A stretch of 24,234 bases of DNA, from the UHGV virus genome UHGV-0124819; one strand, written 5' to 3'. Below are positions 1-24,234 of the stretch, one piece after another. The notes beneath the pieces are model-generated. The model was given only the letters and a program-made list of their open reading frames with translations. It searched no databases and had not been told where the DNA came from. The translations under genes and the position numbers were made by a program. This DNA is from a virus. Numbering within the stretch: position 1 is the stretch's first letter; every line of letters starts with the position of its first letter.

Positions 1-38
1 GCTGGCGGGAGTTGAACCCGCGTCCGAAATTCCTACAT
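1..38 (-). other. ssrA: Prophage attachment-site core: 3'-terminal segment of the tmRNA gene ssrA (partial, continues off the left edge)
   Basis: Reverse complement of 1-38 is ATGTAGGAATTTCGGACGCGGGTTCAACTCCCGCCAGC, which matches from memory the tRNA-like 3' end of enterobacterial tmRNA (T-arm GGGTTCAACTCCC, acceptor GCCAGCTCCACCA). The match breaks at position 39, where AT-rich phage DNA begins, as expected for an att duplication rather than the intact gene. Confidence 0.7.
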
Positions 39-154
39 ACCATTTTGACTATAATAAAAACATATATTTATGTTTTAAAACAGTACGTTAGTGTTATTTT
101 GTTTTTGTCGGTTTTACACATTTTTAATGCTCTGCCGCCAAGTTGTCGCCATTG

Positions 155-1138
155 CTAATTCCTATCAGCAGGTAGAATTGCTGGGTAGAGCTTAGAGCAA
201 TCATTGCCATAGTCAGGGATAAAGTCCCATAGCCCTTTTGGCGTTTGGAAGACCTCAGGGCTTAAGCCAATCAGCATATAAACATGAACTAACAGCTCGC
301 GCAATCCAGTGACCATTTGCTTTATTTGTTTTTCATCAGAGAAAGAAGTGGTGAAGGGTTTTTCTTCAATGGAGTCAAAAAGAATAAACTCATGTTTTTC
401 ATATCGATAGTCGATCCCTAATTCTCTGCAAAGTTGGATAATATTGATTTCGAGCATTTGAAGGGAAATCACTTGGATATCATAAGAAGTCTCTTTGTTG
501 TAACAGCTTTTAATAGCTTTGTTGATATTCTTATAATAATCTTGAACTCTACCCATAAATAATGAACTTATTTCTTTGCTATAGCCTTCTTCAATAGAGG
601 ATTTTGTAAAAATATTCATGTAAAGAATATAAGGGTGAGAAATGGAAGGTTCTATATATTTTTTTCCATCATCGTGTTCGGTAAACTCTCTACTAACGAT
701 AAATGAAGGGACAGTTTTAAAAATATCGGCATAACTCTTCTGGTGGGCATAAAATGAATCAGATTTATTTTTTGCTTTTACCAGCTCTATTTGATGCTCT
801 GTCCTTGAAAGCTGCGTCTCTGTTTGAATGGTCCTGTGAATATTCTTAACTATAGCTCCAAGAGGTACTGAACTGGCTAGCAGCATTAGAGGGAATTTAC
901 TGATTTCGTAAAAGCGAGTATAGCCGTGGGCACTTAACACCGGGACCTTGCCCCACCATGCGAAAATCCCAAAATAAAAGAATGATAATACTGGTATTCC
1001 GATTGATAACCAGAATAATTTCTGTTTTATAAGGTTTTGTTCATTTAATAAATACCACTTGTATTTATATGTTAAATACAATATGTATATTAACATTACA
1101 ACATAGAACATAATGCCAATTGATGAATAAAGGGTCAT
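155..1138 (-). CDS. Hypothetical membrane-anchored protein: N-terminal 2-3 transmembrane helices plus a ~230-aa soluble domain; AT-rich cargo (moron) gene between int and att
   Basis: 327-aa ORF. Hydrophobic N-terminal segments IGIMFYVVMLIYILYLTY and LFWLSIGIPVLSFFYFGIFAWW, with a possible third, FPLMLLASSVPLGAIV. Start ATG at 1136-1138 overlaps the int stop codon in an ATGA arrangement. Composition is strongly AT-biased and Lys/Ile/Tyr/Asn-rich, unlike the neighbouring int. No recognisable catalytic motif. Confidence 0.65.
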   Translation of the reverse strand: MTLYSSIGIMFYVVMLIYILYLTYKYKWYLLNEQNLIKQKLFWLSIGIPVLSFFYFGIFAWWGKVPVLSAHGYTRFYEISKFPLMLLASSVPLGAIVKNIHRTIQTETQLSRTEHQIELVKAKNKSDSFYAHQKSYADIFKTVPSFIVSREFTEHDDGKKYIEPSISHPYILYMNIFTKSSIEEGYSKEISSLFMGRVQDYYKNINKAIKSCYNKETSYDIQVISLQMLEINIIQLCRELGIDYRYEKHEFILFDSIEEKPFTTSFSDEKQIKQMVTGLRELLVHVYMLIGLSPEVFQTPKGLWDFIPDYGNDCSKLYPAILPADRN

Positions 1139-2163
1139 GCTTTTTTCCAGTCTAATTTGTAAAGTGGATTTTTTGTTACAGCATCTTCCAAGTGATCAGG
1201 GGCAAAGTGAGCGTAAACCATCGTCATTTTTATATCAGCATGGCCCAGAATATCGCGCAGTACCAGTATATTTCCGCCGTTCATCATAAAATGGCTGGCG
1301 AATGTATGGCGCAGTACGTGGGTGCACTGGCCCTCTGGCAGTTCGATACCGGCTCGCTTTACTGCACGCTCAAAGGATTTTCTGCATGGGGTAAATAATC
1401 TCCCCCTGTTTTTAGGTAGTTCGTCATACAGTTCTTGAGATATTGGAACGGTTCGGTTTTTTTTACCTTTGGTCTTGGTATAAGTAATGCGATATTTTGA
1501 TAACTGATGCCCTTGCAGGTTTTCTGCTTCACTCCATCGGGCACCAGTTGCTAGGCATATTTTTGCAATCATCAACAGACTGGGACTCTGAGAATCAGCA
1601 CAGGCATCCAGTAGGCGTTTAATTTCTTCCGGGGTCAGGAATGCTAGTTCACCCTCAGCGATTTTAAATGTTGGCAGCCCGACGAGAGGATTTGGTGCTG
1701 ACCAGTGGCCTAGTTTTTTCAATGTGCCGAAAACCGATGATAGGTTACGTTGCTCAAGATTCACCGTGCGTGGTTTTACTGGCGACATTAGTGTGCCGTC
1801 TTCGTTACGAAGGTCACCTTTTAACCGTGCTTCGCGGTATTTCGTAAAGTCTCCGGCTGTCAGTTCTGAGGCGATGGGGTCGCCTAGACCATTACAGATA
1901 ATTCTAAGTTTCGCCATGAGGCGCTTGGGGTCTGCGAGTGTCTGACCATACAGGGAATACCAAAGCTCAATTAACTCTGATAGGCGTCGCCGATCATCCT
2001 TTTCACCCAACCACGGTTTTTTATTCACTTCTTCCATTGTGAAGCTTTCAAACGCAATGGCTTCGCCTTTCGTGGCAAATTGCTTACGCACGCGCTTGCC
2101 ATTGCGTCCATTGGGATAGCACTCACACAACCATTTTCCGTTCGGCTGTTTTCTGATGGTCAT
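1135..2163 (-). CDS. int: Tyrosine recombinase, P2/186-type phage integrase
   Basis: 342 aa. C-terminal catalytic signature ARWSEAE ... HVLRHTFASH ... LGHADIKMTMVYAH (R..H-x-x-R..Y). Position immediately downstream of cI and next to att. Confidence 0.95.
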   Translation of the reverse strand: MTIRKQPNGKWLCECYPNGRNGKRVRKQFATKGEAIAFESFTMEEVNKKPWLGEKDDRRRLSELIELWYSLYGQTLADPKRLMAKLRIICNGLGDPIASELTAGDFTKYREARLKGDLRNEDGTLMSPVKPRTVNLEQRNLSSVFGTLKKLGHWSAPNPLVGLPTFKIAEGELAFLTPEEIKRLLDACADSQSPSLLMIAKICLATGARWSEAENLQGHQLSKYRITYTKTKGKKNRTVPISQELYDELPKNRGRLFTPCRKSFERAVKRAGIELPEGQCTHVLRHTFASHFMMNGGNILVLRDILGHADIKMTMVYAHFAPDHLEDAVTKNPLYKLDWKKA

Positions 2164-2164
2164 A

Positions 2165-2797
2165 TCAAAGGCTCTTAATGATTTTCAGTGCGCGGCCTAC
2201 TACCTCAATGTCATCCAGGCCGCACTCAAACGATGAATCATCCTGATGCACTACTAATTTGTTTCCCGGGAGTCGAGTCAATTTAACAATGCTTTTTATC
2301 CCGTCGATATCGACTAACCACATACCATTTACTAGTGGTGTTTGGTTGCGATCTATTAAATAAGAATCACCAGAAGTAGTCACCAGCAGTAGGTTGCTTG
2401 AGTTTGAGGGGAGTATGCTGCTATCAATGATTGCTTTTCCAGCATCGATCAATAAACCACCGTTGAGAGTCGCCTTGTCAATTTCAGGAGATACTAGTTC
2501 AGAAAGAGGTATAACCTTGCTGGAGTTCACGGAATTGATATTTTTTTTGGGTTCAATGTTTGAACCTGGCTCCCCCTGTCCGGTGGTTAGCCACAGTAAA
2601 GAAACTCCTGTTTCCAAGGCGCACTGAATCACCCACTCTGCAGGAAAACTATCTCTTAAGTATCTGTTTGCCATGGTACTTTTTGATGCGCCTAAGTGAT
2701 CGCAAAGTTGCTGTCTGGACTTGAAATCATAGGCTGCCATTAGTCTATGGATAGCCTCTCTTCCCCCTGTATTCTCTCCAGCCTTTACCTGTATCAT
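2165..2797 (-). CDS. cI: CI-type immunity repressor
   Basis: 210 aa. N-terminal HTH-like segment KSTMANRYLRDSFPAEWVIQCALETGVSLLWLTTG. Sits divergent to the early operon, with its stop 1 nt from the int start, matching the 186 cI-int lysogenic operon layout. Confidence 0.8.
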   Translation of the reverse strand: MIQVKAGENTGGREAIHRLMAAYDFKSRQQLCDHLGASKSTMANRYLRDSFPAEWVIQCALETGVSLLWLTTGQGEPGSNIEPKKNINSVNSSKVIPLSELVSPEIDKATLNGGLLIDAGKAIIDSSILPSNSSNLLLVTTSGDSYLIDRNQTPLVNGMWLVDIDGIKSIVKLTRLPGNKLVVHQDDSSFECGLDDIEVVGRALKIIKSL

Positions 2798-2809
2798 TTT
2801 TTAATCCTG

Positions 2810-2861
2810 TTGACGTATCAAATATTTGATCGTAGTATCTAGATGTATCAAATATTGAATC
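2810..2861 (+). promoter_or_regulatory. Lytic promoter (pR-like) with embedded palindromic operator and a second operator-like repeat in the cI/apl switch region
   Basis: -35 TTGACG (2810-2815), 17-nt spacer, -10 TAGTAT (2833-2838). The spacer contains the perfect 14-bp palindrome ATCAAATATTTGAT (2817-2830). A near-repeat GTATCAAATATTGAATC lies at 2845-2861. Confidence 0.5.
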
Positions 2862-2916
2862 AAGTAAAACGAGATAAAACGACGTAAACCAAACCTTAAT
2901 CGGGAGATACTGCACT

Positions 2917-3159
2917 ATGAGCACTGATATTTCAATTCGTGTACCAAAAGAGATGGCTACGCCTGCAGAGTTCGCGGAATGGGAAGGTATCTCCCGCGGC
3001 TCCGTGTATCAAAAAATTCACCATGGTCAGCTTGCTAAATACATGGTCAAGAAAGAAAAAAACAAAGGCCGCGTAAGCCTGCGTTATTTAATGTACAAAA
3101 CCGATCAGGTCCGTGAATCCCTCGGTCATTCCAACTTCCGCGTCATTGTTGGTAAGTAA
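2917..3159 (+). CDS. Apl/Cox-type small HTH excisionase-regulator, first gene of the early lytic operon
   Basis: 80 aa. SD GGGAGA upstream. HTH-like segment ATPAEFAEWEGISRGSVYQKIHHGQL. Size and position are equivalent to 186 apl and P2 cox. Confidence 0.6.
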   Translation: MSTDISIRVPKEMATPAEFAEWEGISRGSVYQKIHHGQLAKYMVKKEKNKGRVSLRYLMYKTDQVRESLGHSNFRVIVGK

Positions 3160-3191
3160 GTTCAATTATGAGAACTTTCTAAGGGGGTAGC

Positions 3192-3701
3192 ATGTTTGAT
3201 TATAAGATTTCCAAACACCCGCATTTTGATGAAGCCTGTAGAGCTTTTGCACTTCGTCACAATATGGCGAAGCTGGCAGAACGTGCAGGAATGAATGTCC
3301 AGACTTTGCGAAACAAACTCAACCCAGATCAACCGCATCAGCTAAATGCGCCAGAAATCTGGCTGCTTACCGATCTGACTGAAGATTCAACGCTGATAGA
3401 TGGTTTTCTGGCACAGATTCACTGCCTGCCATGTGTACCGATTAATGAGGTAGCAAAAGAGAAACTGCCGCATTACGTCATGAGTGCAACCGCAGAGATC
3501 GGGCGTGTTGCTGCAGGTGCGGTATCTGGAGATGTAAAAACCAGTGCAGGTCGTCGTGATGCTATCAGCAGCATTAACTCTGTAACACGACTGATGGCGC
3601 TGGCTGCTGTTTCATTGCAGGCCCGTTTACAGGCTAACCCTGCGATGGTGAGTGCAGTTGATACCGTGACTGGCCTCGGTGCTTCATTCGGTTTGCTGTG
3701 A
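3192..3701 (+). CDS. cII: CII-like lysogeny establishment regulator (186 CII family)
   Basis: 169 aa, the length I recall for 186 CII. Position directly after apl. SD AAGGGGG. Assignment is by synteny and size, not by a motif. Confidence 0.7.
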   Translation: MFDYKISKHPHFDEACRAFALRHNMAKLAERAGMNVQTLRNKLNPDQPHQLNAPEIWLLTDLTEDSTLIDGFLAQIHCLPCVPINEVAKEKLPHYVMSATAEIGRVAAGAVSGDVKTSAGRRDAISSINSVTRLMALAAVSLQARLQANPAMVSAVDTVTGLGASFGLL

Positions 3702-3708
3702 GGTGCTT

Positions 3709-4005
3709 ATGCTGAAGAAAGAACCATCATTTGCATCGCTGCTGGTAAAACAAAGCCCGGCAATGCACTACGGTCACGGCTGGATCATGGGTGAGGATGG
3801 GAAACGCTGGCATCCATGTCATTCACAAGATGAATTGCTGTCTGAATTGACCACGAGGAAACGGAGAAAGTCAAAATGTATGCAGCGGAAAGTGAAGTGG
3901 TTTATCAGTTTCGTTACAGAGGGGAGAGTTATTCAGTACCTGAAGATGATTTGCTCTGTTGTTATCCGTCGTTGTCGGGCGATGGCAGTTACTTTTTCAC
4001 GCTAA
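3709..4005 (+). CDS. Hypothetical small early protein (fil/dhr-region ORF); the 3' portion overlaps the next ORF in another frame
   Basis: ATG at 3709 preceded by GAGGTG. The first ~55 codons look protein-like; the remainder overlaps 3876-4100 and looks compositionally odd (Arg/Lys/Cys-rich). Confidence 0.3.
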   Translation: MLKKEPSFASLLVKQSPAMHYGHGWIMGEDGKRWHPCHSQDELLSELTTRKRRKSKCMQRKVKWFISFVTEGRVIQYLKMICSVVIRRCRAMAVTFSR

Positions 4006-4100
4006 GGGATGGGACGTTTTTACGGGGAGAGCAGGTTAAAGAGACGATACGAAAAAATGTATCTCCTCTTGAACGTTACCGTAAGAACAAAGAACGATAG
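3876..4100 (+). CDS. Hypothetical small early protein
   Basis: 74-aa ORF with a strong SD (GGAGAAAG) 7 nt upstream of the ATG. Confidence 0.45.
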   Translation: MYAAESEVVYQFRYRGESYSVPEDDLLCCYPSLSGDGSYFFTLRDGTFLRGEQVKETIRKNVSPLERYRKNKER

Positions 4101-4122
4101 TTGCGTTTTGGGAATATGAATT

Positions 4123-4464
4123 ATGGCAATTAATGGCGCTGCAGCAACTGTTCCATTAAGCCCCGGTGAACGCCTGAATGGACTTAATCATATTGCGGAG
4201 TTAAGGGCGAAAGTTTTTGGCCTGAATATTGAGTCAGAGCTTGAGCGGTTTATTAAAGATATGCGTGATCCACGGGATATCAATAGCGAACAAAATAAAC
4301 GGGCACTGGCTGCCATATTCTTTATGGCAAAAATTCCAGCTGAACGTCACAGCATCAGCATTAATGAGCTGACCACTGACGAAAAGCGGGAGTTGATTAA
4401 AGCAATGAATCATTTTCGTGCAGTAGTGAGCTTATTCCCCAGACGACTAACCATGCCGAATTAA
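4123..4464 (+). CDS. Hypothetical early-region protein
   Basis: 113-aa ORF, co-oriented within the early operon, typical host-like codon usage. Confidence 0.6.
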   Translation: MAINGAAATVPLSPGERLNGLNHIAELRAKVFGLNIESELERFIKDMRDPRDINSEQNKRALAAIFFMAKIPAERHSISINELTTDEKRELIKAMNHFRAVVSLFPRRLTMPN

Positions 4465-4531
4465 CAAACTAATGAACTTCATGGCGTAAACACGCCGGGT
4501 ATCCCTTTACCTAAATTCAGGAGAATTGATT

Positions 4532-4765
4532 ATGCGTAATATTGAAACCCTCACGACTAAAACCGGACCGGATGATGCAGGGCTTAATATTTTACTGACA
4601 GAGGCTCGTCTGGAAGAACGCCGGGCAAGAGCTGAAGCAATGGCAGCTCGCCTTGATAGCCTTGCGTGCCATATCACATCCCGCCAGCTAAACCACGTTG
4701 AAGCGGCTGAACTGCTGCGTGTGGCAGCTGAAGCAATCCAGAACGAAGCGCAGGAGATCCACTAA
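4532..4765 (+). CDS. Hypothetical early-region protein
   Basis: ATG at 4532 preceded by AGGAG. Stop overlaps the start of the next gene by 1 nt. Confidence 0.55.
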   Translation: MRNIETLTTKTGPDDAGLNILLTEARLEERRARAEAMAARLDSLACHITSRQLNHVEAAELLRVAAEAIQNEAQEIH

Positions 4766-4992
4766 TGGCTGATGCAATGGATCTCGTACAGCAGCGCGTT
4801 GAAGAAGAACGCCAGCGTCATATCCGTACTGCCCGTGCCAAAACGCCGGGCGTGTCCCGCGTGCTTTGCATTGAGTGTGAAGCGCCAATTCCGCCAGCAC
4901 GCCGCCGTGCCATTCCGGGTGTGCAGCTTTGCATTACCTGTCAGGAAATCGCAGGGCTGAAAGGCAAACATTACAACGGAGGTGCTGTATGA
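4765..4992 (+). CDS. TraR/DksA-family C4 zinc-finger protein
   Basis: 75 aa. Cys pairs CIECEAP ... CITCQE form a C4 finger. Common in P2-like early operons. Confidence 0.8.
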   Translation: MADAMDLVQQRVEEERQRHIRTARAKTPGVSRVLCIECEAPIPPARRRAIPGVQLCITCQEIAGLKGKHYNGGAV

Positions 4993-5846
4993 GCACCATC
5001 CTGAAATGGGCGGGAAATAAAACCGCCATTATGTCCGAACTGAAAAAGCATCTTCCTGCTGGCCCGCGACTGGTTGAACCTTTCGCGGGTTCCTGTGCAG
5101 TGATGATGGAGACGGAGTACCCCAGCTATCTTGTTGCGGATATTAATCCTGATTTAATCAACCTCTATAAAAAGGTTGCTGCTGATTGTGAATCATTTAT
5201 ATCTCGCGCCAGAGTTTTATTTGAGATCGCAAACAGGGAGGTAGCTTATTACAACATAAGGCAGGAGTTTAATTACTCAACTGAAATTACTGATTTCATG
5301 AAAGCGGTATATTTCCTGTATCTCAATCGTCACGGTTACCGTGGTTTATGTCGCTATAACAAGAGCGGGCATTTCAACATTCCCTACGGTAATTATAAAA
5401 ATCCGTATTTCCCTGAAAAAGAAATTCGCGCATTTGCAGAAAAAGCCCAGCGAGCAACGTTTATCTGCGCCAGCTTTGATGAAACGCTGGCGATGTTGAA
5501 GGCGGGGGATGTGGTGTATTGCGATCCGCCGTATGACGGTACGTTTTCCGGCTATCACACTGATGGTTTCACTGAAGATGACCAGTATCACCTGGCATCC
5601 GTTCTTGAACATCGGTCATCAGAAGGACATCCGGTCATTGTTTCTAACAGTGACACATCCCTGATCCGTTCGCTGTATCGCAATTTTACTCACCACTATA
5701 TCAAGGTAAAACGCAGCATCGGTGTGGCAGCTGGCGAGGGTAAATCAGCAACAGAAATCATTGCTGTTTCCGGGCCGCGCTGCTGGTTGGGATTTGATTA
5801 TTCGCGTGGCGTGGATAGTTCTGCCGTGTACGGAGTGCGTGCATGA
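4989..5846 (+). CDS. dam: DNA N6-adenine methyltransferase (Dam-like)
   Basis: Start ATG at 4989 overlaps the TraR stop (ATGA). Motifs KWAGNK, SAM-binding EPFAGSCAV, and catalytic DPPY (CDPPYDG). Confidence 0.9.
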
Positions 5847-8257
5847 GCCATGCTGATATGAACAACTGCAGCGGCTTTAACGAGGCCGCCGCAGCATTCT
5901 CATGGAACAGCCCGAAAAAGGCTATTAACCCTTATCTGGACCCGGCGGAAGTTGCGCCGGTTTCTGCGCTTTCAAACCTGATCACTCTGTACGCTGCCGA
6001 TAACGAGCAGGAACAACTGCGCCGCGAGGCACTGAGTGATCAGGTCTGGGAGCGTTATTTCTTTAATGAATCCCGTGATCCTGTCCAACGCGAAATGGAG
6101 CAGGATAAGCTCATTAGCCGGGCAAAGCTGGCGCATGAGCAGCAGCGTTTTAATCCGGACATGGTCATACTGGCGGACGTTAAAGCCCAGCCCTCCCATA
6201 TCAGCAAGCCGCTGATGCAACGTATTGAATACTTCAGCAGCCTGGGCAGGCCAAAGGCTTATTCCCGCTATTTGCGTGAGACGATTAAGCCATGTCTGGA
6301 ACGACTGGAGCATGTACGCGACAGTCAGCTATCCACTTCTTTTCGCTTTATGGCAAGCCATGAAGGGCTGGACGGCCTGCTGATCCTGCCTGAAATGAGT
6401 CAGGATCAGGTGAAACGCCTGTCTACTCTTGTCGCTGCGCATATGAGCATGTGTCTTGATGCCGCTTGTGGTGATTTGTACGCCACCGATGATGTTAAGC
6501 CAGAAGAAATCCGCAAGACATGGGAAAAGGTGGCAGCAGAAACCCTGCGACTGGATGTCATACCGCCTGCGTTTGAGCAACTCCGCCGGAAAAGAAACCG
6601 CCGTAAACCCGTACCCTATGAACTCATTCCGGGTTCGCTGGCGCGTATGTTGTGCGCCGACTGGTGGTATCGGAAATTATGGAAGATGCGTTGCGAATGG
6701 CGGGAAGAGCAGTTGCGTGCTGTTTGCCTGGTCAGCAAAAAAGCATCTCCCTATGTCAGCTATGAAGCCGTGATGCATAAACGTGAGCAGCGCCGTAAGT
6801 CGCTGGAGTTTTTCCGTTCTCATGAACTGGTGAACGAAGACGGCGACACGCTGGATATGGAGGACGTGGTAAACGCCAGTAGTAGCAACCCGGCGCATCG
6901 CCGCAATGAGATGATGGCATGTGTTAAAGGTCTGGAGCTTATCGCGGAAATGCGCGGTGACTGCGCCGTTTTCTACACCATCACCTGTCCGTCACGTTTC
7001 CATTCCACGCTAAATAACGGCAGGCCCAACCCAACCTGGACAAATGCGACGGTAAGACAAAGCAGTGATTATCTGGTCGGCATGTTTGCTGCATTTCGTA
7101 AGGCGATGTACAAAGCCGGATTGCGCTGGTATGGCGTGCGGGTGGCTGAGCCGCATCATGACGGTACAGTTCACTGGCACCTGTTGTGTTTTATGCGCAA
7201 AAAAGATCGCCGCGCCATTACTGCTTTGTTGCGTAAGTTTGCCATCCGTGAAGACCGCGAGGAGCTGGGTAATAACACAGGACCACGCTTTAAGTCTGAG
7301 CTGATAAACCCGCGCAAAGGTACGCCAACAAGCTACATCGCGAAATACATCAGTAAGAACATTGACGGGCGTGGTCTGGCTGGCGAGATCAGCAAGGAAA
7401 CGGGTAAATCCCTGCGTGATAACGCTGAATACGTTAATGCCTGGGCGTCTCTTCATCGTGTTCAGCAATTCCGCTTCTTTGGCATTCCGGGGCGTCAGGC
7501 TTACCGTGAACTGCGATTGCTGGCTGGTCAGGCGGCAAGGCAACAGGGGGACAAAAAAGCAGGTGCGGCGGTACTGGATAACCCACGCCTTGATGCCATC
7601 CTGGCTGCTGCTGATGCTGGTTGTTTTGCCACCTACATCATGAAGCAGGGCGGCGTACTGGTTCCCCGCAAATATCACCTCATCAGAACCGCTTATGAAA
7701 TCAACGAAGAGCCGACCGCCTATGGCGATCACGGCATTCGTATTTATGGCATCTGGTCACCCATTGCAGAGGGCAAGATCTGCACTCATGCAGTGAAGTG
7801 GAAAATGGTTCGTAAGGCCGTTGACGTTCAGGAGGCGGCAGCCGACCAGGGCGCTTGCGCCCCTTGGACTCGTGGCAATAACTGTCCCCTTGCTGAAAAT
7901 TTGAACCAACAGGAGAAAGATAAATCAGCTGATGGGGACCCCAGAACGGACATTACCCGCATGGATGACAAGGTGTTGCACGATTACCTGCACAGTATGA
8001 ACAAAAAGGAGCGCCGGGAATTGGCTGCAAGGTTACGTCTGGTGAAACCGAAACGGCGTAGAGACTACAAACAGCGAATTACAGACCATCAACGACAGCA
8101 GCTCGTCTATGAACTGAAATCCAGAGGATTTGATGGCAGCGAGAAAGAGGTCGATTTACTCCTTCGCGGCGGCAGTATTCCGTCAGGAGCAGGCCTGCGT
8201 ATCTTCTATCGGAACCAGCGTTTGCAGGAAGATGATAAGTGGCGGAACCTGTATTAA
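5843..8257 (+). CDS. A: Rolling-circle replication initiation endonuclease (P2 gpA family)
   Basis: 804 aa. HUH-type motif VHWHLLCF and tandem catalytic tyrosines YIAKYISKN. Start overlaps the dam stop (ATGA). Confidence 0.9.
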
Positions 8258-8349
8258 TTACGCTGGTTAACAATTCGTGCTCTTAATAATACCAGGCATA
8301 TCAGGCTGATAAGCGTAAATAAACGTTTTACATCAGTAAGATTATTATA

Positions 8350-8369
8350 TACTGTAAATATAAACAGTG
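8350..8369 (+). promoter_or_regulatory. LexA operator (SOS box) overlapping a candidate promoter for the tum-like/DinI-like genes
   Basis: TACTGTAAATATAAACAGTG has the CTGT-N8-ACAG core (CTGT 8352-8355, ACAG 8364-8367) and is close to the consensus TACTGTATATATATACAGTA. -35-like TTTACA at 8327-8332. Confidence 0.7.
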
Positions 8370-8410
8370 GTTATACATACAGTATTGCGTGTGGTGTCAT
8401 AGGAGGAAAG

Positions 8411-8599
8411 ATGCAGGACTATTTTTTGGAGTCTTTGAAGCTCCAGCGCATTGATTTTTTTCTTAAGCTTGTAGCGGCTAGTGAGTGTAGTGATGAAGAG
8501 AAGGGGCTGGCTCTGCAGTGGGTTTCTGAATTGACTGATGAACTCATGGCAAAAATCAGAAGCCACGAATACAACCGCTCAATGGATGTCATCAACTGA
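8411..8599 (+). CDS. Hypothetical small protein in the position of the 186 tum (SOS-inducible antirepressor) region
   Basis: 62-aa ORF, ATG at 8411 with SD AGGAGG at 8401-8406. Lies directly downstream of the LexA box. Confidence 0.5.
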   Translation: MQDYFLESLKLQRIDFFLKLVAASECSDEEKGLALQWVSELTDELMAKIRSHEYNRSMDVIN

Positions 8600-8609
8600 G
8601 GTGACTTTT

Positions 8610-8843
8610 ATGTGCATTGAAATAATGATCGATAAAGAGCAGAAGATTAGCCAGTCTACCCTGGACGCCCTTGAATCCGAGCTTTACCGCAATCTGCGCC
8701 CCCTGTATCCCAAAACGGTAATCCGTATCCGTAAAGGTAGCTCTAACGGTGTGGAACTGACCGGACTGCAACTGGACGAAGAAAGAAAACAAGTGATGAA
8801 AATTATGCAGAAGGTGTGGGAAGACGACAGCTGGCTGCATTGA
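8610..8843 (+). CDS. DinI-family protein (DNA-damage-inducible protein I-like)
   Basis: 77 aa, MCIEIMIDKEQ...LDALESEL...QKVWEDDSWLH. Aligns by eye over its full length with E. coli DinI (MRIEVTIAK...IDALAGEL...QETWESADDW). SD GAGGTG upstream. Confidence 0.8.
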   Translation: MCIEIMIDKEQKISQSTLDALESELYRNLRPLYPKTVIRIRKGSSNGVELTGLQLDEERKQVMKIMQKVWEDDSWLH

Positions 8844-8897
8844 TTTTGTCAATAGACGCTTGTTTTTACTAATCAAAAAGGGTTACATATGAGTGAG

Positions 8898-8931
8898 AGG
8901 CGATGTCAATCAGATATCGCCTTGTTTTTTG
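8898..8931 (+). terminator. Intrinsic terminator after the DinI-like gene
   Basis: Stem AGGCGAT / ATCGCCT (8898-8904 / 8916-8922) followed by TGTTTTTTG. Confidence 0.55.
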
Positions 8932-8956
8932 TCAAGAAAAGAATAATAGGCTAAAA

Positions 8957-9634
8957 ATGAAAATTAATAACGTAGCGTTACCAATATCTCTTGCTGTAAT
9001 CCTAACTGGTTGCGTGCCACATGCTTCTAACCGAAATATCACTGCTATTGAAGTGGTGAAGCCTGCTATTGGGCAAAGTGCTACCGCCTACATGGGCGAT
9101 CCCATTATCACATCTGCTACTGGATTTAAAACGGACGTACTAGAACTTGGTGCGGCTAATGGTGCATTGTCTTCTATCGCTGCTGGTACATATTGCAGTG
9201 AGGGGAATGGAATTTACCGCAATTATCATAACCCTCAAGCTGTTGCGTTAAAAAATCTCTATGGGCAAATCGGTAACTATGTTGATTATGTTAGTTACGA
9301 TGCTGCAAAAAATGAGATATCACCGCCAAATGGTACTTCTTATACTGCATCAGAAATTTCTATCAAACGTGTTCCTGATGGGCTGTGTCGAGTTAGTAAC
9401 TCATTGGTTAAGACTATCGAATACAATGGAAATGCAGGCGGTGTAATGAAGTTCACCTATCGTGAATTTGCAAACGATATGGCTCGTGCAGCATTTACAA
9501 CAGATTTTTCTGTAGATTCTAAGGGAAGTGACGTTATCGCTTACAAAGGTGCCAAGTTCAAAGTGAACAAGGCTGATAACTCGTCTATTTCTTATACAAT
9601 TATTTCTGGCTTTGACAAGGCTGTCACGTTCTAG
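8957..9634 (+). CDS. Lipoprotein of unknown function (moron)
   Basis: Signal peptide MKINNVALPISLAVILTGC with lipobox LTGC. 225-aa Gly/Ser/Thr/Asn-rich mature part. AT-biased. Bracketed by terminators at 8898-8931 and 9739-9765. Confidence 0.75.
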   Translation: MKINNVALPISLAVILTGCVPHASNRNITAIEVVKPAIGQSATAYMGDPIITSATGFKTDVLELGAANGALSSIAAGTYCSEGNGIYRNYHNPQAVALKNLYGQIGNYVDYVSYDAAKNEISPPNGTSYTASEISIKRVPDGLCRVSNSLVKTIEYNGNAGGVMKFTYREFANDMARAAFTTDFSVDSKGSDVIAYKGAKFKVNKADNSSISYTIISGFDKAVTF

Positions 9635-9738
9635 GTTTCACGCTTGCTGAGTATGTTACGATTTTGCACATTCTGCATAAACGCGCATGTCTATGCTGCA
9701 TGAGATCGCATGATCGTTTGAGGATCTTTTGTGTTAAG

Positions 9739-9765
9739 GCCCGCCAGTTCTGGCGGGCTTTTGCG
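9739..9765 (+). terminator. Intrinsic terminator
   Basis: Perfect 8-bp stem GCCCGCCA / TGGCGGGC (9739-9746 / 9751-9758), loop GTTC, then TTTTGCG. Confidence 0.7.
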
Positions 9766-9807
9766 TAGATCATGCAGGTGCATGAAAACCACTACATAAA
9801 GCGGGCA

Positions 9808-9826
9808 GGCGTGGCGGGGATACGAG
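9808..9826. other. Candidate cos site (19-nt cohesive-end region)
   Basis: GGCGTGGCGGGGATACGAG begins with GGCGTGGCGGGGA, matching the first 13 nt of the 186-type cohesive end as I recall it (GGCGTGGCGGGGAAAGCAT). GC-rich element in a non-coding gap between the replication and portal gene blocks. Confidence 0.45.
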
Positions 9827-9973
9827 CGCGCGCAAGGTATAGAAACAGTCGTTTGTTTACAAACAGATACTATGATTTTCAATGTTCTTTCAAATTGTTG
9901 CTTTAAGATAGCAGGTAGATGTTTGTAGTTGTTGCGTGAACTGATAAGCTTCTACAACTATCGAGGAAAGGAT

Positions 9974-11041
9974 ATGAAGCGGCTAACTGAAGAACAAATT
10001 GAACATTCTTTGATCAGAGCAAGGAAGATTGCGAAGCGGGAGTCAAGAAAGCTTTCTGGTGGAAGACGGATGCTACAGCCCATGCGGGTATTCTCTCGTG
10101 TGAGAATACCCGCGCCTGCGTCATTGGACTTATTTAATACTAAAAATTACAAACTATTTATAGAGTTTATCACTTTAATAAGAGATTACATCAATGATGG
10201 TGAGAAAATTTTAATAGATTTCAGAAATACAAAATCTCTGAAAGCATGTGCAGTAATCGTATTGTATGCACATATTGACTTTTTACAAAGGCAAACAAAA
10301 GATAAAAATATAATTTCTATTACTACGTGCGGTTCATCCAGGGCAAATAACTGGTTTAAAATATGTGGTATTTGGGGGATTACAGGGTTTCAGCGTATAG
10401 CTGCAGATAAGCTTAATTCAATGGAAATTGTTTCCGCTGTTGCAGGCAAAACTAGAGATGATCATGAAAGTGCCGAAGCAAGACAAAAAATTAAAAATAT
10501 TCTACGTTATATAAAAGATACCATTTATGAAGGTAAGATTTCCGCTTCGGATGGTGTGAAATTATATGCAGCCTTAACTGAATCTATTAGCAATGTTGGT
10601 CTACATGCGTATTCAAATGAAGAACAGTTCTCTGAATTTATTGAGGACATTGGTAAAAGATGGTGGATATTGGCACACAAAGTCGAAGAACAACTATTTT
10701 TGATGGTGTATGATATGGGAGAAGGTATCCCAGTTACATTGGTTAAAAAAGACTTTTTCACATTTATCGCTCAGATATTTAATCCTAAGACGGATTCTGA
10801 TAAAATATTCGCGGCTGTACAGTATGGTGAGACAAGAATGAATAGTCAGAAGCATGGTAAAGGATTACCTGATATGAAAAGGTATGTTGTAGATAACCCT
10901 GAGGGGCAGTTACATATTTTTAGTGGAATGGGACGATATTCTTATGATGCTGAAAATAATGTTGAAGATAAATTTGATCTGCCATACTCCATAGGTGGAA
11001 CCCTTATTCAATGGAATGTAAGTTTGAGAGGTGCTGAATGA
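9974..11041 (+). CDS. Cassette gene 1: protein with a C-terminal GHKL-superfamily ATPase/kinase domain (RsbW/SpoIIAB-like) and an N-terminal domain of unknown function
   Basis: 355 aa from ATG 9974 (SD GAGGAAAGG). N-box-like LTESISNVGLHAY (10580-10612; compare SpoIIAB SEAVTNAIIHGY), G1-box-like YDMGEGIP (10709-10732), G2-like HGKGLPD (10853-10873). AT-rich. Confidence 0.6.
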   Translation: MKRLTEEQIEHSLIRARKIAKRESRKLSGGRRMLQPMRVFSRVRIPAPASLDLFNTKNYKLFIEFITLIRDYINDGEKILIDFRNTKSLKACAVIVLYAHIDFLQRQTKDKNIISITTCGSSRANNWFKICGIWGITGFQRIAADKLNSMEIVSAVAGKTRDDHESAEARQKIKNILRYIKDTIYEGKISASDGVKLYAALTESISNVGLHAYSNEEQFSEFIEDIGKRWWILAHKVEEQLFLMVYDMGEGIPVTLVKKDFFTFIAQIFNPKTDSDKIFAAVQYGETRMNSQKHGKGLPDMKRYVVDNPEGQLHIFSGMGRYSYDAENNVEDKFDLPYSIGGTLIQWNVSLRGAE

Positions 11042-11358
11042 AAATCAAAGAGATACATGTTGCTGAAGATTTTTCAGATGTTCCCTATGGCCGCTATGAT
11101 GAGGATGGTCCTGATAATGGACAACGTTTCCGTGAAAAGTATCTTTTGAAAGCCATCCAAGATTATGATGAGGTGCACGTGTACCTTGATGGTGCTATGG
11201 GTTATGGTTCTTCATTCTTGGAAGAGGCGTTTGGTGGACTTTATAGAACAAATAATATAGATAAAGCTATAATTAGGAAAAAATTAAAAATATTTACTGA
11301 TTTGGATTTCCTCAAGGATAGTATATGGGGATATATTTCTGATGCTAAAAAGGAGTGA
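11038..11358 (+). CDS. Cassette gene 2: small acidic protein, possibly STAS-like (anti-sigma-factor-antagonist-like, DUF4325-type)
   Basis: 106 aa. ATG overlaps the gene 1 stop (ATGA at 11038-11041). Segment VHVYLDGAMGYGSSFLEEAFGG (around 11200-11235) resembles the SpoIIAA/RsbV pattern h-h-D-x-S/G-x-h-x-h-DSSGLG. Confidence 0.5.
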   Translation: MKIKEIHVAEDFSDVPYGRYDEDGPDNGQRFREKYLLKAIQDYDEVHVYLDGAMGYGSSFLEEAFGGLYRTNNIDKAIIRKKLKIFTDLDFLKDSIWGYISDAKKE

Positions 11359-11363
11359 TGTTC

Positions 11364-11852
11364 ATGGATGAACTTCCGGTTTATCTGCGGTTATTACAAT
11401 ACCTTGCTAGTTCAGGTGTGATTGCAATTCTAACAGCCTTGATTGGTTGGGTTTTTGTTTATAGAAACTCCCGTGCGTTGCAAAAGAGGAGTGAAACATG
11501 GTCAATTGTAAAAAATGTTTCAGATAATTTAAAGGAAATTGAATCTGCATCAAGAAAGTTTTGGATACCGGGAGATTCAAAAGAAATTGATGCAATGTCA
11601 TTTCAAAATGAGATAACAGCACTTCTTGCGGAGACCGAGCGGTGGTTGAATCATCTAAAACAACGCATTAATATCGAAGGTGACTATAAACCTTTGATTG
11701 CTGATTTATTCAAAGATGCTACATCTAATATTGAAAAAGCACAGGAGTATGATAAAAGTCAAAGGACAAGAATTAGTGTATTAGTGTCAAAAAGGGCGAA
11801 AATAATTAAATCTCTAATTGATGAGTCTTATCAGAAAAAATTCTTAAAGTGA
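11364..11852 (+). CDS. Cassette gene 3: single-pass membrane protein with a C-terminal coiled-coil-like region
   Basis: Likely ATG at 11364, 9 nt after SD AAGGAG and 5 nt after the gene 2 stop. TM helix VIAILTALIGWVFVY, then a charged heptad-like Lys/Glu-rich region. AT-rich. Confidence 0.6.
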   Translation: MDELPVYLRLLQYLASSGVIAILTALIGWVFVYRNSRALQKRSETWSIVKNVSDNLKEIESASRKFWIPGDSKEIDAMSFQNEITALLAETERWLNHLKQRINIEGDYKPLIADLFKDATSNIEKAQEYDKSQRTRISVLVSKRAKIIKSLIDESYQKKFLK

Positions 11853-11862
11853 TAATTTGTTA

Positions 11863-11891
11863 CGGCACGGTAGTGCCGTAGTTTTTTTTCT
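11863..11891 (+). terminator. Intrinsic terminator closing the three-gene cassette
   Basis: Stem ACGGCAC / GTGCCGT (11863-11869 / 11874-11880), loop GGTA, then a T8 run. Confidence 0.75.
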
Positions 11892-11937
11892 TATTATGTG
11901 TTGAGCGATGGATGTCCTATTAAGTGATGTAAATGTA

Positions 11938-12963
11938 TCAGAATGAATATATTTCAAATTCTATTATTTTTTTATCAAGCCATTCATTTATCTCTCCTAA
12001 GCGTTTTTGTAATGGTATAAGTTCGTTTCGTACAAACACTTTACTTGCTTTCTCCACATCCCCAAACCCCCCAACATTATTAGGCATAATCCCCATCATC
12101 TGAGGCGGCACGCGGTGCGCTGCCATCATGTCATCCCGACTCACGTTCTTGATATTAAGAAATTCATCCTTCGCCGCGACTTCTGACAATGGGATGATCT
12201 GAAGCCCGTCCTTTTTGCCGTTAGGCGAGTACATAAACAGGTTGCGGAAGTTGCCTGGACCTTTGGCGCTTTTCATCGCGTTGCGGAGGTTGTTCACATC
12301 CTCCTGGTTTTGTGCGGCATCGGTCATGTACATGATAAAGCCCGCATGGCTGCCGTTAATGTAATACTTGCGACGGAACAGCGTGGCGGACTCGTTGAGC
12401 AGGGCTGACGGAATGGCAGAAAGATAACCGGGCAGGCCGTAGATCTCCTGGTTGATGTCCGGTTCCATCAGATGAAAGATGCTGCCTTTCGTGAACTGAT
12501 ATGGCTGCGTGGTCATACCGTATTGCACAAACCAGTAGGTATCCAGGTCTAACCCGCGTCGGGTGTATTTTGCCAGGGCAGGTTCAAGGGCGATAACTTC
12601 ACCGAAGCGGTTCGTGCGTTTCTCCAGGTAGGCGTTACCAAATACCAGATAGTCCTGCACAAAACGCGAAAAAGCCTGCTGGCTGAGCAGCGGGTGAGGG
12701 ATGTAGGTGCTGGTCAGAATGTTGCACTTTACTGCAATCGGGGAACTATGATGCACGGCAGCGCGGAAGGTGCGCGCCAGTCCGTCAAAGCTGACGGGCG
12801 GCTCATACCAGCGGTCCATCTGTACGCATTCCACATAATCCAGCAGTTCTCGGCGGTCCAGAACAGGAACGGGATCGCCGAAGCTGAATGCTTCGGCTGT
12901 AGTTTGACTTTTAAGCTGGATCTGTTTCGTCGCCGCAGTGCGGTTCTTCTTACTCTTTCCCAT
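11938..12963 (-). CDS. Q: Portal protein (P2 gpQ family)
   Basis: 341 aa, the size and position of P2 gpQ. Convergent with the cassette and immediately followed (upstream on the minus strand) by the terminase gene. Assigned by synteny and length. Confidence 0.9.
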   Translation of the reverse strand: MGKSKKNRTAATKQIQLKSQTTAEAFSFGDPVPVLDRRELLDYVECVQMDRWYEPPVSFDGLARTFRAAVHHSSPIAVKCNILTSTYIPHPLLSQQAFSRFVQDYLVFGNAYLEKRTNRFGEVIALEPALAKYTRRGLDLDTYWFVQYGMTTQPYQFTKGSIFHLMEPDINQEIYGLPGYLSAIPSALLNESATLFRRKYYINGSHAGFIMYMTDAAQNQEDVNNLRNAMKSAKGPGNFRNLFMYSPNGKKDGLQIIPLSEVAAKDEFLNIKNVSRDDMMAAHRVPPQMMGIMPNNVGGFGDVEKASKVFVRNELIPLQKRLGEINEWLDKKIIEFEIYSF

Positions 12964-14729
12964 CAAAAAATCTCCACAATATTGCTGGTATTGGCGGATT
13001 CGCCCTGCAGCGGTTCGTTAAACAGTGCGTGCATCGTTGCCCAGGCCAGATCGGCGTGGCTGGCTTCTTCGCTGCGGCTGGCTTCATAGGTCGGGCGGTT
13101 GCCACTGGCGGTGGTGGCGCGACGGATTGCCATGAATGACTGCGCAATGTCGGTGTGCCCGGCGTCAAACTCAAGACGGCGGTGGCTGATAATGTCGTAG
13201 GCCTTGAGTACCAGGGCGTTTTTAACGTTGGGGTTGTAGACAAACTCCCGGACGGCAGGAAAAAACGCTTTCACGTTCTCGTAAACCCCGTGACCAACGC
13301 CGGTTGAGTCGATGCCGATATAGGTCACGTTGTACCGTTCGGTCAGTTTTTTGATGGCGTCAGCCTGGGCGCGAAAGTCCATTCCGCGCCACTGGTGACG
13401 CTCAAGAATGCGGAACTTACCGCCCGGCACGGCTGGCGGTGCCACCACCACGCATCCGGCGCTGTCGCCGTTTTGCGTACCTTTTGCCGGGTCATAACCG
13501 ATCCACACTTCGCGCCAGCCAAACGGGCGCAGAGCCAGTGCATGAAAGTCGGTCCAGACTTCCCAGCTGTCCACCATGCACGCCTGCAGCTCGCTGAGCG
13601 GGAACACGGACGCGAGATCGTCCACGAACTCACACATCAGCAGGTTCTGGTATTCGTCCGGGCTGTATTCCATGCGTAACTGGTCGAGGTCGAACAGGTT
13701 ACATCCGCCGCGCACCGCATCTTCTACGGTGACTATCTGGCGGTATTGCCCGTCTGCGCACAGCAGGCCGGGGGCCAGATTGCTGTGGGACAGGTCGATG
13801 TCCACCTTATCGGCTTTGTTGCGCCCACGGTTGAACAGCGCACCGGACCAGAACGGATAAGCACTGTGTGTCAGACTGGATGGCGTGGAAAAATAGGTCT
13901 GTCGCCATTTCTTGTGAATAGCCATACCGGAAGCCACTTTGCGCAGCTCCTGGAATTTCGGTATCCAGAAATATTCATCCAGATACAGGTTGCCGTGATA
14001 ACTCTGGGCCGTGCGGGCATTGGTGCCGAGGAAGTAAAGCGTGGCCCCGTTGGGAAGCACCATCGGATCACCTTTCAGCTCCACCTCCACTTCTTTGGCG
14101 AAGTCGATGATGTACTGCTTAAAGACGTGGGCCTGTGCCTTGCTGGCGGAAAGGAAAATCTGGTTACGTCCGGTCAGCAGAGCGTCAATCAGGGCTTCAC
14201 GGGCAAAATAGAAGGTCGCGCCGATCTGGCGTGACTTCAACAGGTTGCGGATGCGGTTGGTTTTTCCGGCTTCCCACCAGTGGCGCTGGTAGTTGAACAT
14301 GGAGGAATGGAAGATTTCCTCCAGCTTTTCAATCTGTTCATCGGTGAAAACGTTCTTTTCCGGCTGACGACGCGGGCCTTTGTTGCGGTTGGCGACGTTA
14401 GGGTTTAAGTCGGCTTCGTTGCCGCCATTGTTAAACTTGCCGATCCGCGCGTGGCGCTCAGACTGGCGCGCCAGCAGGTCAATCTCTTTGAAATCTTTCC
14501 CTTCTTTGTGCTCCTTCATAATGAGCTGGCAGTAGCGGGCGGCGGTGGTGAGCTGCATCTGATCCAGCGGCCCATAGTCACCCCACTTGTCGCGTTTTTT
14601 CCAGCTGTGAACGGTTGCAACTTTCTCGCCCAGCATTTCAGCAATGCGGGCTACGCGGTATCCCTGAAAGTACAGCAGCATGGCCTGCCGACGGGGATCG
14701 AGATCTGCGGGTGTCAGTGTGGTGTTCAT
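12963..14729 (-). CDS. P: Terminase large (ATPase) subunit (P2 gpP family)
   Basis: 588 aa, the size and position of P2 gpP, in the Q-P operon divergent from O. Confidence 0.95.
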   Translation of the reverse strand: MNTTLTPADLDPRRQAMLLYFQGYRVARIAEMLGEKVATVHSWKKRDKWGDYGPLDQMQLTTAARYCQLIMKEHKEGKDFKEIDLLARQSERHARIGKFNNGGNEADLNPNVANRNKGPRRQPEKNVFTDEQIEKLEEIFHSSMFNYQRHWWEAGKTNRIRNLLKSRQIGATFYFAREALIDALLTGRNQIFLSASKAQAHVFKQYIIDFAKEVEVELKGDPMVLPNGATLYFLGTNARTAQSYHGNLYLDEYFWIPKFQELRKVASGMAIHKKWRQTYFSTPSSLTHSAYPFWSGALFNRGRNKADKVDIDLSHSNLAPGLLCADGQYRQIVTVEDAVRGGCNLFDLDQLRMEYSPDEYQNLLMCEFVDDLASVFPLSELQACMVDSWEVWTDFHALALRPFGWREVWIGYDPAKGTQNGDSAGCVVVAPPAVPGGKFRILERHQWRGMDFRAQADAIKKLTERYNVTYIGIDSTGVGHGVYENVKAFFPAVREFVYNPNVKNALVLKAYDIISHRRLEFDAGHTDIAQSFMAIRRATTASGNRPTYEASRSEEASHADLAWATMHALFNEPLQGESANTSNIVEIF

Positions 14730-14775
14730 GGCACAAACCTACAGCCTTGAATGAAGGCTTTCCCCGCCTGCGGTT

Positions 14776-14793
14776 TGTGTGGTTGTCGGTACA
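14776..14793. promoter_or_regulatory. P2-type late-promoter activator (Ogr/Delta/B) binding element upstream of O, in the P/O divergent region
   Basis: TGT-N12-ACA (TGTgtggttgtcggtACA), about 80 nt upstream of the O start codon. Confidence 0.45.
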
Positions 14794-14871
14794 AATACCG
14801 CGCATTGTTTCACTGCCCCCATCACCGCAACCATAAGGCTCCAGTAAGTTTTTTCTAACGGAGCACGGCTC

Positions 14872-15705
14872 ATGACAGTGAAAGCAAAGCGTTTTCGCAT
14901 CGGGGTGGAAGGTGCCACCACCGACGGACGCGAAATCCAGCGTGAATGGCTGGAACAGATGGCAGCCAGCTACAACCCGGCGGTGTATACCGCGCTGATT
15001 AACCTTGAGCACATCAAGTCTTATCTGCCGGACAGCACCTTTAACCGCTACGGCAAGGTGACGGCGCTGTTTGCTGAAGAAATCACGGAAGGTCCGCTGG
15101 CAGGAAAGATGGCGCTGTATGCCGACGTTGAGCCAACGGAGTCCCTGGTGGAGCTGGTGAAAAAAGGCCAGAAATTATTCACATCTATGGAAGTCAGTCC
15201 GAAGTTCGCTGATACGGGCAAAGCCTACCTGGTTGGCCTGGCTGCCACTGATGACCCTGCCAGTCTGGGTACGGAAATGCTGACATTCAGCGCCAGTGCA
15301 GCCCATAACCCGCTGGCAAACCGCAAGCAGAATCCCGCCAATCTTTTTACCGCTGCTGAGGAAACGGTGATCGAACTGGAAGAAATCCAGGAGGACAAGC
15401 CGTCCCTGTTTACCCGTGTCACGGCGCTGTTCACCAAAAAAGAGCAGTCCGACGATGCCCGGTTCTCTGATGTGCATAAGGCCGTGGAGCTGGTCGCCAC
15501 TGAGCAGCAGAACCTGAGCGCACGCACCGAAAAATCCCTGTCTGAGCAGGAAGAACGCCTGTCTGAGCTGGAGACTGCTCTGCAGGAGCAGAAAACCGCC
15601 TTTAACGAACTGGTGAATAAGCTGAGTCATGAAGACAGCCGCCAGGACTACCGCCAGCGTGCAACAGGCGGTAACGCCCCCGCTGACACTCTGACCAATT
15701 GCTGA
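14872..15705 (+). CDS. O: Capsid scaffolding protein (P2 gpO family)
   Basis: 277 aa, first gene of the rightward late operon. Coiled-coil-like Glu/Leu/Gln-rich C-terminal region. Confidence 0.9.
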   Translation: MTVKAKRFRIGVEGATTDGREIQREWLEQMAASYNPAVYTALINLEHIKSYLPDSTFNRYGKVTALFAEEITEGPLAGKMALYADVEPTESLVELVKKGQKLFTSMEVSPKFADTGKAYLVGLAATDDPASLGTEMLTFSASAAHNPLANRKQNPANLFTAAEETVIELEEIQEDKPSLFTRVTALFTKKEQSDDARFSDVHKAVELVATEQQNLSARTEKSLSEQEERLSELETALQEQKTAFNELVNKLSHEDSRQDYRQRATGGNAPADTLTNC

Positions 15706-15721
15706 TGGAGCACAAAACCCG

Positions 15722-16780
15722 ATGAAGAAGAATACCCGCTTTGCTTTTAACGCTTACCTGCAGCAGCTGGCGCGTCTGAACGGTGTGGCAGTTGAAGAAC
15801 TGTCCAGCAAGTTCACCGTGGAGCCGTCTGTGCAGCAGACATTGGAAGACCAGATCCAGCAGTCCGCCGCTTTCCTGACGCTGATTAACGTCACGCCAGT
15901 GACTGAGCAGTCCGGTCAGCTGCTGGGGTTGGGAGTTGGCAGCACCATTGCCGGAACCACTGATACCACCGCGAAAGAGCGTGAACCTGTCGATCCGACG
16001 CTGATGGTCGATGTGGAATATAAATGCGAGCAGACCAACTTTGACACGGTGCTGACCTACGCGAAGCTGGACCTGTGGGCGAAGTTTCAGGATTTTCAGG
16101 TGCGTATCCGTGACGCCATCGTGAAACGTCAGGCACTGGACCGCATCATGATCGGCTTTAACGGCGTGAAGCGTGCGAAAACCTCCAACCGTAGCGAAAA
16201 CCCGCTGCTGCAGGATGTGAATAAAGGCTGGCTGCAGAAAATCCGTGAGGATGCACCGGATCACGTCATGGGCAGCACCACCACGGGCGGTGAAACCACA
16301 CCGGGCGCGGTGAAAGTCGGTAAAGGTGGCGAATATGCCAACCTGGACGCCGTGGTGATGGATGCCGTTAATGAGCTTATCGACGTGGTCTACCAGGACG
16401 ATGACGATCTGGTGGTGATTTGCGGTCGTGAACTGTTGTCTGATAAGTATTTCCCGCTGGTCAACAAAGAGCAGGAAAACAGTGAAAAACTGGCTGCCGA
16501 TATGATCATCAGCCAGAAACGCATGGGTGGCCTGCAGGCCGTGCGTGCGCCGTTCTTCCCGCCGAATGCGCTGCTGATCACCCGTCTGGATAACTTGTCC
16601 ATCTACTGGCAGGAAGACACCCGCCGCCGTTCAGTTATCGACAACCCGAAACGTGACCGGATTGAAAACTTTGAATCTGTTAACGAAGCCTATGTGGTTG
16701 AGGACTACCGCTGCGCTGCACTGGTGGAAAACATCCAGATTGGCGATTTCAGCGCCGCCGCAGCAGAAGCCGGAGCGTAA
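15722..16780 (+). CDS. N: Major capsid protein (P2 gpN family)
   Basis: 352 aa. N-terminal region TRFAFNAYLQQLARLNGV...KFTVEPSVQQTL resembles the P2 gpN N-terminus as I recall it. Confidence 0.95.
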   Translation: MKKNTRFAFNAYLQQLARLNGVAVEELSSKFTVEPSVQQTLEDQIQQSAAFLTLINVTPVTEQSGQLLGLGVGSTIAGTTDTTAKEREPVDPTLMVDVEYKCEQTNFDTVLTYAKLDLWAKFQDFQVRIRDAIVKRQALDRIMIGFNGVKRAKTSNRSENPLLQDVNKGWLQKIREDAPDHVMGSTTTGGETTPGAVKVGKGGEYANLDAVVMDAVNELIDVVYQDDDDLVVICGRELLSDKYFPLVNKEQENSEKLAADMIISQKRMGGLQAVRAPFFPPNALLITRLDNLSIYWQEDTRRRSVIDNPKRDRIENFESVNEAYVVEDYRCAALVENIQIGDFSAAAAEAGA

Positions 16781-16783
16781 CCC

Positions 16784-17434
16784 ATGAGCCTGAGTCCCGC
16801 ACGGCAGCATCGCCTGCGCGTTCAGGCTGAACAGGCCGCCCGTGAGGGCGGCAGCGTTCGCCACGCGTCGGGCTATGACCTGATGCTGCTGCAACTGGCG
16901 GAAGACCGCCGCCGTCTCAAGGGCGTTCAGTCCACGGTCAAAAAAGCGGAAATCAAAGTGGAGCTGCTGCCGAAGTACGCCGCCTGGGCGGAGGGTGTCC
17001 TGGCTGCCGGAGGCGCTCAACAGGATGACGTGCTGATGTACGTGATGCTGTGGCGCATTGATGCCGGAGATTATGCCGGGGCGCTGGAGATCGGGCGTCA
17101 TGCCCTGCGTCATGGCTGGGTGATGCCGCTGGGTAACCGCAACGTGCAGACCGTGCTGGCAGAGGAAATGGCAGACGCCGCACAGAGCGCAATGCTTGCC
17201 GCCACCGGCTTTGATGTCGATCTGTTGCTGCAGACGCTGGAGCTGACAGACGGTCTGGATATGCCGGACCAGTCACGGGCGCGTCTGCATAAAGCGATTG
17301 GCGCGGTCTTGAGTGAAAGCAATCCGGCTTCCGCCCTTAATCATCTCAACCATGCGTTACAGCTCGATCCCCGCTGTGGCGTGAAAAAAGACAAACAGCA
17401 GCTGGAGCGCAGACTGCGCAATGACAGACGCTGA
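16784..17434 (+). CDS. M: Terminase small (endonuclease) subunit (P2 gpM family)
   Basis: 216 aa. Segments DDVLMYVMLWRIDAGDYAGALEIGRHAL and TLELTDGLDMPDQSRARLHK match P2 gpM as I recall it. Confidence 0.85.
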   Translation: MSLSPARQHRLRVQAEQAAREGGSVRHASGYDLMLLQLAEDRRRLKGVQSTVKKAEIKVELLPKYAAWAEGVLAAGGAQQDDVLMYVMLWRIDAGDYAGALEIGRHALRHGWVMPLGNRNVQTVLAEEMADAAQSAMLAATGFDVDLLLQTLELTDGLDMPDQSRARLHKAIGAVLSESNPASALNHLNHALQLDPRCGVKKDKQQLERRLRNDRR

Positions 17435-17529
17435 CAGAACGTGCCCCCGCGCACGGGCGGCACGGGGTGGCGAAAGGCACAGCCACATCAAAACCCCGTC
17501 CACCGCCCTCTATTTCAGGAGAAAGCAGC

Positions 17530-17994
17530 ATGAAGTTTGTTGCGCCAGAACAGGCACCGGAACAGGCGGAAATCATCAGGAATACGCCGTTCTGGCCTGA
17601 TGTGGACCTGTCGGAGTTTCGCAGTGTCATGCGCACTGACGGCACGGTGACGCAGCCGCGTTTAAAGCAGGTTGCGCTGTCGGCAATTTCGGAGGTCAAC
17701 GCAGAGCTGTATGAGTTTCGCAGACGTCAGCAGATGCTGGGGTATGTGTCGCTGGCTGAGGTTCCGGCGGAACAGCTGGACGGCAAAAGTGAGCGCATTC
17801 AGCACTATTTCAACGCGGTTTACTGCTGGGCACGCGCCATGCTCAACGAACGATACCAGGACTATGACGCCACGGCATCCGGTGTGAAGCGAGGCGAGGA
17901 ACTGGCGGAAGCCAGCGGTGATTTGTGGCGTGACGCCCGCTGGGCCATCAGCCGGGTGCAGGATGCGCCGCACTGCACAGTGGAGCTTATCTGA
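17530..17994 (+). CDS. L: Head completion/stabilisation protein (P2 gpL family)
   Basis: Start at ATG 17530 (SD AGGAGAAAG). 154 aa. Position between M and X. Confidence 0.85.
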   Translation: MKFVAPEQAPEQAEIIRNTPFWPDVDLSEFRSVMRTDGTVTQPRLKQVALSAISEVNAELYEFRRRQQMLGYVSLAEVPAEQLDGKSERIQHYFNAVYCWARAMLNERYQDYDATASGVKRGEELAEASGDLWRDARWAISRVQDAPHCTVELI

Positions 17995-18197
17995 TGAAAG
18001 TGTGTGCGCATCAGTATGACACGGTGGACGCGCTTTGCTGGCGTCATTACGGGCGCACGCAGGGTGTCACGGAGCAGGTACTGAAGGCAAATCCGGGGCT
18101 TGCCGAATATGGCCCCTTTTTACCTCACGGGCTGCAGGTGGAGCTGCCGGACATTCCGACCACCACCACCGTGCAGACCGTCCAGCTATGGGACTGA
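17994..18197 (+). CDS. X: Tail protein X (P2 gpX family)
   Basis: 67 aa, the same length as P2 gpX. Position after L. Confidence 0.85.
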   Translation: MKVCAHQYDTVDALCWRHYGRTQGVTEQVLKANPGLAEYGPFLPHGLQVELPDIPTTTTVQTVQLWD

Positions 18198-18200
18198 ATT

Positions 18201-18416
18201 ATGACGCTTGAGCGAATCAGCGCCTTTATCACGTACTGCATCGCCGTTGTGCTGGCCTGGCTGGGCGATTTGTCCATCAAGGATGCCTCAACGCTGGGCG
18301 GCCTGATGATTGGTGTGCTGATGCTGGCTATCAACTGGTACTACAAACACAAAGCCTACCAGCTTCTGCGCGACGGGCAGATCTCGCGGGAGGACTATGA
18401 ATCCATCAATCGTTAA
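18201..18416 (+). CDS. Class II holin / pinholin-like protein
   Basis: 71 aa. Two TM segments (ISAFITYCIAVVLAWL and LGGLMIGVLMLAINWYY) and a charged C-terminus. Overlaps the start of the endolysin gene. Confidence 0.7.
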   Translation: MTLERISAFITYCIAVVLAWLGDLSIKDASTLGGLMIGVLMLAINWYYKHKAYQLLRDGQISREDYESINR

Positions 18417-18909
18417 ACGCTGCCTTGTCGGGGCCGTGCTGGCTATTGCTGCCACGCTGCCGGGTTTTCAGCAGCTTCACACCTCCGTGGAGGGGCTGAA
18501 ACTGATTGCCGATTACGAAGGCTGTCGTCTGCAGCCGTATCAGTGCAGCGCGGGTGTCTGGACCGACGGCATTGGTAATACATCGGGCGTCATTCCCGGC
18601 AAAACAATCACGGAACGACAGGCAGCAGAAGGGCTGCTCTCCAACGTGCTGCGTGTGGAGCGGGCACTGGAAAGGTGTGTGAAGCAACAGCCACCACAGA
18701 AGGTGTATGACGCTACGGTGTCGTTTGCCTTCAACGTGGGGACGGGCAATGCCTGTAGTTCCACGCTGGTGAAATTGCTCAATCAGCGGCGCTGGGCGGA
18801 TGCGTGCCGACAGTTGCCGCGCTGGGTTTATGTAAAAGGTGTGTTTAATCAGGGGCTGGATAACCGCCGTGCGCGGGAGATGGCCTGGTGTTTACAGGGA
18901 GCAAACTGA
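18397..18909 (+). CDS. SAR (signal-anchor-release) endolysin, GH24 lysozyme
   Basis: 170 aa. N-terminal hydrophobic SAR-like segment CLVGAVLAIAATLPG. Catalytic region EGLKLIADYEG...GVWTDGIGNT and FAFNVGTGN...STLVKLLNQ...CRQLPRWVY, similar to phage 21 R21-type lysozymes. Confidence 0.9.
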   Translation: MNPSIVKRCLVGAVLAIAATLPGFQQLHTSVEGLKLIADYEGCRLQPYQCSAGVWTDGIGNTSGVIPGKTITERQAAEGLLSNVLRVERALERCVKQQPPQKVYDATVSFAFNVGTGNACSSTLVKLLNQRRWADACRQLPRWVYVKGVFNQGLDNRRAREMAWCLQGAN

Positions 18910-18910
18910 A

Positions 18911-19288
18911 ATGAAAAAGAAATTAATCAGCGGACTATTTCTGATGTTATGGGTGGCGCTGTTAATCGCAGCAATGGTGTATCCGCAGGGGATTTTTCCG
19001 GTACTGGCAGCGTCCGGCGTTTGGGTAGCCTGTTTGCTGACATGGGCGGTAATTCCGGTAGCACTGGCTGCGTTAATTAAGAATGGCCCGCTCTGGCAGG
19101 AGTTAAGGGCATCTTTGCTGAAGACAATTACCCGAAAAGAAAACGTATTTATCACCTGGGTGATGCGATTGCTGATTGTTGTAAGTCTCGCCTGGACGGG
19201 GTGGGCTATTACCCTGGTCTTTTATCTGCTGACCGTTATTGCCTTCTGGATCACCCGTAATCAGATGGCGCAACAGGTAGCAGCATGA
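18911..19288 (+). CDS. lysA: LysA-like multi-pass membrane protein (lysis timing)
   Basis: 125 aa with about four hydrophobic helices. Position between endolysin and lysB. Confidence 0.7.
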   Translation: MKKKLISGLFLMLWVALLIAAMVYPQGIFPVLAASGVWVACLLTWAVIPVALAALIKNGPLWQELRASLLKTITRKENVFITWVMRLLIVVSLAWTGWAITLVFYLLTVIAFWITRNQMAQQVAA

Positions 19289-19713
19289 ACCGGTTGCTGC
19301 TGGTTGTGCTGGCGTTATTACTGGCGGCGCTGGGCTGGCAGACGTGGCGGCTGGCTAATGCCAGCCAGACCATCAGCACGCAGGCAGACGAACTGCAGAG
19401 CAAAAGCCAGGCGCTGGCAAAGAGCAACAGCCAGCTTATCAGCCTGTCCATTCTGACTGAAACCAATAACCGGGAGCAGGCGCGGCTCTATGCCGAAGCA
19501 GAACAGACCATTGCACTGCTGAGACAACGACAACGCCGGATTGAGGAACTGAAACGTGAGAACGAGGATTTACGCCGCTGGGCTGATACTCCTTTGCCTG
19601 CTGACATTATCCGGCTGCGGAAACGTCCGGCATTTACCGGAGGTGCAGCTTACCGTCAGTGGTTGTCCGCGGATGACGCCGTGTCGACTGGATCAGGCAG
19701 CGCCGCGCACTAA
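19285..19713 (+). CDS. lysB: LysB, Rz-like inner-membrane spanin
   Basis: 142 aa. N-terminal TM LLLVVLALLLAALGW, then a coiled-coil-like region. Confidence 0.75.
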   Translation: MNRLLLVVLALLLAALGWQTWRLANASQTISTQADELQSKSQALAKSNSQLISLSILTETNNREQARLYAEAEQTIALLRQRQRRIEELKRENEDLRRWADTPLPADIIRLRKRPAFTGGAAYRQWLSADDAVSTGSGSAAH

Positions 19714-19846
19714 CGGTGATCTGAACGCGTTGCTGGATGAAACGGAGGCCGCCTGGGCGGTCTGTGCAGACAAAGTGGACATGATTATTGCATGTCAGGA
19801 GCGAAACAGTGAACAAACCACAATCCCTGCGCCACGCCCTCAATAA
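19556..19846 (+). CDS. lysC: LysC, Rz1-like outer-membrane lipoprotein spanin; starts inside lysB in another frame
   Basis: GTG start with SD GAGGAA. Signal peptide with lipobox LSGC. Pro-rich mature region. Confidence 0.7.
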   Translation: MRTRIYAAGLILLCLLTLSGCGNVRHLPEVQLTVSGCPRMTPCRLDQAAPRTNGDLNALLDETEAAWAVCADKVDMIIACQERNSEQTTIPAPRPQ

Positions 19847-20240
19847 AGCAGTGCCTTATGTCCGTAATAACCCGGACAAACTGCATCTGTTTGTGGATAA
19901 CGGTTCGCTGGTTGCCACGGGGGCCAACTCCATGTCATGGGAGTACCGCTACACCCTGAACGTGGTGATTGAGGATTTCAGCGGCGACCAGAATCTGCTG
20001 ATGGCCCCGGTTTTGCTGTGGCTGCGGGATAACCAGCCCGATGCCATCAATAACCCGGCGTTACGGGAAAAGCTATTCACCTTTGAGGTGGATATTCTGC
20101 GCAACGATGTCTGTGATATCAGCCTTAACCTGCAACTGACGGAGCGTGTGCTGGTCAGCACTGACGGCAGTGTGTCGAACGTTGAAGCGGTAGCGGAACC
20201 CGATGAACCTGAAGAAATGTGGACGGTGAAACGTGGCTGA
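19809..20240 (+). CDS. R: Tail completion protein (P2 gpR family)
   Basis: GTG start at 19809, 7 nt after SD AGGAG. N-terminal region PQSLRHALNKAV...LHLFVDNGSL and internal EYRYTLNVV match P2 gpR as I recall it. Confidence 0.85.
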   Translation: MNKPQSLRHALNKAVPYVRNNPDKLHLFVDNGSLVATGANSMSWEYRYTLNVVIEDFSGDQNLLMAPVLLWLRDNQPDAINNPALREKLFTFEVDILRNDVCDISLNLQLTERVLVSTDGSVSNVEAVAEPDEPEEMWTVKRG

Positions 20241-20679
20241 ATTGCAGAAGGTGGACGACTGGCTGAGTGCCTTGCTGGCGAATCTGGAGCCAGCTGCAAG
20301 AAGCCGCATGATGCGTCAGCTGGCGCAGGAACTGCGCCGGACACAGCAGCAGAATATCAGGATGCAGCGCAACCCTGACGGCAGCAGCTATGAACCGCGA
20401 CGGGTAACAGCACGCAGTAAAAAAGGCCGCATCAAACGTCAGATGTTTGCGAAGCTGCGCACCACAAAATACCTGAAAACTGCCGCCAGCGCCGACTCTG
20501 CCAGCGTGCAGTTTGAAGGCAAGGTGCAGCGCATTGCCCGCGTTCATCACTACGGCCTGCGTGATCGCGTCAGCCGCAAAGGACCGGAGGTCCGTTACGC
20601 AGAGCGTCGCCTTCTGGGCGTAAATGATGATGTTGAGGCAATGACCCGCGACATGATTCTGCAATGGCTGGCGGGGTGA
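20233..20679 (+). CDS. S: Tail completion protein (P2 gpS family)
   Basis: 148 aa. GTG start overlapping the end of R. Position before V. Confidence 0.85.
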   Translation: MAELQKVDDWLSALLANLEPAARSRMMRQLAQELRRTQQQNIRMQRNPDGSSYEPRRVTARSKKGRIKRQMFAKLRTTKYLKTAASADSASVQFEGKVQRIARVHHYGLRDRVSRKGPEVRYAERRLLGVNDDVEAMTRDMILQWLAG

Positions 20680-20683
20680 TCTT

Positions 20684-20701
20684 TGTATCAGCTCTGATAC
20701 A
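20684..20701. promoter_or_regulatory. P2-type late-promoter activator binding element upstream of V
   Basis: Palindromic TGTATCAGCTCTGATACA (TGT-N12-ACA), centred about 56 nt upstream of the V start codon. Confidence 0.55.
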
Positions 20702-20747
20702 AGTTGCAGCACTGCCGCCTTTCTTCCCCTGATGGCAACCTTTCCCT

Positions 20748-21326
20748 ATGAACGCACAATTAACCGAAATCATGCGCCTTATCACCAACCTGATCCGCAC
20801 AGGTGTAGTCACCGAAGTGGACAGGGCAAACTGGCTGTGTCGGGTGAAAACGGGCGAGCTTGAAACCAACTGGATTAGCTGGCTGACGCTGCGTGCCGGG
20901 AGTGCCCGCACATGGTGGCGACCATCGGAAGGTGAGCAGGTGGTGCTGCTGAGTCTGGGCGGCAATCTGGAAACCGCCTTTGCGCTGCCCGCTGTCTATT
21001 CGAATCAGTTCGCACCACCGTCGACGTCGGCGGACGCCTGCGTGACAGAACATCCTGACGGTGGCTGGTTTGAATACGAACCCGCCACCGGGCGCTGGTA
21101 TGTCAGGGGCATCAAATCAATGGTCATTGAGGCCGCTGACAACATCACCCTGAGAACCAGTGAGTTTGTACTGGAGGCTGACCGCACGCGCATTAACAGC
21201 GAAGTGGTGATCAATGGTGGCGTTACCCAGGGCGGCGGAGCGATGAGTTCTAACGGGATCGTGGTTGATGCGCATCAGCATACTGGCGTCCTGAAAGGCG
21301 GCGACACAACCGGAGGCCCGGTATGA
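20748..21326 (+). CDS. V: Baseplate spike/assembly protein (P2 gpV family)
   Basis: 192 aa, first gene after the V late promoter. Confidence 0.9.
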   Translation: MNAQLTEIMRLITNLIRTGVVTEVDRANWLCRVKTGELETNWISWLTLRAGSARTWWRPSEGEQVVLLSLGGNLETAFALPAVYSNQFAPPSTSADACVTEHPDGGWFEYEPATGRWYVRGIKSMVIEAADNITLRTSEFVLEADRTRINSEVVINGGVTQGGGAMSSNGIVVDAHQHTGVLKGGDTTGGPV

Positions 21327-21682
21327 CGCTTTATAGCGGGATGAACAATACCAGCGGTAAAGCCATTACTGATATTGACCATCTGCGCCAGTCGGTGCGG
21401 GACATTCTGCTGACGCCGCAGGGTAGTCGCATTGCCCGTCGTGAATATGGTTCCCTGCTGTCGGCACTGATAGACCAGCCACAAAATCCGGCGTTACGCC
21501 TGCAGGTCATGTCGGCAGTGTATGTGGCGCTGAGTCGCTGGGAGCCACGGCTGACGCTGGATTCCATCACCATCAACAGCAACTTTGACGGTTCTATGGT
21601 GGTGGAGCTGACCGGGCGGCGGAATAACGGTGTGCCTGTTTCCCTTTCCGTATCAACAGGAGCAGAGAATGGCAGTGATTGA
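21323..21682 (+). CDS. W: Baseplate wedge protein (P2 gpW / gp25-like)
   Basis: 119 aa. ATGA overlap with the V stop. Confidence 0.9.
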   Translation: MTLYSGMNNTSGKAITDIDHLRQSVRDILLTPQGSRIARREYGSLLSALIDQPQNPALRLQVMSAVYVALSRWEPRLTLDSITINSNFDGSMVVELTGRRNNGVPVSLSVSTGAENGSD

Positions 21683-22577
21683 CCTTTCGCAGTTGCCTGC
21701 CCCGCAGATTGTGGATGTGCCGGACTTTGAGACGCTGCTTGCCGAACGCAAGGCAGAATTTGTGGCGCTTCATCCGAAAGATGAGCAGGAAGCAGTGATC
21801 CGCACGCTGGAACTGGAATCTGAACCCGTCACCAAATTGTTGCAGGAGAACGCTTACCGTGAGTTGCTTCTGCGCCAGCGCATTAACGAAGCCGCGCTGG
21901 CGGTGATGGTGGCTTACGCGATGGGCGGCGATCTTGACCAGCTCGCTGCCAACTACAACGTGAAACGCCTGACGGTGACGCCGGCTGATAATGACGCTGT
22001 GCCGCCCGTTGCAGCTGTGATGGAAAGCGATGAAGCGTTACGCCTGCGTGTGCCTGCAGCCTTTGAAGGGCTTTCTGTTGCGGGGCCAACAGCAGCTTAT
22101 GAATTTCATGCCCGAAGCGCCGACGGTCGGGTGGCGGATGCCAGTGCAACCAGTCCGGCACCTGCAGAGGTGGTGCTGACTGTCCTTAGCCGCGAAGGCG
22201 ACGGAACAGCAGAAAAAGACTTGCTGGATGTGGTGGAGAAAGCCCTGAACAGTGAGAACGTCCGCCCGGTGGCTGACCGTCTGACGGTTCGCAGTGCAGA
22301 AATCATCCCGTACCGCGTGGAAGCTACCATTTTTCTCTATCCGGGACCGGAAGCAGAGCCGGTAATGGCAGCGGCAAAAGCCAGCCTGCAGAGGTACATC
22401 GCCAGTCAGACTCGGCTTGGTCGGGATATTCGCCGTAGTGCCATTTTTGCCGCCCTGCATGTTGAGGGTGTGCAGCGTGTGGAACTGGCTTCGCCGCTGG
22501 CGGATGTGGTCCTGAACAAAATGCAGGCGGCATCATGTACGCAGTGGAGCGTGACCAACGGGGGAACGGATGAATAG
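21669..22577 (+). CDS. J: Baseplate assembly protein J (P2 gpJ family)
   Basis: ATG at 21669, overlapping the end of W. 302 aa, the same as P2 gpJ. Confidence 0.9.
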   Translation: MAVIDLSQLPAPQIVDVPDFETLLAERKAEFVALHPKDEQEAVIRTLELESEPVTKLLQENAYRELLLRQRINEAALAVMVAYAMGGDLDQLAANYNVKRLTVTPADNDAVPPVAAVMESDEALRLRVPAAFEGLSVAGPTAAYEFHARSADGRVADASATSPAPAEVVLTVLSREGDGTAEKDLLDVVEKALNSENVRPVADRLTVRSAEIIPYRVEATIFLYPGPEAEPVMAAAKASLQRYIASQTRLGRDIRRSAIFAALHVEGVQRVELASPLADVVLNKMQAASCTQWSVTNGGTDE

Positions 22578-23175
22578 TTTGCTGCCACCGGGTTCAACGC
22601 CACTGGAGCGCCGACTGGCGCAAACCTGCAGCGGGATTTCTGATCTGCAGGTGCCGCTGCGTGACTTGTGGAATCCGGCAACCTGTCCGGTCAGCTTCCT
22701 GCCTTATCTCGCCTGGGCGTTCTCTGTGGATCGCTGGGACGAAGGCTGGACAGAAAGCGTCAAACGCCAGGTAGTGAAGGATGCTTTTTATATTCATCAG
22801 CATAAAGGGACCACCAGTGCCGTGCGGCGGGTGGTGGAGCCGTTCGGCTTTCTGATCCGCATTATTGAGTGGTGGCAGACCGGAGAAACACCGGGCACGT
22901 TTCGCCTGGACATCGGCGTGCAGGACCAGGGCATCACTGAAGATACCTATCTGGAACTTGAGCGGCTGATAAGCGATGCCAAACCATGTAGCCGTCACAT
23001 GATCGGCATGTCCATCAATCTGCAGACCAGCGGTCCGCATTGGGTGGGGGCCGCCAGCTATCTTGGCGAAGAAATCACGATCTATCCGTATATCAACGAA
23101 ACAATTATTTCCGGCGGCACCGCACATGAAGGTGGGGCGGTCCATGTTATTGACACAATGAGAGTGAATCCATGA
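22570..23175 (+). CDS. I: Tail/baseplate protein I (P2 gpI family)
   Basis: 201 aa. Segment LWNPATCPVSFLPYLAWAFSVDRWDEGW matches the P2 gpI core as I recall it. Confidence 0.85.
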   Translation: MNSLLPPGSTPLERRLAQTCSGISDLQVPLRDLWNPATCPVSFLPYLAWAFSVDRWDEGWTESVKRQVVKDAFYIHQHKGTTSAVRRVVEPFGFLIRIIEWWQTGETPGTFRLDIGVQDQGITEDTYLELERLISDAKPCSRHMIGMSINLQTSGPHWVGAASYLGEEITIYPYINETIISGGTAHEGGAVHVIDTMRVNP

Positions 23176-24234
23176 GCACAAAATTTTATACCCTGCTGAC
23201 GGATATTGGCGCGGCGAAACTTGCCAGCGCCGCCGCGCTCGGTGTGCCTTTAAAAATTACCCATATGGCGGTCGGCGATGGCGGCGGAACATTGCCAACG
23301 CCGGACGCAAAGCAGACAGCATTAGTAAATGAGAAACGCCGGGCTGCGTTGAATATGCTCTATATCGACCCGCAGAACAGCAGCCAGATTATTGCTGAAC
23401 AGGTGATCCCTGAAAACGAGGGCGGTTGGTGGATACGTGAAGTGGGCCTGTTTGATGAGTCCGGGGCATTGATTGCCGTGGGCAACTGCCCGGAAAGCTA
23501 TAAGCCGCAACTGGCTGAAGGCAGCGGGCGCACCCAGACCGTGCGCATGGTGCTGATTACCAGCAGCACGGACAATATCACCCTGAAAATCGACCCTGCC
23601 GTCGTGCTGGCAACCCGCAAGTATGTGGATGACAAGGTACTGGAGCTGAAGGTGTTCGTGGATGATAAGATGGCAAAACATCTTGCCGCACCGGACCCGC
23701 ATTCACAGTATGCACAGAAAGAAAGTCCTACGTTTACCGGAACCCCCAAAGCGCCAACGCCAGCGGCGGGGAATAATACCACTCAGCTTGCGACCACCGC
23801 ATTTGTTCAGGCGGCACTGACGGCCCTGATTAATGGTGCGCCAGCCACGCTGGACACGCTGAAAGAAATAGCCGCAGCCATTAACAATGACCCGAAATTC
23901 AGTACCACCATTAACAATGCGCTGGCACTGAAAGCGCCGCTGTCGAGTCCGGCACTCACCGGAACGCCAACAGCCCCCACGGCGGCGCAGTCGGTCAACA
24001 ATACACAGATTGCCACTACGGCTTTTGTGAAATCGGCGATTGCGGCAATGGTGGGTTCTGCACCTGCGGCACTGGATACACTGAACGAACTGGCGGCGGC
24101 ACTGGGGAATGATCCGAACTTTGCCACGACAATGCTTAATGCGCTGGCAGGTAAACAACCGCTGGACAATACGCTGACTAATTTGAGTGGAAAGGATGTA
24201 GCTGGTCTTCTCACATACCTTGGTTTGGGAGAAG
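23172..24234 (+). CDS. H: Tail fibre protein H, N-terminal part (ORF continues past the end of the window)
   Basis: ATG at 23172 overlaps the I stop (ATGA). Open frame to the window end. N-terminus MSTKFYTLLTDIGAAKLA...MAVGDGGG and the later TGTPTAPTA...NTQIATTAFV...LDTLNELAAALGNDPNFATTM match P2 gpH as I recall it. Not listed in the ORF track because it has no stop in the window. Confidence 0.85.
   Translation, partial: MSTKFYTLLTDIGAAKLASAAALGVPLKITHMAVGDGGGTLPTPDAKQTALVNEKRRAALNMLYIDPQNSSQIIAEQVIPENEGGWWIREVGLFDESGALIAVGNCPESYKPQLAEGSGRTQTVRMVLITSSTDNITLKIDPAVVLATRKYVDDKVLELKVFVDDKMAKHLAAPDPHSQYAQKESPTFTGTPKAPTPAAGNNTTQLATTAFVQAALTALINGAPATLDTLKEIAAAINNDPKFSTTINNALALKAPLSSPALTGTPTAPTAAQSVNNTQIATTAFVKSAIAAMVGSAPAALDTLNELAAALGNDPNFATTMLNALAGKQPLDNTLTNLSGKDVAGLLTYLGLGE

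What the first reader, a model, noticed from the sequence alone, without database searches (positions are those of the whole stretch)
1..154. Window opens inside a prophage att site derived from the 3' end of ssrA (tmRNA)
The reverse complement of bases 1-38 reads as the tRNA-like 3' end of tmRNA, and identity stops at position 39 where AT-rich phage DNA starts. That is the signature of integration into ssrA, as Fels-2-type and CP4-57-type elements do. It fixes the prophage boundary and orientation: int and its cargo gene are att-proximal.
Basis: partly seen in the sequence, partly recalled or inferred. Interest (0 to 1): 0.35.

Follow-up and report, generated by a model that had tools for sequence, protein, structure and literature searches.

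The report
Fels-2-type prophage junction at ssrA
The window starts inside the leftover, non-functional copy of the last 45 bases of the tmRNA gene (ssrA) that a Fels-2-like phage leaves at its integrase end when it inserts into that gene, which is a well-documented and ordinary arrangement.

Summary
Confirmed, and ordinary. The reverse complement of window 1-38 matches the ssrA 3' end 38/38. Identity breaks at base 39, where 23% G+C phage DNA begins. A near-identical E. coli prophage (strain SCU-106) carries a 46-nt direct repeat at both ends, 32.2 kb apart. The window holds its inner 38 nt; the other 8 nt lie left of base 1. The far copy is the 3' end of an intact ssrA next to ogr, outside the window. 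The window copy is therefore the displaced, non-functional fragment at the integrase end.

Metagenome contigs capture the joined attP. An E. coli genome without this prophage shows the unoccupied ssrA site.

The integrase is 92.4% identical to Fels-2 Int, and window 15-152 aligns with the attP annotated in the Fels-2 record. Bases 39-154 are the int-side attP arm. It carries two tandem 186-type arm repeats (133-143 and 144-154) and a conserved IHF-like site (78-90).

The CP4-57 comparison is loose. That element uses a P4-type integrase, and such an island lies just beyond the window's left edge in related contigs.

One open point: two near-identical contigs carry a 3-nt acceptor-stem deletion in this fragment. 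With that deletion, excision could inactivate tmRNA.

The parts
1..38 (-). Inner 38 nt of the 45-46-nt att core. It equals the ssrA 3' end (part of the helix-2 3' strand, the T-arm and the start of the acceptor 3' strand). This is the displaced duplicate; the last 7-8 nt (TCCACCA[A]) lie left of the window.
   Evidence: 38/38 to ssrA. 46-nt direct repeat at both ends of the SCU-106 prophage. Structural mapping from the Rfam alignment of the intact gene. No tmRNA gene called in the window.
39..45 (+). ACCATTT: phage-specific bases next to the core. Invariant in eight Fels-2-type att arms but absent from ssrA, so they mark the limit of phage/host identity.
   Evidence: Alignment A1; comparison with ssrA.
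78..90 (+). IHF-like site AAACAGTACGTTA, with one mismatch to WATCARNNNNTTR. The consensus positions A78, C81, A82, T88, T89 and A90 are invariant across the family. Inferred bending site of the attP arm.
   Evidence: The motif alone is weak: 54 hits in the window against 36 expected. Conservation is the main support.
133..143 (+). Arm-type Int-binding repeat 1, TGCCGCCAAGT (186-type consensus tgccGCCActt).
   Evidence: consensus from PMC3448106.
144..154 (+). Arm-type Int-binding repeat 2, TGTCGCCATTG, in tandem with repeat 1 at 11-bp spacing. It ends at the stop codon of the accessory gene.
   Evidence: A matching pair in the same orientation lies on the other attP arm (L004 4745-4763).
155..1138 (-). 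Accessory ('cargo') gene in the int-att slot. 327 aa, membrane-anchored, function unknown (phrog_17460). Its start overlaps the int stop (ATGA).
   Evidence: No match in Pfam, PADLOC, NCBIfam or by fold against the PDB.
1135..2163 (-). Tyrosine integrase of the P2/186/HP1 type, 342 aa.
   Evidence: Pfam Int_N plus Phage_integrase. 92.4% identical to Fels-2 Int and 90.6% to SopEPhi Int. The catalytic domain aligns end to end with HP1 integrase 1AIH, E = 1e-68.
2165..2797 (-). 186-type CI repressor, immediately upstream of int on the same strand (2-nt gap).
   Evidence: Pfam Phage_CI_repr plus Phage_CI_C; RefSeq annotation of the SCU-106 copy.
2917..3159 (+). 80-aa divergent first early gene at the position of apl/cox, the candidate excision directionality factor. 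Assigned by position only.
   Evidence: Gene order. No Pfam hit. Annotated 'Rha family transcriptional regulator' in RefSeq. The role is inferred from the 186/P2 paradigm (PMC3448106).

Best explanation
Window 1-154 is the integrase-proximal junction of a Fels-2-type P2-like prophage inserted in the 3' end of the E. coli tmRNA gene ssrA. The phage attP carries a 45-46-bp copy of the ssrA 3' end between two arms, and each arm holds a tandem pair of 186-type Int arm-binding repeats. Int, a P2/186/HP1-type tyrosine recombinase, is inferred to act with host IHF bound at an arm site. It would exchange strands inside the shared core between attP and the ssrA 3' end. The result has two ends. The ssrA body is re-joined to the phage-borne copy of its 3' end plus a phage-borne terminator at the ogr end, so the gene stays intact. 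The original host 3' end is pushed about 32 kb away, where it now abuts the int-side arm. That displaced, non-functional fragment is window 1-38, and 39-154 is the int-side attP arm. Shown here: the duplicated core, the intact regenerated gene, the joined attP, the empty attB, and the family relationship of Int and the arm. Inferred: the binding roles of the repeats and the IHF-like site, the position of strand exchange, and the role of the 80-aa Apl/Cox-position protein in excision.
For: Core match of 38/38 with a break at base 39.

In E. coli SCU-106, 99.6% identical over window 1-8841, a 46-nt direct repeat lies at L002 962-1007 and 33170-33215. The second copy is the 3' end of an intact tmRNA gene (ARAGORN; Rfam 295.8 bits). 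That gene is flanked by smpB and followed by a 12-bp-stem terminator on phage DNA.

All genes between the two copies are P2-like phage genes.

The joined attP (accessory gene, arm, 46-nt core, arm, 160-aa gene, gpD) is found in three metagenome contigs 99.96-100% identical to the window.

The site unoccupied by this phage is seen in E. coli 503025, where ssrA is followed directly by the flank seen in L003 and WGI31CT.

Int is 92.4% identical to Fels-2 Int. Window 15-152 is 81% identical to the Fels-2 region that includes the annotated 'prophage attP'.

The two repeats TGCCGCCAAGT and TGTCGCCATTG match the published 186-type arm consensus tgccGCCActt (PMC3448106). They are invariant in eight family members and mirrored on the other arm.

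Fels-2 and SopEPhi are reported to integrate in ssrA (PMC3448106; PMC10107115 Table 1).
Against: The window contains only one copy of the core and its own left flank is not given. The far junction is therefore shown in near-identical relatives, not in the source genome.

No complete E. coli genome holds the whole window; the best covers 88%.

No binding or recombination data exist for this phage. The IHF motif alone is barely above chance, and TGYCGCCA occurs 7 times in the window against 2.6 expected.

The same 1-154 sequence also occurs in joined attP contigs. A free or circular form cannot be excluded from the window alone.
Confidence: 0.93

Rival explanations
1. The window comes from an excised or circular phage genome, or from a tandem lysogen. 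Bases 1-38 would then be the core of an intact attP joined to the ogr-side arm, not a host-prophage junction.
For: Contigs L004, L006 and L007 carry this joined attP and are 99.96-100% identical to the window over 3.1-4.7 kb. The bases left of window position 1 are unknown.
Against: A packaged P2-like genome is expected to be linear from cos, inferred from P2 biology to lie near the portal gene (about window 11.9 kb), not from att. A record that starts at att therefore suggests prophage coordinates. The only contig matching the window through its distinctive 9-11 kb cargo (L003, 1 mismatch in 11,138) is a host junction. Either way the core is the ssrA-derived att site, so only the word 'junction' would change.
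Confidence: 0.1
2. Bases 1-38 are the 3' end of the working ssrA gene itself, so the window opens in the functional tmRNA gene at the gene-proximal junction.
For: The sequence is identical to the functional 3' end. cmscan gives a sub-threshold tmRNA alignment.
Against: In ssrA sense the fragment's 5' side is window 39 onward. That is a 23% G+C phage arm followed by a phage gene, not the ssrA body. ARAGORN and Rfam gathering find no tmRNA gene. The apparent 5' pairing is a spurious stretch, at 21.7 bits against a gathering score of 47. In SCU-106 the intact gene is at the opposite (ogr) end.
Confidence: 0.01
3. The ssrA fragment belongs to the neighbouring CP4-57-like island (P4-type integrase) as that island's gene-proximal junction, and only abuts the P2-like prophage by accident.
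For: In L003, L008, L011 and L035 the fragment is followed within about 165 nt by a 409-aa P4-type integrase. In E. coli 503025, which lacks the P2-like prophage, the same sequence is the real ssrA 3' end in front of that integrase.
Against: This is a complement rather than a rival. In tandem arrays one fragment serves both as the distal junction of the Fels-2-type prophage and as the former proximal junction of the island. The same arm and core also occur next to a different flank with no P4-type integrase (ypjA side: SCU-106 and L034) and in attP. The association with the Fels-2-type arm is therefore the constant one.
Confidence: 0.03

Closest known systems
Fels-2 prophage of Salmonella Typhimurium LT2 (Felsduovirus Fels2, NC_010463), integrated in ssrA
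   Same: Int is 92.4% identical. The att arm aligns at 81% over window 15-152, reaching the 24-nt feature annotated in that record as part of attP. Both have the same ssrA 3'-end core, two TG(C/T)CGCCA arm repeats, a 186-type CI next to int, and a P2-like structural module.
   Different: The host here is E. coli. Fels-2 has no gene between the arm and int, since int ends a few bases from the arm. Here a 327-aa gene occupies that slot. The cargo between the replication gene and the portal gene also differs.
SopEPhi (Salmonella Typhimurium DT204; AY319521), integrated in ssrA
   Same: Int is 90.6% identical and the arm 82%. It also carries an accessory ORF (orfY, 403 aa) between the arm and int, with its start overlapping the int stop.
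   Different: orfY is unrelated to the 327-aa protein here (BLASTP E = 0.04).
Coliphage 186 attP
   Same: [quoted passage not shown] Same CI / CII / Fil / DUF2732 early-region layout.
   Different: 186 targets the tRNA-Ile genes ileY and ileX, not ssrA (PMC3448106). Among the phage records searched, PSP3-type integrases were about 60% identical to this Int.
CP4-57 of E. coli K-12 and other P4-type-integrase islands at ssrA
   Same: Same target gene and the same logic of a regenerated gene plus a displaced fragment. Such an island lies directly beyond the window's left edge in related contigs.
   Different: A different integrase family: about 400 aa with Arm-DNA-bind_3, Phage_int_M and Phage_integrase domains, sitting just downstream of ssrA and transcribed away from it. 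CP4-57 excision leaves ssrA lacking T357 (PMC10107115).

Membership tests
Fels-2 / SopEPhi-type P2-like prophage integrated at ssrA | P2/186/HP1-type tyrosine integrase closely related to Fels-2 Int | tested here: met
   Pfam Int_N plus Phage_integrase. 92.4% aa identity to Fels-2 Int and 90.6% to SopEPhi Int over 99-100% of the length. The catalytic domain aligns with HP1 Int 1AIH, E = 1e-68.
Fels-2 / SopEPhi-type P2-like prophage integrated at ssrA | att core identical to the 3' end of ssrA | tested here: met
   38/38 in the window. 45-46 nt in full-length copies.
Fels-2 / SopEPhi-type P2-like prophage integrated at ssrA | Core duplicated at both prophage ends, with an intact regenerated ssrA at one end | tested here: met
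   Met in the near-identical SCU-106 prophage: 46-nt repeat 32,208 bp apart and an intact tmRNA gene. Not testable in the window itself, which holds one copy and ends in the tail genes.
Fels-2 / SopEPhi-type P2-like prophage integrated at ssrA | 186-type arm-binding direct repeats (tgccGCCActt) flanking the core in attP | tested here: met
   Window 133-143 and 144-154. A second pair lies on the other arm of attP in L004. Invariant in eight family members. Consensus from PMC3448106. Protein binding was not tested.
Fels-2 / SopEPhi-type P2-like prophage integrated at ssrA | P2-like structural and replication gene set (gpA, Q, P, O, N, M, L, tail genes) | tested here: met
   ORF layout. RefSeq annotation of the co-linear SCU-106 prophage. 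Pfam families on matching contigs.
CP4-57-type (P4-type integrase) ssrA island | P4-type integrase (Arm-DNA-bind_3 / Phage_int_M / Phage_integrase, about 400 aa) directly downstream of ssrA | tested here: not met
   The window's integrase is 342 aa with an Int_N domain. A P4-type integrase occurs only beyond the left edge, in L003, L010, L011 and L035.
Functional tmRNA (ssrA) gene | Complete tmRNA with 5' acceptor strand, tag reading frame, pseudoknots and 3' tRNA-like end | tested here: not met
   ARAGORN finds 0 genes. Rfam gathering finds 0. Only the 3' T-arm and acceptor end align.

The most novel reading that the evidence does not exclude
In the window's source genome the displaced ssrA fragment may lack three acceptor-stem bases (CCAGC[TCC]ACCA), as it does in the two host-junction contigs that match the window best (L003 and L008). 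The exact attL/attR repeat would then be precisely window 1-38, which would explain why the window starts at that base. Strand exchange must lie inside that 38-bp block. Excision of this Fels-2-type prophage would therefore hand ssrA a 3' end without the G3:U70 alanine identity pair and inactivate tmRNA. That would make the prophage either hard to lose or an excision-triggered switch of ribosome rescue. This is known for CP4-57 but is not reported for Fels-2 or SopEPhi, which are listed as leaving ssrA intact.
Probability: 0.3. Interest if true: 0.35.

Novelty: already known. Interest (0 to 1): 0.12.

Why it matters
The result fixes one end and the orientation of a roughly 32-kb Fels-2-type prophage. 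It shows that everything from base 39 rightward is phage DNA, including the 327-aa gene between the arm and int, which is therefore mobilised with the phage. It also identifies the ssrA fragment as a pseudo-copy that should not be annotated as a tmRNA gene.

None of this changes current understanding. Integration of Fels-2 and SopEPhi into ssrA, the regenerated-gene-plus-displaced-fragment signature, tandem arrays at ssrA and the int-att cargo slot of P2-like phages are all described in the literature.

The only point with some further value is the 3-nt acceptor-stem deletion seen in two near-identical contigs. It would couple prophage excision to loss of tmRNA function.

Tried and rejected
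An exact scan of the species-representative genome collection with a 49-nt junction pattern found nothing.

An exact scan of JGI metagenome contigs with the deletion-junction pattern found nothing.

No complete E. coli genome carries the 3-nt-deleted junction. The best match (WGI31CT) has the full core.

I tried to reach the far end of the L003 contig through a window tail protein. That protein is present in more than 14,000 index blocks, and the contig was not among those returned.

The SopEPhi paper PMC181011 is not held. Its finding is cited through PMC3448106 and PMC10107115.

Promoter and terminator scans of window 1-3200 were at chance level.

The accessory protein has no match in Pfam, PADLOC, NCBIfam or PDB folds. 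It is unrelated to the proteins in the same slot in SopEPhi and Cartapus.

Chance resemblance and 'functional tmRNA gene' were both considered and rejected.

Full report
**Observation.** The reverse complement of window 1-38 reads ATGTAGGAATTTCGGACGCGGGTTCAACTCCCGCCAGC.
- It is identical, 38/38, to the 3' part of the E. coli tmRNA gene as annotated and verified in strain SCU-106 (L002 33178-33215).
- All 5,426 complete E. coli genomes matched the 1-3000 query, most of them apparently through this 38-mer alone.
- The 38-mer occurs once in the window, against zero expected in shuffles.
- Identity to ssrA ends at base 39: the window continues ACCATT where ssrA continues CCTCGG.
- G+C drops from 58% (1-38) to 23% (39-132).
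- ARAGORN and Rfam at gathering thresholds find no tmRNA gene in the window. A permissive cmscan aligns only the T-arm and acceptor end.

The one correction is that the shared core is 45-46 nt in full-length examples. The window begins 7-8 nt inside it.

**What it is.**
- *Near-identical prophages.* Window 1-3000 is 99.6-99.9% identical to prophages in seven complete E. coli genomes.
- *Both junctions in SCU-106.* A 46-nt direct repeat (TTGGTGGAGCTGG...CCTACAT) lies at L002 962-1007 and 33170-33215, 32,208 bp apart. Window base 1 corresponds to L002 970.
- *The far copy.* It is the 3' end of an intact tmRNA gene (ARAGORN, tag ANDENYALAA; Rfam 295.8 bits). smpB lies beyond it and ogr and gpD lie inside.
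- *The content between the copies.* It is a complete P2-like gene set.
- *Consequence.* In ssrA sense, the window copy has phage DNA on its 5' side. It is therefore the displaced, non-functional duplicate at the integrase end, not part of the working gene.
- *Phage-borne terminator.* On the regenerated side the phage also supplies a terminator with a 12-bp stem just after CCA.

**Independent confirmation of the att logic.**
- *Joined attP.* Contigs that encode exactly the 327-aa protein of window 155-1138 include three (L004, L006, L007) with the order accessory gene, arm, 46-nt core, second arm, 160-aa gene, gpD. This is the joined attP of an excised or circular phage.
- *Site unoccupied by this phage.* E. 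coli 503025 has ssrA followed directly by the flank that follows the displaced fragment in L003 and in strain WGI31CT.
- *Different outer flanks.* The same arm and core also occur against a different outer flank, the ypjA side, in SCU-106 and in IMG/VR contig L034. That is expected for a mobile element that always uses the ssrA 3' end.

**Family.**
- The integrase (1135-2163, minus strand) has Int_N and Phage_integrase domains.
- It is 92.4% identical to Fels-2 Int and 90.6% to SopEPhi Int.
- Its catalytic domain aligns end to end with HP1 integrase 1AIH.
- Window 15-152 is 81% identical to the Fels-2 region that includes the feature annotated 'part of prophage attP'.
- Fels-2 and SopEPhi are reported to integrate into ssrA (PMC3448106; PMC10107115 Table 1).
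- 'Fels-2-type' therefore passes every membership test I could run.
- 'CP4-57-type' does not. That class uses a P4-type integrase of about 400 aa, placed just downstream of ssrA.

**Anatomy of 39-154.** An alignment of eight family arms shows four conserved features.
- The core.
- Seven further invariant bases, ACCATTT (39-45), which are not in ssrA.
- An IHF-like element at 78-90 (AAACAGTACGTTA, one mismatch to WATCARNNNNTTR), whose consensus positions are invariant.
- Two tandem 11-bp repeats at 133-143 (TGCCGCCAAGT) and 144-154 (TGTCGCCATTG).

The repeats match the published 186-type arm-binding consensus tgccGCCActt (PMC3448106). A second pair in the same orientation lies on the other attP arm. 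Binding by Int and IHF is inferred, not shown.

**Mechanism.** Shown:
- the core is duplicated at both ends;
- the regenerated ssrA is intact;
- attP and attB both exist;
- Int and the arm belong to the Fels-2 / 186 lineage.

Inferred from the P2/186 paradigm:
- Int dimers bridge the arm and core sites of attP;
- IHF bends the arm;
- strand exchange occurs within the identity block;
- the Apl/Cox-position protein (80 aa, 2917-3159) directs excision.

**Context beyond the left edge.**
- In L003 (one mismatch to window 1-11138, and the only contig sharing the window's 9-11 kb cargo) and in L008, the fragment is followed by a terminator-like hairpin and a 409-aa P4-type integrase.
- This is a tandem array, in which one ssrA fragment is both the distal junction of the Fels-2-type prophage and the former proximal junction of a CP4-57-like island.
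- 58 complete E. coli genomes cover at least 80% of a query spanning the arm, the core and that flank.
- In a Klebsiella contig the neighbour is a P4-like satellite.

**An open point.**
- In L003 and L008 the fragment reads CCAGC-ACCAC, a 3-nt deletion (TCC) relative to CCAGCTCCACCAC in WGI31CT and 503025.
- The deletion removes the U of the G3:U70 pair.
- Displaced ssrA fragments with acceptor-stem deletions are known for CP4-57 and other elements, where excision inactivates tmRNA (PMC10107115). Fels-2 and SopEPhi are listed there as leaving the gene intact.
- With the deletion, the exact attL/attR repeat would be exactly window 1-38. That coincides with the window's first base.
- I could not test this for the window. 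No complete E. coli genome and no JGI metagenome contig has the deleted junction.

**Accessory gene.**
- The 327-aa protein (155-1138) has a start that overlaps the int stop (ATGA).
- It has two to three N-terminal hydrophobic helices followed by a helix of about 70 residues.
- Its N-terminal half is conserved (including NIHRTIQTE) and its C-terminal half is variable.
- Homologues were found only in Enterobacterales (64 clusters). In the two homologues examined, the gene sits in the same slot of Fels-2-like prophages.
- It has no match in Pfam, PADLOC, NCBIfam or PDB folds.
- Unrelated genes fill the slot in SopEPhi, RE2010 and Cartapus, and Fels-2 and SEN8 have none.
- The int-att interval of P2-like phages was recently described as a minor defence hotspot (PMC13586616).

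**Verdict.** The finding is correct and ordinary: a known kind of att junction from a known phage lineage at a known target.

Noticed in passing
L003 11139-11145 and L008 (just left of window base 1 in the best-matching contigs): The displaced ssrA fragment has a 3-nt deletion (CCAGC[TCC]ACCAC) that removes part of the acceptor stem. The complete genome WGI31CT, with the same arm and flank, has the full sequence. With the deletion, the exact attL/attR repeat is exactly window 1-38.
   Followed up: partly
window 155-1138 (-): A 327-aa membrane-anchored protein of unknown function (phrog_17460) whose start overlaps the int stop. Its N-terminal half is conserved and its C-terminal half variable. 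It was found only in Enterobacterales, and in the same int-att slot in the two homologues examined. It has no family or fold match. The slot holds unrelated genes in SopEPhi and Cartapus and is empty in Fels-2 and SEN8.
   Followed up: partly
window 8903-11852 (+): Low-G+C cargo in the known gpA-gpQ hotspot of P2-like phages. It comprises a 243-aa protein (phrog_1353), a 370-aa protein with a weak HATPase_c match, a 106-aa DUF4325 (STAS-like) protein and a 165-aa protein. The kinase-like plus STAS-like pair recalls an anti-sigma / anti-anti-sigma partner switch (my recollection, not tested). There are no PADLOC hits. SCU-106 carries different genes there, including a HIRAN-domain protein.
   Followed up: partly
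L003 11308-12537, L010 1670-2899, L035 1871-3100, L018 6406-11101 (beyond the window's left edge): Tandem arrays at ssrA. The Fels-2-type prophage is followed by a P4-type-integrase island with two-component-system genes in E. coli. In a Klebsiella contig it is followed by a P4-like satellite (P4-type Int, Psu, Delta), so a possible helper phage and a satellite sit side by side at one locus.
   Followed up: partly
L002 33135-33162 (-), outside the window: The phage's ogr-side arm supplies a strong intrinsic terminator (12-bp stem plus T run) immediately after the regenerated ssrA CCA end. It takes the place of the host sequence that follows ssrA at an unoccupied site.
   Followed up: yes
L002 32565-33047 (-) and L004 4820-5302, outside the window: A 160-aa gene sits between ogr and the att arm on the other side of attP. 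It has a weak, sub-threshold BRCT match and is annotated 'putative exonuclease' in phage Cartapus. It looks like a second att-adjacent accessory gene.
   Followed up: no
window 23630-24234: Similarity to the closest E. coli prophages ends at about 23,630, at the start of the tail-fibre gene. Related loci carry an invertible tail-fibre segment with a resolvase/invertase gene nearby.
   Followed up: no

Follow-up and report, generated by a model that had tools for sequence, protein, structure and literature searches.

A mobile single-gene cassette between int and att of a Fels-2/186-type P2-like prophage encodes a predicted three-helix membrane protein with a putative anti-phage role

The viral sequence UHGV-0124819, analysed here in full as a window of 24,234 nucleotides, derives from a P2-like prophage of the Fels-2/186 type, inserted at ssrA. 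The slot between its integrase gene (int) and its attachment site (att) is occupied by a mobile single-gene cassette, which is exchanged horizontally and does not belong to the phage core (Table 1). The cargo gene encodes a predicted inner-membrane protein, and the reading preferred here, with a probability of about one in two, is that of a lysogen-expressed single-protein anti-phage system combining a cytoplasmic sensor with a membrane effector and acting by abortive infection.

Table 1. Features of the int–att region and of the cargo protein (window coordinates; residues refer to the cargo protein).
Feature	Position	Strand	Basis or remark
att core, 3′ end of ssrA (tmRNA), prophage boundary	1..40 (end approximate)	−	Rfam RF00023
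Conserved AT-rich region adjoining the att core	41..152	−	GC 30%; right border of cassette
Exchangeable cassette: last ~10 int codons, cargo gene and 2–3 nt	153..1165	−	Identity drop, megablast ends, empty-site alignment
Cargo CDS, 327 aa, inner-membrane protein, unnamed family	155..1138	−	phrog_17460; RefSeq WP_052521740.1
Variable cytoplasmic domain (predicted), residues 141–327, helical bundle with β-hairpin	158..718	−	
Conserved cytoplasmic juxtamembrane helix (predicted), residues 99–134	737..844	−	Invariant or near-invariant alignment columns
TM3, residues 82–97	848..895	−	P83 invariant; uncharged in 139/139 representatives
TM2, residues 41–61	956..1018	−	Conserved F42, P49, S52, Y55, F56, G57, W61
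TM1, residues 2–25	1064..1135	−	AlphaFold2 and hydrophobicity
ATGA overlap of cargo start and int stop, translational coupling	1135..1138	−	Minus strand reads ...AAA AAA GCA TGA CC...
Tyrosine integrase, 342 aa, Fels-2/186 type, ssrA-specific	1135..2163	−	Pfam Int_N 8e-29, Phage_integrase 1.4e-24
186-type CI repressor	2165..2797	−	Pfam Phage_CI_repr 5e-31, Phage_CI_C 4e-28

The initial annotation had placed the gene between int and att, and the 3′ end of the tmRNA gene indeed lies at the very start of the window. It was recognised by a 5′-cut Rfam match (RF00023, 48.4 bits, E = 2.6e-18) on identical DNA of locus L001; the att-core stretch has a match in every one of the 5426 E. coli genomes, and related loci run on past it as ...CCCGCCAGCTCCACCA. 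The adjoining AT-rich region contains a repeated ATGGCGaCAacTTGGCGGCAG motif at positions 132–152 and is a base-for-base match to the 123 nt found straight after the int stop codon in prophages with an empty slot (e.g. L195 and L182). It probably represents the Int arm-site/IHF arm of attP, a role suggested by the organisation of attP described for phage 186 (PMC7498355). Both borders of the cassette can be located precisely. On the left, identity to 69 related int loci drops from ~0.85 to ~0.25 over the last 30 nt of int, and megablast matches of related prophages end at query positions 1160–1173; on the right, empty sites align with window positions 1–152. Such borders suggest how phages swap cargo without harming int or attP.

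The occupants of the slot were surveyed in 80 viral contigs whose int is at least 85% identical, and eight occupant families, or nothing, were found there. The cargo family occupies 19 of these contigs, GapS1-like genes five and other genes about ten, while the commonest occupant (22 contigs) is an unrelated and itself uncharacterised family of ~400 aa; in at least 11 contigs the slot is empty and att lies 123 nt past int. Most slot occupants are orphan, uncharacterised proteins. In E. coli, 223 genomes contain a related int, and the cargo gene is present in only seven of them; seven different occupants occur in this species, among them GapS1, an HNH protein and four further orphans. The earlier suggestion of horizontally acquired cargo is thus borne out: the gene is not a conserved core gene, since related prophages carry at least eight unrelated gene families, or an empty slot, at the same position. 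Its position, its pattern of presence, absence and replacement, and its deviant composition are those of an accessory cassette in an int–att hotspot.

As originally described, the 327-aa reading frame begins with an ATG (1138–1136, minus strand) that shares the tetranucleotide ATGA with the int stop codon (1137–1135). The identical 984-nt CDS is present in RefSeq as WP_052521740.1 (“hypothetical protein”). A third-party (TPA) annotation begins at Met15, giving 313 aa, but residues 1–14 are kept in the alignment of the 327-aa orthologues, which supports the overlapping ATG as the start. The GC content of the gene is 35.0% (GC3 35.7%) as opposed to 46.6% for int, 43.8% for cI and 50.3% for the window; this places it in the 2nd percentile when every window of 984 nt is ranked, with neighbouring phage genes at 44–53%. 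The AT-richness noted from the sequence therefore holds against both int and cI, and it extends to members in other genera, every member examined being AT-rich relative to its own locus.

The reading frame does not represent a chance ORF, given its 64 homologues in a word-indexed search, the 462 clusters at 50% identity found in an exhaustive search and a dN/dS of 0.086 against the Cedecea orthologue; the gene is under purifying selection. In three of the seven E. coli copies, an A7 tract (codons 157–158) carries a +1 frameshift. This would fit an ORF that is decaying or without function in AT-rich DNA of the prophage edge, and it may indicate a dispensable or costly gene, or reflect a sequencing error. 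Decay is scarcely conceivable, however, and is effectively refuted by the conservation data: apart from the low dN/dS, invariant residues are maintained across the 462 clusters, the fold is predicted with confidence (pLDDT 86–87), and an open frame of 327 codons is very unlikely to arise by chance in DNA of 35% GC.

The three genes cI, int and cargo are tightly packed, with a 1-nt gap followed by a 4-nt overlap. A promoter-like site is located at 2821..2793 (minus strand), and none was found between cI and the cargo gene. No intrinsic terminator was found after the cargo gene. Presumably, cI is the first gene of a cI-int-cargo lysogenic operon, and it is plausible that the cargo is expressed from the cI-int lysogenic transcript, judging by the gene packing, the lack of a promoter-like site between cI and the cargo gene and the known lysogenic operons of P2 and 186. 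Tight coupling to int is conserved: the ATGA overlap recurs at 16 of 57 distinct int-family junctions, with most others at −16 to +5, and this int type lies directly upstream in 77 of 80 viral loci carrying a family member. Within Enterobacterales, the family is almost always translationally coupled to one integrase lineage, which could also point to a prophage-selfish function linked to int, for instance as a membrane-stress sensor modulating excision or induction or as an addiction toxin stabilising the prophage. Such a function is very improbable, since distant members in Pseudomonas and Pantoea reside in other P2-like hotspots, including tail-gene hotspots far from any integrase, and no antitoxin-like partner is present. 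Furthermore, the slot is empty or filled by an unrelated gene in many prophages that share this int, indicating that Int does not need the cargo. The empty slots and the distant members likewise led to the rejection of the protein as an Int accessory.

The cargo protein exhibits three hydrophobic segments (residues 2–20, 41–59 and 79–97) followed by ~230 aa, in agreement with the N-terminal transmembrane helices and the soluble part of this size described in the initial annotation, and AlphaFold2 predicts helices at residues 2–25, 40–61 and 70–141. Over 139 diverse family representatives, which were also used for the domain scans, loop 1 has a net charge of +0.88, loop 2 one of −0.87 and the stretch following TM3 one of +0.81; members with an extra N-terminal transmembrane helix carry a +2.3 tail. 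From these values and the uncharged TM3 we infer an N-out, three-TM, C-in topology. The predicted periplasmic loop (residues 62–80, 19 aa) and both flanking transmembrane helices form the most conserved part of the family. The juxtamembrane helix carries the motif N-I-H-R-T-I-Q-T-E-x-Q with invariant H101 and Q105 (family form H-x-T-x-Q-T-x-x-Q-I), which is kept in the Pseudomonas and Pantoea members, and a second motif, K123-N124-x-x-D127-x4-H132-x-K134. Mean identity among members is 65% in the N-terminal module as opposed to 25% in the C-terminal domain, and the similarities of the two parts are discordant between members, which indicates domain swapping. A predicted cytoplasmic domain of ~190 aa is thus exchanged between members whose hairpin, periplasmic loop and juxtamembrane helix are conserved.

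The strong conservation of the loop and its flanking helices, in an inner-membrane protein that is probably made in the lysogen and encoded in a known defence hotspot, would also be in line with superinfection exclusion without cell death, as exerted by P22 SieA, T4 Imm and HK97 gp15. Here, the incoming phage would be stopped while delivering its genome or at an early step associated with the membrane, with the transmembrane hairpin and periplasmic loop contacting either the entry machinery of the host or the apparatus used by the phage for ejection. Both the blockade and the contacts envisaged for it appear unlikely: by charge statistics the variable two thirds of the protein are cytoplasmic, which is unexpected for a block on the periplasmic side, and known Sie proteins are much smaller. 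In addition, the sole match in PHROGs is phrog_17460 (E = 2.7e-51, residues 6–284 against profile positions 4–285 of 343), which carries no functional annotation, and no PHROG with an exclusion annotation was matched.

That the protein could be assigned to no known family from its sequence alone was upheld by the homology and structure searches. Scans with Pfam, NCBIfam and PADLOC-DB v2.0.0 returned no match (for PADLOC none at E ≤ 1, so that the protein falls outside the catalogued anti-phage families), a profile search of PDB sequences yielded nothing below E = 0.47, and Foldseek found no match in the PDB at E ≤ 0.001. With no structural analogue in the PDB, the fold is not tied to pore formation or sensing, and these searches produced no confident hit to a housekeeping or phage structural function. 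When the 139 diverse relatives were scanned singly, no Pfam or PADLOC family recurred and no enzymatic Pfam domain was identified in any of them; Acyl_transf_3 matched weakly in two. Weak DctQ matches in 13 relatives were taken as transmembrane noise, and weak PADLOC matches to 2TM, PycTM or KwaA models in about seven members, each to a different model, fit noise from hydrophobic segments. A literature search found no papers naming the accessions or the PHROG identifier, and nothing on Fels-2 in combination with anti-phage terms. To judge from these searches, the family is unnamed.

The family spans Enterobacterales, Pseudomonas and Pantoea, and tblastn found no more than two matches, both partial, among 50,697 phage records. 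Neighbours of the distant members include DUF4238, a RelA_SpoT gene, and HigBA-like and MqsRA modules. This setting among defence and toxin-antitoxin genes, rather than virulence genes, bears on whether the cargo might be a moron for lysogenic conversion or fitness unrelated to phages, contributing to envelope physiology, bacteriocin immunity or interaction with the host. In P22- and Sf6-like phages, int–att cargo includes O-antigen modification genes, which also encode AT-rich membrane proteins, and the orphan status of most occupants of the present slot, together with the putative nature of the anti-phage role, leaves room for such an assignment. It is nevertheless distinctly unlikely, since the scans revealed no signature of a glycosyltransferase, an acyltransferase or a Gtr protein, GapS1 alternates with the cargo in the same slot, and domain swapping combined with extreme divergence at a fixed position resembles an arms race. 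A Gtr/Oac-type O-antigen modification cargo in particular, recognised by GtrA, GtrB (GT2), GtrC or acyltransferase domains and by numerous transmembrane helices, was rejected, the protein having no GT/Gtr signature, no Pfam match and only three predicted transmembrane helices.

The proposed anti-phage role is suggested by the occurrence of GapS1 in the same slot, by the DUF4238, RelA_SpoT and MqsRA genes near distant members and by the architecture of the protein. According to this proposal, the lysogen would make the protein at a low level from the third cistron of its cI-int operon, via translational coupling to int, and the variable cytoplasmic domain would serve to detect some component of the infecting phage. 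In response, the conserved membrane module would depolarise the inner membrane or make it leaky, thereby aborting the infection to the benefit of the prophage. Against a defensive role stands the observation that PADLOC v2 contains no homologue of the protein among its catalogued defence families. Genomic position, moreover, is weak evidence, and most genes found in the slot are likewise uncharacterised. Conservation of the 19-aa periplasmic loop means that the conserved module could be the sensor or a host-binding part and not the effector.

A broader but doubtful proposal is that the family constitutes a new class of stand-alone membrane immune receptors of P2-like phages, in which a constant three-TM module, including the juxtamembrane helix and the periplasmic loop, is joined through recombination to swappable cytoplasmic specificity domains. 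Phages might then re-target one membrane-killing or sensing device by a single-domain swap. Kiwa senses genome injection at the inner membrane, and in a more radical version the periplasmic and transmembrane part of the cargo protein would likewise sense genome injection, the variable cytoplasmic domains being novel effectors of no known fold. If the anti-phage role is validated, a widespread single-gene prophage defence family, invisible to current defence annotation, would be added to those known, and the layout of a conserved module with swapped domains gives an experimental handle on specificity.

Among the closest known systems, GapS1 (GAPS1) shares the genomic setting, occurring alone and on the same strand as int in the identical slot of sister prophages. 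It is a PD-(D/E)xK protein triggered by a capsid protein, and it unites sensor and effector in one polypeptide, as proposed for the cargo. The defence activity of GapS1, exerted by this one protein, has been validated experimentally (10.1101/2023.03.28.534373). Its sequence is unrelated, and it is soluble with a nuclease-like active site, whereas the cargo protein has three predicted transmembrane helices and no recognisable catalytic domain. In the available text of recent reports, the defence hotspots of P2-like phages comprise old/tin between gpA and gpQ, Z/fun in the tail region and, as a minor site, the int–att interval (PMC9122126; PMC9519451; PMC13586616; 10.1101/2024.10.15.618418), the last accounting for 3% of recognisable P2 defence systems (PMC13586616). 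As in these hotspots, a gene-sized variable slot lies between conserved phage DNA and receives AT-rich, fast-turnover cargo that includes validated defence (GapS1). In contrast, PADLOC recognises neither the cargo family nor most other int–att occupants, and the available text of those reports describes neither the exact borders (int 3′ end and arm repeat) nor the translational coupling to int. Should the cargo be validated, the Fels-2/186 int–att slot would be much richer than the figure of 3% implies. DUF4238, a neighbour of distant members, has been validated against T7, and the same work treats the transmembrane proteins of P2/P4 hotspot systems as suicide effectors (PMC9122126).

Signalling-dependent membrane effectors, namely CBASS 2TM/4TM, Pycsar PycTM and SLATT-type proteins, and also Kiwa KwaA share with the cargo protein a short transmembrane hairpin followed by a cytoplasmic helical region. 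Within the family, the best weak PADLOC match is to 2TM_IV (E = 4.4e-5), with PycTM, KwaA and CARF_TM at 0.002–0.02; the cargo protein itself is unmatched and, unlike these effectors, stands alone with no cyclase, TIR or partner gene adjoining. With no Pfam or PADLOC match and only int and att as neighbours, it was not placed in SLATT, 2TM or PycTM, which are recognised by a profile match together with a partner that makes a nucleotide signal. The HEPN/KNTase_C-type helical bundles (AbiV, YutE and the C-terminal domains of LinB and ANT) are also among the closest systems compared, although the protein does not qualify for the HEPN superfamily, which is recognised by a four-helix bundle with a conserved Rx4-6H motif. 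PdpSau from Staphylococcus aureus prophages, a single membrane-anchored protein that causes abortive infection with depolarisation (PMC10127798), belongs to another phylum and phage group and has one membrane helix. This accessory protein of prophages acts singly, is anchored in the membrane by its N-terminus and has its C-terminal part in the cytoplasm. It resembles the cargo protein in proposed function and architecture only, and in this respect it provides a model for how the cargo protein may work.

The window begins within the 3' end of ssrA; the same DNA, as carried unchanged by E. coli SCU-106, matches the Rfam tmRNA model with 48.4 bits (E=2.6e-18; minus strand, 5'-cut). The ssrA end is followed by leftward-reading genes, with a gap of 1 nt between cI and int, and the gene order of the element runs cI, int, Apl/Cox-like, CII, Fil, DUF5347, DUF2732, TraR, Dam and the gpA replication endonuclease. 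Gene order and ssrA insertion together mark the element as a 186-type P2-like prophage of the Fels-2/SopE-phi kind, for which ssrA is the reported integration site (PMC3448106). In SCU-106, the prophage adjoins a ~47-nt ssrA 3' fragment rather than an intact ssrA (L001 1-6000, upstream of the window DNA), preceded by ypjA/autotransporter remnants and an IS3 element, and in other strains its left neighbour is an intA-like integrase, which suggests that the ssrA site is occupied in tandem by several elements.

Coordinates of the features discussed and conserved residues of the cargo protein
Feature	Position	Strand	Description
Cargo ORF	155-1138	-	327 aa; 984-nt CDS
int	1135-2163	-	Pfam Int_N + Phage_integrase
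cI	2165-2797	-	Pfam Phage_CI_repr + Phage_CI_C
gpA	5843-8257		flank of second AT-rich island
Island ORFs	8538-8843, 8903-9634, 9929-11041, 11038-11358, 11355-11852	+	second AT-rich island
Portal gene	11938-12966	-	flank of second AT-rich island
TM2	F42, P49, S52, Y55, F56, G57, W61		conserved in alignment
19-residue loop after TM2	G63, P66, G72, F76, E78, I79, S80, K81		conserved in alignment
TM3	P83, L87, P92		conserved in alignment; P83 invariant
Helix motif N-I-H-R-T-I-Q-T-E-x-Q	H101, Q105		both invariant in 139 diverse members
Second conserved patch	K123-N124-x-x-D127-x4-H132-x-K134		conserved in alignment
~400-aa slot family, examples	L092 753-2009, L095 724-1983, L009 6022-7296		plus 22 IMG/VR loci in L176-L254

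The same 984-nt CDS is present in RefSeq as WP_052521740.1, a "hypothetical protein." As the initial annotation had stated, its ATG overlaps the int stop codon as ATGA (minus strand AAA AAA GCA TGA CCC) and its composition is markedly AT-rich, with a GC content of 35.0% vs 46.6% in int, 43.8% in cI and 50.3% in the window; among all windows of 984 nt, its GC content falls in the 2nd percentile. The two to three N-terminal transmembrane helices were recovered as three hydrophobic segments (residues 2-20, 41-59, and 79-97), which match helices of a confident AlphaFold2 model (mean pLDDT 86). Homologue numbers (64 in an indexed search, 462 cluster representatives at 50% identity in an exhaustive search) and a dN/dS of 0.086 against a 76% identical Cedecea orthologue, with dS saturated, show that the gene is real, and a dead ORF is extremely improbable. 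Three of the seven E. coli copies (strains 33-6, 58-3, and FREC5) measure 985 nt instead of 984. The two inspected (L259, L260) carry a 1-nt insertion (G or A) at a GG-A7 tract (window ~659-668, codons 157-158), which divides or shortens the annotated CDS and falls exactly in the low-confidence linker at the boundary between conserved module and variable domain; it may be a true inactivation or a switch by slippage, or else a sequencing error in the homopolymer.

The lysogenic operon of P2-like phages consists of the repressor gene and int (Pc in P2, pL in 186). In this prophage, cI, int and the cargo gene are packed without intergenic space, and the sole promoter-like site on the minus strand upstream of and outside the cargo gene lies at the cI start (2821-2793). 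The cargo gene has a weak Shine-Dalgarno sequence (GGA at -12..-10), in keeping with re-initiation coupled to int translation. Based on this packing, the promoter site, the weak Shine-Dalgarno and the P2-like operon logic, low constitutive expression in the lysogen is expected. A terminator scan past the cargo gene found none, and a face-to-face arrangement of pR and pL has been described (PMC7498355). A lysogenic-conversion function unrelated to phages is a rather unlikely alternative.

Across 80 IMG/VR loci, a Fels-2/186-type int (76-100% identical) lies upstream of the family member in 77 and directly adjoins it in 75, with cI beyond int. The ATGA overlap recurs in 16 of 57 distinct int-family junctions, most of the remainder lie between -16 and +5, and disrupted or tandem arrangements account for a few. 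Close coupling to int is thus a conserved trait in Enterobacterales; a function linked to int, or one in addiction, nonetheless appears improbable.

Three surveys, of E. coli, of IMG/VR and of more distant integrases, showed that related prophages carry other genes between int and att. An int at least 80% identical at the DNA level occurs in 223 of 5426 complete E. coli genomes, only seven of which carry the cargo gene, and any family member is detectable at the DNA level in 18. Seven sister E. coli prophages hold, all on the int strand, cargo-family members (353 and 309 aa), GapS1-like proteins (510 and 508 aa, the latter annotated as GapS1 family protein), an HNH protein (331 aa) and members of a third family (418 and 419 aa); apart from the HNH domain, Pfam and PADLOC scans of these occupants gave no match. 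Among 80 IMG/VR contigs with an int at least 85% identical, the slot holds a ~400-420-aa family (22/80), the cargo family (19/80), GapS1-like genes (5/80) or other genes (~10/80), while 24 have no ORF of at least 80 aa past int, the att core lying just 123 nt past the int stop in at least 11 of these. In 80 species representatives with a more distant int, many more unrelated ORFs, or none, closely follow int. The outcome that would have refuted the initial annotation, a core gene of host-like composition, did not occur. The commonest occupant in the near-identical-int contigs, a soluble family of ~395-424 aa unrelated to the cargo family and without Pfam or PADLOC match, is a further unexplored candidate.

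The 123-nt empty sites align with window 1-152, including the repeat ATGGCGGCAttTTGGCGGCAG at 132-152, and similarity to related int genes falls from ~0.85 to background across the final 30 nt of int, which places the cassette roughly at 153-1165. Each cassette carries its own start-stop junction along with its own version of the final ~10 int codons. The C-terminal ~10 integrase residues (window 1135-1165) vary with the cassette, int measuring 334-342 aa; the border of the cassette is therefore internal to the int reading frame, and the tail of the enzyme apparently tolerates being replaced. By analogy with the 186 attP map (PMC7498355), the region adjoining the att core probably serves as the Int arm-site/IHF arm of attP; the cargo gene therefore lies within the phage and would travel with it. 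Two loci, L173 (~5990-8100) and L111, have two cassettes in tandem past int; both of those in L173 belong to the family, and a remnant of the TTTTGGCGACAGAGCAATAAAAAT arm-like sequence lies between them. This suggests that cassettes are exchanged or duplicated along with the arm region.

Named homologues, all "hypothetical protein," come from Escherichia, Salmonella, Citrobacter, Klebsiella, Enterobacter, Cronobacter, Cedecea, Raoultella, Pectobacterium, Pantoea, and Pseudomonas, and the sole library match of the cargo protein is phrog_17460 (function unknown; E=2.7e-51). The alignment is conserved over N-terminal residues ~30-140, where mean pairwise identity is 0.65 vs 0.25 from residue 141 to the end. 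Similarity of the two parts is discordant across the family: measured against the query, homologues P0023-P0063 show 61-72% identity in the N part but 13-20% in the C part, and P0012-P0021 show 52-58% and 36-40%, respectively. This discordance indicates that lineages have exchanged the C-terminal domain. None of 139 members scanned has an enzymatic Pfam domain.

Topology statistics were drawn from 139 family representatives. A charged residue is never present in the TM3 segment (82-97; mean hydropathy 2.19), and net charge is +0.88 in loop 1, -0.87 in loop 2 and +0.81 in the 20 residues past TM3; eleven members have an additional N-terminal hydrophobic segment and an N-terminal tail of net charge +2.3. 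Read with the positive-inside rule, the charge distribution predicts an N-out, C-in topology with three transmembrane helices, which would put the conserved 19-aa loop in the periplasm and the variable domain in the cytoplasm. The full AlphaFold2 model (pLDDT 86, pTM 0.62) shows TM1, TM2, a single continuous helix (70-141) crossing the membrane into the cytoplasm and an alpha/beta domain, while residues 99-327 modelled alone (pLDDT 86.8, pTM 0.81) form a helical bundle with a beta-hairpin. Foldseek found no PDB match at E<=0.001, and the predicted fold has no informative solved counterpart. Since cytochrome b562, HPt and FAT domains score as well as HEPN/KNTase_C-like bundles and no catalytic residue is conserved in the variable domain, the protein was not assigned to HEPN.

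Distant members (33-44% identity, restricted to the N module) are located elsewhere, yet likewise occupy accessory positions in prophages, P2-like or other, and are AT-rich relative to their loci (GC 0.37-0.45 vs 0.56-0.60). One lies between gpS and gpV in Pantoea agglomerans, and two at the end of the tail-fibre cluster in Pseudomonas protegens and P. saxonica, one directly downstream of a DUF4238 gene and the other following a RelA_SpoT gene, with a Gp49/HTH_37 pair and a Dam methylase close by. In P. solani, a member is located in an accessory region of a prophage together with MqsR/MqsA and a DUF4325 operon of three genes. A single DUF4238 protein from the P2 hotspot confers strong T7 resistance (PMC9122126). 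In three Pseudomonas regions (L257 6969-9065, L256 6533-9065, and L255 6899-9029), the member lies 24-166 nt directly 3' of a different same-strand gene, encoding a DUF4238 protein, a 433-aa RelA_SpoT protein or a 322-aa orphan; these pairs may be two-gene units, or the upstream position another variable slot. The window itself has a second AT-rich island (8260-11900, GC 0.33-0.45) at the classical P2 hotspot, where a DinI-like gene and a gene for an orphan of 243 aa accompany an operon of three overlapping genes; these encode a 370-aa protein (weak HATPase_c match), a STAS-like DUF4325 protein of 106 aa and an orphan of 165 aa. PADLOC matched none of the island genes, and the operon, whose P. 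solani homologue (L255 1756-3781) keeps the order at 27%, 42%, and 24% identity, is a candidate uncatalogued defence system.

The cargo gene is one allele of a polymorphic site that also holds validated GapS1, homologues of which defend E. coli with a capsid protein as their trigger (10.1101/2023.03.28.534373). Two earlier mentions of the slot exist: one paper explicitly lists it as a minor P2 defence hotspot (PMC13586616), and the iLund4u preprint refers to a "third hotspot" between a tail protein and CI (10.1101/2024.10.15.618418). Together with relatives adjoining defence and toxin-antitoxin genes in other defence hotspots, an architecture in which a conserved membrane module is fused to a cytoplasmic domain that evolves fast and has been swapped, and purifying selection over short distances, this points to a prophage-borne anti-phage protein of some kind (probability roughly 0.55-0.6). 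Under the most economical mechanism, the cytoplasmic domain would bind a phage product, whereupon the transmembrane module would compromise the membrane; we give this fuller account about even odds, and the specific division into sensor and effector is less likely than not. The conserved periplasmic loop is unaccounted for by this simple model and keeps alive a reading in which the conserved part is the sensor. Its strong conservation likewise sustains entry exclusion without cell death, an unlikely explanation, if the least unlikely of those outside the anti-phage breach of the membrane.

An orphan membrane protein at this slot will not surprise the specialist, and the kind of element, a P2-like prophage hotspot cassette, is already known. 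The family itself is uncatalogued: scans of PADLOC, Pfam and NCBIfam yielded no model and no paper mentioning it was found, in line with the initial annotation, which could assign no known family and whose observation on this reading frame is confirmed in full. What makes the finding useful is that the candidate is concrete, widespread and modular, and that the slot, little explored so far, has uncharacterised proteins for all its commonest occupants. The nearest functional precedent is PdpSau of S. aureus prophages, which likewise combines a membrane anchor with a cytoplasmic C-terminus and acts by depolarisation and abortive infection (PMC10127798).

What the first reader, a model, noticed from the sequence alone, without database searches (positions are those of the whole stretch)
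8319..8843. SOS-controlled induction module: LexA box upstream of a small ORF plus a separate DinI-like gene
A near-consensus LexA operator (CTGT-N8-ACAG within TACTGTAAATATAAACAGTG) overlaps a candidate promoter just upstream of a 62-aa ORF, followed 10 nt later by a 77-aa DinI-family ORF. In phage 186 the SOS-inducible antirepressor Tum occupies this position. Here the module appears as two cistrons in different frames, so either the antirepressor is split or interrupted, or the two are naturally separate.
Basis: partly seen in the sequence, partly recalled or inferred. Interest (0 to 1): 0.4.

Follow-up and report, generated by a model that had tools for sequence, protein, structure and literature searches.

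The report
SOS-inducible prophage antirepressor operon (tumA–dinI)
This is the DNA-damage switch of a Fels-2-type P2-family prophage: a LexA-repressed promoter drives a 62-aa antirepressor gene and a separate DinI-like gene, an arrangement already described and genetically tested in near-identical prophages, so it is real but ordinary.

Summary
A LexA box (8350-8369) sits on a promoter just after replication gene A. It is followed by a 62-aa ORF (8411-8599) and, 10 nt later, a 77-aa DinI-family ORF (8610-8843).

The two cistrons are naturally separate, not a broken tum:
- Both show dN/dS of about 0.07 at dS of about 1.
- The layout recurs in Fels-2, SopEPhi, Klebsiella and Yersinia phages, 94 of about 105 evaluable IMG/VR contigs, and about 1,070 E. 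coli genomes.
- PSP3 annotates the same pair as tumA and tumB.

ORF1 is a remote homologue of the N-terminal antirepressor half of 186 Tum (hhalign 96.7%, E 4e-10). ORF2 equals the C-terminal half and starts exactly where 186's internal "truncated Tum" start lies.

In E. coli HS prophage DuoHS (98.9% identical here), deleting the 62-aa gene alone, or making LexA non-cleavable, abolished mitomycin C induction. Fels-2's operon is induced by a mutagen.

A second, overlapping box (8365-8384) makes it 34/39 identical (Fels-2: 36/39) to the double SOS operator of colicin genes.

Verdict: already known, low interest.

The parts
8327..8332 (+). -35 hexamer TTTACA of the SOS promoter (equivalent of 186 p95)
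   Evidence: It lies 17 nt upstream of TACTGT. Hexamer and spacing are invariant in Fels-2, E. coli HS, SopEPhi, Yersinia MLG42 and Klebsiella phi4.1 while the neighbouring bases diverge. 186 p95 is annotated as TTCACA, 18 nt, TACTGT. The consensus scan did not call it. Function is inferred.
8350..8355 (+). -10 hexamer TACTGT, inside the left half of LexA box 1
   Evidence: Assigned by analogy with the annotated p95 -10 of 186, which is the first six bases of its LexA site. Inferred.
8350..8369 (.). LexA (SOS) box 1, TACTGTAAATATAAACAGTG
   Evidence: It has 3 mismatches to the consensus and is unique in the window; 0 of 100 shuffles give such a site. A LexA box is present upstream of every tumA/tum homologue examined.
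8365..8384 (.). LexA box 2, CAGTGGTTATACATACAGTA, overlapping box 1. The 16-mers 8352-8367 and 8367-8382 share one base. This is the colicin-type 'proximal' box.
   Evidence: The 39 bases 8348-8386 are 34/39 identical (Fels-2: 36/39) to the double SOS operator about 40 nt upstream of colicin-like genes on Col plasmids. Box 2 is conserved across the Fels-2 clade. Boxes 1 and 2 are the two best LexA-like sites in the window by a rough, uncalibrated heterology index. LexA binding was not tested.
8401..8406 (+). Shine-Dalgarno AGGAGG of tumA
   Evidence: Read from the sequence. Conserved as AGGAGG in relatives.
8411..8599 (+). tumA-type antirepressor gene (62 aa)
   Evidence: Matches phrog_698 at 9.7e-38. 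The N-terminal 70 aa of 186 Tum hit the same PHROG at 6.7e-6. hhalign against the 186-Tum-N/PSP3-TumA family gives probability 96.7%, E 4.4e-10, residues 1-42 to 1-42. dN/dS is 0.07. It is 61/62 identical to ECHS_RS04495, the gene deleted as 'tum' in DuoHS. AlphaFold predicts a two-helix hairpin, pLDDT 92.8.
8598..8604 (+). Shine-Dalgarno GAGGTGA of the dinI-like cistron, overlapping the tumA stop codon
   Evidence: Read from the sequence. It lies inside a weak hairpin, 8588-8605. Translational coupling is an inference.
8610..8843 (+). tumB / DinI-family gene (77 aa)
   Evidence: PF06183 at 6.8e-23. 42% identical to 186 Tum residues 73-145, E 1e-23. Its first codon aligns with residue 71 of 186 Tum, the GTG start of the annotated 'truncated Tum'. 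Full-length match to E. coli DinI, PDB 1GHH, E 2e-5. dN/dS is 0.07.
8897..8933 (+). Intrinsic terminator-like hairpin (11-bp stem, 8897-8923) followed by a T run
   Evidence: z = -3.5. It occupies the position of the partial terminator t95a of 186, between tum and orf97. Partial read-through is inferred.
8957..9634 (+). Probable third cistron: lipoprotein (225 aa, signal MKINNVALPISLAVILTGC), in the slot of 186 orf97 but unrelated to it in sequence
   Evidence: phrog_1353 at 3e-105. RefSeq calls the 678-nt version in E. coli HS. The Fels-2 operon STM2726-STM2727-STM2728 is co-induced by the mutagen MX (PMC2225428).
2165..2797 (-). 186-type CI immunity repressor, the presumed target of TumA
   Evidence: PF07022 and PF16452 match, with no S24 self-cleavage domain among the Pfam matches at E<=0.01. 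33% identical over the full length to 186 CI, E 7e-37. The TumA-CI interaction is inferred from 186.

Best explanation
This is the SOS operon of a Fels-2-type (Felsduovirus, P2/186 family) prophage.

In the lysogen, LexA sits on a double, overlapping operator (8350-8384). That operator covers the -10 element and the transcription start region of a promoter just downstream of replication gene A.

After DNA damage, RecA-stimulated LexA self-cleavage frees the promoter. One transcript is then made that carries two closely coupled cistrons.

1. tumA (62 aa, a two-helix hairpin) is the antirepressor. By homology with the N-terminal half of 186 Tum, it binds the 186-type CI repressor encoded at 2165-2797. 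That repressor has no self-cleavage domain. Binding stops CI from holding its operators, so the lytic promoter fires and the prophage is induced.
2. tumB (77 aa) is a DinI homologue. By analogy with DinI and with 186's 'truncated Tum', it acts on RecA filaments and modulates the strength or duration of the SOS signal. It is an accessory, not the inducer.

Some transcripts probably read through a hairpin terminator into a lipoprotein gene (8957-9634).

What is shown here: the sequence elements, the homologies, the selection on both ORFs and the conservation.

What is shown in the literature for near-identical orthologues: dependence on LexA cleavage and on the 62-aa gene, and damage-inducible transcription.

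What is inferred: LexA occupancy of each box, the TumA-CI contact, the role of TumB, and read-through into the lipoprotein gene.
For: Operator and promoter:
- The LexA 20-mer is unique in the window and 0 of 100 shuffles give one.
- A LexA box precedes every tum/tumA homologue examined, across at least nine genera of Peduoviridae, while the flanks diverge.
- The promoter layout equals the annotated p95 of 186.
- The second box and the whole 39-nt operator match colicin double SOS operators. The literature says these bind two LexA dimers (PMC2994835).

Proteins:
- ORF1 is homologous to the N-terminus of 186 Tum: PHROG cross-hits and hhalign at 96.7%, E 4.4e-10.
- ORF2 is a DinI-family protein.
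- Both ORFs have dN/dS of about 0.07 at dS of about 1.
- CI is of the 186 type, with no peptidase domain among its Pfam matches.

The two-gene layout is the norm:
- Fels-2, RE2010, SopEPhi and Klebsiella, Yersinia and E. coli phages.
- 94 of about 105 evaluable IMG/VR contigs.
- 1,069 E. coli genomes cover at least 80% of the module.
- PSP3 annotates tumA ('UV induction of prophage') and tumB.

Literature:
- Fels-2 and PSP3 have tum split in two, and in PSP3 the upstream gene is the antirepressor (PMC3121763).
- In E. coli HS DuoHS (98.9% DNA identity here; TumA 61/62), deleting ECHS_RS04495, which is the 62-aa gene, or using lexA(Ind-), abolishes mitomycin C-induced lysis and virion foci (PMC12055606).
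- STM2726-STM2727-STM2728 is induced by a mutagen, with STM2727 up 5.5- to 14.8-fold (PMC2225428).
Against: - Nothing was measured on this sequence itself.
- ORF1's similarity to 186 Tum is remote. Pairwise BLASTP finds nothing, and the hhalign match has 21% identity over 42 residues.
- The TumA-CI contact has been shown biochemically only for 186 Tum.
- The DuoHS deletion fuses the start and stop codons of tumA. It could therefore lower expression of the coupled dinI cistron, so a contribution of TumB to that phenotype is not formally excluded.
- The -10 hexamer is poor, and the consensus scan called no promoter.
- Box 2 has a non-consensus left half (GTGG).
- My heterology-index matrix was rebuilt from memory and did not reproduce published values.
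Confidence: 0.9

Rival explanations
1. The two ORFs are the remains of a single 186-like tum gene inactivated by a frameshift or stop codon, so the prophage is non-inducible.
For: 186 and its close relatives encode one fused 146-aa Tum. Here the two ORFs are in different frames.
Against: - Both ORFs have their own Shine-Dalgarno sequence and start codon.
- dN/dS is about 0.07 at saturating dS.
- The 62-aa ORF followed by the 77-aa ORF is conserved in more than 100 viral contigs and about 1,070 E. coli genomes.
- Infectious phages carry it (Fels-2, RE2010, SopEPhi).
- The DuoHS prophage, which has the same layout, is inducible.
- ORF2 starts at the position of 186's own internal start for a free DinI-like product.
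Confidence: 0.02
2. The DinI-like protein is the actual inducer, for example by stabilising RecA* or acting on CI, and the 62-aa protein is an accessory or a leader peptide.
For: - In 186 the DinI-like half is part of Tum.
- The DuoHS tumA deletion might be polar on the coupled downstream cistron (inference).
Against: - Phages ESSI-2, ESSI2_ev015, ENT90 and YenM_324 keep the LexA box and a tumA-type gene but have no dinI gene.
- In PSP3 the upstream gene carries the antirepressor activity (PMC3121763).
- 186 annotates the free DinI-like product only as a modulator of SOS induction.
- ORF1 is conserved as a protein.
Confidence: 0.05
3. The 62-aa protein triggers induction by a route other than binding CI, for example by acting on Apl/Cox, CII or LexA itself.
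For: - Only residues 1-42 align with 186 Tum, at 21% identity.
- There is no solved structure or informative fold match.
- No binding data exist for the Fels-2 type.
Against: - The alignment with the 186 antirepressor domain is colinear.
- The genomic position is the same and a 186-type CI is present.
- TumA and CI have diverged to similar extents from their 186 counterparts, as expected for a cognate pair (inference).
Confidence: 0.08

Closest known systems
Fels-2 STM2728 / STM2726.1 (DinI) / STM2726, and the E. coli HS prophage DuoHS 'tum' (ECHS_RS04495) with ECHS_RS04500
   Same: This is the same locus. DNA identity is 97.0% (Fels-2) and 98.9% (HS). TumA is 61/62 identical in both. The double operator, gene order, spacing and terminator are the same. 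DuoHS needs this gene and cleavable LexA for induction.
   Different: There are only point differences: TumA S51T in Fels-2 and N62S in HS; DinI residue 2 is Cys here and Arg in both; box 2 spacer is ACA here and ATG in Fels-2. The cargo downstream of the operon differs.
PSP3 tumA / tumB
   Same: A LexA box, then a small antirepressor gene, then a separate DinI-like gene, all after gene A. The record annotates the genes as the two halves of 186 tum. The window's ORF2 and PSP3 TumB align colinearly over all 77 residues with no gaps.
   Different: - PSP3 TumA belongs to another PHROG (phrog_1993). It is only remotely related to the window's TumA, which hits that family at E 0.002.
- PSP3 has a single LexA box 20 nt from the start codon.
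- Its two genes are in the same frame, 3 nt apart.
Coliphage 186 SOS operon (p95, tum, t95a, orf97)
   Same: The position after gene A, a LexA site overlapping the -10, the antirepressor and DinI-like modules, a terminator and then a further gene, and a 186-type CI as target.
   Different: - 186 fuses both modules into one 146-aa protein and makes the free DinI-like product from an internal GTG.
- It has a single LexA box.
- Its orf97 is unrelated to the lipoprotein here.
Double overlapping SOS boxes of colicin/cloacin operons on Col plasmids
   Same: Two LexA 16-mers share one base. The second box has the same non-consensus GTGG left half. Identity over the operator is 34/39 for the window and 36/39 for Fels-2.
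   Different: - These operators drive bacteriocin genes, not an antirepressor.
- The colicin promoter hexamers lie upstream of box 1, whereas here the -10 is inside box 1.
- Similarity does not clearly extend beyond about 40 nt.
Gifsy/Fels-1 LexA-controlled antirepressor operons (GfoA, GftA, FsoA)
   Same: The logic is the same: a LexA-repressed operon encodes a small antirepressor plus a dinI homologue, and the repressor does not self-cleave (PMC3121763).
   Different: The gene order is reversed, with dinI first. The antirepressors and repressors belong to other families. These are lambdoid phages.

Membership tests
186/PSP3/Fels-2-type SOS (tum) operon of P2-family phages | A LexA operator overlapping the promoter of the operon | tested here: met
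   The 20-mer has 3 mismatches to the consensus and is unique; 0 of 100 shuffles give one. It overlaps TTTACA-17-TACTGT, the same layout as the annotated p95 of 186.
186/PSP3/Fels-2-type SOS (tum) operon of P2-family phages | Location directly downstream of replication gene A, on the same strand | tested here: met
   gpA is at 5843-8257 (PF05840, 4e-127). The layout is the same in 186, PSP3 and Fels-2.
186/PSP3/Fels-2-type SOS (tum) operon of P2-family phages | A protein homologous to the N-terminal (antirepressor) part of Tum | tested here: met
   PHROG cross-hits. hhalign gives 96.7%, E 4.4e-10, residues 1-42 to 1-42. Pairwise BLASTP was negative.
186/PSP3/Fels-2-type SOS (tum) operon of P2-family phages | Antirepressor and DinI-like parts fused in one polypeptide, as in 186 Tum itself | tested here: not met
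   There are two cistrons in different frames, 10 nt apart. So this is the PSP3/Fels-2 split variant, not the fused 186 form.
186/PSP3/Fels-2-type SOS (tum) operon of P2-family phages | A cognate 186-type CI repressor without a self-cleavage domain | tested here: met
   PF07022 and PF16452 match, with no S24 peptidase among the Pfam matches at E<=0.01. 33% identity to 186 CI.
186/PSP3/Fels-2-type SOS (tum) operon of P2-family phages | Transcription and prophage induction depend on LexA cleavage and on the antirepressor gene | not testable with these tools
   Shown in the literature for orthologues: DuoHS delta-tum and lexA(Ind-) (PMC12055606), and Fels-2 operon induction by the mutagen MX (PMC2225428).
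186/PSP3/Fels-2-type SOS (tum) operon of P2-family phages | The antirepressor binds CI and blocks its DNA binding | not testable with these tools
   Cited for 186 Tum (Shearwin et al. 1998) in PMC3121763. Not known for the Fels-2-type protein.
DinI family (PF06183) | Full-length match to the family profile above the curated cut-off | tested here: met
   81.2 bits against a cut-off of 24.2, covering profile positions 1-63 of 63. Aligns with E. coli DinI (1GHH) residues 1-77.
DinI family (PF06183) | An acidic C-terminal helix (W-E-x-x-D-W region), implicated in RecA binding (my own knowledge of DinI) | tested here: met
   QKVWEDDSW aligns with QETWESADDW of E. coli DinI. RecA binding itself cannot be tested here.
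Colicin-type double overlapping SOS operator | Two LexA 16-mers sharing one base, the second with a GTGG left half and a consensus ACAG right half | tested here: met
   The 16-mers are 8352-8367 and 8367-8382. The operator is 34/39 identical to operators upstream of colicin-like genes.
Colicin-type double overlapping SOS operator | Occupancy by two LexA dimers, giving tighter or delayed derepression | not testable with these tools
   Stated for colicin operators in PMC2994835. Untested for this promoter.

The most novel reading that the evidence does not exclude
The Fels-2 clade, unlike 186, PSP3, ESSI-2, ENT90 and the Yersinia enterocolitica phages (each with one LexA box 18-23 nt from the start codon), controls its antirepressor with a colicin-type double overlapping SOS operator. 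That operator is nearly identical in sequence to those on Col plasmids.

If both boxes bind LexA cooperatively, as in colicin promoters, these very common E. coli, Salmonella and Klebsiella prophages would be induced only late, or at high damage doses, and in a small subpopulation. The shared 39-nt operator would then be a regulatory cassette exchanged between Col plasmids and P2-family phages.

I found no mention of this in the searchable literature. I could not read Bunny et al. 2002, which may describe it.
Probability: 0.5. Interest if true: 0.35.

Novelty: already known. Interest (0 to 1): 0.15.

Why it matters
The module decides when a very common family of enterobacterial prophages switches to lytic growth after DNA damage, including damage from antibiotics. 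It is present in about 23% of complete E. coli genomes, and in Fels-2, SopEPhi and Klebsiella phages. That switch affects phage-mediated gene transfer and host lysis.

The mechanism is already established for orthologues, so this window adds no new biology.

The one point that may merit a small follow-up is the colicin-type double LexA operator. It predicts a higher induction threshold than in 186.

Tried and rejected
- Pairwise BLASTP of ORF1 against 186 Tum found no alignment. Homology appeared only with profiles.
- The MAFFT alignment of all five proteins partly misplaced the C-terminal tails of the short TumA proteins onto the DinI half. I did not use it for those tails.
- The sigma-70 consensus scan called no promoter at the LexA box. 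The promoter assignment rests on the 186 annotation and on conservation.
- Pfam and NCBIfam have no family for ORF1. PADLOC had no hit for any gene tested.
- A profile search of PDB sequences for the ORF1 family gave nothing.
- Foldseek of the confident two-helix model against PDB and BFVD gave only generic helical hairpins, none below E 0.3.
- A heterology index from a LexA-site list recalled from memory did not reproduce published values (recA 5.45 against 4.31; umuDC 0.5 against 2.77). I use it only to rank sites within the window.
- Bunny et al. 2002 and Christie & Calendar 2016 are not held in the library.
- Searching papers for the operator string, or for 'tumA/tumB', gave nothing useful. 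A search for a double SOS box together with an antirepressor found no relevant paper.
- Rfam had no hit in the window.
- The in-frame upstream ATG at 8538, which would give a 101-aa DinI, was rejected. The extension is not conserved in SopEPhi, Yersinia MLG42 or Klebsiella phi4.1, and the Shine-Dalgarno sequence precedes 8610.
- The long start (8903) of the downstream ORF was rejected in favour of 8957. The long form begins inside the terminator hairpin, while the short form starts with a lipoprotein signal and is the RefSeq call in E. coli HS.
Full report
**What is in the sequence.**
The window is a P2/186-family prophage. It carries an integrase, a 186-type CI, a Cox/Apl-like excisionase, CII and replication gene A, followed on the other strand by the portal gene.

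- Gene A (5843-8257, PF05840 E 4e-127) is followed by a 153-nt spacer, a 62-aa ORF (8411-8599), a 10-nt gap, and a 77-aa ORF (8610-8843) in another frame.
- The 77-aa ORF is a DinI-family protein: PF06183 E 6.8e-23, and a full-length match to E. coli DinI, PDB 1GHH, E 2e-5.
- CTGT-N8-ACAG occurs once in the window, at 8352-8367. As a bare motif this is not significant, since 30 of 100 shuffles have one.
- The full 20-mer TACTGTAAATATAAACAGTG is within 3 mismatches of the LexA consensus. It is unique in the window, and no shuffle gave one.

**Where the window belongs.**
- The 700 bases around the finding are 97-98% identical to Fels-2, RE2010 and a large set of Klebsiella and E. coli P2-like phages.
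- They are 98.9-99.7% identical to prophages in E. coli chromosomes. 1,233 of 5,426 complete genomes have a match, and 1,069 of them cover most of it.
- In all annotated records the two ORFs are called separately, as 'hypothetical protein' and 'DinI family protein'.

**Is it a broken tum?**
- Phage 186 has, at the same position, promoter p95 with a LexA site over its -10, a single 146-aa tum gene, the partial terminator t95a and then orf97.
- PSP3 has two genes there. tumA is annotated 'similar to 5' end 186 tum; UV induction of prophage'. tumB is annotated 'similar to dinI and 3' end of 186 tum'.
- The window's ORF2 is 42% identical to 186 Tum residues 73-145, E 1e-23.
- Its first codon aligns with residue 71 of 186 Tum. 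That residue is the internal GTG from which 186 itself makes a free 'truncated Tum' that 'modulates SOS induction'.
- ORF1 has no pairwise BLAST similarity to 186 Tum.
- Profile evidence does link them. The N-terminal 70 residues of 186 Tum hit ORF1's PHROG (phrog_698, E 6.7e-6). Both proteins hit phrog_8554. ORF1 hits PSP3 TumA's family (phrog_1993, E 0.002).
- I built one alignment of ORF1 relatives: window, SopEPhi, Yersinia MLG42, Klebsiella phi4.1, ESSI2_ev015 and Cronobacter ESSI-2. I built a second of 186-type N-termini: 186, ENT90, YenM_324, YenM_201.16 and PSP3 TumA.
- hhalign matches the two alignments colinearly, residues 1-42 to 1-42, with probability 96.7% and E 4.4e-10.
- Against SopEPhi, Yersinia MLG42 and Klebsiella phi4.1, both ORFs have dN/dS of 0.07-0.08 at dS of 0.85-1.4. 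Each is a protein-coding gene maintained in its own frame.
- A scan of IMG/VR for the operator found at least 120 contigs. Every downstream ORF that could be read is this same protein, which is 62 aa in all but a few contigs with shorter versions. 94 of about 105 evaluable contigs have the DinI ORF immediately after it. None is fused.
- Conversely, ESSI-2, ESSI2_ev015, ENT90 and YenM_324 have a LexA box and a tumA-type gene with no dinI gene.

The antirepressor and the DinI-like gene are therefore separable modules. Fusion, as in 186, is the exception. The 'inactivating frameshift' reading is rejected.

**Regulation.**
- A LexA box precedes every homologue examined, while the flanking sequence diverges.
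- In the Fels-2 clade, TTTACA lies exactly 17 nt upstream of the TACTGT that opens the box. This repeats the annotated p95 layout of 186: TTCACA, 18 nt, TACTGT as the -10.
- The generic consensus scan missed it because this -10 matches only 3 of 6 positions.
A second 20-mer, CAGTGGTTATACATACAGTA (8365-8384), overlaps the first. The 16-mer cores share one base, G8367.
- This block is conserved in Fels-2, SopEPhi, Yersinia MLG42 and Klebsiella phi4.1.
- It is absent from 186, PSP3, ESSI-2, ENT90 and the Y. enterocolitica phages. These have one box 18-23 nt from the start codon, against 41-48 nt here.
- A search of plasmids with the operator returned 1,206 mostly small mobilisable plasmids.
- In the two I opened, the match lies about 40 nt upstream of a colicin-like tRNase bacteriocin gene and a colicin-like pore-former gene.
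- Identity to the window over 39 nt is 34/39 and 33/39. For Fels-2 it is 36/39 and 33/39.
- With a rough heterology index, the two boxes are the two best LexA-like sites in the whole window (about 5.0 and 6.8, with the next at 11.4). The matrix was rebuilt from memory and did not reproduce published values, so only the ranking is used.

**Function, from orthologues.**
- Lemire et al. [quoted passage not shown] They cite Bunny et al. 2002 and a personal communication from G. E. Christie cited there (PMC3121763).
- In E. coli HS, the P2-like prophage DuoHS is induced by mitomycin C. Both lexA(Ind-) and an in-frame deletion of 'tum' abolish lysis and virion formation (PMC12055606).
- The supplement gives the deleted locus as ECHS_RS04495. 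In RefSeq this is the 189-nt 'hypothetical protein' directly upstream of the DinI-like gene. It is 61/62 identical to the window's ORF1.
- In Salmonella TA100 (Fels-2+), the operon STM2726-STM2727-STM2728 responds to the mutagen MX. STM2727 rises 5.5- to 14.8-fold and is listed in the LexA-regulon table alongside genes such as umuD, sulA, dinI and recN (PMC2225428).
- STM2728 is the 62-aa gene and STM2726 is the downstream 243-aa ORF in the Fels-2 record. That STM2727 is the dinI-like gene is my inference from the numbering.

**The target and the rest of the operon.**
- The window's CI (2165-2797, minus strand) has the two Pfam domains of 186 CI (PF07022, PF16452) and no S24 peptidase among its Pfam matches. 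It is 33% identical to 186 CI over its full length. This fits induction by an antirepressor rather than by RecA-stimulated self-cleavage.
- AlphaFold, run on the single sequence, predicts a confident two-helix hairpin for ORF1 (H2-23, H28-61, pLDDT 92.8). The invariant Cys26 lies in the turn.
- Fold searches were uninformative, and no PDB relative exists by sequence.
- After the dinI-like gene there is an 11-bp hairpin with a T run (8897-8933), at the position of 186's partial terminator t95a.
- It is followed by a lipoprotein gene (8957-9634; phrog_1353; signal MKINNVALPISLAVILTGC) in the slot of 186 orf97 but unrelated to it.
- The Shine-Dalgarno sequence of the dinI-like cistron overlaps the tumA stop codon and lies in a weak hairpin. 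This suggests translational coupling, which is an inference.

**Mechanism I commit to (confidence about 0.9).**
LexA holds the promoter shut through the double operator. DNA damage removes LexA. TumA is made and neutralises the non-cleavable 186-type CI, which triggers lytic development. The co-translated DinI homologue tunes RecA filament activity. Part of the transcript reads on into the lipoprotein gene.

- Shown here: the elements, the homologies, the selection and the conservation.
- Shown elsewhere for orthologues: dependence on LexA and on tumA, and damage-inducible transcription.
- Inferred: occupancy of each box, the TumA-CI contact, the role of TumB, and read-through.

**Novelty and score.**
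The module is a near-identical copy of loci already described (Fels-2, PSP3, DuoHS) and already tested genetically. It is therefore 'already known', and its interest is low (0.15).

The only element I could not find in the searchable literature is the resemblance of the Fels-2-clade operator to the colicin double SOS operator. I could not read Bunny et al. 2002, which may cover it. If the second box is functional, it predicts a higher or later induction threshold than in 186. I give that 0.5 probability and modest interest.

Noticed in passing
window 8365-8384 (with 8350-8369): A second LexA-like box overlaps the first. The 39-nt operator is 34/39 identical (Fels-2: 36/39) to the double SOS operator upstream of colicin-like genes on about 1,200 Col-type plasmids. 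It is conserved in the Fels-2 clade but absent from 186, PSP3, ESSI-2 and ENT90.
   Followed up: yes
window 9929-11852 (+): A three-gene cargo lies between the SOS operon and portal gene Q: 370 aa (phrog_3364, weak HATPase_c), 106 aa (DUF4325, STAS-like, PF14213) and 165 aa. It has no PADLOC or NCBIfam hit. It is complete in only 20 of 5,426 E. coli genomes, whereas its flanks occur in about 1,280. It is variable hot-spot cargo and a possible uncharacterised defence or partner-switching module.
   Followed up: partly
window 8957-9634 (+): A lipoprotein gene (lipobox LTGC, phrog_1353, no Pfam family) occupies the slot of 186 orf97, which blocks 186 infection when expressed from a plasmid. The two are unrelated in sequence. 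The mechanical ORF from 8903 is, by coincidence, also 243 aa, like 186 orf97. It may be a superinfection-exclusion or surface-modifying function co-induced with the SOS operon.
   Followed up: partly
window 8588-8605 (+): A weak hairpin (6 pairs, z = -2.2 for 8575-8625) encloses the tumA stop codon and the Shine-Dalgarno sequence of the dinI-like cistron. This could make dinI translation depend on ribosomes terminating at tumA.
   Followed up: no
window 8610-8615: The DinI-like protein starts MC(IEIM) here, whereas Fels-2, E. coli HS and the most common IMG/VR variants start MR(IEIM). This is a single Arg2-to-Cys change of unknown consequence.
   Followed up: no
L009 (Escherichia phage 500465-1) 701-1231: In this record the tumA ORF has a locally scrambled stretch (…EERGWLCSGVSELT…), and the dinI ORF lacks one A after its start codon. 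These look like frameshift errors or a decaying copy. It is the only clearly damaged version among the ten relatives compared directly, and a few IMG/VR contigs also carry shortened versions.
   Followed up: no
L013 (Erwinia phage ENT90) 459-698: ENT90 encodes a protein 61% identical to the N-terminal half of 186 Tum. It stops before the DinI part and is not followed by a dinI gene. It is a natural 'antirepressor-only' version of the 186-type protein.
   Followed up: partly

What the first reader, a model, noticed from the sequence alone, without database searches (positions are those of the whole stretch)
8957..9634. Stand-alone lipoprotein moron flanked by two intrinsic terminators in the A-to-cos interval
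This ORF has a clear lipoprotein signal peptide (lipobox LTGC) and an AT-biased, Gly/Ser/Thr/Asn-rich mature domain of about 225 aa. It is insulated by terminators on both sides, at 8898-8931 and 9739-9765. It sits between the replication/SOS genes and cos, where P2 carries its exclusion genes tin and old. A lysogen-expressed surface lipoprotein there is a candidate superinfection-exclusion or receptor-masking factor.
Basis: partly seen in the sequence, partly recalled or inferred. Interest (0 to 1): 0.5.

Follow-up and report, generated by a model that had tools for sequence, protein, structure and literature searches.

The report
Prophage accessory lipoprotein gene beside cos
This is a real add-on gene at the right end of a Fels-2/P2-type prophage that encodes an outer-membrane-anchored lipoprotein from a large, uncharacterised family; its function is untested, and blocking other phages is only the leading guess.

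Summary
ORF 8957-9634 encodes a 225-aa lipoprotein precursor (lipobox LTGC, mature 207 aa). A terminator hairpin lies upstream (8897-8931) and another downstream (9737-9767). cos is at 9808-9826.

It is accessory, not core. Closely related phages join the DinI/Tum stop codon to the terminator-cos block through only 83 bp. Only 50 of 1,281 E. coli genomes with these flanks carry the gene. GC is 41% against 53-54% in core genes, and dN/dS is 0.05-0.15.

The upstream hairpin belongs to the cassette and shows two compensatory stem changes. The downstream terminator belongs to the phage backbone.

The function is untested. Envelope-level exclusion of other phages is the leading guess (about 0.35). 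Masking of the phage's own receptor is unlikely. The protein is 99-100% identical in phages whose tail-fibre tips are unrelated or strongly diverged. Capsule-less lysogens of DuoHS, which carries this gene, are still killed at high doses of DuoHS, and capsule loss raises DuoHS adsorption.

No clear promoter was found in this variant.

The parts
8352..8843 (+). Upstream context, not part of the cassette. It holds a perfect LexA box (8352-8367, CTGTAAATATAAACAG), orf62 (8411-8599, phrog_698) and the DinI/Tum-like gene (8610-8843). This is the SOS-inducible operon whose transcripts run towards the lipoprotein gene.
   Evidence: LexA box, 0 mismatches; DinI, PF06183, E = 1e-22; annotation in Fels-2 and E. 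coli
8844..9684 (.). The accessory cassette, defined by comparison with empty-site phages. These 841 bp replace an unrelated 83-bp spacer in phages that lack the gene. GC is 39.8%.
   Evidence: vB_EcoM-813R9 and Kp4845-2 match window 8300-8841 and 9685-9835 only; the same in E. coli genomes; GC
8859..8896 (+). Conserved 5' segment of the cassette. It carries a weak promoter-like pair, TTGTTT (8860-8865) and TTACAT/TACATA (8883-8889), 17-18 nt apart. It is kept in the 88%- and 82%-identity variants although their spacers differ. Promoter function is not shown.
   Evidence: alignment A3; read by eye, and the consensus scan did not call it
8897..8931 (+). Cassette-borne intrinsic-terminator-like hairpin: 11-bp stem, 5-nt loop, U6 tract. 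It sits between the DinI/Tum operon and the lipoprotein ORF.
   Evidence: -16.9 kcal/mol, z -3.8; 98.9% of cells paired in 8 variants, 2 pairs with compensatory double changes, 10 of 500 shuffles as good
8957..9634 (+). Lipoprotein gene. The signal peptide is 8957-9010, the lipidated Cys19 codon is 9011-9013, and the mature protein is 207 aa. AF2 predicts an all-beta fold after a roughly 10-residue disordered tether. Cys80 and Cys144 are invariant. The AGG Shine-Dalgarno element is at 8948-8950.
   Evidence: phrog_1353 E = 3e-105
9685..9835 (+). Conserved phage backbone block shared with phages that lack the gene. It contains the right-end terminator (9737-9767) and cos (9808-9826). The hypervariable cos-to-portal slot begins after 9835.
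   Evidence: block conserved in empty-site phages; cos identical to SEN8's annotated cos; 14 of 19 to P2 cosL; downstream slot variable

Best explanation
Identity (confidence about 0.9). This is a self-contained, horizontally acquired accessory cassette in the last gene slot before cosR of a Fels-2/186-type P2-like prophage. It encodes a Sec/SPase II-exported, Lol-sorted lipoprotein. The protein has a short flexible tether and a compact 190-residue all-beta domain, probably with one disulfide. It belongs to a large uncharacterised envelope-lipoprotein family that phages, plasmid-like elements and islands have captured repeatedly.

Expression (inferred, about 0.5). In this variant, transcripts reach the gene mainly by passing the cassette's own hairpin terminator. 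They would start either at the LexA-controlled tum promoter or at a weak conserved promoter-like element just upstream of the hairpin. This would give low expression in the lysogen and a modest rise on SOS induction.

Mechanism (inferred, about 0.35). Anchored in the outer membrane, the protein binds a conserved envelope component. This changes how the lysogen's envelope handles incoming foreign DNA-delivery machines, that is, it excludes other phages at adsorption or injection. It does not mask the prophage's own, strain-specific receptor.

Shown: the gene, the signal and lipobox, accessory status, purifying selection, and mobility between element types.
Inferred: localisation, expression route, binding partner and phenotype.

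The confidence value given for this explanation (0.35) is that of the mechanism, its least certain part.
For: Gene and export signal:
- Lipobox LTGC, with the G-C invariant in the family.
- 134 of 164 full-length relatives match a lipobox pattern, and none of those has Asp at +2.
- Residues 1-27 are disordered, followed by 17 beta strands; pLDDT is 80.
- Cys80 and Cys144 are invariant, and 90 of 134 relatives have exactly two further Cys.

Accessory status:
- The empty site is mapped to the base.
- 50 of 1,281 flank-bearing E. coli genomes carry the gene.
- Other cargos occupy the same slot: DUF6236, DUF8087 and other hypothetical proteins.
- GC is 41% against 53-54% in core genes.

Functional protein: dN/dS is 0.05-0.15.

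Independent of the neighbouring cassette: at least 30 different cos-to-portal cargos lie next to the same lipoprotein in 56 loci.

Mobility, and the same terminator-bounded unit elsewhere:
- Acinetobacter Vieuvirus phages and Moraxella Mcat28, inside tail-gene clusters.
- A Providencia prophage, directly after the tape-measure gene with terminators on both sides.
- Serine-recombinase islands and a prophage that also hold OLD-family or AbiC-like genes.
- MobA/RepL plasmid-like contigs.

These positions are classic sites for exclusion genes. P2 tin/old occupy the gpA-gpQ locus. HK97 gp15 lies next to the tape-measure gene.

Expression: in a Fels-2 lysogen (protein 99.1% identical), all three genes of STM2726-2728 gave signal and rose 2.6- to 14.8-fold after an SOS-inducing mutagen. 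A sister variant in the same slot has a clear TTGATG-17-TATGAT promoter instead of the hairpin.
Against: - Family members also occur as stand-alone chromosomal genes among housekeeping genes in Pseudoalteromonas, Oceanicoccus and Acinetobacter. The ancestral role may therefore be ordinary envelope physiology.
- Strong purifying selection and near-identity across three host genera are not what an arms-race surface protein usually shows.
- No convincing sigma-70 promoter exists between the hairpin and the ATG. The only scan hit would start transcription inside the ORF.
- The microarray result does not say which gene rose 2.6-fold, and it could reflect prophage replication.
- No phenotype data exist for this gene. 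Searches for its accessions and locus tags found no paper. Rousset et al. list it only as 'hypothetical'.
Confidence: 0.35

Rival explanations
1. Host-fitness (lysogenic conversion) factor unrelated to phages. The outer-membrane lipoprotein would alter envelope robustness, serum or complement resistance, adhesion or biofilm formation, as lambda Bor/Iss and TraT do.
For: The export, anchoring and moron evidence is the same as for the best explanation. Relatives sit on plasmid-like contigs beside H-NS and EAL genes and beside a fimbrial operon. Stand-alone chromosomal relatives lie in non-mobile contexts. Strong purifying selection and identity across Klebsiella, E. coli and Salmonella suit a conserved host target.
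Against: There are no Pfam hits, even at E up to 1, so no match to the curated models for TraT or Bor or to any adhesin or serum-resistance family. The gene is rare among E. coli prophages (50 of 1,281). Its recurrent position in phage accessory and defence slots points towards phage-phage conflict.
Confidence: 0.25
2. Lytic-phase helper switched on with SOS induction. Read-through from the LexA-controlled tum promoter would make the lipoprotein early in induction, to protect progeny or time envelope events, as T5 Llp protects progeny from receptors in cell debris.
For: The gene lies directly downstream of the LexA-box operon, on the same strand, separated only by a hairpin. The STM2726-2728 genes all rose after SOS induction. 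In empty-site phages the same transcript ends at the cos-proximal terminator.
Against: The cassette carries a selected terminator hairpin precisely between tum and the gene, which reduces coupling. The sister variant has its own constitutive-type promoter. Homologues in other elements have no SOS context. Capsule loss raises DuoHS adsorption and entraps dispersing virions, and capsule-less DuoHS lysogens are still cleared at high phage doses. The lipoprotein does not track tail-fibre type.
Confidence: 0.12
3. Periplasmic immunity or inhibitor protein. It would neutralise an enzyme or toxin that acts in the envelope, such as a lysozyme or phage tail muralytic domain, a colicin or a T6SS effector.
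For: It is a compact, disulfide-bearing, membrane-tethered beta domain with invariant polar residues: Tyr168 and Glu170 invariant, Arg169 and Tyr196-Lys197-Gly198-Ala199 at 90% or more, in distant members. In three siphoviruses the gene lies next to the tape-measure gene.
Against: No toxin or effector gene accompanies it in any context examined. No similarity exists to MliC, PliC, Ivy or known immunity families.
Confidence: 0.08
4. It is a component of the adjacent three-gene cassette (HATPase-like, STAS-like DUF4325 and a membrane protein, 9974-11852) and works with it.
For: The only support is proximity in this window and in E. coli NCTC11121.
Against: cos and a conserved terminator lie between them. 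The same lipoprotein lies next to at least 30 different downstream cargos, or none. Conversely, other phages have cargo beyond cos while lacking the lipoprotein.
Confidence: 0.02
5. It is a virion, assembly or lysis protein, for example an o-spanin-like lipoprotein.
For: It is a lipoprotein, as o-spanins are.
Against: Near-identical phages lack it. The LysB/LysC spanin genes lie among the lysis and tail genes in the relatives Fels-2 and DuoHS, far from this slot. The PHROG category is 'unknown', and there are no structural matches. It also occurs on plasmid-like contigs and in chromosomes.
Confidence: 0.02

Closest known systems
Cor (phi80, N15, HK022, T1) and Llp (T5) superinfection-exclusion lipoproteins
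   Same: They are phage-encoded outer-membrane lipoproteins carried as accessory genes, often embedded in or next to tail genes. They act in the envelope without affecting virion production (own knowledge; Cor is summarised in PMC3594210).
   Different: No sequence or fold similarity was found. Cor and Llp are small (roughly 60-80 aa, own knowledge), against 207 aa here. They block the phage's own receptor, FhuA. This protein does not co-vary with tail-fibre type, and DuoHS lysogens remain exposed to DuoHS attack when uncapsulated.
HK97 gp15, the archetypal moron (superinfection exclusion)
   Same: It is extra DNA relative to sister phages, has foreign GC and is a terminator-bounded unit. It has bacterial homologues outside prophages. 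In the Acinetobacter, Moraxella and Providencia phages the lipoprotein occupies the same kind of site, beside the tape-measure gene.
   Different: gp15 is a small inner-membrane protein of the YebO family, not a lipoprotein, and is unrelated in sequence. gp15 has a demonstrated promoter and phenotype; this gene has neither.
P2 tin and old, and the P2 cos-proximal defence hotspot (Rousset et al. 2022)
   Same: It occupies the same locus between gpA and gpQ next to cos. The protein (WP_000700647) appears in their hotspot tables as 'hypothetical'.
   Different: tin and old are cytoplasmic abortive-infection-type proteins (own knowledge). This one is exported. It sits left of cos in its own slot, which varies independently of the hypervariable slot right of cos. 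There is no PADLOC hit.
Lambda Bor/Iss and plasmid TraT
   Same: They are outer-membrane lipoproteins encoded by mobile elements and expressed in the carrier cell. TraT has a similar size (own knowledge).
   Different: No Pfam family was matched at E up to 1, and there is no fold match.
phrog_1353 (unknown function)
   Same: The match is full-length, E = 3e-105, covering 1-223 of 225 aa against 230 profile positions. The window gene is a member.
   Different: The PHROG carries no function. The family is far wider than phages: 2,434 50%-identity representatives at E up to 1e-3.

Membership tests
Moron (definition as summarised in PMC3594210, citing Juhala et al. 2000) | Extra DNA relative to otherwise collinear related phages | tested here: met
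   Window 8842-9684 replaces 83 bp in vB_EcoM-813R9 and Kp4845-2. Only 50 of 1,281 flank-bearing E. coli genomes have it.
Moron (definition as summarised in PMC3594210, citing Juhala et al. 2000) | [quoted passage not shown] | tested here: met
   ORF GC is 40.9% (GC3 31.9%) against 52.8% (GC3 56.6%) for gpA and 54.5% for portal plus terminase.
Moron (definition as summarised in PMC3594210, citing Juhala et al. 2000) | Own terminator | tested here: inconclusive
   A strong terminator follows the gene (9737-9767), but it is backbone sequence that is also present without the cassette. The cassette's own hairpin is upstream of the gene. Homologues in the Moraxella and Providencia phages do have a terminator right after the stop codon. 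In Acinetobacter Ab1656-2 it follows the next small ORF.
Moron (definition as summarised in PMC3594210, citing Juhala et al. 2000) | Own promoter | tested here: inconclusive
   The scan finds only TTGTCA-18-AAAAAT, which overlaps the ATG. A weak conserved TTGTTT-17/18-TTACAT(A) element lies upstream of the hairpin. The sister variant has TTGATG-17-TATGAT 45 nt upstream of its ATG.
Moron (definition as summarised in PMC3594210, citing Juhala et al. 2000) | Expressed from the repressed prophage | not testable with these tools
   Indirect only. The orthologue STM2726 belongs to a three-gene set with 0% missing signals in a Fels-2 lysogen. All three genes rose 2.6- to 14.8-fold on SOS induction.
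Bacterial lipoprotein (SPase II / Lgt substrate) | N-terminal signal peptide ending in a lipobox [LVI][ASTVI][GAS]C | tested here: met
   MKINNVALPISLAVILTG|C. G18-C19 is invariant and L16 is at least 90% conserved in 22 homologues. 134 of 164 wider relatives match a lipobox pattern.
Bacterial lipoprotein (SPase II / Lgt substrate) | Lipid modification and outer-membrane sorting (no Asp at +2) | not testable with these tools
   The +2 residue is Val. None of the 134 lipobox-bearing relatives has Asp at +2. Lipidation and localisation need experiments.
Cor / Llp receptor-blocking exclusion lipoproteins | Sequence or fold relationship to Cor or Llp | tested here: not met
   The only PHROG matches are phrog_1353 and a weak phrog_6360, both of unknown function. 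There are no Pfam hits and no structural match.
Cor / Llp receptor-blocking exclusion lipoproteins | Blocks the receptor used by the encoding phage | tested here: inconclusive
   Indirect evidence against. The protein is 99-100% identical in phages whose gpH C-termini are unrelated or strongly diverged. Capsule-less DuoHS lysogens still show clearing at the highest DuoHS doses, which the authors attribute to lysis from without. The gene itself was never tested.
TraT / Bor-Iss serum-resistance lipoproteins | Match to the curated Pfam models of these families | tested here: not met
   hmmscan against Pfam-A at E up to 1 returned 0 families.
Known anti-phage defence systems (PADLOC-DB 2.0) | HMM match to a component of a catalogued system | tested here: not met
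   0 families at E up to 0.01.
phrog_1353 | Full-length HMM match | tested here: met
   E = 3.1e-105, residues 1-223 against profile positions 1-230 of 230.

The most novel reading that the evidence does not exclude
The protein founds a new, structurally unassigned family of envelope-level exclusion lipoproteins. Chromosomal outer-membrane lipoproteins of this family would have been captured repeatedly by unrelated temperate phages (the P2-like cos slot; tape-measure-adjacent sites in siphoviruses of Acinetobacter, Moraxella and Providencia) and by plasmid-like elements. The protein would block entry of heterologous phages or other DNA-delivery machines by binding an envelope component conserved across Enterobacterales. 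In this variant, expression would be gated by a terminator or attenuator hairpin coupled to the SOS-inducible tum operon.
Probability: 0.25. Interest if true: 0.6.

Novelty: new member of a known kind. Interest (0 to 1): 0.35.

Why it matters
Moron-encoded envelope lipoproteins are a known kind of thing, so the existence of this one is not surprising.

The useful points are these:
- The family is large: at least 1,597 clusters at 90% identity, or 2,434 representatives at 50% identity. It has no Pfam, NCBIfam or PADLOC model and no structural relative.
- Very different mobile elements have captured it independently. It is strongly conserved, which implies a real and portable function in the cell envelope.
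- It splits the published P2 'cos hotspot' into two independently varying slots, one on each side of cos.
- The identical gene sits in two genetically tractable prophages, DuoHS in E. coli HS and Fels-2 in S. Typhimurium LT2. A clean deletion and expression test is therefore immediately possible.

If it proves to be an exclusion factor, it would add a new protein family to a short list (Cor, Llp, Ltp, SieA, gp15). It would also matter for phage therapy against Klebsiella, where this prophage type is common in clinical clones.

Tried and rejected
- Function by homology: Pfam (E up to 1), NCBIfam and PADLOC gave nothing for the protein. Ten distant family members also gave no credible Pfam hit.
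- PDB sequence profile search: only noise, E about 1.
- Source names: every member examined is called 'hypothetical protein' or 'lipoprotein'.
- Rfam: no match for a leader RNA around the hairpin.
- Adjacent paralogue or partner gene: none found in the enterobacterial contexts. The small ORFs that follow the Acinetobacter copies are unrelated to each other.
- 243-aa annotation from ATG 8903: rejected as the conserved start. Because it is in frame here, either start would give the same mature protein.
- Promoter between hairpin and ATG: the only scan hit would start transcription inside the ORF.
The GTDB scan with A1 returned one locus.
- Literature: no paper mentions STM2726 functionally, nor EcHS_A0921, WP_000700647 or phrog_1353.
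- Supplementary expression tables of the microarray paper are not held.
Full report
**1. What the window is**

The window is a Fels-2/186-type P2-like (Peduoviridae) prophage. Its gene order is:
- integrase (1135-2163, minus strand)
- CI repressor (2165-2797, minus strand)
- Cox-like excisionase and CII
- Dam methylase
- gpA replication endonuclease (5843-8257)
- a small SOS operon
- the finding
- cos
- a three-gene cassette
- portal gpQ (11938-12966, minus strand) and terminase gpP

The 8850-9800 stretch is 98.6-98.8% identical to Fels-2, to Salmonella phage RE2010 and to many Klebsiella pneumoniae prophages.

**2.

ORF 8957-9634 encodes 225 aa beginning MKINNVALPISLAVILTG|C.
- In 22 homologues the G-C of the lipobox is invariant and the Leu at position -3 is at least 90% conserved.
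- PGAP calls the same start codon in E. coli NCTC11121 and HS.
- A purine-rich AGG(G) element 6-9 nt upstream of the ATG is retained in diverged copies.
- Fels-2 annotates a longer 243-aa form from ATG 8903. That upstream frame stops before the ATG in Buttiauxella and is out of frame in the 88% variant, so it is not the conserved start. In this window it is in frame, so either start would yield the same mature protein.
- The mature protein is 207 aa and 22.0 kDa, with 32.9% Gly+Ser+Thr+Asn.
- Pairwise dN/dS is 0.05-0.15, so it is a protein under strong purifying selection.

Both hairpins fold as described.
- 8897-8923 is followed by GUUUUUUGU (-16.9 kcal/mol, z -3.8).
- 9737-9761 is followed by UUUUG (-21.8 kcal/mol, z -3.9).

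**3. Anatomy of the neighbourhood**

- A perfect LexA box (8352-8367) sits in front of orf62 (8411-8599) and the DinI/Tum-like gene (8610-8843).
- cos is at 9808-9826, sequence GGCGTGGCGGGGATACGAG. It is identical to the annotated cos of Salmonella phage SEN8 and matches P2 cosL at 14 of 19 positions.
- The lipoprotein gene is therefore the last gene before the right cohesive end. Its stop codon lies 173 bp from the cos cleavage site.

**4. Accessory, and where the cassette ends**

Escherichia phage vB_EcoM-813R9 and Klebsiella phage Kp4845-2 match window 8300-8841 and 9685-9835 only. An unrelated 83-bp spacer lies between these two matches. The cassette is therefore about 8844-9684.

Two consequences follow.
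- The downstream terminator and cos form a conserved backbone block (9685-9835) that is present whether or not the gene is there. In empty-site phages this terminator ends the tum transcript.
- The upstream hairpin came with the cassette. It is retained in the 82% (Buttiauxella) and 88% variants. In 8 distinct sequences 98.9% of cells pair, and two stem positions show compensatory double changes (C-G to U-A and G-C to U-A). Only 10 of 500 shuffles scored as well. With eight sequences this support is modest.

Frequency and alternatives:
- Among 5,426 complete E. coli genomes, 1,281 contain the flanks but only 50 contain the gene.
- The same slot elsewhere holds nothing, a DUF6236 protein, a DUF8087 protein or other hypothetical proteins.
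- GC is 40.9% (GC3 31.9%) against 52.8-54.5% in core genes.
- 'Universally conserved as core' is thus refuted, and 'moron-like' is supported.

**5. Independence from the next cassette**

The slot to the right of cos (9836-11937 here) is hypervariable. Among 56 loci that carry the lipoprotein I found at least 30 unrelated cargos, ranging from about 180 bp to 3.4 kb. In the phages and prophages examined directly it holds a retron-type reverse transcriptase, a TIR/SEFIR protein or an uncharacterised ORF. The lipoprotein is not part of those systems. The published P2 'cos hotspot' (gpA to gpQ) is really two independently varying slots, one on each side of cos.

**6. The protein family**

Close relatives form only 27 clusters, all in Enterobacterales. 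A profile search, however, finds 2,434 representatives at 50% identity (1,256 at E up to 1e-10). A second search finds 1,597 clusters at 90% identity. Every named member is called 'hypothetical' or 'lipoprotein'. No Pfam, NCBIfam or PADLOC model matches. The only family assignment is phrog_1353, of unknown function.

Features of the family:
- 134 of 164 full-length members match a lipobox pattern, and none of those has Asp at +2.
- 90 of the 134 have exactly two further cysteines.
- Cys80 and Cys144 are invariant among close relatives.

Structure prediction:
- AlphaFold2 with 22 sequences gives mean pLDDT 80.3 and pTM 0.60.
- Residues 1-27 are disordered and are followed by 17 beta strands.
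- There is therefore no support for a virion structural role.

**7. Where else the gene lives**

- At 82% identity: the same slot in a Buttiauxella P2-like prophage.
- At 79-80%: the same slot or a P2 remnant, but with a different 5' region that has a clear TTGATG-17-TATGAT promoter and no hairpin.
- At 55-61%: serine-recombinase islands and a lambdoid-terminase prophage that also hold OLD-family or AbiC-like genes, and MobA/RepL plasmid-like contigs.
- At 24-28%: Acinetobacter Vieuvirus phages, Moraxella phage Mcat28 and a Providencia prophage. In these it lies inside the tail-gene cluster, beside the tape-measure gene in Acinetobacter and Providencia. The Acinetobacter and Providencia units have scan-called terminators on both sides, the Moraxella unit one after the stop codon, and promoter-like sites lie just upstream in Acinetobacter and Moraxella.
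- Stand-alone chromosomal genes among housekeeping genes in Acinetobacter, Pseudoalteromonas and Oceanicoccus.

The picture is of an envelope lipoprotein of bacterial origin that mobile elements have captured repeatedly as an independent unit. The same is reported for HK97 gp15 and other morons.

**8. Expression**

In this variant only 25 nt separate the U-tract from the ATG. The sole scan hit there (TTGTCA-18-AAAAAT) would start transcription inside the ORF.

The candidate routes are:
- a weak, conserved TTGTTT-17/18-TTACAT(A) element just upstream of the hairpin
- read-through from the LexA-controlled tum promoter

Either way, transcripts must pass the hairpin.

The only experimental data I found concern the Fels-2 orthologue, whose protein is 99.1% identical. 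In a Fels-2 lysogen treated with the SOS-inducing mutagen MX, all three genes of STM2726-STM2727-STM2728 gave usable signal. All three rose significantly, with fold changes between 2.6 and 14.8, and the 14.8 belongs to STM2727/tum. This fits a leaky terminator. However, the paper does not state which gene rose 2.6-fold, and prophage replication could contribute. No Rfam family matches the leader.

**9. Function**

Nothing is known experimentally. No paper mentions the gene's identifiers. Rousset et al. list WP_000700647 merely as 'hypothetical' in P2 hotspot arrangements. The DuoHS papers label the prophage's accessory regions 'morons' but do not test this gene.

Two indirect results narrow the options.
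- Fels-2, DuoHS and Klebsiella 4LV2017 carry 99-100% identical lipoproteins. Their gpH tail fibres, in contrast, keep high identity only over the N-terminal 158-259 residues and are unrelated or strongly diverged beyond that. The protein therefore does not track the phage's receptor specificity.
- E. coli HS carries the gene at 99.9% nt identity in DuoHS. Capsule loss raises DuoHS adsorption. On capsule-less DuoHS lysogens plaques are abolished but zones of clearing persist at the highest phage doses, which the authors attribute to lysis from without.

Masking of the phage's own receptor is therefore unlikely.

My ranking of the remaining options:

| Explanation | Probability |
|---|---|
| Envelope-level exclusion of other phages or DNA-delivery machines | about 0.35 |
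| Host-fitness conversion factor | about 0.25 |
| SOS-coupled lytic-phase helper | about 0.12 |
| Periplasmic immunity or inhibitor protein | about 0.08 |
| Part of the neighbouring cassette | about 0.02 |
| Virion or lysis protein | about 0.02 |

The remainder is unassigned. Strong conservation across three host genera suggests that the partner is a conserved envelope component rather than O-antigen or capsule.

**10. Comparison with known systems, and verdict**

By function and architecture the closest analogues are Cor and Llp, HK97 gp15, P2 tin/old (by locus), Bor/Iss and TraT. The gene is a member of none of these families, because every homology test failed. It is a member of phrog_1353.

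It meets the moron criteria of extra DNA and foreign GC. The criteria 'own promoter' and 'own terminator' are inconclusive for this variant, although they are met in sister and distant copies.

Novelty: a new member of a known kind, namely a prophage accessory envelope lipoprotein, from an uncharacterised family.

Interest is moderate to low (0.35). The finding is not surprising to a specialist, but it is a clean candidate that can be tested at once in two model prophages.

Noticed in passing
window 9974-11852 (ORFs 9929/9974-11041, 11038-11358, 11355-11852): A three-gene, very AT-rich (35.6% GC) cassette lies between cos and the portal gene. It consists of a weak HATPase_c-like 355-370 aa protein, a STAS-like DUF4325 protein and a 165-aa protein with a weak holin-like N-terminal match (phrog_20). 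PADLOC has no hit. Rousset et al. 2022 list 'HATPase_c | DUF4325' as an arrangement in their hotspot tables. It may be an unvalidated partner-switching-type defence system. The same cassette is in E. coli NCTC11121, where an IS1 sits beside it.
   Followed up: partly
window 8842-9684 slot; loci L016-L019: The DinI-to-cos slot is itself a small hotspot. In other E. coli prophages it holds a DUF6236 protein, a DUF8087 protein (opposite strand), a 72-aa plus 280-aa pair, a 141-aa ORF, or nothing. It varies independently of the slot on the other side of cos.
   Followed up: partly
window 8895-8956: An ATG (8903) sits inside the left arm of the terminator hairpin, preceded by GAGAGG only 2 nt upstream. 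It opens a short upstream frame that crosses the hairpin. The frame is in frame with the lipoprotein here, stops at TAG in Buttiauxella, and is out of frame in the 88% variant. It could be a translation-dependent attenuator, or merely a by-product of stem conservation.
   Followed up: partly
L064 5927-5955, L066, L023 (79-80% identity variants): A sister allele of the cassette in the same P2 slot has an entirely different 5' region. It carries a good sigma-70 promoter (TTGATG-17-TATGAT) about 45 nt before the ATG and has no terminator hairpin. The two alleles may therefore be regulated differently.
   Followed up: yes
L003 5874-7009 (Acinetobacter phage Ab1656-2): In the Acinetobacter phage the lipoprotein homologue is followed, within the same terminator-bounded unit, by an 87-aa hydrophobic, probably membrane-spanning protein. 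The unit lies just after a DUF4258/HTH pair (possibly toxin-antitoxin) and just before the tape-measure gene. The small ORF after the chromosomal Acinetobacter copy (L086) is unrelated.
   Followed up: partly
window 9685-9790: Several (G)CATG(A) motifs surround the backbone terminator just left of cos: 9689-9693, 9701-9706, 9711-9716, 9773-9776 and 9780-9785. The stretch up to about 9716 is conserved in phages with and without the cassette. They may be terminase or host-factor binding sites of the cos region.
   Followed up: no
window 155-1138 (-): A 327-aa ORF lies next to the integrase at the attachment-site end of the prophage. It has no Pfam or PADLOC match and belongs to phrog_17460 (unknown function). 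It is probably another accessory gene.
   Followed up: partly
window 9627-9599 (-): The best-scoring promoter-like site in the region (GTGACA-17-AATAAT, 10 of 12) points antisense from the 3' end of the lipoprotein gene. The overall count of such sites equals the chance expectation, so it may mean nothing.
   Followed up: no
window 8352-8367: A perfect LexA box (CTGTAAATATAAACAG) overlaps the promoter region of the orf62-DinI/Tum operon. This is consistent with 186-type SOS induction through an antirepressor.
   Followed up: partly

What the first reader, a model, noticed from the sequence alone, without database searches (positions are those of the whole stretch)
9808..9826. Candidate cos site places the three-gene cassette between cos and the portal gene
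GGCGTGGCGGGGA at 9808-9820 matches the start of the 186/P2-type 19-nt cohesive end as I recall it. If this is cos, then about 2 kb of cargo (9974-11852) lies between cos and the end of the portal gene, where P2 has only a short spacer. That would be an unusual insertion point right next to the packaging site.
Basis: partly seen in the sequence, partly recalled or inferred. Interest (0 to 1): 0.35.

Follow-up and report, generated by a model that had tools for sequence, protein, structure and literature searches.

The report
Phage cos site beside cargo hotspot
The motif is almost certainly the DNA-packaging cut site (cos) of a Fels-2/P2-type prophage, and the three genes between it and the portal gene sit in a long-known, very commonly used slot for swappable accessory genes, so the arrangement is ordinary.

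Summary
Observation confirmed. GGCGTGGCGGGGA occurs once in the window, at 9808-9820, and equals the first 13 nt of the annotated 186 cohesive end.

The cos reading is strongly supported, but by homology only. The 19-mer 9808-9826 matches 186 at 15/19 and P2 at 14/19. The 30 nt upstream match each at 23/30, in register. GCGCGC follows at +21..+26. GCAT(G/T)N motifs sit at the same offsets (-110, -100, -28) as in P2, 186 and P4. All 75 close relatives that reach far enough keep this core.

The "unusual insertion point" reading is not supported. In this clade, similarity ends at cos+25..+29. The cos-to-portal interval is 183-3524 bp, with about 40 unrelated cargo types, and 73/75 loci carry more than 500 bp there. 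The figures are 2/79 for P2-type and 8/80 for 186-type loci.

The cos-to-portal slot was described by Dodd & Egan (1996) and lies within the Rousset et al. (2022) gpA-gpQ defence hotspot. The cassette is their untested P2 system no. 61. It encodes a SpoIIAB-like GHKL ATPase, a STAS-like protein and a small membrane protein.

Virion ends have not been mapped for this cos variant. Low interest.

The parts
9685..9833 (+). Conserved 'cos island' of about 149 bp (cos -123 to +26) between two variable regions
   Evidence: In 62 of 75 relatives the alignment spanning cos starts at 9685, and it ends at 9831-9836 in 74 of 75. With one representative per cargo type, per-column conservation is about 90-100% from -120 to +26 and at background from +27.
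9808..9826 (+). Predicted 19-nt cohesive-end sequence (cos). By analogy with 186, the top strand is nicked 5' of 9808 and the bottom strand after 9826, giving 5' overhangs.
   Evidence: Matches the annotated 186 cos at 15/19 and P2 cosL at 14/19. Identical in Fels-2. Annotated 'putative cos site' at base 1 of the phage SEN8 record. The cut positions are inferred and have not been measured.
9828..9833 (+). GCGCGC at cos +21..+26, the last conserved element before the cargo
   Evidence: Invariant in the window, P2, 186 and P4. Present in most relatives (56 of 75 carry the exact 26-mer).
9778..9807 (+). Conserved 30 nt immediately 5' of the cut (TGCATxAAAACC...AAGxGGGC), part of the 55-bp P2-family cos core
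   Evidence: 23/30 identical to both P2 and 186 without gaps. The blocks are invariant across four phages.
9698..9713 (+). Two GCATGA motifs (9698-9703 and 9708-9713) at cos -110 and -100; candidate terminase recognition repeats
   Evidence: GCAT[GT]N lies at the same offsets in P2, 186 and P4. Four of the window's 16 GCATGA/TCATGC copies lie within 9698-9785, where 0.1 per 150 bp would be expected. The function is inferred.
9770..9785 (.). TCATGC (9770-9775, inverted copy, cos -38) and GCATGA (9780-9785, cos -28)
   Evidence: The -28 copy is shared by P2, 186 and P4. The -38 copy is shared with 186.
9739..9758 (+). GC-rich hairpin (8-bp stem, 4-nt loop) followed by TTTT, at cos -69..-50. Possibly the terminator of the upstream operon and/or a structural element of cos.
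   Evidence: P4 has an 8-bp hairpin at -70..-49 and 186 a 5-bp one at -66..-53, with different sequences. P2 has none.
9834..11937 (+). Variable cargo region on the portal side of cos. It is AT-rich (about 32-37% GC, against 52-61% in the portal and terminase genes).
   Evidence: The same 2.1-kb block is >=99.8% identical in 20 of 5426 complete E. coli genomes.
9974..11041 (+). Cassette gene A: 355-aa protein with an N-terminal alpha/beta domain and a GHKL (Bergerat-fold) ATP-binding domain
   Evidence: Weak Pfam HATPase_c hit. Invariant N, G1 and G2 boxes across 18 homologues. AlphaFold model pLDDT 81. Foldseek hits are all GHKL domains, with SpoIIAB giving the best target coverage at TM 0.72.
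11038..11358 (+). Cassette gene B: 106-aa STAS-like protein (DUF4325)
   Evidence: Pfam PF14213, E 3.5e-12. Invariant GxSF[LI][DE]EAFGGL block including Ser59.
11364..11852 (+). Cassette gene C: 162-aa protein with one N-terminal transmembrane helix and a helical, charged C-terminal part
   Evidence: Translation. The start follows the RefSeq annotation of the identical locus. Alignment across cassettes. Rousset's note for the P4 counterpart reads '1 TM in protein 3'.
11859..11882 (+). Intrinsic-terminator-like hairpin plus T-run ending the cassette
11938..12966 (-). Portal gene (P2 gpQ / 186 W homologue); right-hand border of the variable region
   Evidence: Pfam Phage_portal. Homology to relatives resumes at 11938-12032.
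12963..14729 (-). Terminase large subunit (gpP homologue), the enzyme expected to cut cos
   Evidence: Pfam Terminase_5, Terminase_6N and Terminase_6C.
16784..17434 (+). Terminase small subunit (gpM homologue), the expected cos-recognition subunit
   Evidence: Pfam Phage_term_smal, E 2.6e-40.
8257..9684 (+). Second variable region, on the gpA side of cos. In the window it holds a DinI/Tum-like gene (8538-8843) and an orf97-like gene (8903-9634).
   Evidence: The gpA-end-to-cos distance is 791-5096 bp in relatives. E. coli HH194M pairs the same cassette with different gpA-side genes.

Best explanation
Positions 9808-9826 are the cos site of a Fels-2-like (P2-family, Peduoviridae) prophage. After excision and circularisation, the phage terminase (large subunit 12963-14729, small subunit 16784-17434) makes staggered nicks here. 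This leaves 19-nt 5' cohesive ends, so the cassette and then the portal gene become the left end of the virion DNA.

The conserved recognition information lies almost entirely on the gpA side of the cut. It comprises the about 150-bp island 9685-9833, with GCAT(G/T)N repeats at -110, -100 and -28 and the TGCATxAAAACC...AAGxGGGC block. It extends only 7 nt beyond the overhang on the portal side, ending with GCGCGC at +21..+26. Everything from about +27 to the portal stop codon is dispensable for packaging. That stretch serves as a slot where accessory cassettes are swapped, probably by recombination between the conserved cos island and the portal gene.

In this prophage the slot holds an AT-rich three-gene operon: a SpoIIAB-like GHKL ATPase, a STAS-like protein and a single-pass membrane protein. 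It is Rousset et al.'s untested P2-hotspot system no. 61 and is most plausibly an anti-phage or lysogenic-conversion module.

Shown here: sequence identity and register, conservation and variability in relatives, and the domain content of the cassette. Inferred: the cut positions, the role of the repeats, the swap mechanism and the cassette's function.
For: - The motif is unique in the window, with a chance expectation of 0.02.
- Ungapped, in-register identity to the annotated cos of 186 and P2: 15/19 and 14/19 in the 19-mer, 23/30 in the upstream 30 nt, and GCGCGC at +21..+26.
- GCAT[GT]N motifs lie at identical offsets (-110, -100, -28) in the window, P2, 186 and satellite P4, which shares only cos with P2.
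- Terminase large and small subunit genes and the portal gene are present and full length.
- 75 of 75 relatives with enough sequence keep the cos core. Conservation falls to background at +27. The cos-to-portal distance is 183-3524 bp with 40 cargo clusters.
- Fels-2 is identical up to cos+29 and then carries a different 1.7-kb gene.
- The plaque-forming phages SEN8 and Cartapus are annotated with a putative cos at the same motif and have cargo before the portal gene.
- Literature: a 55-bp cos core; the cosL-gpQ position suggested as a hotspot (Dodd & Egan 1996; Nakayama 1999, as cited in PMC5694545); retron Ec67 between cos and the packaging gene; the gpA-gpQ cos-proximal defence hotspot (PMC9122126).
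- Cassette: 32-37% GC; invariant GHKL motifs; fold closest to SpoIIAB; DUF4325 STAS-like partner; TM protein; the three-gene order is kept down to 26% identity, including outside phages; listed as P2 system 61 and related to P4 system 69.
Against: - No physical mapping of virion ends exists for this 19-mer variant. SEN8, Cartapus and Smp131 all set or label cos as putative or by analogy.
- Positions 14-19 differ from P2 and 186, so the exact overhang is assumed.
- The window does not show the whole prophage, so inducibility is unknown.
- The role of the GCAT repeats is my inference. I could not read Ziermann & Calendar 1990 to compare with their deletion data.
- The cassette has no hit in PADLOC or NCBIfam and is absent from Rousset's tested set, so a defence function is unproven.
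- The relatives are the 80 best of at least 600 IMG/VR hits per query and include redundant genomes, so the proportions are approximate.
Confidence: 0.88

Rival explanations
1. The sequence is the ancestral cos but is no longer used. On this view the prophage is defective, or replacing the native cos-portal spacer with cargo has impaired packaging, so the site is a relic.
For: No induction or virion data exist for this prophage. The P2-type (about 170 bp) spacer and its tQ terminator are absent. No T-rich terminator for the portal operon is visible on the minus strand in 11853-11937.
Against: The same architecture, with cargo starting at +27, is found in 73 of 75 relatives with 40 different cargos. 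Meanwhile the cos island stays about 100% conserved, which argues for ongoing selection on cos. Plaque-forming phages SEN8 and Cartapus share the layout. The portal and both terminase genes are intact.
Confidence: 0.06
2. The site is cos, but the cut positions or overhang differ from the P2/186 model, for example a different length or offset, because positions 14-19 have diverged.
For: Four to five of the 19 positions differ from 186 and P2, nearly all in 14-19. All database annotations for this variant are by analogy.
Against: The flanks on both sides (-30..-1 and +21..+26) keep exact register with P2, 186 and P4, including the repeat offsets. This makes a shifted cut unlikely.
Confidence: 0.05
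3. The 13-mer is a chance GC-rich match, and the true cos lies next to the portal stop as in P2.
For: None beyond the P2 precedent for a short spacer.
Against: Chance expectation is 0.02. No cos-like sequence lies near 11853-11937; the best other matches in the window have 5-6 mismatches of 19 and sit inside genes. About 150 bp of flanking conservation holds in relatives and in register with P2, 186 and P4.
Confidence: 0.01

Closest known systems
cos sites of coliphages P2 and 186 (19-nt 5' cohesive ends; 55-bp conserved core, Ziermann & Calendar 1990)
   Same: The first 13 nt are identical to 186. The upstream 30 nt match at 23/30. GCGCGC lies at +21..+26. GCAT repeats lie at -110, -100 and -28. 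The site sits between the gpA-side accessory genes and the portal gene, with the same terminase and portal gene set.
   Different: Positions 14-19 read ATACGAG rather than AAAGCAT or AAAGCAC. P2 and 186 have a spacer of about 170 bp with a terminator before the portal stop, whereas here 2.1 kb of cargo replaces it.
Fels-2 (Felsduovirus) and its relatives SEN8, RE-2010, Cartapus and Klebsiella P2-like prophages
   Same: The cos island is identical up to +26..+29. Cargo lies between cos and the portal gene: STM2723.1 in Fels-2, two genes in SEN8 and a DUF4145 gene in Cartapus.
   Different: The cargo content is unrelated. This three-gene cassette is in none of the 50,697 deposited phage records.
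Retrons Ec67/Ec86 in 186-related prophages (Dodd & Egan 1996), and cargo next to cosL in phiCTX and phiRSY1
   Same: Foreign DNA replaces the segment between cos and the end of the portal/packaging operon. The position has been explicitly proposed as a pick-up point for foreign genes.
   Different: The cargo here is not a retron. I could read these sources only through citing papers, because the originals are not held.
P2 gpA-gpQ cos-proximal defence hotspot and the P4 cos-adjacent hotspot (Rousset et al. 2022; Moura de Sousa et al. 2026)
   Same: The locus lies between gpA and gpQ. The cassette is their curated P2 system no. 61 ('DUF4325', 68 occurrences), and the same three-gene design is P4 system no. 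69. As in P4, the cargo starts right after cos+26.
   Different: Those studies treat gpA-gpQ as one interval. Here the interval resolves into two variable regions separated by the cos island, and use of the portal-side slot is clade-dependent. In P2 itself the cargo genes tin and old lie on the gpA side.
SpoIIAB/SpoIIAA and RsbW/RsbV partner-switching modules (GHKL serine kinase plus STAS protein)
   Same: Gene A has the GHKL N, G1 and G2 boxes and a fold closest to SpoIIAB. Gene B is STAS-like with an invariant serine.
   Different: No sigma factor is present. A small membrane protein is the third component. Gene A has an extra N-terminal domain. Fold E-values are weak (about 1e-3), and kinase activity is untested.

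Membership tests
P2-family cos site | GC-rich 19-nt cohesive-end sequence beginning GGCG(A/T)GGCGGGGA | tested here: met
   Exact 13/13 match. The 19-mer matches 186 at 15/19 and P2 at 14/19. It is unique in the window.
P2-family cos site | Conserved core of about 55 bp around the cut, shared by P2, 186 and P4 | tested here: met
   The -30..-1 stretch matches at 23/30, and GCGCGC lies at +21..+26, all ungapped. Blocks are invariant across four phages. The exact limits of the published 55-bp core could not be checked, because the paper is not held.
P2-family cos site | Located between the replication (gpA)-side accessory region and the portal gene, with P2-type portal and large and small terminase genes | tested here: met
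P2-family cos site | Terminase cleavage producing 19-nt 5' overhangs in virion DNA | not testable with these tools
   This needs virion DNA. Database annotations of this variant are all 'putative' or by analogy.
P2-like cos-proximal cargo/defence hotspot (gpA-gpQ) | Lies between gpA and gpQ, adjacent to cos | tested here: met
   gpA is at 5843-8257, cos at 9808, and the portal gene at 11938-12966.
P2-like cos-proximal cargo/defence hotspot (gpA-gpQ) | Hypervariable gene content between otherwise near-identical phages, with sharp conserved borders | tested here: met
   40 cargo clusters among 75 loci whose portals are >=93% identical. The borders are at cos+25..+29 and the portal stop.
P2-like cos-proximal cargo/defence hotspot (gpA-gpQ) | The cargo confers anti-phage defence | not testable with these tools
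   No PADLOC hit. The cassette is listed in the catalogue but is not among the evaluated systems.
Partner-switching module (SpoIIAB/RsbW-type kinase plus STAS protein) | GHKL ATP-binding domain with N, G1 and G2 boxes | tested here: met
   E203/N207, D247xG249xG251 and G295xG297L298 are invariant in 18 homologues. Foldseek: SpoIIAB, TM 0.72 on the target.
Partner-switching module (SpoIIAB/RsbW-type kinase plus STAS protein) | Cognate STAS-domain partner with a phosphorylatable serine | tested here: inconclusive
   DUF4325 'STAS-like', E 3.5e-12. Ser59 is invariant in GxSF. Its equivalence to the SpoIIAA phosphoserine was not established structurally.
Partner-switching module (SpoIIAB/RsbW-type kinase plus STAS protein) | A sigma factor, or another defined output protein, sequestered by the kinase | tested here: not met
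   There is no sigma factor in the cassette. The third gene encodes a single-pass membrane protein.

The most novel reading that the evidence does not exclude
The three-gene cargo (P2-hotspot system 61, with a distant counterpart in P4-hotspot system 69) may be an uncharacterised anti-phage system. It would work by partner switching: a SpoIIAB-like GHKL kinase/ATPase and a STAS-like protein hold a small membrane protein in check, and infection flips the switch to cause membrane damage and abortive infection.

Separately, the sharp cos+27 border and the repeats confined to the gpA side imply that P2-family terminases need no more than 7 bp beyond the overhang on the left-end side. That would explain why both Fels-2-like phages and P4 satellites place their swappable cargo exactly there.
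Probability: 0.3. Interest if true: 0.5.

Novelty: already known. Interest (0 to 1): 0.15.

Why it matters
For the scan, this settles the map of the prophage. cos is at 9808-9826, and the cassette is accessory cargo rather than phage core. The genes to its left (DinI/Tum-like, orf97-like) form a second, independent accessory region.

The practical value is modest. First, the cos island 9685-9833 is a ready-made candidate minimal packaging signal for Fels-2-type transducing particles. Second, the data show that what is usually treated as one "gpA-gpQ hotspot" is really two slots separated by cos, and that use of the portal-side slot depends on clade (about 97% of Fels-2-like loci, about 3% of P2-type). 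Third, the cassette is a reasonable candidate for defence-system testing. None of this changes current understanding of P2-family biology.

Tried and rejected
- PADLOC and NCBIfam gave no meaningful hits for the cassette or the orf97-like protein. PHROGs gave only families of unknown function.
- A profile search of PDB sequences gave only insignificant kinase/EF-hand hits. The fold search was needed to place protein A.
- The cassette DNA has no match in the 50,697 phage records.
- I could not obtain Ziermann & Calendar 1990, Dodd & Egan 1996 or Odegrip 2006. Statements about them rest on citing papers.
- I looked for any record of this cos variant with physically mapped ends. SEN8, Cartapus and Smp131 are all putative or by analogy.
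- My first cos alignment wrongly trimmed 19 real bases from the 186 right end, because that record does not duplicate cos. This was corrected.
- A fixed-register conservation plot from the portal stop was uninformative, because portal C-termini vary in length. I replaced it with BLAST end-points.
- I considered and rejected a second cos next to the portal stop.
- I considered recent P4-to-P2 transfer of the cassette. The identity of only 28-49% and the report of almost no recent P2-P4 exchange argue against it.
- The 9739-9758 hairpin is not the positional equivalent of 186's annotated t95b, which lies at -189..-162.

Full report
**1. The observation**

GGCGTGGCGGGGA is present at 9808-9820 on the + strand. 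It is the only match in the 24-kb window on either strand, even with one mismatch allowed. Chance expectation is 0.02. The GenBank records of P2 and 186 are deposited as virion DNA starting at cos. They annotate GGCGAGGCGGGGAAAGCAC (P2 cosL/cosR) and GGCGTGGCGGGGAAAGCAT (186 cos, "top strand cut at 5' end and bottom strand cut at 3' end"). The full window 19-mer, GGCGTGGCGGGGATACGAG (9808-9826), matches 186 at 15/19 and P2 at 14/19.

**2. Is it cos?**

The window is a P2-family prophage. The gene layout is:
- integrase 1135-2163;
- CI 2165-2797;
- CII-like 3192-3701;
- Dam-type methylase 4929-5846;
- gpA 5843-8257;
- DinI/Tum-like 8538-8843;
- 186 orf97-like 8903-9634;
- the motif at 9808;
- the three-gene cassette;
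- portal 11938-12966 (-);
- large terminase 12963-14729 (-);
- small terminase 16784-17434.

I aligned the window without gaps on the cut site. It shares 23 of the 30 upstream nucleotides with both P2 and 186, and GCGCGC at +21..+26. That is as similar as P2 and 186 are to each other (24/30).

GCAT(G/T)N motifs lie at the same offsets from the cut in the window, P2 and 186: -123/-122, -110, -100 and -28. Satellite P4 has no other homology to P2, yet it has them at -110, -100 and -28 as well. In the window, 4 of the 16 GCATGA/TCATGC copies lie within 9698-9785, where 0.1 per 150 bp would be expected.

No cos-like sequence exists in the 85 bp between the cassette and the portal stop. I conclude that 9808-9826 is cos. 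This rests on homology. I found no physical end-mapping for this 19-mer variant. SEN8 (its record starts at this motif, labelled "putative cos site"), Cartapus ("putative cos site, homologous to the cos of P2 phage") and Smp131 ("deduced by analogy") are all inferences.

**3. Relatives**

Using the portal protein, I fetched 80 IMG/VR loci with >=93% identical portals. All 75 that extend far enough contain the cos core. I took one representative for each of 40 cargo clusters. Column conservation is then about 90-100% from -120 to +26 and drops to background at +27.

BLAST end-points agree. The alignment spanning cos ends at cos+24..+29 in 74 of 75 loci and starts at 9685 in 62 of 75. Homology resumes only at the portal stop codon or within its last codons, at 11938-12032. 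So cos sits in a conserved island of about 150 bp (9685-9833) between two variable regions.

The cos-to-portal interval ranges from 183 to 3524 bp (median about 1.7 kb). Of the 75 loci, 73 carry more than 500 bp there and only two have a P2-like short spacer. Fels-2 is identical to the window from 9640 to cos+29 and then carries its own 1.7-kb gene, STM2723.1.

**4. Other clades**

I ran the same measurement on 80 P2-type and 80 186-type loci.

| Clade | Loci with cos found | Short spacer | Intermediate | Long cargo |
|---|---|---|---|---|
| Fels-2-like (window's clade) | 75 | 2 (about 183 bp) | none | 73 (>500 bp) |
| P2-type | 79 | 77 (about 170 bp) | none | 2 (>500 bp) |
| 186-type | 80 | 62 (158-219 bp) | 10 (377-491 bp) | 8 (1.3-1.7 kb) |

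The gpA-to-cos interval is variable in all three clades. In P2 itself the cargo genes tin and old are on the gpA side. These samples are the best 80 of at least 600 hits per query and contain redundant genomes, so the proportions are approximate.

**5. What is already known**

[quoted passage not shown] It also refers to the 55-bp cos core of Ziermann & Calendar.
- Rousset et al. 2022 describe the cos-proximal gpA-gpQ region as a defence hotspot, with 1,650 arrangements in 18,150 E. coli loci. Moura de Sousa et al. 2026 confirm it.
- The P4 hotspot is likewise directly adjacent to cos. In the P4 sequence it starts right after +26, on the same side as here.

The insertion point is therefore not unusual.

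**6. The cargo**

Region 9834-11937 is AT-rich, at 32-37% GC against 52-61% for the portal and terminase genes. It ends with a terminator-like hairpin at 11859-11882.

The block is >=99.8% identical in 20 of 5426 complete E. coli genomes. It is absent from deposited phage records. The cos island, including its more divergent versions, occurs in about 1250 of those genomes. In strain HH194M the same cassette is paired with different gpA-side genes, so the two slots assort independently.

- **Gene A (355 aa).** It has a weak HATPase_c hit and invariant GHKL N, G1 and G2 boxes across 18 homologues. The AlphaFold model is good (pLDDT 81, pTM 0.81). All its Foldseek matches are GHKL domains, and SpoIIAB gives the best target coverage (TM 0.72 and 0.69).
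- **Gene B (106 aa).** It is DUF4325 "STAS-like", with an invariant GxSF[LI][DE]EAFGGL block.
- **Gene C (162 aa).** It has one N-terminal transmembrane helix.

The three-gene order is conserved at the same cos-portal slot in Klebsiella (87% identity) and Serratia (58%) prophages. It also occurs in a non-phage chromosomal context at 26% identity.

The exact proteins appear in Rousset's Table S5 as curated P2 system no. 61 ("DUF4325", 68 occurrences). They do not appear in Table S2, the table of systems evaluated for defence. P4 system no. 69 ("HATPase_c | DUF4325", "1 TM in protein 3") is a distant homologue:

| Protein | Identity to P4 system 69 | E-value |
|---|---|---|
| A | 28% | 3e-31 |
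| B | 49% | 4e-29 |
| C | 28% | 3e-4 |

They are consistent with the reported lack of recent P2-P4 exchange.

**7. Mechanism, and what is inferred**

Shown here:
- the sequence relationships;
- the conserved island and its sharp borders;
- the diversity of the cargo;
- the domain content of the cassette.

Inferred from established P2/186 biology:
- terminase nicks 5' of 9808 (top strand) and after 9826 (bottom strand), giving 19-nt 5' overhangs;
- the cassette therefore becomes the left-terminal genes of the virion DNA.

Inferred from the conservation pattern:
- terminase recognition elements lie on the gpA side, and at most 7 bp beyond the overhang is needed on the portal side;
- this is why that side tolerates arbitrary cargo;
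- cassettes are exchanged by recombination between the cos island and the portal gene.

Speculative: the cassette acts as a partner-switching defence module with a membrane effector.

**8. Verdict**

The cos assignment is well supported by homology. The "unusual insertion point" claim is not supported. This is a known, heavily used cargo slot of P2-family phages, holding an already catalogued but untested cassette. Interest is low.

Noticed in passing
window 9698-9703, 9708-9713, 9770-9775 (inverted), 9780-9785; also GCATGT at 9685-9690: GCAT(G/T)N repeats lie at fixed offsets from the cut (-123, -110, -100, -28; inverted copy at -38). The same offsets occur in P2, 186 and P4, although the sequence between them has diverged. 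They are candidate terminase small-subunit binding repeats, all on the gpA side of cos.
   Followed up: partly
window 9739-9758: A GC-rich 8-bp hairpin followed by TTTT lies inside the cos island at -69..-50. P4 (8 bp, -70..-49) and 186 (5 bp, -66..-53) have hairpins of different sequence at the same offset, and P2 has none. It is not the equivalent of 186's annotated t95b terminator, which lies at -189..-162.
   Followed up: partly
window 8257-9684, and L086 (E. coli HH194M) 2326-4500: The gpA-to-cos interval is a second variable region (791-5096 bp in relatives). HH194M carries the same cassette but has a DUF6694 lipoprotein gene set in place of the window's DinI/orf97-like genes, so the two slots flanking cos assort independently.
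   Followed up: partly
window 8352-8367: CTGTAAATATAAACAG fits the LexA-box pattern CTGT-N8-ACAG. It lies upstream of a small ORF (8411-8599) and the DinI/Tum-like gene (8538-8843), resembling the SOS-controlled p95/tum operon of 186. It is the only such match in the window, with a chance expectation of 0.37.
   Followed up: no
window 11938-12032: Homology to close relatives resumes anywhere from the portal stop codon to about 95 nt inside the gene. The last codons of the portal gene therefore vary with the cargo, so the right-hand recombination junction is often inside the portal 3' end.
   Followed up: partly
window 155-1138 (- strand): A 327-aa ORF with no Pfam hit lies beyond the integrase gene (1135-2163) at the prophage edge. 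The integrase-att interval is reported as a minor defence hotspot in P2-like elements (PMC13586616), so this may be further cargo.
   Followed up: no
window 9974-10440 (residues about 37-156 of cassette protein A): In the model, the N-terminal half of the GHKL protein is a confident alternating beta-alpha domain (pLDDT about 93). The whole-chain fold search did not identify it. It might be a second STAS-like or sensor domain.
   Followed up: no
L254 (2974-4029) and L255 (5001-6978): Distant homologues of cassette protein A occur outside P2 prophages. One (32% identity) stands alone between a 976-aa protein and a 2137-aa DEAD/Helicase_C/MZB protein, a context that resembles a defence island. 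The other (26% identity) is a complete three-gene cassette among ordinary chromosomal genes.
   Followed up: partly
window 9837-9973: The 137-bp leader between cos+29 and the cassette start codon contains inverted repeats (GTTTGTTTACAAACAG around 9852-9867, and TAGTTG...CAACTA around 9924-9961). They could be operator or promoter elements of the cassette. The promoter scan found no strong sigma-70 match there.
   Followed up: no

Follow-up and report, generated by a model that had tools for sequence, protein, structure and literature searches.

A three-gene cassette in a P2 anti-phage hotspot couples a STAS-GHKL kinase-type protein and a DUF4325 STAS-like protein to a candidate membrane effector

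The nearest characterised relatives of the gene cassette described here are the kinase-substrate pairs VapK/VapS and CapK/CapS, and not the sigma-factor regulators. VapKSC is composed of the kinase VapK, the STAS antitoxin VapS and the PIN toxin VapC (Chambers et al., EMBO J 2026, PMC13373217). VapS loses binding to VapC when Ser48 is replaced by glutamate (S48E) and loses defence when it is replaced by alanine (S48A), and the protection afforded by the system is about 100-fold and was seen with one phage only (PMC13373217). VapKSC acts as a toxin-antitoxin system, and its authors emphasise that immunity cannot be sharply separated from a general response to stress (PMC13373217). In CapK-CapS, which is associated with anti-phage loci, a STAS-GHKL kinase phosphorylates a conserved serine of the STAS protein encoded downstream of it (PMC13373217). 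CapK and VapK are both triggered by single-stranded DNA (ssDNA) that arises from DNA damage, and ssDNA is contacted by residue F54 of VapK, which is equivalent to W68 of CapK (PMC13373217).

The locus analysed here lies in a stretch of 24,234 nucleotides of viral DNA (UHGV-0124819; the window), whose host element is a 186/P2-like prophage of E. coli, and a cassette of three genes and nothing else fills the slot between cos and the portal gene. The left edge of this variable slot (9808-9836, no strand assigned) is formed by a cos-like sequence and the last bases kept in sister prophages; it includes a GC-rich string, GGCGTGGCGGGGATACGAG, at 9808-9826, which is similar to the published P4/P2 cos string. 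About 36 nt from position 9800 onward are common to 937 E. coli genomes and to P2-like phages of Klebsiella and Yersinia as well as Fels-2. BLASTN against a near-isogenic E. coli sister prophage, identical to 99.6% in its left arm, shows homology ending at 9836 and restarting at 11976, so that the whole exchangeable slot spans 9837-11975 (no strand assigned), from cos to the 3' end of the portal gene (11938-12966, minus strand). The sister prophage carries the defence candidate PDC-M03 A+B in this slot. The cassette itself is present in 20 of 5426 complete E. coli genomes, as compared to the 937 that share the flank, and a distant blastn search of the complete E. coli genomes found no diverged copies. 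P2-like prophages of Klebsiella and Serratia have the triad in the same slot too, at 87% and 58% identity, respectively.

The cassette also stands out in composition. Its GC content is 0.354, against 0.503 for the whole window and 0.564 beyond position 12000, and its genes have a GC3 of 0.27-0.28 whereas the replication and portal genes have values of 0.57-0.60; its most frequent codons are AAA, GAT, ATT, GAA and AAT. The first-pass annotation, made by eye from the sequence, had read the AT-richness and the AAA/AAT/ATT/GAT codon bias as signs of acquired cargo in a variable hotspot of P2-like phages. These measurements, the exchange of the slot in the sister prophage and the listing of the cassette in Table S5 of Rousset 2022 bear this out: the cassette has been acquired as cargo, and the place where it sits is a documented anti-phage hotspot of P2.

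All three genes lie on the plus strand and are tightly coupled, as had been claimed. A cassette-specific leader (9837-9973, plus strand) inside the variable slot carries the SD-like motif GAGGAAAGGA ahead of the ATG of gene 1 ('K', 9974-11041, 355 aa), and a promoter scan of this leader found no sigma-70 site scoring at least 9 of 12 matches. Gene 1 overlaps gene 2 ('S', 11038-11358, 106 aa) by ATGA at 11038-11041, and 5 nt (tgttc, 11359-11363) separate gene 2 from gene 3 (11364-11852, 162 aa); the starts of genes 2 and 3 are preceded by the purine-rich SD-like motifs GAGAGGTG and AAGGAG, respectively. An intrinsic terminator on the same strand (11859-11892) closes the cassette, with a 10-bp stem at 11859-11882 that contains 5 GC pairs, a 4-nt loop and then TTTTTTTTCTT with a run of eight Ts; it is essentially the strong terminator previously placed at 11863-11891. 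The RefSeq annotation of a 99.9% identical copy gives identical start codons for all three genes. We regard the three open reading frames (ORFs) as real genes because each has many homologues, which are arranged in the same order elsewhere.

Gene 1 encodes a serine-kinase-type STAS-GHKL protein with putative kinase activity, as judged from its sequence motifs. Its C-terminal, SpoIIAB-like GHKL domain (residues ~160-355) contains the N (E-x3-N), G1 (DxGxG), G2 (GxG) and C-terminal GT (G3) boxes, and residues E203, N207, D247, G249, G295, G297 and G342-T343 are invariant among 17 homologues down to 24% identity. The domain has the Bergerat fold, and SpoIIAB in complex with sigma F is the top solved structural match of gene 1, with RsbW scoring too. 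The kinship with RsbW/SpoIIAB-type GHKL proteins proposed earlier therefore holds for the invariant boxes and the structural match; it does not extend to family assignment, as gene 1 has no match to Pfam HATPase_c_2 and only one to HATPase_c, at 19 bits and below the 26.4 cutoff. Among the 17 homologues five show weak matches to HATPase_c_2 (best E 4.8e-5). A histidine kinase was ruled out, as gene 1 has no HisKA/DHp match and the operon encodes no receiver protein. What had been overlooked is that gene 1 carries a STAS domain of its own (residues ~37-140), a call made from the structure model only, since Pfam STAS (PF01740) misses this domain and matched one of the 17 homologues, at E 0.098. 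The N-terminus preceding it forms a single helix (residues 6-27) without a helix-turn-helix (HTH), and the strongly basic character of this segment is kept in the homologues, 15 of the 17 sequences having 12-18 K/R in their first 45 residues.

The resemblance of gene 2 to STAS-type antagonists is borne out. It matches Pfam DUF4325 (PF14213) at 46.3 bits (cutoff 23, E 3.5e-12), has the STAS fold and ends in a short C-terminal helix; the Pfam search returned DUF4325 only, and thus no winged HTH (wHTH) or other DNA-binding domain. In its GYGS58(S/T)59F motif S58 never varies among 24 homologues and conservation of S/T59 reaches at least 90%, and in the model of the protein (pLDDT 94) helix α2 starts at residue 58. 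By sequence and model, Ser58 sits at the phospho-acceptor position of the STAS antagonists SpoIIAA, RsbV, CapS and VapS, and is hence a putative phosphorylation site.

For gene 3 the earlier description as a single-pass membrane protein with a coiled coil stands in its single-pass part, as hydropathy shows one N-terminal hydrophobic segment (residues ~10-28), and the helical character of the remainder, which has a conserved Trp, is read from the sequence pattern. The charge distribution predicts an N-out/C-in topology, and the helical domain is thus probably cytoplasmic. The protein belongs to no Pfam, NCBIfam or PADLOC family and has only weak PHROG matches; the Pfam search detected neither a PIN match nor a recognisable toxin domain in it. 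From its position in the operon and by analogy with VapC we consider gene 3 a candidate effector. One metagenome-assembled genome (MAG) contains genes 2 and 3 joined in a single ORF. The single transmembrane segment (TM) of such a fusion would put the gene 2 and gene 3 domains on opposite sides of the membrane, and as Rosetta-stone evidence, for which it was considered, this fusion is no more than a weak hint, given its occurrence in one MAG and its awkward topology.

The gene order is conserved far beyond the P2-like prophages. Gene 1 is followed by a DUF4325 gene in all of 24 genomic loci, which come from at least five phyla (the groups named are Gammaproteobacteria, Alphaproteobacteria, Planctomycetota, Verrucomicrobiota and Binatota), and in all but one or two of these a gene-3-like protein of ~150-200 aa with one TM comes next. 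The same order is found in 40 of 40 IMG/VR contigs with enough downstream sequence, and a gene 3 HMM matches 38 of these 40, with no match in a reversed-sequence control. In the genomic and viral loci looked at, the gene after DUF4325 belongs to this one family, which is not of the PIN type. Marinobacter phage AS1 and P4 satellites, in P4 hotspots, carry the triad as well, and Francisella phage KIRK has been tabulated with a similar order of a 293-aa hypothetical protein, DUF4325 and a TM protein. In a profile search (E<=1e-3) the gene 1 family comprises 4057 clusters at 50% identity, to be set beside the 289 vapKSC operons reported (PMC13373217) with the caution that these counts come from different searches. 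The neighbours of the 24 loci are only modestly enriched in defence and mobile-element genes, with MTases, MADS genes and integrases each in small number, so that little weight is put on this enrichment. PP2C is absent from the 25 commonest Pfam families among 120 such neighbours, which would leave room for a host-encoded phosphatase.

Catalogues of defence loci already contain this cassette, and it is hence not undescribed, as the first-pass annotation had held. Table S5 of Rousset 2022 lists for P2 hotspots an unnamed 'system 61, DUF4325' with 68 occurrences, the example being E. coli L725 (WP_052928646, WP_130723475 and WP_086258518). System 61 is the cassette of the window, with gene 1 differing at one visible residue. 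The representative 'protein 3' as printed there is a different, 214-aa one-TM protein. For P4, Table S1 of Rousset 2022 gives 'system 69, HATPase_c | DUF4325' with 9 occurrences, which is a divergent homologous triad whose protein 3 has one TM. Both are catalogue entries only and lie outside the set that was cloned and tested (Rousset 2022). DefensePredictor moreover ranks gene 1 as a 'predicted novel defence gene' with a log-odds score of 5.03. In the DefensePredictor study a cloned 1871-bp locus annotated 'hypothetical / STAS-like / hypothetical', VPUS, with the proteins WP_000060412.1, WP_001244589.1 and WP_000154254.1, was scored non-defensive; it may be a member of the triad family described here or a vapKSC-type operon, as its length fits both. 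Sequence searches of PADLOC, NCBIfam and PDB returned nothing useful for any of the cassette proteins, and PADLOC-DB v2.0.0 has no family at E<=1 for genes 1, 2 or 3. The statement that the locus matches no named defence system is thus correct as far as PADLOC models go. Genes 1 and 2 are homologous to VapK and VapS of VapKSC.

How might such a cassette work? We suggest that it is a self-contained kinase/STAS-substrate module of the CapK/VapK kind with gene 3 as its effector, acting against competing phage, and we give this reading an even chance of being right. Domain identities, motifs, VapK/VapS homology, three-gene synteny and hotspot location are directly established, and we infer phosphotransfer, binding between the gene 2 and gene 3 products, a toxic action of gene 3, the kind of trigger and an anti-phage phenotype. 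In the resting lysogen the gene 3 protein would be bound and held inactive by the gene 2 protein. An infection-associated signal, which in the characterised relatives is ssDNA from DNA damage, would switch on the gene 1 kinase, and this would phosphorylate the gene 2 protein at Ser58, or at the neighbouring Ser/Thr59, at the start of helix α2. The phosphorylated gene 2 protein would then release the gene 3 protein, which once freed would disturb the inner membrane and thereby cause arrest or death of the cell before the competing phage finishes its cycle.

A trigger of ssDNA or DNA damage is awkward for the host element, and this counts against the proposed module. A DinI/Tum-like gene adjoins, the prophage belongs with the SOS-inducible elements of the 186 type, its replication protein is a GPA nicking endonuclease, and rolling-circle replication via GPA is expected to yield ssDNA. 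The cassette might therefore fire at the induction of its own prophage. Also against the module is that an equivalent of VapK F54/CapK W68 could not be placed in gene 1; the numbering mismatched the transcribed VapK sequence. The missing PADLOC model, the non-defensive score of VPUS, the protection by VapKSC against a single phage, the lack of a recognisable toxin domain in gene 3 and the modest enrichment of defence genes around the 24 loci weigh on the same side. A related reading, which we find doubtful but worth stating, is that the triad forms a distinct and very widespread defence family, in which a STAS phospho-switch gates a new membrane effector and possibly a new sensing mode is used; the thousands of clusters found with the gene 1 profile and the presence of the triad in at least five bacterial phyla and in several unrelated temperate phages and satellites would fit it. 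In such a family a trigger other than the ssDNA that activates CapK and VapK might be at work, since ssDNA should misfire in an SOS-inducible prophage with expected rolling-circle replication.

But would the same kinase/STAS chemistry have to serve defence at all? It could instead drive a stress-responsive toxin-antitoxin or addiction module that stabilises the prophage or responds to DNA damage of the host, without meaningful anti-phage activity. VapKSC itself behaves as a toxin-antitoxin system at the blurred line between immunity and stress response (PMC13373217), VPUS, the only tested locus with such an annotation pattern, was scored non-defensive, and the antitoxin-before-toxin arrangement with its tight coupling would suit an addiction module too. 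We nevertheless consider this reading unlikely, as the slot turns over among near-identical prophages and otherwise holds defence candidates, and there is no obvious reason for an addiction module to be exchanged in this way; the recurrence of the triad in P4 satellite hotspots and the defence score of gene 1 in DefensePredictor speak against it as well. Then again, gene 3 might be not a toxin but an anchor or a sensor in the membrane, by which the kinase-STAS pair is positioned at the inner membrane and so serves superinfection exclusion, injection sensing or the tuning of prophage lysis without killing. Among temperate phages, membrane proteins are frequent mediators of exclusion, examples being P22 SieA, T4 Imm and lambda RexB, and with the predicted N-out, C-in topology the cytoplasmic helical domain could dock the products of genes 1 and 2. 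The basic N-terminal segment of gene 1 homologues, which could bind nucleic acid or acidic lipid, and the joining of genes 2 and 3 in one ORF would fit this role too. However, the fusion is known from one metagenome bin and its TM would separate the two domains across the membrane, we see no sign here of a link to DNA injection, and VapKSC, the sole characterised relative, has a toxin as its third gene, which the STAS protein inhibits. On balance we judge a non-toxic anchor quite unlikely.

The first-pass annotation had also considered control of host sigma factors. In this case the cassette would regulate a sigma factor of host or phage, or transcription, by partner switching, with gene 1 as a SpoIIAB/RsbW-like anti-sigma factor, and the structural matches of gene 1 to the SpoIIAB-sigma F complex and to RsbW indeed point in this direction. 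Anti-sigma kinases of the SpoIIAB/RsbW type are single-domain proteins of typically 140-160 aa with a cognate sigma factor, whereas gene 1 is 355 aa long and has a STAS domain fused to it. Regulation of transcription is indeed the role of the related CapK-CapS pair (PMC13373217), but gene 2, with 106 aa and no wHTH or other DNA-binding domain, is not of the CapS kind in this respect. Moreover, the slot contains neither a sigma factor gene nor a PP2C phosphatase gene, the homologous loci have no sigma factor gene either, and the triad recurs unchanged, with a membrane protein as its invariant third partner, in hosts from at least five phyla. We therefore regard sigma-factor control as very improbable.

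If the kinase/STAS module with gene 3 as effector holds true, the STAS-kinase phospho-switch that became known in 2026 from CapKS and VapKSC would be a general modular controller whose output can be a repressor, a nuclease or a membrane effector, the membrane-wired form being apparently common and repeatedly carried by temperate phages and their satellites. It would add a named and tractable family to the repertoire of P2/P4 hotspots, explain a recurrent 'unknown' entry of the catalogues, and pose the puzzle of how the cassette escapes being triggered by its own prophage, which produces ssDNA and which DNA damage induces. Should the triad instead be a distinct family, it would be more than a variant of VapKSC and would deserve a name of its own, with its effector, and perhaps also its way of sensing, being new. 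Even if the module fails, the triad is a large conserved family whose three proteins give handles for genetics.

Set against the known systems, the cassette is farthest from the sigma-factor switches. Different from SpoIIAB-SpoIIAA and RsbW-RsbV, it comes without a sigma factor and without a PP2C phosphatase and apparently has a membrane protein as output, and its kinase-type protein differs from SpoIIAB and RsbW in being fused to its own STAS domain and in missing the HATPase_c_2 threshold. Lambda RexAB is a prophage-borne two-component abortive infection system in which the sensor is cytoplasmic and the presumed executioner is a small protein of the inner membrane. The cassette resembles it in being prophage-borne and in combining a cytoplasmic sensing part with a small membrane protein as presumed executioner, but RexAB lacks kinase or STAS chemistry and no kinship in sequence or fold is to be expected. 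With CapK-CapS it shares the order of a STAS-GHKL kinase gene followed by that of a STAS protein with a conserved serine, as well as the association with anti-phage loci. CapK however has an N-terminal HTH, which gene 1 lacks, and CapS is a wHTH repressor of the downstream operon whereas gene 2 has no DNA-binding domain; accordingly, V. cholerae CapS gives a MarR-type match and gene 2 gives none. In addition, the cassette terminates directly after gene 3.

The likeness to VapKSC goes furthest. Both operons have the order kinase, STAS protein, third gene, both kinases combine STAS and GHKL domains without an HTH, and mobile elements or the vicinity of defence genes are frequent locations of either operon. 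The hhalign alignment of the gene 1 profile to VapK spans the two domains (probability 88.5%, E 2.7e-6, 252 columns; residues 58-347 to VapK 18-278), although identity is only ~22% and gene 1 has an additional basic N-terminal helix. VapS matches DUF4325 too (E 2.7e-17), and like VapS gene 2 has a short C-terminal helix and a conserved serine that opens helix α2, and is encoded directly downstream of its kinase; over the core motif the two align with an E of 6e-4, G57-S58-S59-F60 of gene 2 corresponding to A47-S48-P49-F50 of VapS. The systems part in their third gene, which in the cassette encodes a protein of ~160 aa with one TM and in VapKSC the PIN nuclease VapC. By analogy we conclude that the cassette would be an effector-swapped variant of VapKSC, with a membrane protein in the place of VapC.

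The DNA studied here is a P2-like prophage of the 186/Fels-2 type, in which, in this order, genes for integrase, CI, CII, Fil, a Dam-like methylase, the GPA replication endonuclease and a DinI-like protein are followed by a cargo slot and then by those for portal, terminase and capsid. A cos-like sequence lies at 9808-9826. The left arm of the sister prophage L028 (NZ_CP053234.1) is 99.6% identical to the window, with homology ending at 9836 and restarting at 11976, which delimits the exchangeable slot as 9837-11975. In place of the triad formed by genes 1, 2 and 3, L028 holds the PADLOC defence candidate PDC-M03 A+B there (a hypothetical and a HIRAN-domain protein, at 15219-16870 of its sequence), a clean allelic swap of cargo. 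The triad occurs in only 20 of 5426 complete E. coli genomes, every copy being at least 99.7% identical, whereas the flanking ~36 nt adjoining cos are common to 937. In P2-like prophages the equivalent slot is filled by the triad in Klebsiella, at 87% protein identity, and in Serratia, at 58%; the triad has thus occupied this hotspot repeatedly and for a long time. The variability that the first-pass annotation had expected of this interval in related prophages is thus evident.

Other genes of the prophage deserve mention. A second, independent variable slot at 8842-9684, between the DinI-like gene and cos, contains a gene (8903-9634, + strand) for a 243-aa lipoprotein-like product (phrog_1353, E 4e-105) with no Pfam or PADLOC match; it is missing from L028, and the compared locus L001 has an opposite-strand DUF6694 lipoprotein there instead. 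Beyond the integrase at the prophage end, a 327-aa ORF (155-1138, - strand), annotated as hypothetical in a sister prophage and likewise lacking Pfam and PADLOC matches, may be a further cargo gene at the attachment-site end. The D12-class N6-adenine methyltransferase directly upstream of the replication endonuclease (4929-5846, + strand), whose top PADLOC hit, at E 3e-111, is a model for orphan methyltransferases, probably serves in phage self-protection or anti-restriction. Finally, the DinI-like ORF (8538-8843, + strand; Pfam DinI, E 1.3e-22) has a longest reading of 101 aa as compared to the 77-aa DinI-like protein annotated by RefSeq in relatives. Its location suggests a possible Tum-type SOS antirepressor, as in 186-like phages, which matters for the question whether induction would set off a cassette triggered by DNA damage.

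Genes 1 (9974-11041, 355 aa), 2 (11038-11358, 106 aa) and 3 (11364-11852, 162 aa) lie on the + strand, the first two joined by an ATGA overlap at 11038-11041 and the last two 5 nt apart (11359-11363). An SD-like motif precedes each start, and an intrinsic terminator on the same strand (10-bp GC-rich hairpin at 11859-11882 plus a T-run) ends the operon, much as proposed from the sequence at first pass, where the terminator had been put at 11863-11891. The claimed AT-richness and codon usage also held when GC was computed: within the cassette GC is 35.4% and GC3 0.27-0.28, against a GC3 of 0.57-0.60 in the adjoining replication and portal genes, and the commonest cassette codons are AAA, GAT, ATT, GAA and AAT.

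Gene 1 had been read as a GHKL kinase-like protein, which is correct as far as it goes. E203, N207, H211-A-Y, D247xG249, G295xG297L and G342-T-L-I-x-W are kept in 17 homologues, down to 24% identity, and make up the N, G1, G2 and G3 boxes with which GHKL proteins bind nucleotide. Pfam is less telling, with a weak, sub-threshold match to HATPase_c for gene 1 and weak matches to HATPase_c_2 in only 5 of the 17 homologues. What had been overlooked is an N-terminal STAS domain: the AF2 model (pLDDT 81) predicts a basic N-terminal helix (14 K/R within the first 45 residues, a basic character kept in most homologues), then the STAS domain and a SpoIIAB-like kinase domain. Gene 2, previously described as STAS-like with a candidate phospho-acceptor serine, is indeed a bona fide DUF4325 protein (Pfam). 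Its motif G55-Y-G-S58 is invariant among 24 homologues, position 59 is Ser or Thr (at least 90%), and in the model (pLDDT 94) helix α2 starts at residue 58, which is structurally where SpoIIAA-type proteins have their phospho-serine. Within the PHROG library the match of gene 2 is confined to positions 341-440 of the 441-position profile phrog_5816, so there is also a longer phage protein in which DUF4325 forms the C-terminal domain; phrog_5816 was not matched by gene 1 at E<=0.1, and the N-terminal part of that protein is therefore not gene-1-like. Gene 3, as anticipated, is predicted to be a single-pass membrane protein. Its one hydrophobic segment (residues about 10-28) is followed by an R/K-rich stretch, hence the predicted N-out, C-in topology; the remainder is a predicted helical domain with a conserved Trp, in which no recognisable toxin domain was found.

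The triad is a real, conserved and widespread module. A gene 1 profile matched 4057 clusters at 50% identity (E<=1e-3), 1411 of them at E<=1e-30, and nearly all of the best 150 of the 4057 are full-length (about 340-400 aa). A DUF4325 gene directly follows gene 1 in all 24 genomic loci, which span Gamma- and Alphaproteobacteria, Planctomycetota, Verrucomicrobiota and Binatota, and almost all encode a third protein of about 150-200 aa with an N-terminal hydrophobic segment and common 'EYW.LD' and 'TGG.FE' motifs. All 40 IMG/VR contigs with enough downstream sequence keep the order, and a third-protein HMM matches 38 of them (none in the reversed-sequence control). Conservation is highest for gene 2 (the E. 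coli and Pseudomonas proteins are ~50% identical), lower for gene 1 and lowest for gene 3. The triad is also found in P4-satellite hotspots and in Marinobacter phage AS1, adjoining the Cro/CI region, and the table for Francisella phage KIRK gives a similar order (293-aa hypothetical, DUF4325 protein, TM protein). In a Candidatus Binataceae MAG (L024, 1991-2932) the DUF4325 and gene-3-like genes form a single 313-aa ORF that matches the gene 3 HMM (E 2e-34); this could reflect a genuine fusion, or else misassembly or a frameshift error, and given its single TM the two domains would face opposite membrane sides. On a high-GC metagenomic contig (L002, 105-2933 and 6324-9029) the triad, whose DUF4325 and one-TM genes were not called in the source annotation, is flanked by a 942-aa protein and a 2137-aa DEAD + Helicase_C + MZB protein, a setting that looks like a defence island.

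The module is catalogued yet uncharacterised, and the earlier label 'undescribed' has to be withdrawn. The cassette is the P2 hotspot 'system 61, DUF4325' of Rousset et al. 2022 (68 occurrences, same accessions in E. coli L725), its divergent P4 relative is their 'system 69, HATPase_c | DUF4325', and neither was among the systems tested there. DefensePredictor (Science 2026) gives WP_052928646, the accession under which the gene 1 product is annotated, a log-odds of 5.03 and predicts a novel defence gene. That study also cloned VPUS, a 1871-bp 'hypothetical / STAS-like / hypothetical' locus that scored non-defensive; it may be either the triad itself or a vapKSC operon, and this single negative calls for caution.

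How might the triad act? By analogy with VapKSC, the gene 2 protein would keep the gene 3 protein inactive at rest by binding it, an infection-linked signal would switch on the gene 1 kinase, and phosphorylation of Ser58/59 on gene 2 would free a toxic gene 3 protein to harm or depolarise the membrane, giving an abortive-infection phenotype. A trigger of the ssDNA or DNA-damage kind would sit uneasily with an SOS-inducible prophage that we presume to replicate by rolling circle. A toxin-antitoxin module for stress response or addiction, with no part in defence, is an appreciable but minor possibility, and a membrane anchor or exclusion device seems slightly less probable still. Control of a sigma factor, the alternative raised at first pass, is very improbable, because the slot encodes no sigma factor, PP2C phosphatase or DNA-binding domain and the membrane-anchored partner stays the same from phylum to phylum. 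The module is directly testable.

The closest comparison is with CapKS and VapKSC. ssDNA activates CapK (HTH-STAS-GHKL), whose phosphorylation target is a conserved STAS-domain Ser of the repressor CapS; for VapK (STAS-GHKL), encoded in the three-gene vapKSC operon that protects about 100-fold against phage Bas42, the proposed target is S48 of the antitoxin VapS, whose phosphorylation would free the PIN toxin VapC (Chambers et al., EMBO J 2026, PMC13373217). By the sequences printed in the appendix of that paper, VapS belongs to DUF4325 (E 2.7e-17), both domains of VapK align with the gene 1 profile (probability 88.5%, E 2.7e-6, 252 columns), and G57-S58-S59-F60 of gene 2 aligns with A47-S48-P49-F50 of VapS. 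By homology, genes 1 and 2 are a VapK/VapS-type kinase-substrate pair, between which phosphotransfer would be expected. Different from VapKSC however, the third position is taken by the membrane-anchored gene 3 protein instead of a PIN nuclease. As this defining toxin is absent, we do not count the triad as a VapKSC member; the most fitting label for it is that of an effector-swapped variant within the CapKS/VapKSC kind.

What the first reader, a model, noticed from the sequence alone, without database searches (positions are those of the whole stretch)
9974..11041. Cassette gene 1 has anti-sigma-factor-type GHKL kinase motifs fused to an unknown N-terminal domain
Residues ~200-300 show the ordered motif triad of the GHKL fold: LTESISNVGLHAY (N box, strikingly like SpoIIAB SEAVTNAIIHGY), YDMGEGIP (G1, D-x-G-x-G) and HGKGLPD (G2). 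The ~190-aa N-terminal half (including ILIDFRNTKSLKACAVIVLYAHIDFL) is much larger than in RsbW-type kinases, which consist of the GHKL domain alone. That suggests an added sensor or partner-binding domain.
Basis: partly seen in the sequence, partly recalled or inferred. Interest (0 to 1): 0.7.

Follow-up and report, generated by a model that had tools for sequence, protein, structure and literature searches.

The report
Kinase, STAS partner and membrane protein operon
Gene 1 is a real anti-sigma-type GHKL kinase whose "unknown" N-terminal half is a STAS domain; with a small STAS protein and a single-pass membrane protein it forms a widespread, untested three-gene operon in a prophage defence hotspot, related to the 2026 VapKSC anti-phage system.

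Summary
The ORF at 9974-11041 carries the N, G1, G2 and G3 boxes of the GHKL fold. They are invariant in homologues down to 24% identity, and the predicted fold matches SpoIIAB and RsbW best.

The "unknown" N-terminal half is now identified. It is a conserved, strongly basic helix followed by a STAS domain that lacks a conserved phospho-acceptor Ser/Thr.

Gene 1 aligns across both domains with VapK, the STAS-GHKL kinase of the VapKSC toxin-antitoxin defence system (Chambers et al., EMBO J 2026). Gene 2 belongs to Pfam DUF4325, as VapS does, and its invariant Ser58 aligns with the VapS phospho-acceptor. Gene 3 is not a VapC nuclease. It is a roughly 160-aa protein with one N-terminal membrane helix.

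The three-gene order held in all 45 surveyed loci across several phyla, and in three further sampled loci (in one the third gene looks truncated). The cassette sits in the P2 gpA-gpQ defence hotspot. It is listed, with no test found, in Rousset et al. 2022.

Best reading: an infection-activated kinase phosphorylates the STAS "antitoxin" and releases a membrane effector, giving abortive infection. Nothing beyond the sequence and fold has been tested. I rate it a new variant of a known kind.

The parts
9974..11041 (+). Gene 1 (355 aa): STAS-GHKL serine-kinase-like protein, a distant homologue of VapK
   Evidence: ORF and Shine-Dalgarno sequence. RefSeq WP_042005405. hhalign of the family alignment against VapK gives probability 93.9%, E 1.6e-7, 254 columns, with gene 1 residues 57-347 aligned to VapK 22-284. 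AF2 model pLDDT 81.
9974..10081 (+). Gene 1 residues 1-36: conserved, strongly basic N-terminal helix. Candidate nucleic-acid-binding or membrane-binding arm.
   Evidence: Helix 6-27 in the model. Net charge +6 to +16 in 22 of 24 homologues, although the sequence itself varies. The function is inferred.
10082..10447 (+). Gene 1 residues about 37-158: STAS domain with no conserved phospho-acceptor Ser/Thr
10541..11038 (+). Gene 1 residues about 190-355: GHKL (Bergerat-fold) ATP-binding kinase domain. N box at 10574-10612, G1 at 10709-10732, G2 at 10853-10873, G3 at 10994-11008.
11038..11358 (+). Gene 2 (106 aa): DUF4325 STAS-like protein, in the same Pfam family as VapS. Its invariant Ser58 (codon 11209-11211) is the predicted phospho-acceptor. 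The start overlaps the gene 1 stop (ATGA).
11364..11852 (+). Gene 3 (162 aa; the ORF is open from the GTG at 11355): single-pass membrane protein with a cytoplasmic helical domain. Proposed effector.
   Evidence: AAGGAG Shine-Dalgarno sequence at 11350-11355 and the RefSeq start. Hydrophobic helix at residues about 17-36, followed by basic residues. A homologous or analogous third gene is present in all 45 surveyed loci, with conserved YW and TGGxFE...R motifs. No Pfam or PADLOC family matches.
11859..11882 (+). Intrinsic terminator that closes the three-gene operon, 7 nt after the gene 3 stop
   Evidence: 10-bp stem with 5 G-C pairs, followed by TTTTTTTT.

Best explanation
Genes 1-3 form one operon: a prophage-carried, toxin-antitoxin-like abortive-infection or superinfection-exclusion system built on the kinase-STAS module recently described for VapKSC.

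Proposed steps:

1. In the lysogen, gene 2 (a STAS protein of the DUF4325 family) binds the cytoplasmic domain of gene 3, a small single-pass inner-membrane protein, and keeps it inactive.
2. Gene 1 is a STAS-GHKL serine kinase that stays off until it senses an infection cue. The likely cue is a nucleic acid bound by the basic N-terminal helix and the STAS-GHKL groove.
3. The active kinase phosphorylates gene 2 on the invariant Ser58.
4. Phosphorylated gene 2 lets go of gene 3.
5. Free gene 3 damages or depolarises the membrane, which stops the cell and the infecting phage.

Shown here: the folds, the motifs, the homology to VapK and VapS, the operon conservation and the hotspot location.

Inferred by analogy: phosphorylation of Ser58, binding between gene 2 and gene 3, gene 3 toxicity, the trigger, and any anti-phage effect.
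For: **Kinase.**
- GHKL motifs are invariant.
- The fold matches SpoIIAB and RsbW best, and the N-terminal domain is STAS.
- Homology to VapK spans both domains (hhalign probability 93.9%, E 1.6e-7; BLASTP 22% identity, E 7e-4).

**Substrate.**
- Gene 2 is in DUF4325, the same Pfam family as VapS.
- Its model has pLDDT 95 and a STAS fold with RsbV as top hit.
- Ser58 is invariant. It lies at the N-terminus of the helix that follows the second beta-strand of the model, which I take from background knowledge to be the STAS phospho-site position, and it aligns with the VapS phospho-acceptor and with the GSSF motif of STAS antagonist 3t6o.

**Operon.**
- Genes 1 and 2 overlap by ATGA, gene 3 has its own Shine-Dalgarno sequence, and a terminator follows directly.
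- The order kinase, DUF4325 protein, then a 150-200-aa protein with an N-terminal hydrophobic helix is found in 45 of 45 loci. These come from Gamma- and Alphaproteobacteria, Verrucomicrobiota, Planctomycetota and Bacteroidota.
- Three further family members were taken from the profile search, without the peptide-pattern bias of the main survey. All three show the same gene order, though in one of them gene 3 looks truncated.

**Defence context.**
- The cassette lies between gpA/DinI and portal gpQ, the P2 hotspot defined by Rousset et al. 2022.
- It is listed in their supplementary file 6. The part of supplementary file 2 read here lists a homologous "HATPase_c | DUF4325" system (entry 69, count 9, "1 TM in protein 3"); from its place in the paper I take this to be the catalogue of P4-satellite hotspot systems.
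- It is carried whole (at least 80% of the query covered) by only 20 of 5426 complete E. coli genomes.
- Marinobacter phage AS1 has the operon directly downstream of its CI repressor, the position rexAB occupies in lambda.

**Precedent.** In VapKSC, the phosphomimetic VapS S48E no longer binds VapC or counteracts its toxicity. The system gives about 2 logs of protection against phage Bas42, and a VapS S48A mutant loses that protection (PMC13373217).
Against: - No experiment exists for this family.
- None of the three proteins matches a PADLOC model.
- Gene 3 has no recognisable toxin or pore domain. Its only hint is a weak holin PHROG match (E 0.006).
- The aromatic residue that stacks on ssDNA in VapK and CapK (F54, W68) aligns with a variable position in gene 1 (S88). 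The trigger may therefore differ.
- Neighbours of the system in non-phage genomes are mixed: some restriction-modification and candidate defence genes, but also housekeeping genes.
- I found no consensus sigma-70 promoter upstream of gene 1.
- I could not run a complex prediction, so the gene 1-gene 2 and gene 2-gene 3 contacts are untested.
- The one apparent gene 2-gene 3 fusion (L039) is topologically awkward and is probably a stop-codon loss or a MAG error.
Confidence: 0.5

Rival explanations
1. Membrane-sensor model. Gene 3 is the sensor or anchor, not the effector. It detects envelope perturbation such as phage DNA injection or holin action, and it recruits or releases the STAS protein. 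The kinase-STAS pair then acts as a partner switch whose output is the kinase itself, or an unlinked cellular target.
For: - Gene 3 has no recognisable toxin domain.
- Its cytoplasmic domain carries well-conserved short motifs (YW, TGGxFE...R) that look more like a binding or regulatory surface than a pore.
Against: - The gene order kinase, STAS protein, third gene matches VapKSC, where the third gene is the toxin.
- No other output gene is conserved next to the operon.
- SpoIIAB-type kinases are narrow-specificity enzymes (background knowledge).
Confidence: 0.2
2. Housekeeping-type regulatory module with no role in defence. In this reading the operon is a general partner-switching circuit that tunes a membrane process, and it is merely carried as prophage cargo.
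For: - The family is very large and occurs in many chromosomal contexts, including next to housekeeping genes.
- PADLOC has no model for it.
- Chambers et al. themselves note that the line between stress-response and immune pathways is fuzzy.
Against: - The distribution is sporadic: 20 of 5426 E. coli genomes.
- It sits in a phage locus known to hold exclusion and defence genes (the P2 gpA-gpQ hotspot), and a homologous system appears in the Rousset et al. hotspot catalogue that I take to be the P4 one.
- In phage AS1 it lies next to the immunity region.
- There is no phosphatase for resetting the switch, so the circuit looks one-way.
Confidence: 0.15
3. Gene 1 is an ATP-dependent binder or ATPase that sequesters partners, and does not transfer phosphate. 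This would resemble the anti-sigma function of SpoIIAB without phosphotransfer. Ser58 of gene 2 would then be conserved for structural reasons.
For: - GHKL proteins include many non-kinase ATPases, such as topoisomerases, Hsp90, MutL and rIIA-like proteins. Several appear among the structural hits.
- The HATPase_c score is below threshold.
Against: - The closest GHKL structures are the serine kinases SpoIIAB and RsbW.
- The homologue CapK was shown to phosphorylate the equivalent serine of CapS. A VapS S48A mutant loses protection, and S48E mimics activation.
- The invariant serine sits exactly at the STAS phospho-site.
Confidence: 0.1

Closest known systems
VapKSC (VapK kinase, VapS STAS antitoxin, VapC PIN toxin); Chambers et al., EMBO J 2026, PMC13373217
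   Same: - It is a three-gene operon in the same order: kinase, STAS protein, third gene.
- Gene 1 is homologous to VapK across both the STAS and GHKL domains.
- Gene 2 and VapS are both Pfam DUF4325.
- The invariant Ser58 aligns with VapS Ser48.
- Neither operon encodes a phosphatase.
- Both associate with mobile or defence loci.
   Different: - The third gene is a single-pass membrane protein of about 160 aa, not a VapC PIN nuclease.
- Gene 1 has an extra N-terminal basic helix of about 36 residues.
- The position aligned with the VapK ssDNA-stacking residue F54 is not conserved (S88).
- Gene 2 lacks the long C-terminal inhibitory helix of VapS.
- Sequence identity is only about 22%.
- There are no experimental data for this family.
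CapK-CapS, a DNA-damage-activated kinase and its STAS-wHTH repressor (same paper)
   Same: - A STAS-GHKL kinase is followed immediately by a STAS-domain substrate with a conserved serine.
- It is associated with immune loci.
   Different: - CapK has an N-terminal HTH domain.
- CapS carries a wHTH DNA-binding domain and regulates a downstream operon.
- Gene 2 here is a bare STAS domain, and no downstream immune operon follows: a terminator and then the portal gene come next.
SpoIIAB-SpoIIAA and RsbW-RsbV anti-sigma partner-switching modules
   Same: - The N-box sequence is similar.
- The serine sits at the N-terminus of the same STAS helix.
   Different: - No sigma factor or PP2C phosphatase is present.
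- The kinase has a fused STAS domain and is 355 aa long, against roughly 140-160 aa.
- The third partner is a membrane protein.
Lambda RexAB and other prophage abortive-infection systems with membrane effectors
   Same: - It is prophage-encoded and lysogen-expressed cargo.
- In phage AS1 the operon lies directly downstream of cI, as rexAB does in lambda.
- A small membrane protein is the likely executioner.
   Different: - There is no sequence or fold relationship.
- The sensing module is a kinase-STAS pair.
Entry 69, 'HATPase_c | DUF4325', in supplementary file 2 of Rousset et al. 2022 (Cell Host Microbe), which I take to be the P4-satellite hotspot catalogue
   Same: It is a homologous three-gene system with the same domain order, and protein 3 is noted as having 1 TM. 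The exact cassette of this window (WP_042005405, WP_119743262 and a DUF4325 protein) is listed in supplementary file 6, which I take to be the P2-hotspot table.
   Different: - It is a catalogue entry only.
- I found no sign that it was cloned or tested.
- It has no name and no mechanism.

Membership tests
GHKL (Bergerat-fold) ATPase/kinase superfamily | N box (E-x3-N) with the Mg-binding Asn | tested here: met
   E203 and N207 are invariant in 24 sequences reaching 24% identity.
GHKL (Bergerat-fold) ATPase/kinase superfamily | G1 (DxGxG) and G2 (GxG) ATP-lid boxes | tested here: met
   D247, G249, G295 and G297 are invariant, as are G342 and T343 of G3. G251 is conserved in at least 90% of sequences.
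GHKL (Bergerat-fold) ATPase/kinase superfamily | Bergerat alpha/beta sandwich fold | tested here: met
   [not shown]
GHKL (Bergerat-fold) ATPase/kinase superfamily | Pfam HATPase_c match above the gathering score | tested here: not met
   19 bits against a cutoff of 26.4, E 0.002. VapK is also below the cutoff at 23.4 bits, so this reflects divergence of the subfamily and does not argue against membership.
GHKL (Bergerat-fold) ATPase/kinase superfamily | ATP binding and hydrolysis or phosphotransfer | not testable with these tools
   Needs purified protein.
SpoIIAB/RsbW anti-sigma-factor serine kinases | Adjacent STAS-domain substrate with a conserved Ser at the N-terminus of the STAS helix | tested here: met
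   Gene 2 is DUF4325 with a STAS fold. Ser58 is invariant and sits at the helix start.
SpoIIAB/RsbW anti-sigma-factor serine kinases | A cognate sigma factor that the kinase binds and inhibits | tested here: not met
   No sigma factor gene is in the operon or conserved beside it. The third gene is a membrane protein.
SpoIIAB/RsbW anti-sigma-factor serine kinases | Stand-alone GHKL domain with a PP2C phosphatase partner | tested here: not met
   The protein is 355 aa with a fused STAS domain. No phosphatase is in the cassette.
CapK/VapK STAS-GHKL kinases (Chambers et al. 2026) | STAS domain fused N-terminal to the GHKL kinase domain | tested here: met
   [not shown]
CapK/VapK STAS-GHKL kinases (Chambers et al. 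2026) | Sequence homology to VapK over both domains | tested here: met
   hhalign probability 93.9%, E 1.6e-7, 254 columns. The VapK sequence was transcribed from the authors' AF3 file. Homology is distant, at 22% identity.
CapK/VapK STAS-GHKL kinases (Chambers et al. 2026) | Immediately followed by a STAS protein with a conserved Ser/Thr | tested here: met
   45 of 45 loci. S58 is invariant.
CapK/VapK STAS-GHKL kinases (Chambers et al. 2026) | Conserved aromatic residue for ssDNA stacking (CapK W68, VapK F54) | tested here: inconclusive
   F54 aligns with S88, a variable column. Alignment accuracy at 22% identity is limited.
CapK/VapK STAS-GHKL kinases (Chambers et al. 2026) | Activation by ssDNA and phosphorylation of the STAS serine | not testable with these tools
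   Biochemistry is required.
VapKSC operon | The third gene encodes a VapC-like PIN nuclease | tested here: not met
   Gene 3 has no PIN match. It is a roughly 160-aa single-pass membrane protein. This is therefore a sister architecture and not a VapKSC member.
Anti-phage defence system (generic) | Located in an established defence hotspot or on mobile elements | tested here: met
   It lies in the gpA-gpQ interval of a P2/Fels-2-like prophage. It is listed in the Rousset et al. hotspot tables. In phage AS1 it lies next to the immunity region.
Anti-phage defence system (generic) | Match to a known or candidate defence model (PADLOC-DB 2.0) | tested here: not met
   None of the three proteins has a hit.
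Anti-phage defence system (generic) | Measured protection against phage | not testable with these tools
   I found no published test.

The most novel reading that the evidence does not exclude
This is the founding example of a widespread, unnamed abortive-infection system. Its family holds more than 1300 clusters at 50% identity and spans at least five phyla. In it, a VapK-like STAS-GHKL kinase phosphorylates a DUF4325 STAS antitoxin to release a new kind of small membrane effector. The kinase may sense a cue other than ssDNA, through its conserved basic N-terminal arm. If so, the kinase-STAS pair would be a general, exchangeable sensor module of bacterial immunity.
Probability: 0.4. Interest if true: 0.7.

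Novelty: new variant of a known kind. Interest (0 to 1): 0.6.

Why it matters
A third output, a membrane protein, in a much larger and phylogenetically broader family would show that the module is a general plug-in sensor for immune effectors.

It would also give a function to Pfam DUF4325 and explain a recurrent cargo of P2 and P4 hotspots. And it would add a defence system that PADLOC-DB 2.0 does not detect.

The system is small, about 1.9 kb and three genes, and comes from E. coli. The predictions are cheap to test: gene 3 toxicity, rescue by gene 2, S58A/E and N207A mutants, and a phage panel.

Tried and rejected
- **PADLOC, NCBIfam and Rfam.** No informative hits for the cassette.
- **PHROGs.** Only unknown-function families: phrog_3364 for gene 1, the C-terminus of phrog_5816 for gene 2, and a weak holin hit for gene 3.
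- **PDB sequence searches.** Only sub-significant hits, although they pointed the right way: RsbW N box, SpoIIAA and VapS.
- **Apparent gene 2-gene 3 fusion in L039.** I considered it as Rosetta-stone evidence and rejected it. A single membrane helix would put the two domains on opposite sides of the membrane, and the junction looks like a lost stop codon in one MAG.
- **Neighbour scan of 41 loci against Pfam and PADLOC.** The picture was mixed, there was no baseline, and my ORF calls were crude. I do not count it as evidence.
- **Promoter scan.** No consensus sigma-70 promoter upstream of gene 1, and the overall site count was at chance level.
- **Literature.** Searches by RefSeq accession, by "STAS-like" plus defence terms, and by SpoIIAB/RsbW plus anti-phage terms found nothing beyond the CapK/VapK paper.
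- **New systems in the 2026 P2/P4 paper.** None of Crouga, Bandua, Aernus, Toga or Reve matches this architecture, and no supplements were held for that paper.
- **Structure libraries.** The afdb50 library was unavailable. The BFVD search gave only generic GHKL hits.
- **Gene 3 protein search.** It reached only close relatives of at least 47% identity. Gene 3 evolves faster than genes 1 and 2.
- **Classical sigma-factor partner switch.** Rejected, because there is no sigma factor and no phosphatase.
- **CapKS-type transcriptional control.** Rejected, because gene 2 has no DNA-binding domain and no downstream operon follows.
Full report
**Context**

The window is a P2/186/Fels-2-type prophage of E. 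coli. It is 99.8% identical to strain NCTC11121 across the cassette. Its genes, in order:

| Coordinates | Strand | Gene |
|---|---|---|
| 1135-2163 | - | integrase |
| 2165-2797 | - | CI repressor |
| 3192-3701 | + | CII-like regulator |
| 4929-5846 | + | Dam methylase |
| 5843-8257 | + | replication endonuclease gpA |
| 8538-8843 | + | DinI-like protein |
| 11938-12966 | - | portal gpQ |
| 12963-14729 | - | terminase |

The finding lies in a low-GC island (0.31-0.37 against about 0.55) between DinI and the portal gene. Rousset et al. 2022 identified this gpA-gpQ interval as the P2 defence hotspot. It holds old and tin in P2 itself (PMC9122126).

**Checking the observation**

The ORF at 9974-11041 encodes 355 aa. 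It has a good ribosome-binding site, matches the RefSeq gene call, and starts where its homologues start.

A fourth box, G3 (GGTLI), is at 341-345.

I aligned gene 1 with 23 homologues reaching 24% identity. The motif residues are invariant: E203, N207, H211, D247, G249, G295, G297, G342 and T343; G251 is conserved in at least 90% of sequences. A profile search of 1.84 billion cluster representatives found 3954 clusters at E<=1e-3 and 1366 at E<=1e-30. The top hits align over the full length, so the two-domain protein is a large family.

Its only weak point is a sub-threshold Pfam HATPase_c score, which the characterised relative VapK shares.

**The N-terminal half**

The position equivalent to the STAS phospho-serine is Ala, Cys or Gly in most homologues. 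This internal STAS domain is therefore not a conserved phospho-acceptor.

A helix of about 36 residues precedes it. Its sequence varies but it is always strongly basic, with net charge +6 to +16 in 22 of 24 homologues.

**Genes 2 and 3**

*Gene 2* (11038-11358) overlaps the gene 1 stop codon by ATGA.
- It is a Pfam DUF4325 "STAS-like" protein (E 3.5e-12).
- Its model is very confident (pLDDT 95.3). Its best structural match is RsbV, from the RsbV-RsbW complex, followed by other STAS domains.
- Ser58, in GYGSSFLEEAFGG, is invariant in 34 and in 40 homologues. It sits at the N-terminus of the helix that follows the second beta-strand of the model, which I take from background knowledge to be the STAS phospho-site position.

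*Gene 3* (11364-11852; the ORF is open from 11355) has its own Shine-Dalgarno sequence. It has one N-terminal hydrophobic helix followed by basic residues, which predicts a cytoplasmic C-terminal domain. It has no family assignment.

An intrinsic terminator follows at 11859-11882.

**Conservation of the operon**

A scan of one genome per species returned 41 loci from Gamma- and Alphaproteobacteria, Verrucomicrobiota, Planctomycetota and Bacteroidota. With three further loci and the window, the survey covers 45 loci.
- The kinase gene is followed immediately by a DUF4325 gene in 45 of 45 loci.
- A 120-220-aa ORF follows that (fused to gene 2 in L039). jackhmmer recognises it as a gene 3 homologue in 33 loci.
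- In 42 of 45 loci this ORF has a clearly hydrophobic segment. Conserved YW and TGGxFE...R motifs lie downstream of the helix.

That scan used a peptide pattern specific to this subfamily, so I also sampled three members from the unbiased profile search. All three show the same order, although in one of them gene 3 looks truncated.

The three genes therefore form a conserved functional unit, not an accidental cassette.

**Comparison with known systems**

A full-text search found one directly relevant paper: Chambers et al., EMBO J 2026 (PMC13373217).
- CapK (HTH-STAS-GHKL) is activated by ssDNA and phosphorylates a conserved serine of CapS (STAS-wHTH).
- VapKSC is a three-gene toxin-antitoxin-like defence system. 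VapK (STAS-GHKL) is proposed to phosphorylate VapS Ser48. This releases the VapC PIN toxin and gives about 2 logs of protection against phage Bas42.

I transcribed VapK residues 1-286 from the authors' AlphaFold 3 file. The gene 1 family alignment matches it across both domains: hhalign probability 93.9%, E 1.6e-7, 254 columns. BLASTP gives 22% identity at E 7e-4.

The gene 2 profile's best PDB hit is VapS itself (9z7o_A). The hit is weak (E 0.21), but Ser58 aligns with chain residue 66. That is VapS Ser48 if the 134-residue chain carries an 18-residue tag on the 116-residue protein (the offset is inferred). The aligned VapS fragment is a clear DUF4325 member (E 2.4e-14).

Genes 1 and 2 are therefore homologues of VapK and VapS.

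The differences:
- The third gene is a membrane protein, not a PIN nuclease.
- Gene 1 has the extra basic helix.
- The VapK ssDNA-stacking residue F54 aligns with a variable position, S88.
- Gene 2 lacks the C-terminal inhibitory helix of VapS.

This is also not a classical SpoIIAB/RsbW module, because it has no sigma factor and no phosphatase.

**Evidence for a defence role**

- The cassette occupies the P2 hotspot.
- Supplementary file 6 of Rousset et al., which I take to be their P2-hotspot table, lists exactly this cassette (WP_042005405, WP_119743262 and a DUF4325 protein). The part of supplementary file 2 read here lists a homologous "HATPase_c | DUF4325" system (entry 69, count 9, protein 3 noted as 1 TM); from its place in the paper I take this to be the P4-satellite catalogue. 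I found no sign that either was tested.
- Only 20 of 5426 complete E. coli genomes carry the cassette whole (at least 80% of the query covered).
- Marinobacter phage AS1 carries the operon directly downstream of its CI repressor gene, divergent from cro. That is the position of rexAB in lambda.

Against this:
- PADLOC-DB 2.0 has no model for any of the three proteins.
- The newly named P2/P4 systems of a 2026 survey do not match this architecture.
- Neighbourhoods in other phyla are mixed.

**Most likely mechanism (confidence about 0.5 for the whole chain)**

1. Gene 2 holds the membrane protein gene 3 inactive.
2. An infection cue switches on the kinase. The cue is probably a nucleic acid, bound by the basic arm and the STAS-GHKL groove.
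3. The kinase phosphorylates Ser58.
4. Gene 2 releases gene 3, which compromises the membrane and aborts the infection.

Shown here: folds, motifs, homology, operon conservation and hotspot location. Inferred by analogy with VapKSC: every biochemical step.

The rivals are listed separately. In brief: gene 3 acts as sensor or anchor, the module is a regulator with no defence role, or gene 1 is an ATPase that transfers no phosphate.

**Verdict**

The "unknown" domain is now identified as STAS, and the gene is placed in a conserved three-gene system that is a sister of VapKSC with a different effector. I rate it a new variant of a known kind, with interest 0.6.

Noticed in passing
window 8903-9634 (+); likely start at 8957: A second cargo gene lies between DinI and the cassette. 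It encodes a protein of 243 aa (225 aa from the likely start) with a lipoprotein-type signal peptide (…AVILTGC). It matches phrog_1353 (unknown function, E 4e-105) and has no Pfam or PADLOC hit. It is absent from the otherwise identical locus in E. coli D3, so the hotspot here holds two independent inserts.
   Followed up: partly
window 9700-9836: This non-coding stretch is 98-100% identical to Fels-2, Salmonella phage RE2010 and many Klebsiella P2-like phages. It contains a GC-rich hairpin followed by a short T-run (about 9739-9768), probably the terminator of the upstream module. There is no Rfam match. It may mark the left recombination boundary of the hotspot.
   Followed up: partly
window 155-1138 (-): A low-GC (0.35-0.38) ORF of 327 aa lies downstream of the integrase at the prophage end. 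It has hydrophobic N-terminal segments and no Pfam or PADLOC match. It may be another moron or defence candidate.
   Followed up: partly
E. coli NCTC11121 and NCTC9966 (hits H1 and H2): In these two strains the cassette match is split in two pieces by about 777 extra bases annotated as an IS1A transposase. The system is therefore insertionally disrupted in some lysogens.
   Followed up: no
L039 1991-2932: In a Binataceae MAG, genes 2 and 3 read as a single 313-aa ORF. The junction looks like a lost stop codon, and a single membrane helix would separate the two domains across the membrane. It is probably an artefact or a pseudogene and not a true fusion.
   Followed up: partly
L045 (Marinobacter phage AS1, MK088078) 3399-5777: The same three-gene operon (371, 112 and 159 aa) sits directly downstream of the CI-type repressor gene and divergent from cro. 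This is the position rexAB holds in lambda.
   Followed up: yes
L047 3536-4128: In this chromosomal locus the third gene appears truncated. Only a 96-aa ORF with the YW and TGG motifs remains, and the membrane helix is missing. This suggests decay of the putative effector.
   Followed up: no
gene 3 family alignment: The cytoplasmic domain of gene 3 carries two short conserved motifs: YW about 30 residues after the membrane helix, and A-T-G-G-x-F-E…R later on. In the E. coli copy the second motif has diverged to ATSNIE. No known family shares these motifs.
   Followed up: partly

Follow-up and report, generated by a model that had tools for sequence, protein, structure and literature searches.

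The described systems closest to the locus analysed here pair a GHKL kinase with a STAS protein. The VapKSC system consists of the kinase VapK, the STAS antitoxin VapS and the PIN toxin VapC (PMC13373217). Phosphorylation of VapS on S48 by VapK leads to release of VapC and to phage protection (Chambers et al., EMBO J 2026, PMC13373217), and the C-terminal tail of VapS is the part that blocks the toxin (PMC13373217). CapK and CapS regulate CBASS, Bub and Thoeris operons, and CapK phosphorylates a conserved serine in helix 2 of CapS (PMC13373217). We compared these systems, and the SpoIIAB/SpoIIAA and RsbW/RsbV modules, with a three-gene cassette from UHGV virus genome UHGV-0124819. The whole stretch of DNA analysed, 24,234 nucleotides long, is referred to as the window.

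The cassette is cargo of the gpA-portal (gpA-gpQ) anti-phage defence hotspot in a P2-like prophage. At 5843–8257 the plus strand encodes a replication endonuclease of P2 gpA type, which marks the left side of the P2 hotspot (PMC9122126), and at 11938–12966 the minus strand encodes a portal protein of P2 gpQ type, which marks its right side (PMC9122126). E. coli H7 is 99.8% identical to the window over positions 8300–9835 and then carries a SEFIR-domain gene in the slot of the cassette. Positions 9836–9973 (plus strand) comprise the left margin of the swapped-in cassette and the untranslated or promoter region upstream of it; a scan for sigma-70 promoters upstream of gene 1 gave no convincing match and did not exceed the expectation from shuffling. 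Across 10000–12000 the GC content drops to 31–37%. Genes 1 to 3, all on the plus strand, are translationally linked, and the operon ends at a terminator, an intrinsic-terminator-like hairpin with a 10-bp stem and a T run (11859–11892, plus strand) that closes the three-gene unit.

Like VapKSC, the cassette has three genes, the first for a kinase, the second for a small STAS protein and the third for an effector (here a candidate); its kinase combines STAS and GHKL domains without an HTH, and no phosphatase is encoded. It differs from VapKSC in its third gene, which encodes a single-pass membrane protein and not a PIN nuclease, and the sequence similarity of its proteins to VapS and VapK is at profile level only. 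As in CapK/CapS, the GHKL kinase contains a STAS domain of its own, and the gene directly downstream encodes a separate STAS protein. However, the wHTH of the repressor CapS and the N-terminal HTH of CapK are both missing from the cassette, and no multi-gene immune operon follows it. In contrast to SpoIIAB/SpoIIAA and RsbW/RsbV, the cassette sits on a mobile element and lacks a sigma factor and a PP2C phosphatase, neither of which was found in the cassette or conserved nearby; its kinase, unlike SpoIIAB and RsbW, carries a further STAS domain in cis. By analogy, the cassette appears to add a membrane protein variant to the known type of kinase/STAS switch, in place of the PIN nuclease.

Gene 1 (K; 9974–11041) encodes 355 amino acids from the ATG at 9974, or 370 from an alternative TTG at 9929. 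A basic N-terminal helix (residues 6–26) is followed by a STAS-like domain (residues 37–157, nt 10082–10444) and a SpoIIAB-like GHKL kinase domain (residues 163–350, nt 10460–11023). The N box of the Bergerat fold, E203-S-I-S-N207-V-G-L-H211-A-Y213, lies at 10580–10612; E203 and N207 are invariant among 132 unique homologues, and the box resembles that of SpoIIAB and RsbW, being spanned by the RsbW profile match (E 0.34). In the same homologues, D247 and G249 of the G1 box (10712–10732, D247-M-G-E-G-I-P253) are present in 132 of 132, as is G297 of the G2 box (10856–10867, G295-K-G297-L), with G295 in 131. The ATP lid (residues 286–295), which adjoins the G2 box, was modelled with low confidence (pLDDT < 50). 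T343 and W347 of the G3 region (10997–11014, G342-T343-L-I-Q-W347) are found in 132 and 131 of the 132 respectively. For gene 1, the nearest structures in the GHKL superfamily come from three serine kinases, SpoIIAB, RsbW and SiaB. By domain content, gene 1 is a STAS plus SpoIIAB-like GHKL kinase whose ATP-binding motifs are intact.

For the kinase comparison, the K-S-PIN (vapKSC-type) operon of Deinococcus, the sole find when a VapS fragment was used in tblastn against plasmids and phages, took the place of Escherichia VapK. Both domains of gene 1 are homologous to those of the kinase of that operon (hhalign probability 91.9%). The gene 1 family has a conserved, strongly basic N-terminal extension of ~50 aa with a median net charge of +13, and this extension distinguishes gene 1 from VapK. 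Pfam gave no HTH match in gene 1, whose N-terminus is modelled as a single basic helix.

Gene 2 (S; 11038–11358) encodes a STAS-like DUF4325 protein of 106 aa, shorter than VapS (116 aa). A preliminary description of this DNA had reported a 106-aa, Asp/Glu-rich protein, translationally coupled to a kinase-like gene. The reading frame was confirmed; with 19.8% D+E against 15.1% K+R, a net charge of −5 and a pI of 5.03, its product is moderately acidic. The coupling is likewise evident, as the start ATG overlaps the TGA stop of gene 1, an upstream ORF of 355–370 aa, in the ATGA at 11038–11041; a Shine-Dalgarno-like GAGAGG stands 6–7 nt before the start.

Pfam labels PF14213, DUF4325, as a 'STAS-like domain of unknown function'. 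Residues 27–85 of gene 2 matched its HMM with E 3.5e-12 and 46.3 bits, where the gathering cut-off is 23, and VapS itself matched the same family (E 3e-15). The segment VHVYLDGAMGYGSSFLEEAFGG (gene 2 residues 46–67, nt 11173–11238) had been noted for its resemblance to the region around the serine of anti-anti-sigma factors, and the DUF4325 match, far beyond chance, upholds this. The HMM comparison proposed at the same time came out positive for DUF4325 and negative for the canonical models: neither STAS nor STAS_2 of Pfam matched gene 2 at E ≤ 1, in which it differs from SpoIIAA and RsbV, and the only other hit was a spurious one to AFG1. The suggestion of a STAS-like protein holds at the level of structure, since the confident predicted model is nearest to RsbV and other STAS domains and has the alpha/beta STAS fold of the SpoIIAA/RsbV type, with a strand at residues 45–49, helix 2 at 58–70 and a C-terminal helix at 90–102. 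In sum, gene 2 is a member of DUF4325 with a STAS-like fold. Homologues number 318, and all those listed carry PF14213; in phrog_5816, DUF4325 is present as a C-terminal domain. Compared with VapS, gene 2 has a distinctive conserved N-terminal segment, PxGRY...DG..SGE.FR, and a near-invariant GYGSSFLEEAFGG motif. The top matches in PDB profile searches were all sub-significant though sensible (VapS, the best for gene 2, E 0.14; RsbW, 0.34; SpoIIAA, 1), and single-sequence PDB searches returned nothing relevant. Searches of NCBIfam and Rfam with the cassette gave no matches, and a literature search on DUF4325, 'STAS-like' with anti-phage, and RefSeq accessions found no functional study.

The predicted phospho-acceptor site is formed by Ser58 and Ser59, whose codons, TCT TCA, lie at 11209–11214, at the start of helix 2. 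In alignment A1, which comprises 55 gene 2 sequences with identity down to 44%, residues G55, Y56, G57, S58, F60, L61, E63, F65, G67 and R70 are invariant, and the S59 position is S or T in at least 90%. Helix 2, which follows strand 3, thus begins with a conserved Ser/Thr. S58 aligns with S48 of VapS and with the serine of the Deinococcus VapS-like protein. The acceptor residue is ambiguous, as HMMER places VapS S48 on S59, and a relative from the P4 hotspot has Arg at the position equivalent to S58 and retains only the S59 equivalent. Because the cassette loci were fetched through the peptide pattern GYGSSFL[ED], the conservation of residues 55–62 within those loci is circular; independent support for conservation of the serine comes from alignment A1 and from the VapS and Deinococcus VapS-like alignments. 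By analogy, the gene 2 protein is presumably the serine-phosphorylated partner of the gene 1 kinase.

Gene 3 (11364–11852) encodes 162 aa from the ATG at 11364, 8 nt upstream of which is an AAGGAG; GTG 11355 and ATG 11358 are in-frame alternatives. Its product is a single-pass membrane protein of a family without earlier description, and a putative effector. An N-terminal transmembrane helix (residues ~14–32, nt 11403–11459) is followed by a basic juxtamembrane stretch and then by a helical cytoplasmic domain of ~130 aa, and the charge bias (+2.4 after the helix against −0.75 before it) gives an N-out/C-in topology. Pfam, PADLOC and, beyond generic coiled-coil noise, PDB yielded no match to gene 3, and no PIN, toxin or pore domain was recognised by Pfam. 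A marginal match to Saf_2TM (E 0.001) occurred in one of 76 family members. When 1.8 billion representatives were searched exhaustively by phmmer, the relatives were just 34 in number, all of them small, and none was an informative fusion. The preliminary description did not include this third gene.

The suggested link of DUF4325 proteins with GHKL ATPases encoded beside them proved accurate for the gene 2 subfamily, in which a gene 1 homologue lies directly upstream in 79 of 80 genome loci. An iterated HMM assigned the downstream ORF to the gene 3 family in 79 of 81 loci, and the complete order gene 1-gene 2-gene 3 was found in bacteria at 79 of 80 loci and in viruses at 78 of 80. Across phyla, and on numerous viral contigs, the three-gene order is maintained. 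The gene 2 subfamily is present in about 276 species-level genomes and on 161 IMG/VR viral contigs, and the three-gene cassette, unannotated there, on at least 1000 contigs from enterobacteria (E. coli, Salmonella, Klebsiella) as well as in many other phyla. At one locus (L056) genes 1 and 2 are joined in a natural K-S fusion. No E. coli prophage with the same K-S genes and another third gene was found, near and distant blastn searches giving the same 20 genomes. None of 142 flanking genes is a conserved neighbour of the cassette; the flanks include integrases, R-M methylases and homologues of MADS, AriA, PtuA, HEC-01 and AbiL, counted as occurrences only, with no background rate. In PADLOC-DB v2.0.0, genes 1, 2 and 3 had no match at E ≤ 1.

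On balance, and by analogy, we favour the reading that gene 2 is the STAS-like middle part of a kinase/STAS substrate/membrane protein operon, carried as hotspot cargo and working as a VapKSC-like phospho-switch. From the same comparison we infer phosphorylation, binding of the gene 2 protein to gene 3, toxicity of gene 3 and phage protection. In an uninfected lysogen, unphosphorylated gene 2 protein would bind the cytoplasmic domain of gene 3 and keep it inactive. A signal of infection, possibly single-stranded DNA or another nucleic acid, would switch the kinase on, and might be sensed between the STAS and GHKL domains of gene 1 or by its basic N-terminal segment. The activated kinase would then phosphorylate S58 (or S59) of gene 2, and the phosphorylated protein would release gene 3, allowing the membrane protein to damage or depolarise the inner membrane; growth would halt and infection by a competing phage would be aborted. 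No phosphatase is encoded, and the switch would therefore be one-way. More tentatively, the cassette may represent a widespread abortive-infection system and a third class of output from GHKL-kinase/STAS pairs, after transcription in CapKS and the PIN nuclease in VapKSC, in which phospho-S58 frees a membrane effector and the basic arm perhaps acts as a nucleic-acid sensor. If this is true, bacteria and their prophages would be able to arm different effectors by one general and modular route, the phosphorylation of a STAS-like antitoxin on serine; the effector armed here would be a membrane protein instead of a nuclease or a repressor. A function would also be assigned to DUF4325 and to an unannotated three-gene cassette, and a compact (~1.9 kb) candidate defence system would join the repertoire of the P2/P4 hotspots.

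The switch could in principle run in reverse, as in SiaB/SiaC-like logic: the unphosphorylated gene 2 protein would activate gene 3, the kinase would always be on and would hold gene 2 protein in a phosphorylated, inert state, and infection, by lowering ATP or blocking the kinase, would let freshly synthesised, unphosphorylated gene 2 protein build up and turn the effector on. We regard this as unlikely, since VapKSC, the closest characterised homologous system, runs the opposite way (PMC13373217), and no phosphatase is conserved in or beside the operon, so that activation would need new synthesis of gene 2 protein. Less likely again is an arrangement in which the kinase is itself the effector, anti-sigma-like or toxic, and would sequester or phosphorylate a protein of the host or of a phage, with gene 2 as its antagonist or pseudo-substrate and gene 3 as a membrane anchor or a sensor of phage entry. 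SpoIIAB and RsbW, the best structural matches, do combine kinase activity with stoichiometric inhibition of a third protein, gene 3 lacks a toxin-like domain, and the N-terminal extension of gene 1 is both conserved and very basic (median net charge +13). However, the genes linked to the operon include neither a sigma factor nor another candidate target, the third gene of the homologous VapKSC is a toxin, and gene 3 is as strictly conserved as genes 1 and 2, which fits an output role. A model in which gene 2 is never phosphorylated, GYGSSFLEEAFGG being a ligand- or protein-binding surface and gene 1 an ATPase rather than a protein kinase, is improbable given that the structures matching gene 1 best are serine kinases (SpoIIAB, RsbW and SiaB) and that VapS, which belongs to the same Pfam family, has its validated phospho-site at the position aligned with the gene 2 serine.

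It is just as improbable that the cassette serves the prophage, with gene 3 acting under kinase-STAS control in superinfection exclusion, in the timing of lysis or induction, or in addiction. Some cargo of the P2 hotspot is non-defensive, including partition systems and cytolethal distending toxin (Rousset et al., PMC9122126), and the transmembrane region of gene 3, alone, has a weak match to a holin-family PHROG (E 0.006). The module, however, occurs in many chromosomal contexts and distant phyla, among mixed neighbours and with no conserved phage genes, and it is also found in P4 satellites; a role tied to P2 is therefore unlikely. The homology of the GHKL kinase and STAS pair to CapK/CapS (PMC13373217) would be compatible with a switch in which the gene 2 protein represses an adjacent operon and phosphorylation lifts the repression. 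Such a switch is very improbable here: the gene 2 protein, at 106 aa, consists of a STAS-like domain alone and lacks a wHTH, Pfam finds no HTH in the kinase, and just one small gene follows before the terminator that ends the operon. A CapKS-type repressor was rejected because the cassette proteins have no DNA-binding domain.

The cassette has counterparts in the catalogue of Rousset 2022 (PMC9122126), whose Tables S5B and S1 list a P2-hotspot system #61, 'DUF4325', and a P4-hotspot system #69, 'HATPase_c | DUF4325'. System #61 has 68 occurrences and the remark '1 TM in protein 3' (PMC9122126), and is a catalogue entry only, with no mechanistic annotation. Table S2, which covers the systems evaluated for defence, contains neither the sequences of the cassette nor the terms DUF4325, STAS or HATPase (PMC9122126). 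The same study describes '3HP', three genes without clear predicted domain that protect against P1 (PMC9122126); as neither the sequences nor those terms appear in the evaluated-systems table, and PADLOC gave no match, identity of the cassette with 3HP is not established. The accessions of genes 1 and 3 are present in Table S5A (PMC9122126). Protein 1 of system #61 is identical to gene 1 but for one residue, and protein 2 to gene 2 but for two N-terminal residues (MKEIHV... against MKIKEIHV...), whereas the protein 3 listed is a distant, 214-aa member of the gene 3 family and not the gene 3 found here.

Gene 2 (11038-11358, plus strand) encodes a protein of 106 residues. Its ATG overlaps the stop codon of the preceding ORF (ATGA) downstream of a GAGAGG motif, and the product is moderately acidic (pI 5.0, D+E 19.8%, net charge -5), which bears out the preliminary description of a small acidic ORF coupled to gene 1. 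The DUF4325 family named there was the right one: gene 2 matched Pfam PF14213 ('STAS-like domain of unknown function') with an E-value of 3.5e-12 and a score of 46.3 bits, where the cut-off is 23 bits. Of the two profile comparisons proposed, that with DUF4325 was thus positive, and that with the canonical Pfam STAS models gave no match. Database searching recovered 318 homologues, all containing PF14213. In an alignment of 55 homologues, down to 44% identity, P16, G18, R19, G28, F31 and R32 in the N-terminal part, and G55, Y56, G57, S58, F60, L61, E63, F65, G67 and R70, were invariant, and position 59 was S or T in at least 90%. AlphaFold2, given this alignment as input, produced a confident model (pLDDT 93.1, pTM 0.83) consisting, in order, of strand 3-7, a short helix, helix 28-42, strand 45-49, helix 58-70, helix 76-82, strand 83-86 and helix 90-102. 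The segment originally singled out for its STAS-like serine motif corresponds to residues 46-67, and S58 is the first helical residue past strand 45-49. The phospho-serine of SpoIIAA and RsbV sits at this position, at the start of the helix after the strand. The family, fold and conserved serine of gene 2 are therefore firm; the initial observation stands and its interpretation is supported overall. Gene 2 is almost certainly a STAS-like protein of DUF4325 that partners the gene 1 kinase.

Two systems with kinase-STAS pairs are described in one recent study (Chambers et al., EMBO J, 2026, PMC13373217). In CapK/CapS, the GHKL kinase CapK, which contains an internal STAS domain, is activated by ssDNA and then phosphorylates a conserved serine of the STAS-wHTH repressor CapS (PMC13373217). 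[quoted passage not shown] That 2026 paper describes a repressor and a PIN protein as outputs of the kinase-STAS pair. When the gene 2 family profile was compared with PDB sequences, the top match was 'Escherichia VapS' (9z7o), at a sub-significant E-value of 0.14. The VapS fragment in 9z7o clearly belongs to DUF4325 in its own right (E = 3e-15), which fits an earlier remark on DUF4325 genes coupled to one group of VapC/PIN proteins (PMC5499597). A vapKSC-type operon, encoding an ATP-binding protein, a STAS-like protein and a PIN protein, was found on Deinococcus gobiensis plasmid P5 (2000-4352 of the fetched locus). An HTH regulator gene lies ahead of this operon and two GIY-YIG nuclease genes lie beside it on the 54.6-kb plasmid.

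When the Deinococcus STAS protein was aligned to the gene 2 family (probability 87.8%, E = 3e-6), its serine fell on S58, and in a MAFFT alignment both VapS S48 and the Deinococcus serine shared a column with S58. HMMER ungapped local alignment instead placed VapS S48 on S59, and a relative from the P4 hotspot (the STAS protein of system #69, Rousset 2022 Table S1), RYGRSFIDEAFGG, has Arg at the S58 equivalent and Ser at the S59 equivalent only. These alignments suggest S58 as the most likely acceptor, with S59 as the alternative because of the HMMER placement and the Arg-Ser of the P4 relative; the acceptor position may shift by one residue within the family. A CapS-like repressor reading of gene 2 was rejected, as the protein has no DNA-binding domain.

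Gene 1 (9974-11041, plus strand) encodes 355 residues when read from the ATG assigned by PGAP (9974), which has a good Shine-Dalgarno sequence. Its only Pfam match was a weak one to HATPase_c (E = 2e-3); HATPase_c_2, the SpoIIAB/RsbW family, was present in several relatives. The family alignment contained an intact Bergerat fold, with N box E203xxxN207xxxH211AY, G1 box D247xGxG, G2 box G295xG297L, and G342-T343. E203, N207, D247, G249, G297 and T343 were invariant in 132 unique homologues retrieved without use of the ATP-binding motifs, so that the catalytic motifs are strictly conserved. The architecture, STAS plus GHKL, is that of VapK, and hhalign matched the family to the kinase of the Deinococcus operon across both domains (probability 91.9%, E = 7e-7, 247 columns). 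In the kinase's own STAS domain the phospho-site equivalent, C92, varies between C, S, A, D and G, and this domain therefore looks regulatory rather than a substrate. The N-terminal 50 or so residues (window 9974-10120), modelled as a long helix, have a median net charge of +13 in the 132 homologues and may be a binding segment for nucleic acid or membrane; the corresponding part of CapK is an HTH.

In a scan of one genome per species, the subfamily with the motif GYGSSFL[ED]E was encoded in 276 genomes, and 80 bacterial loci were fetched for synteny. A gene 1 homologue lay directly upstream in 79 of the 80, in line with the adjacency of DUF4325 genes and GHKL ATPases named in the preliminary description. 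In one of these loci, from an uncultured alphaproteobacterium (L056, 3879-5303), the two are fused in frame (kinase at 17-363, STAS-like protein at 371-473), with a gene 3 family member still downstream. The preliminary description had not counted gene 3 in the system; a downstream ORF of 145-215 residues belonged to its family in 79 of 81 sources, which include the window and E. coli HH194M. The module shows translational linkage, a natural fusion and obligate three-gene synteny. The loci came from Gamma-, Beta- and Alphaproteobacteria, Desulfobacterota, Planctomycetota, Verrucomicrobiota, Bdellovibrionota, Nitrospinota, Bacteroidota and Saccharimonadia. In IMG/VR the subfamily occurred on 161 viral contigs, and in 78 of 80 fetched loci the trio was complete and in order; the remaining two were without one or more genes, one contig (L126) ending just upstream of gene 2. 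The same layout is seen in a Francisella prophage reported in 2021 (293-aa protein, 112-aa DUF4325 protein, 125-aa TM protein; PMC7924643). Four IMG/VR contigs (L108, L109, L111 and L113) carried two module copies about 2 kb apart (about 200-1945 and 3800-4752), the upstream one complete but divergent, the downstream one with its kinase gene detected only as a 64-aa fragment.

No conserved partner was found among 142 flanking genes, the commonest family being seen 4 times, and the module is therefore autonomous. By raw count among these genes it often lies in mobile or defence-rich neighbourhoods, with integrases, S24 repressors, IS200 transposases, R-M methylases and homologues of MADS, AriA, PtuA, HEC-01, SoFic and AbiL.

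Gene 3 (11364-11852, plus strand) encodes a 162-aa membrane protein with a cytoplasmic domain. AAGGAG lies 8 nt upstream of its start; alternative in-frame starts (GTG 11355, ATG 11358) overlap the gene 2 stop, and a strong terminator-like hairpin with a T run follows at 11859-11892. The protein begins with a hydrophobic helix; a basic stretch lies next to the membrane, and the C-terminal domain is helical. The charge bias around the helix (+2.4 after, -0.75 before) predicts an N-out/C-in topology, with most of the protein in the cytoplasm, the compartment in which the products of genes 1 and 2 act. The family is fast-evolving, distant members sharing about 15% identity; the TM helix, a GW...RExRKE segment and an A..Y motif are common to it, and most members have TGGDFE, replaced by DATSNIE in the enterobacterial allele. 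Gene 3 had no match in Pfam, PDB, NCBIfam or PADLOC, and an exhaustive search for relatives returned only 34 small proteins.

The window is an enterobacterial prophage, P2-like in type. Of 5426 complete E. coli genomes, 20 carried the cassette at 99.8% identity, in every case on the chromosome; in HH194M it lies within a P2-type prophage adjoining rcdA/ybjJ. Salmonella enterica and Klebsiella aerogenes also have entries for exactly these proteins: those of genes 1 and 2 occur on at least 1000 contigs and that of gene 3 on 892, and the only names given to them are 'hypothetical', 'ATP-binding' and 'STAS-like domain-containing protein'. The cassette forms an island of 31-37% GC in a backbone of about 55%. 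To its left are the genes for the gpA replication endonuclease (5843-8257), a DinI-like protein (8538-8843) and a 243-aa lipoprotein-like protein (phrog_1353, 8903-9634), and to its right the portal gene (11938-12966, minus strand). The gpA-gpQ interval is the P2 'hotspot' for anti-phage cargo (Rousset et al. 2022, PMC9122126), and the cassette thus resides in a defence hotspot. In E. coli H7 the backbone is 99.8% identical as far as about 9835 (gpA, a small hypothetical gene, the DinI-like gene and the lipoprotein gene), and a 479-aa SEFIR-domain protein (6239-7678 of the fetched locus) is encoded in the slot equivalent to about 9836-11900. This is a clean case of swapping at the hotspot, and marks the cassette as a separate unit of about 2 kb that can be exchanged. 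The DinI-like and lipoprotein-like genes of the interval 8300-9835 had matches in 1281 of the 5426 genomes, just 20 of which have the cassette; in HH194M the equivalent interval differs in content and orientation.

PADLOC-DB v2.0.0 gave no match for genes 1, 2 or 3, and DUF4325 appeared in the searched literature as mentions only, with no functional study. The P2-hotspot catalogue contains a system #61, 'DUF4325', with 68 occurrences and the remark '1 TM in protein 3' (Rousset et al. 2022, Table S5B, PMC9122126). Its protein 1 is gene 1 but for one residue, its protein 2 is gene 2 save a two-residue N-terminal difference, and the RefSeq accessions of the window's genes 1 and 3 appear in Table S5A under NZ_CP036202 (PMC9122126). 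Protein 3 of system #61 (Table S5B, row 61) has 214 residues and matched gene 3 at the profile level only (HMM E = 6.5e-14), with no significant BLASTP match. Either the table mixes variants or the membrane gene is exchanged independently; no recombinant joining genes 1 and 2 to a 214-aa-type protein 3 was found in the 5426 E. coli genomes. The P4-satellite system #69, 'HATPase_c | DUF4325' (9 occurrences), also has three genes, the last for a 1-TM protein (PMC9122126). Neither system is in the table of defence-evaluated systems, and across the searched supplements the cassette sequences, DUF4325, STAS and HATPase were found only outside it. The cassette is therefore catalogued and functionally uncharacterised.

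The cassette is best placed with VapKSC and CapKS, as a putative GHKL-STAS phospho-switch joined here to single-pass membrane proteins of a new family. It is widespread and prophage-borne. By homology with VapKSC, unphosphorylated gene 2 protein would keep the gene 3 protein inactive until a cue from infection switches on the kinase; this cue may be ssDNA, as it is for CapK and VapK. Phosphorylation at S58/S59 would then release the effector, which would compromise the membrane and abort infection. We lean slightly towards this chain as a whole. Among rival readings, the logic might be reversed, as in SiaB/SiaC, or gene 2 might be a STAS-like adaptor that is not phosphorylated. The kinase itself might be the effector, with gene 3 as its anchor or sensor, or the cassette might act in the prophage's own biology.

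Near the start of the window, a 327-aa ORF (155-1138, minus strand, 35-38% GC) with hydrophobic N-terminal segments overlaps the end of the integrase gene (1135-2163, minus strand) by 4 nt. It had no match in Pfam or PADLOC, and probably represents one more accessory (moron) gene, at the end of the prophage that has the attachment site.
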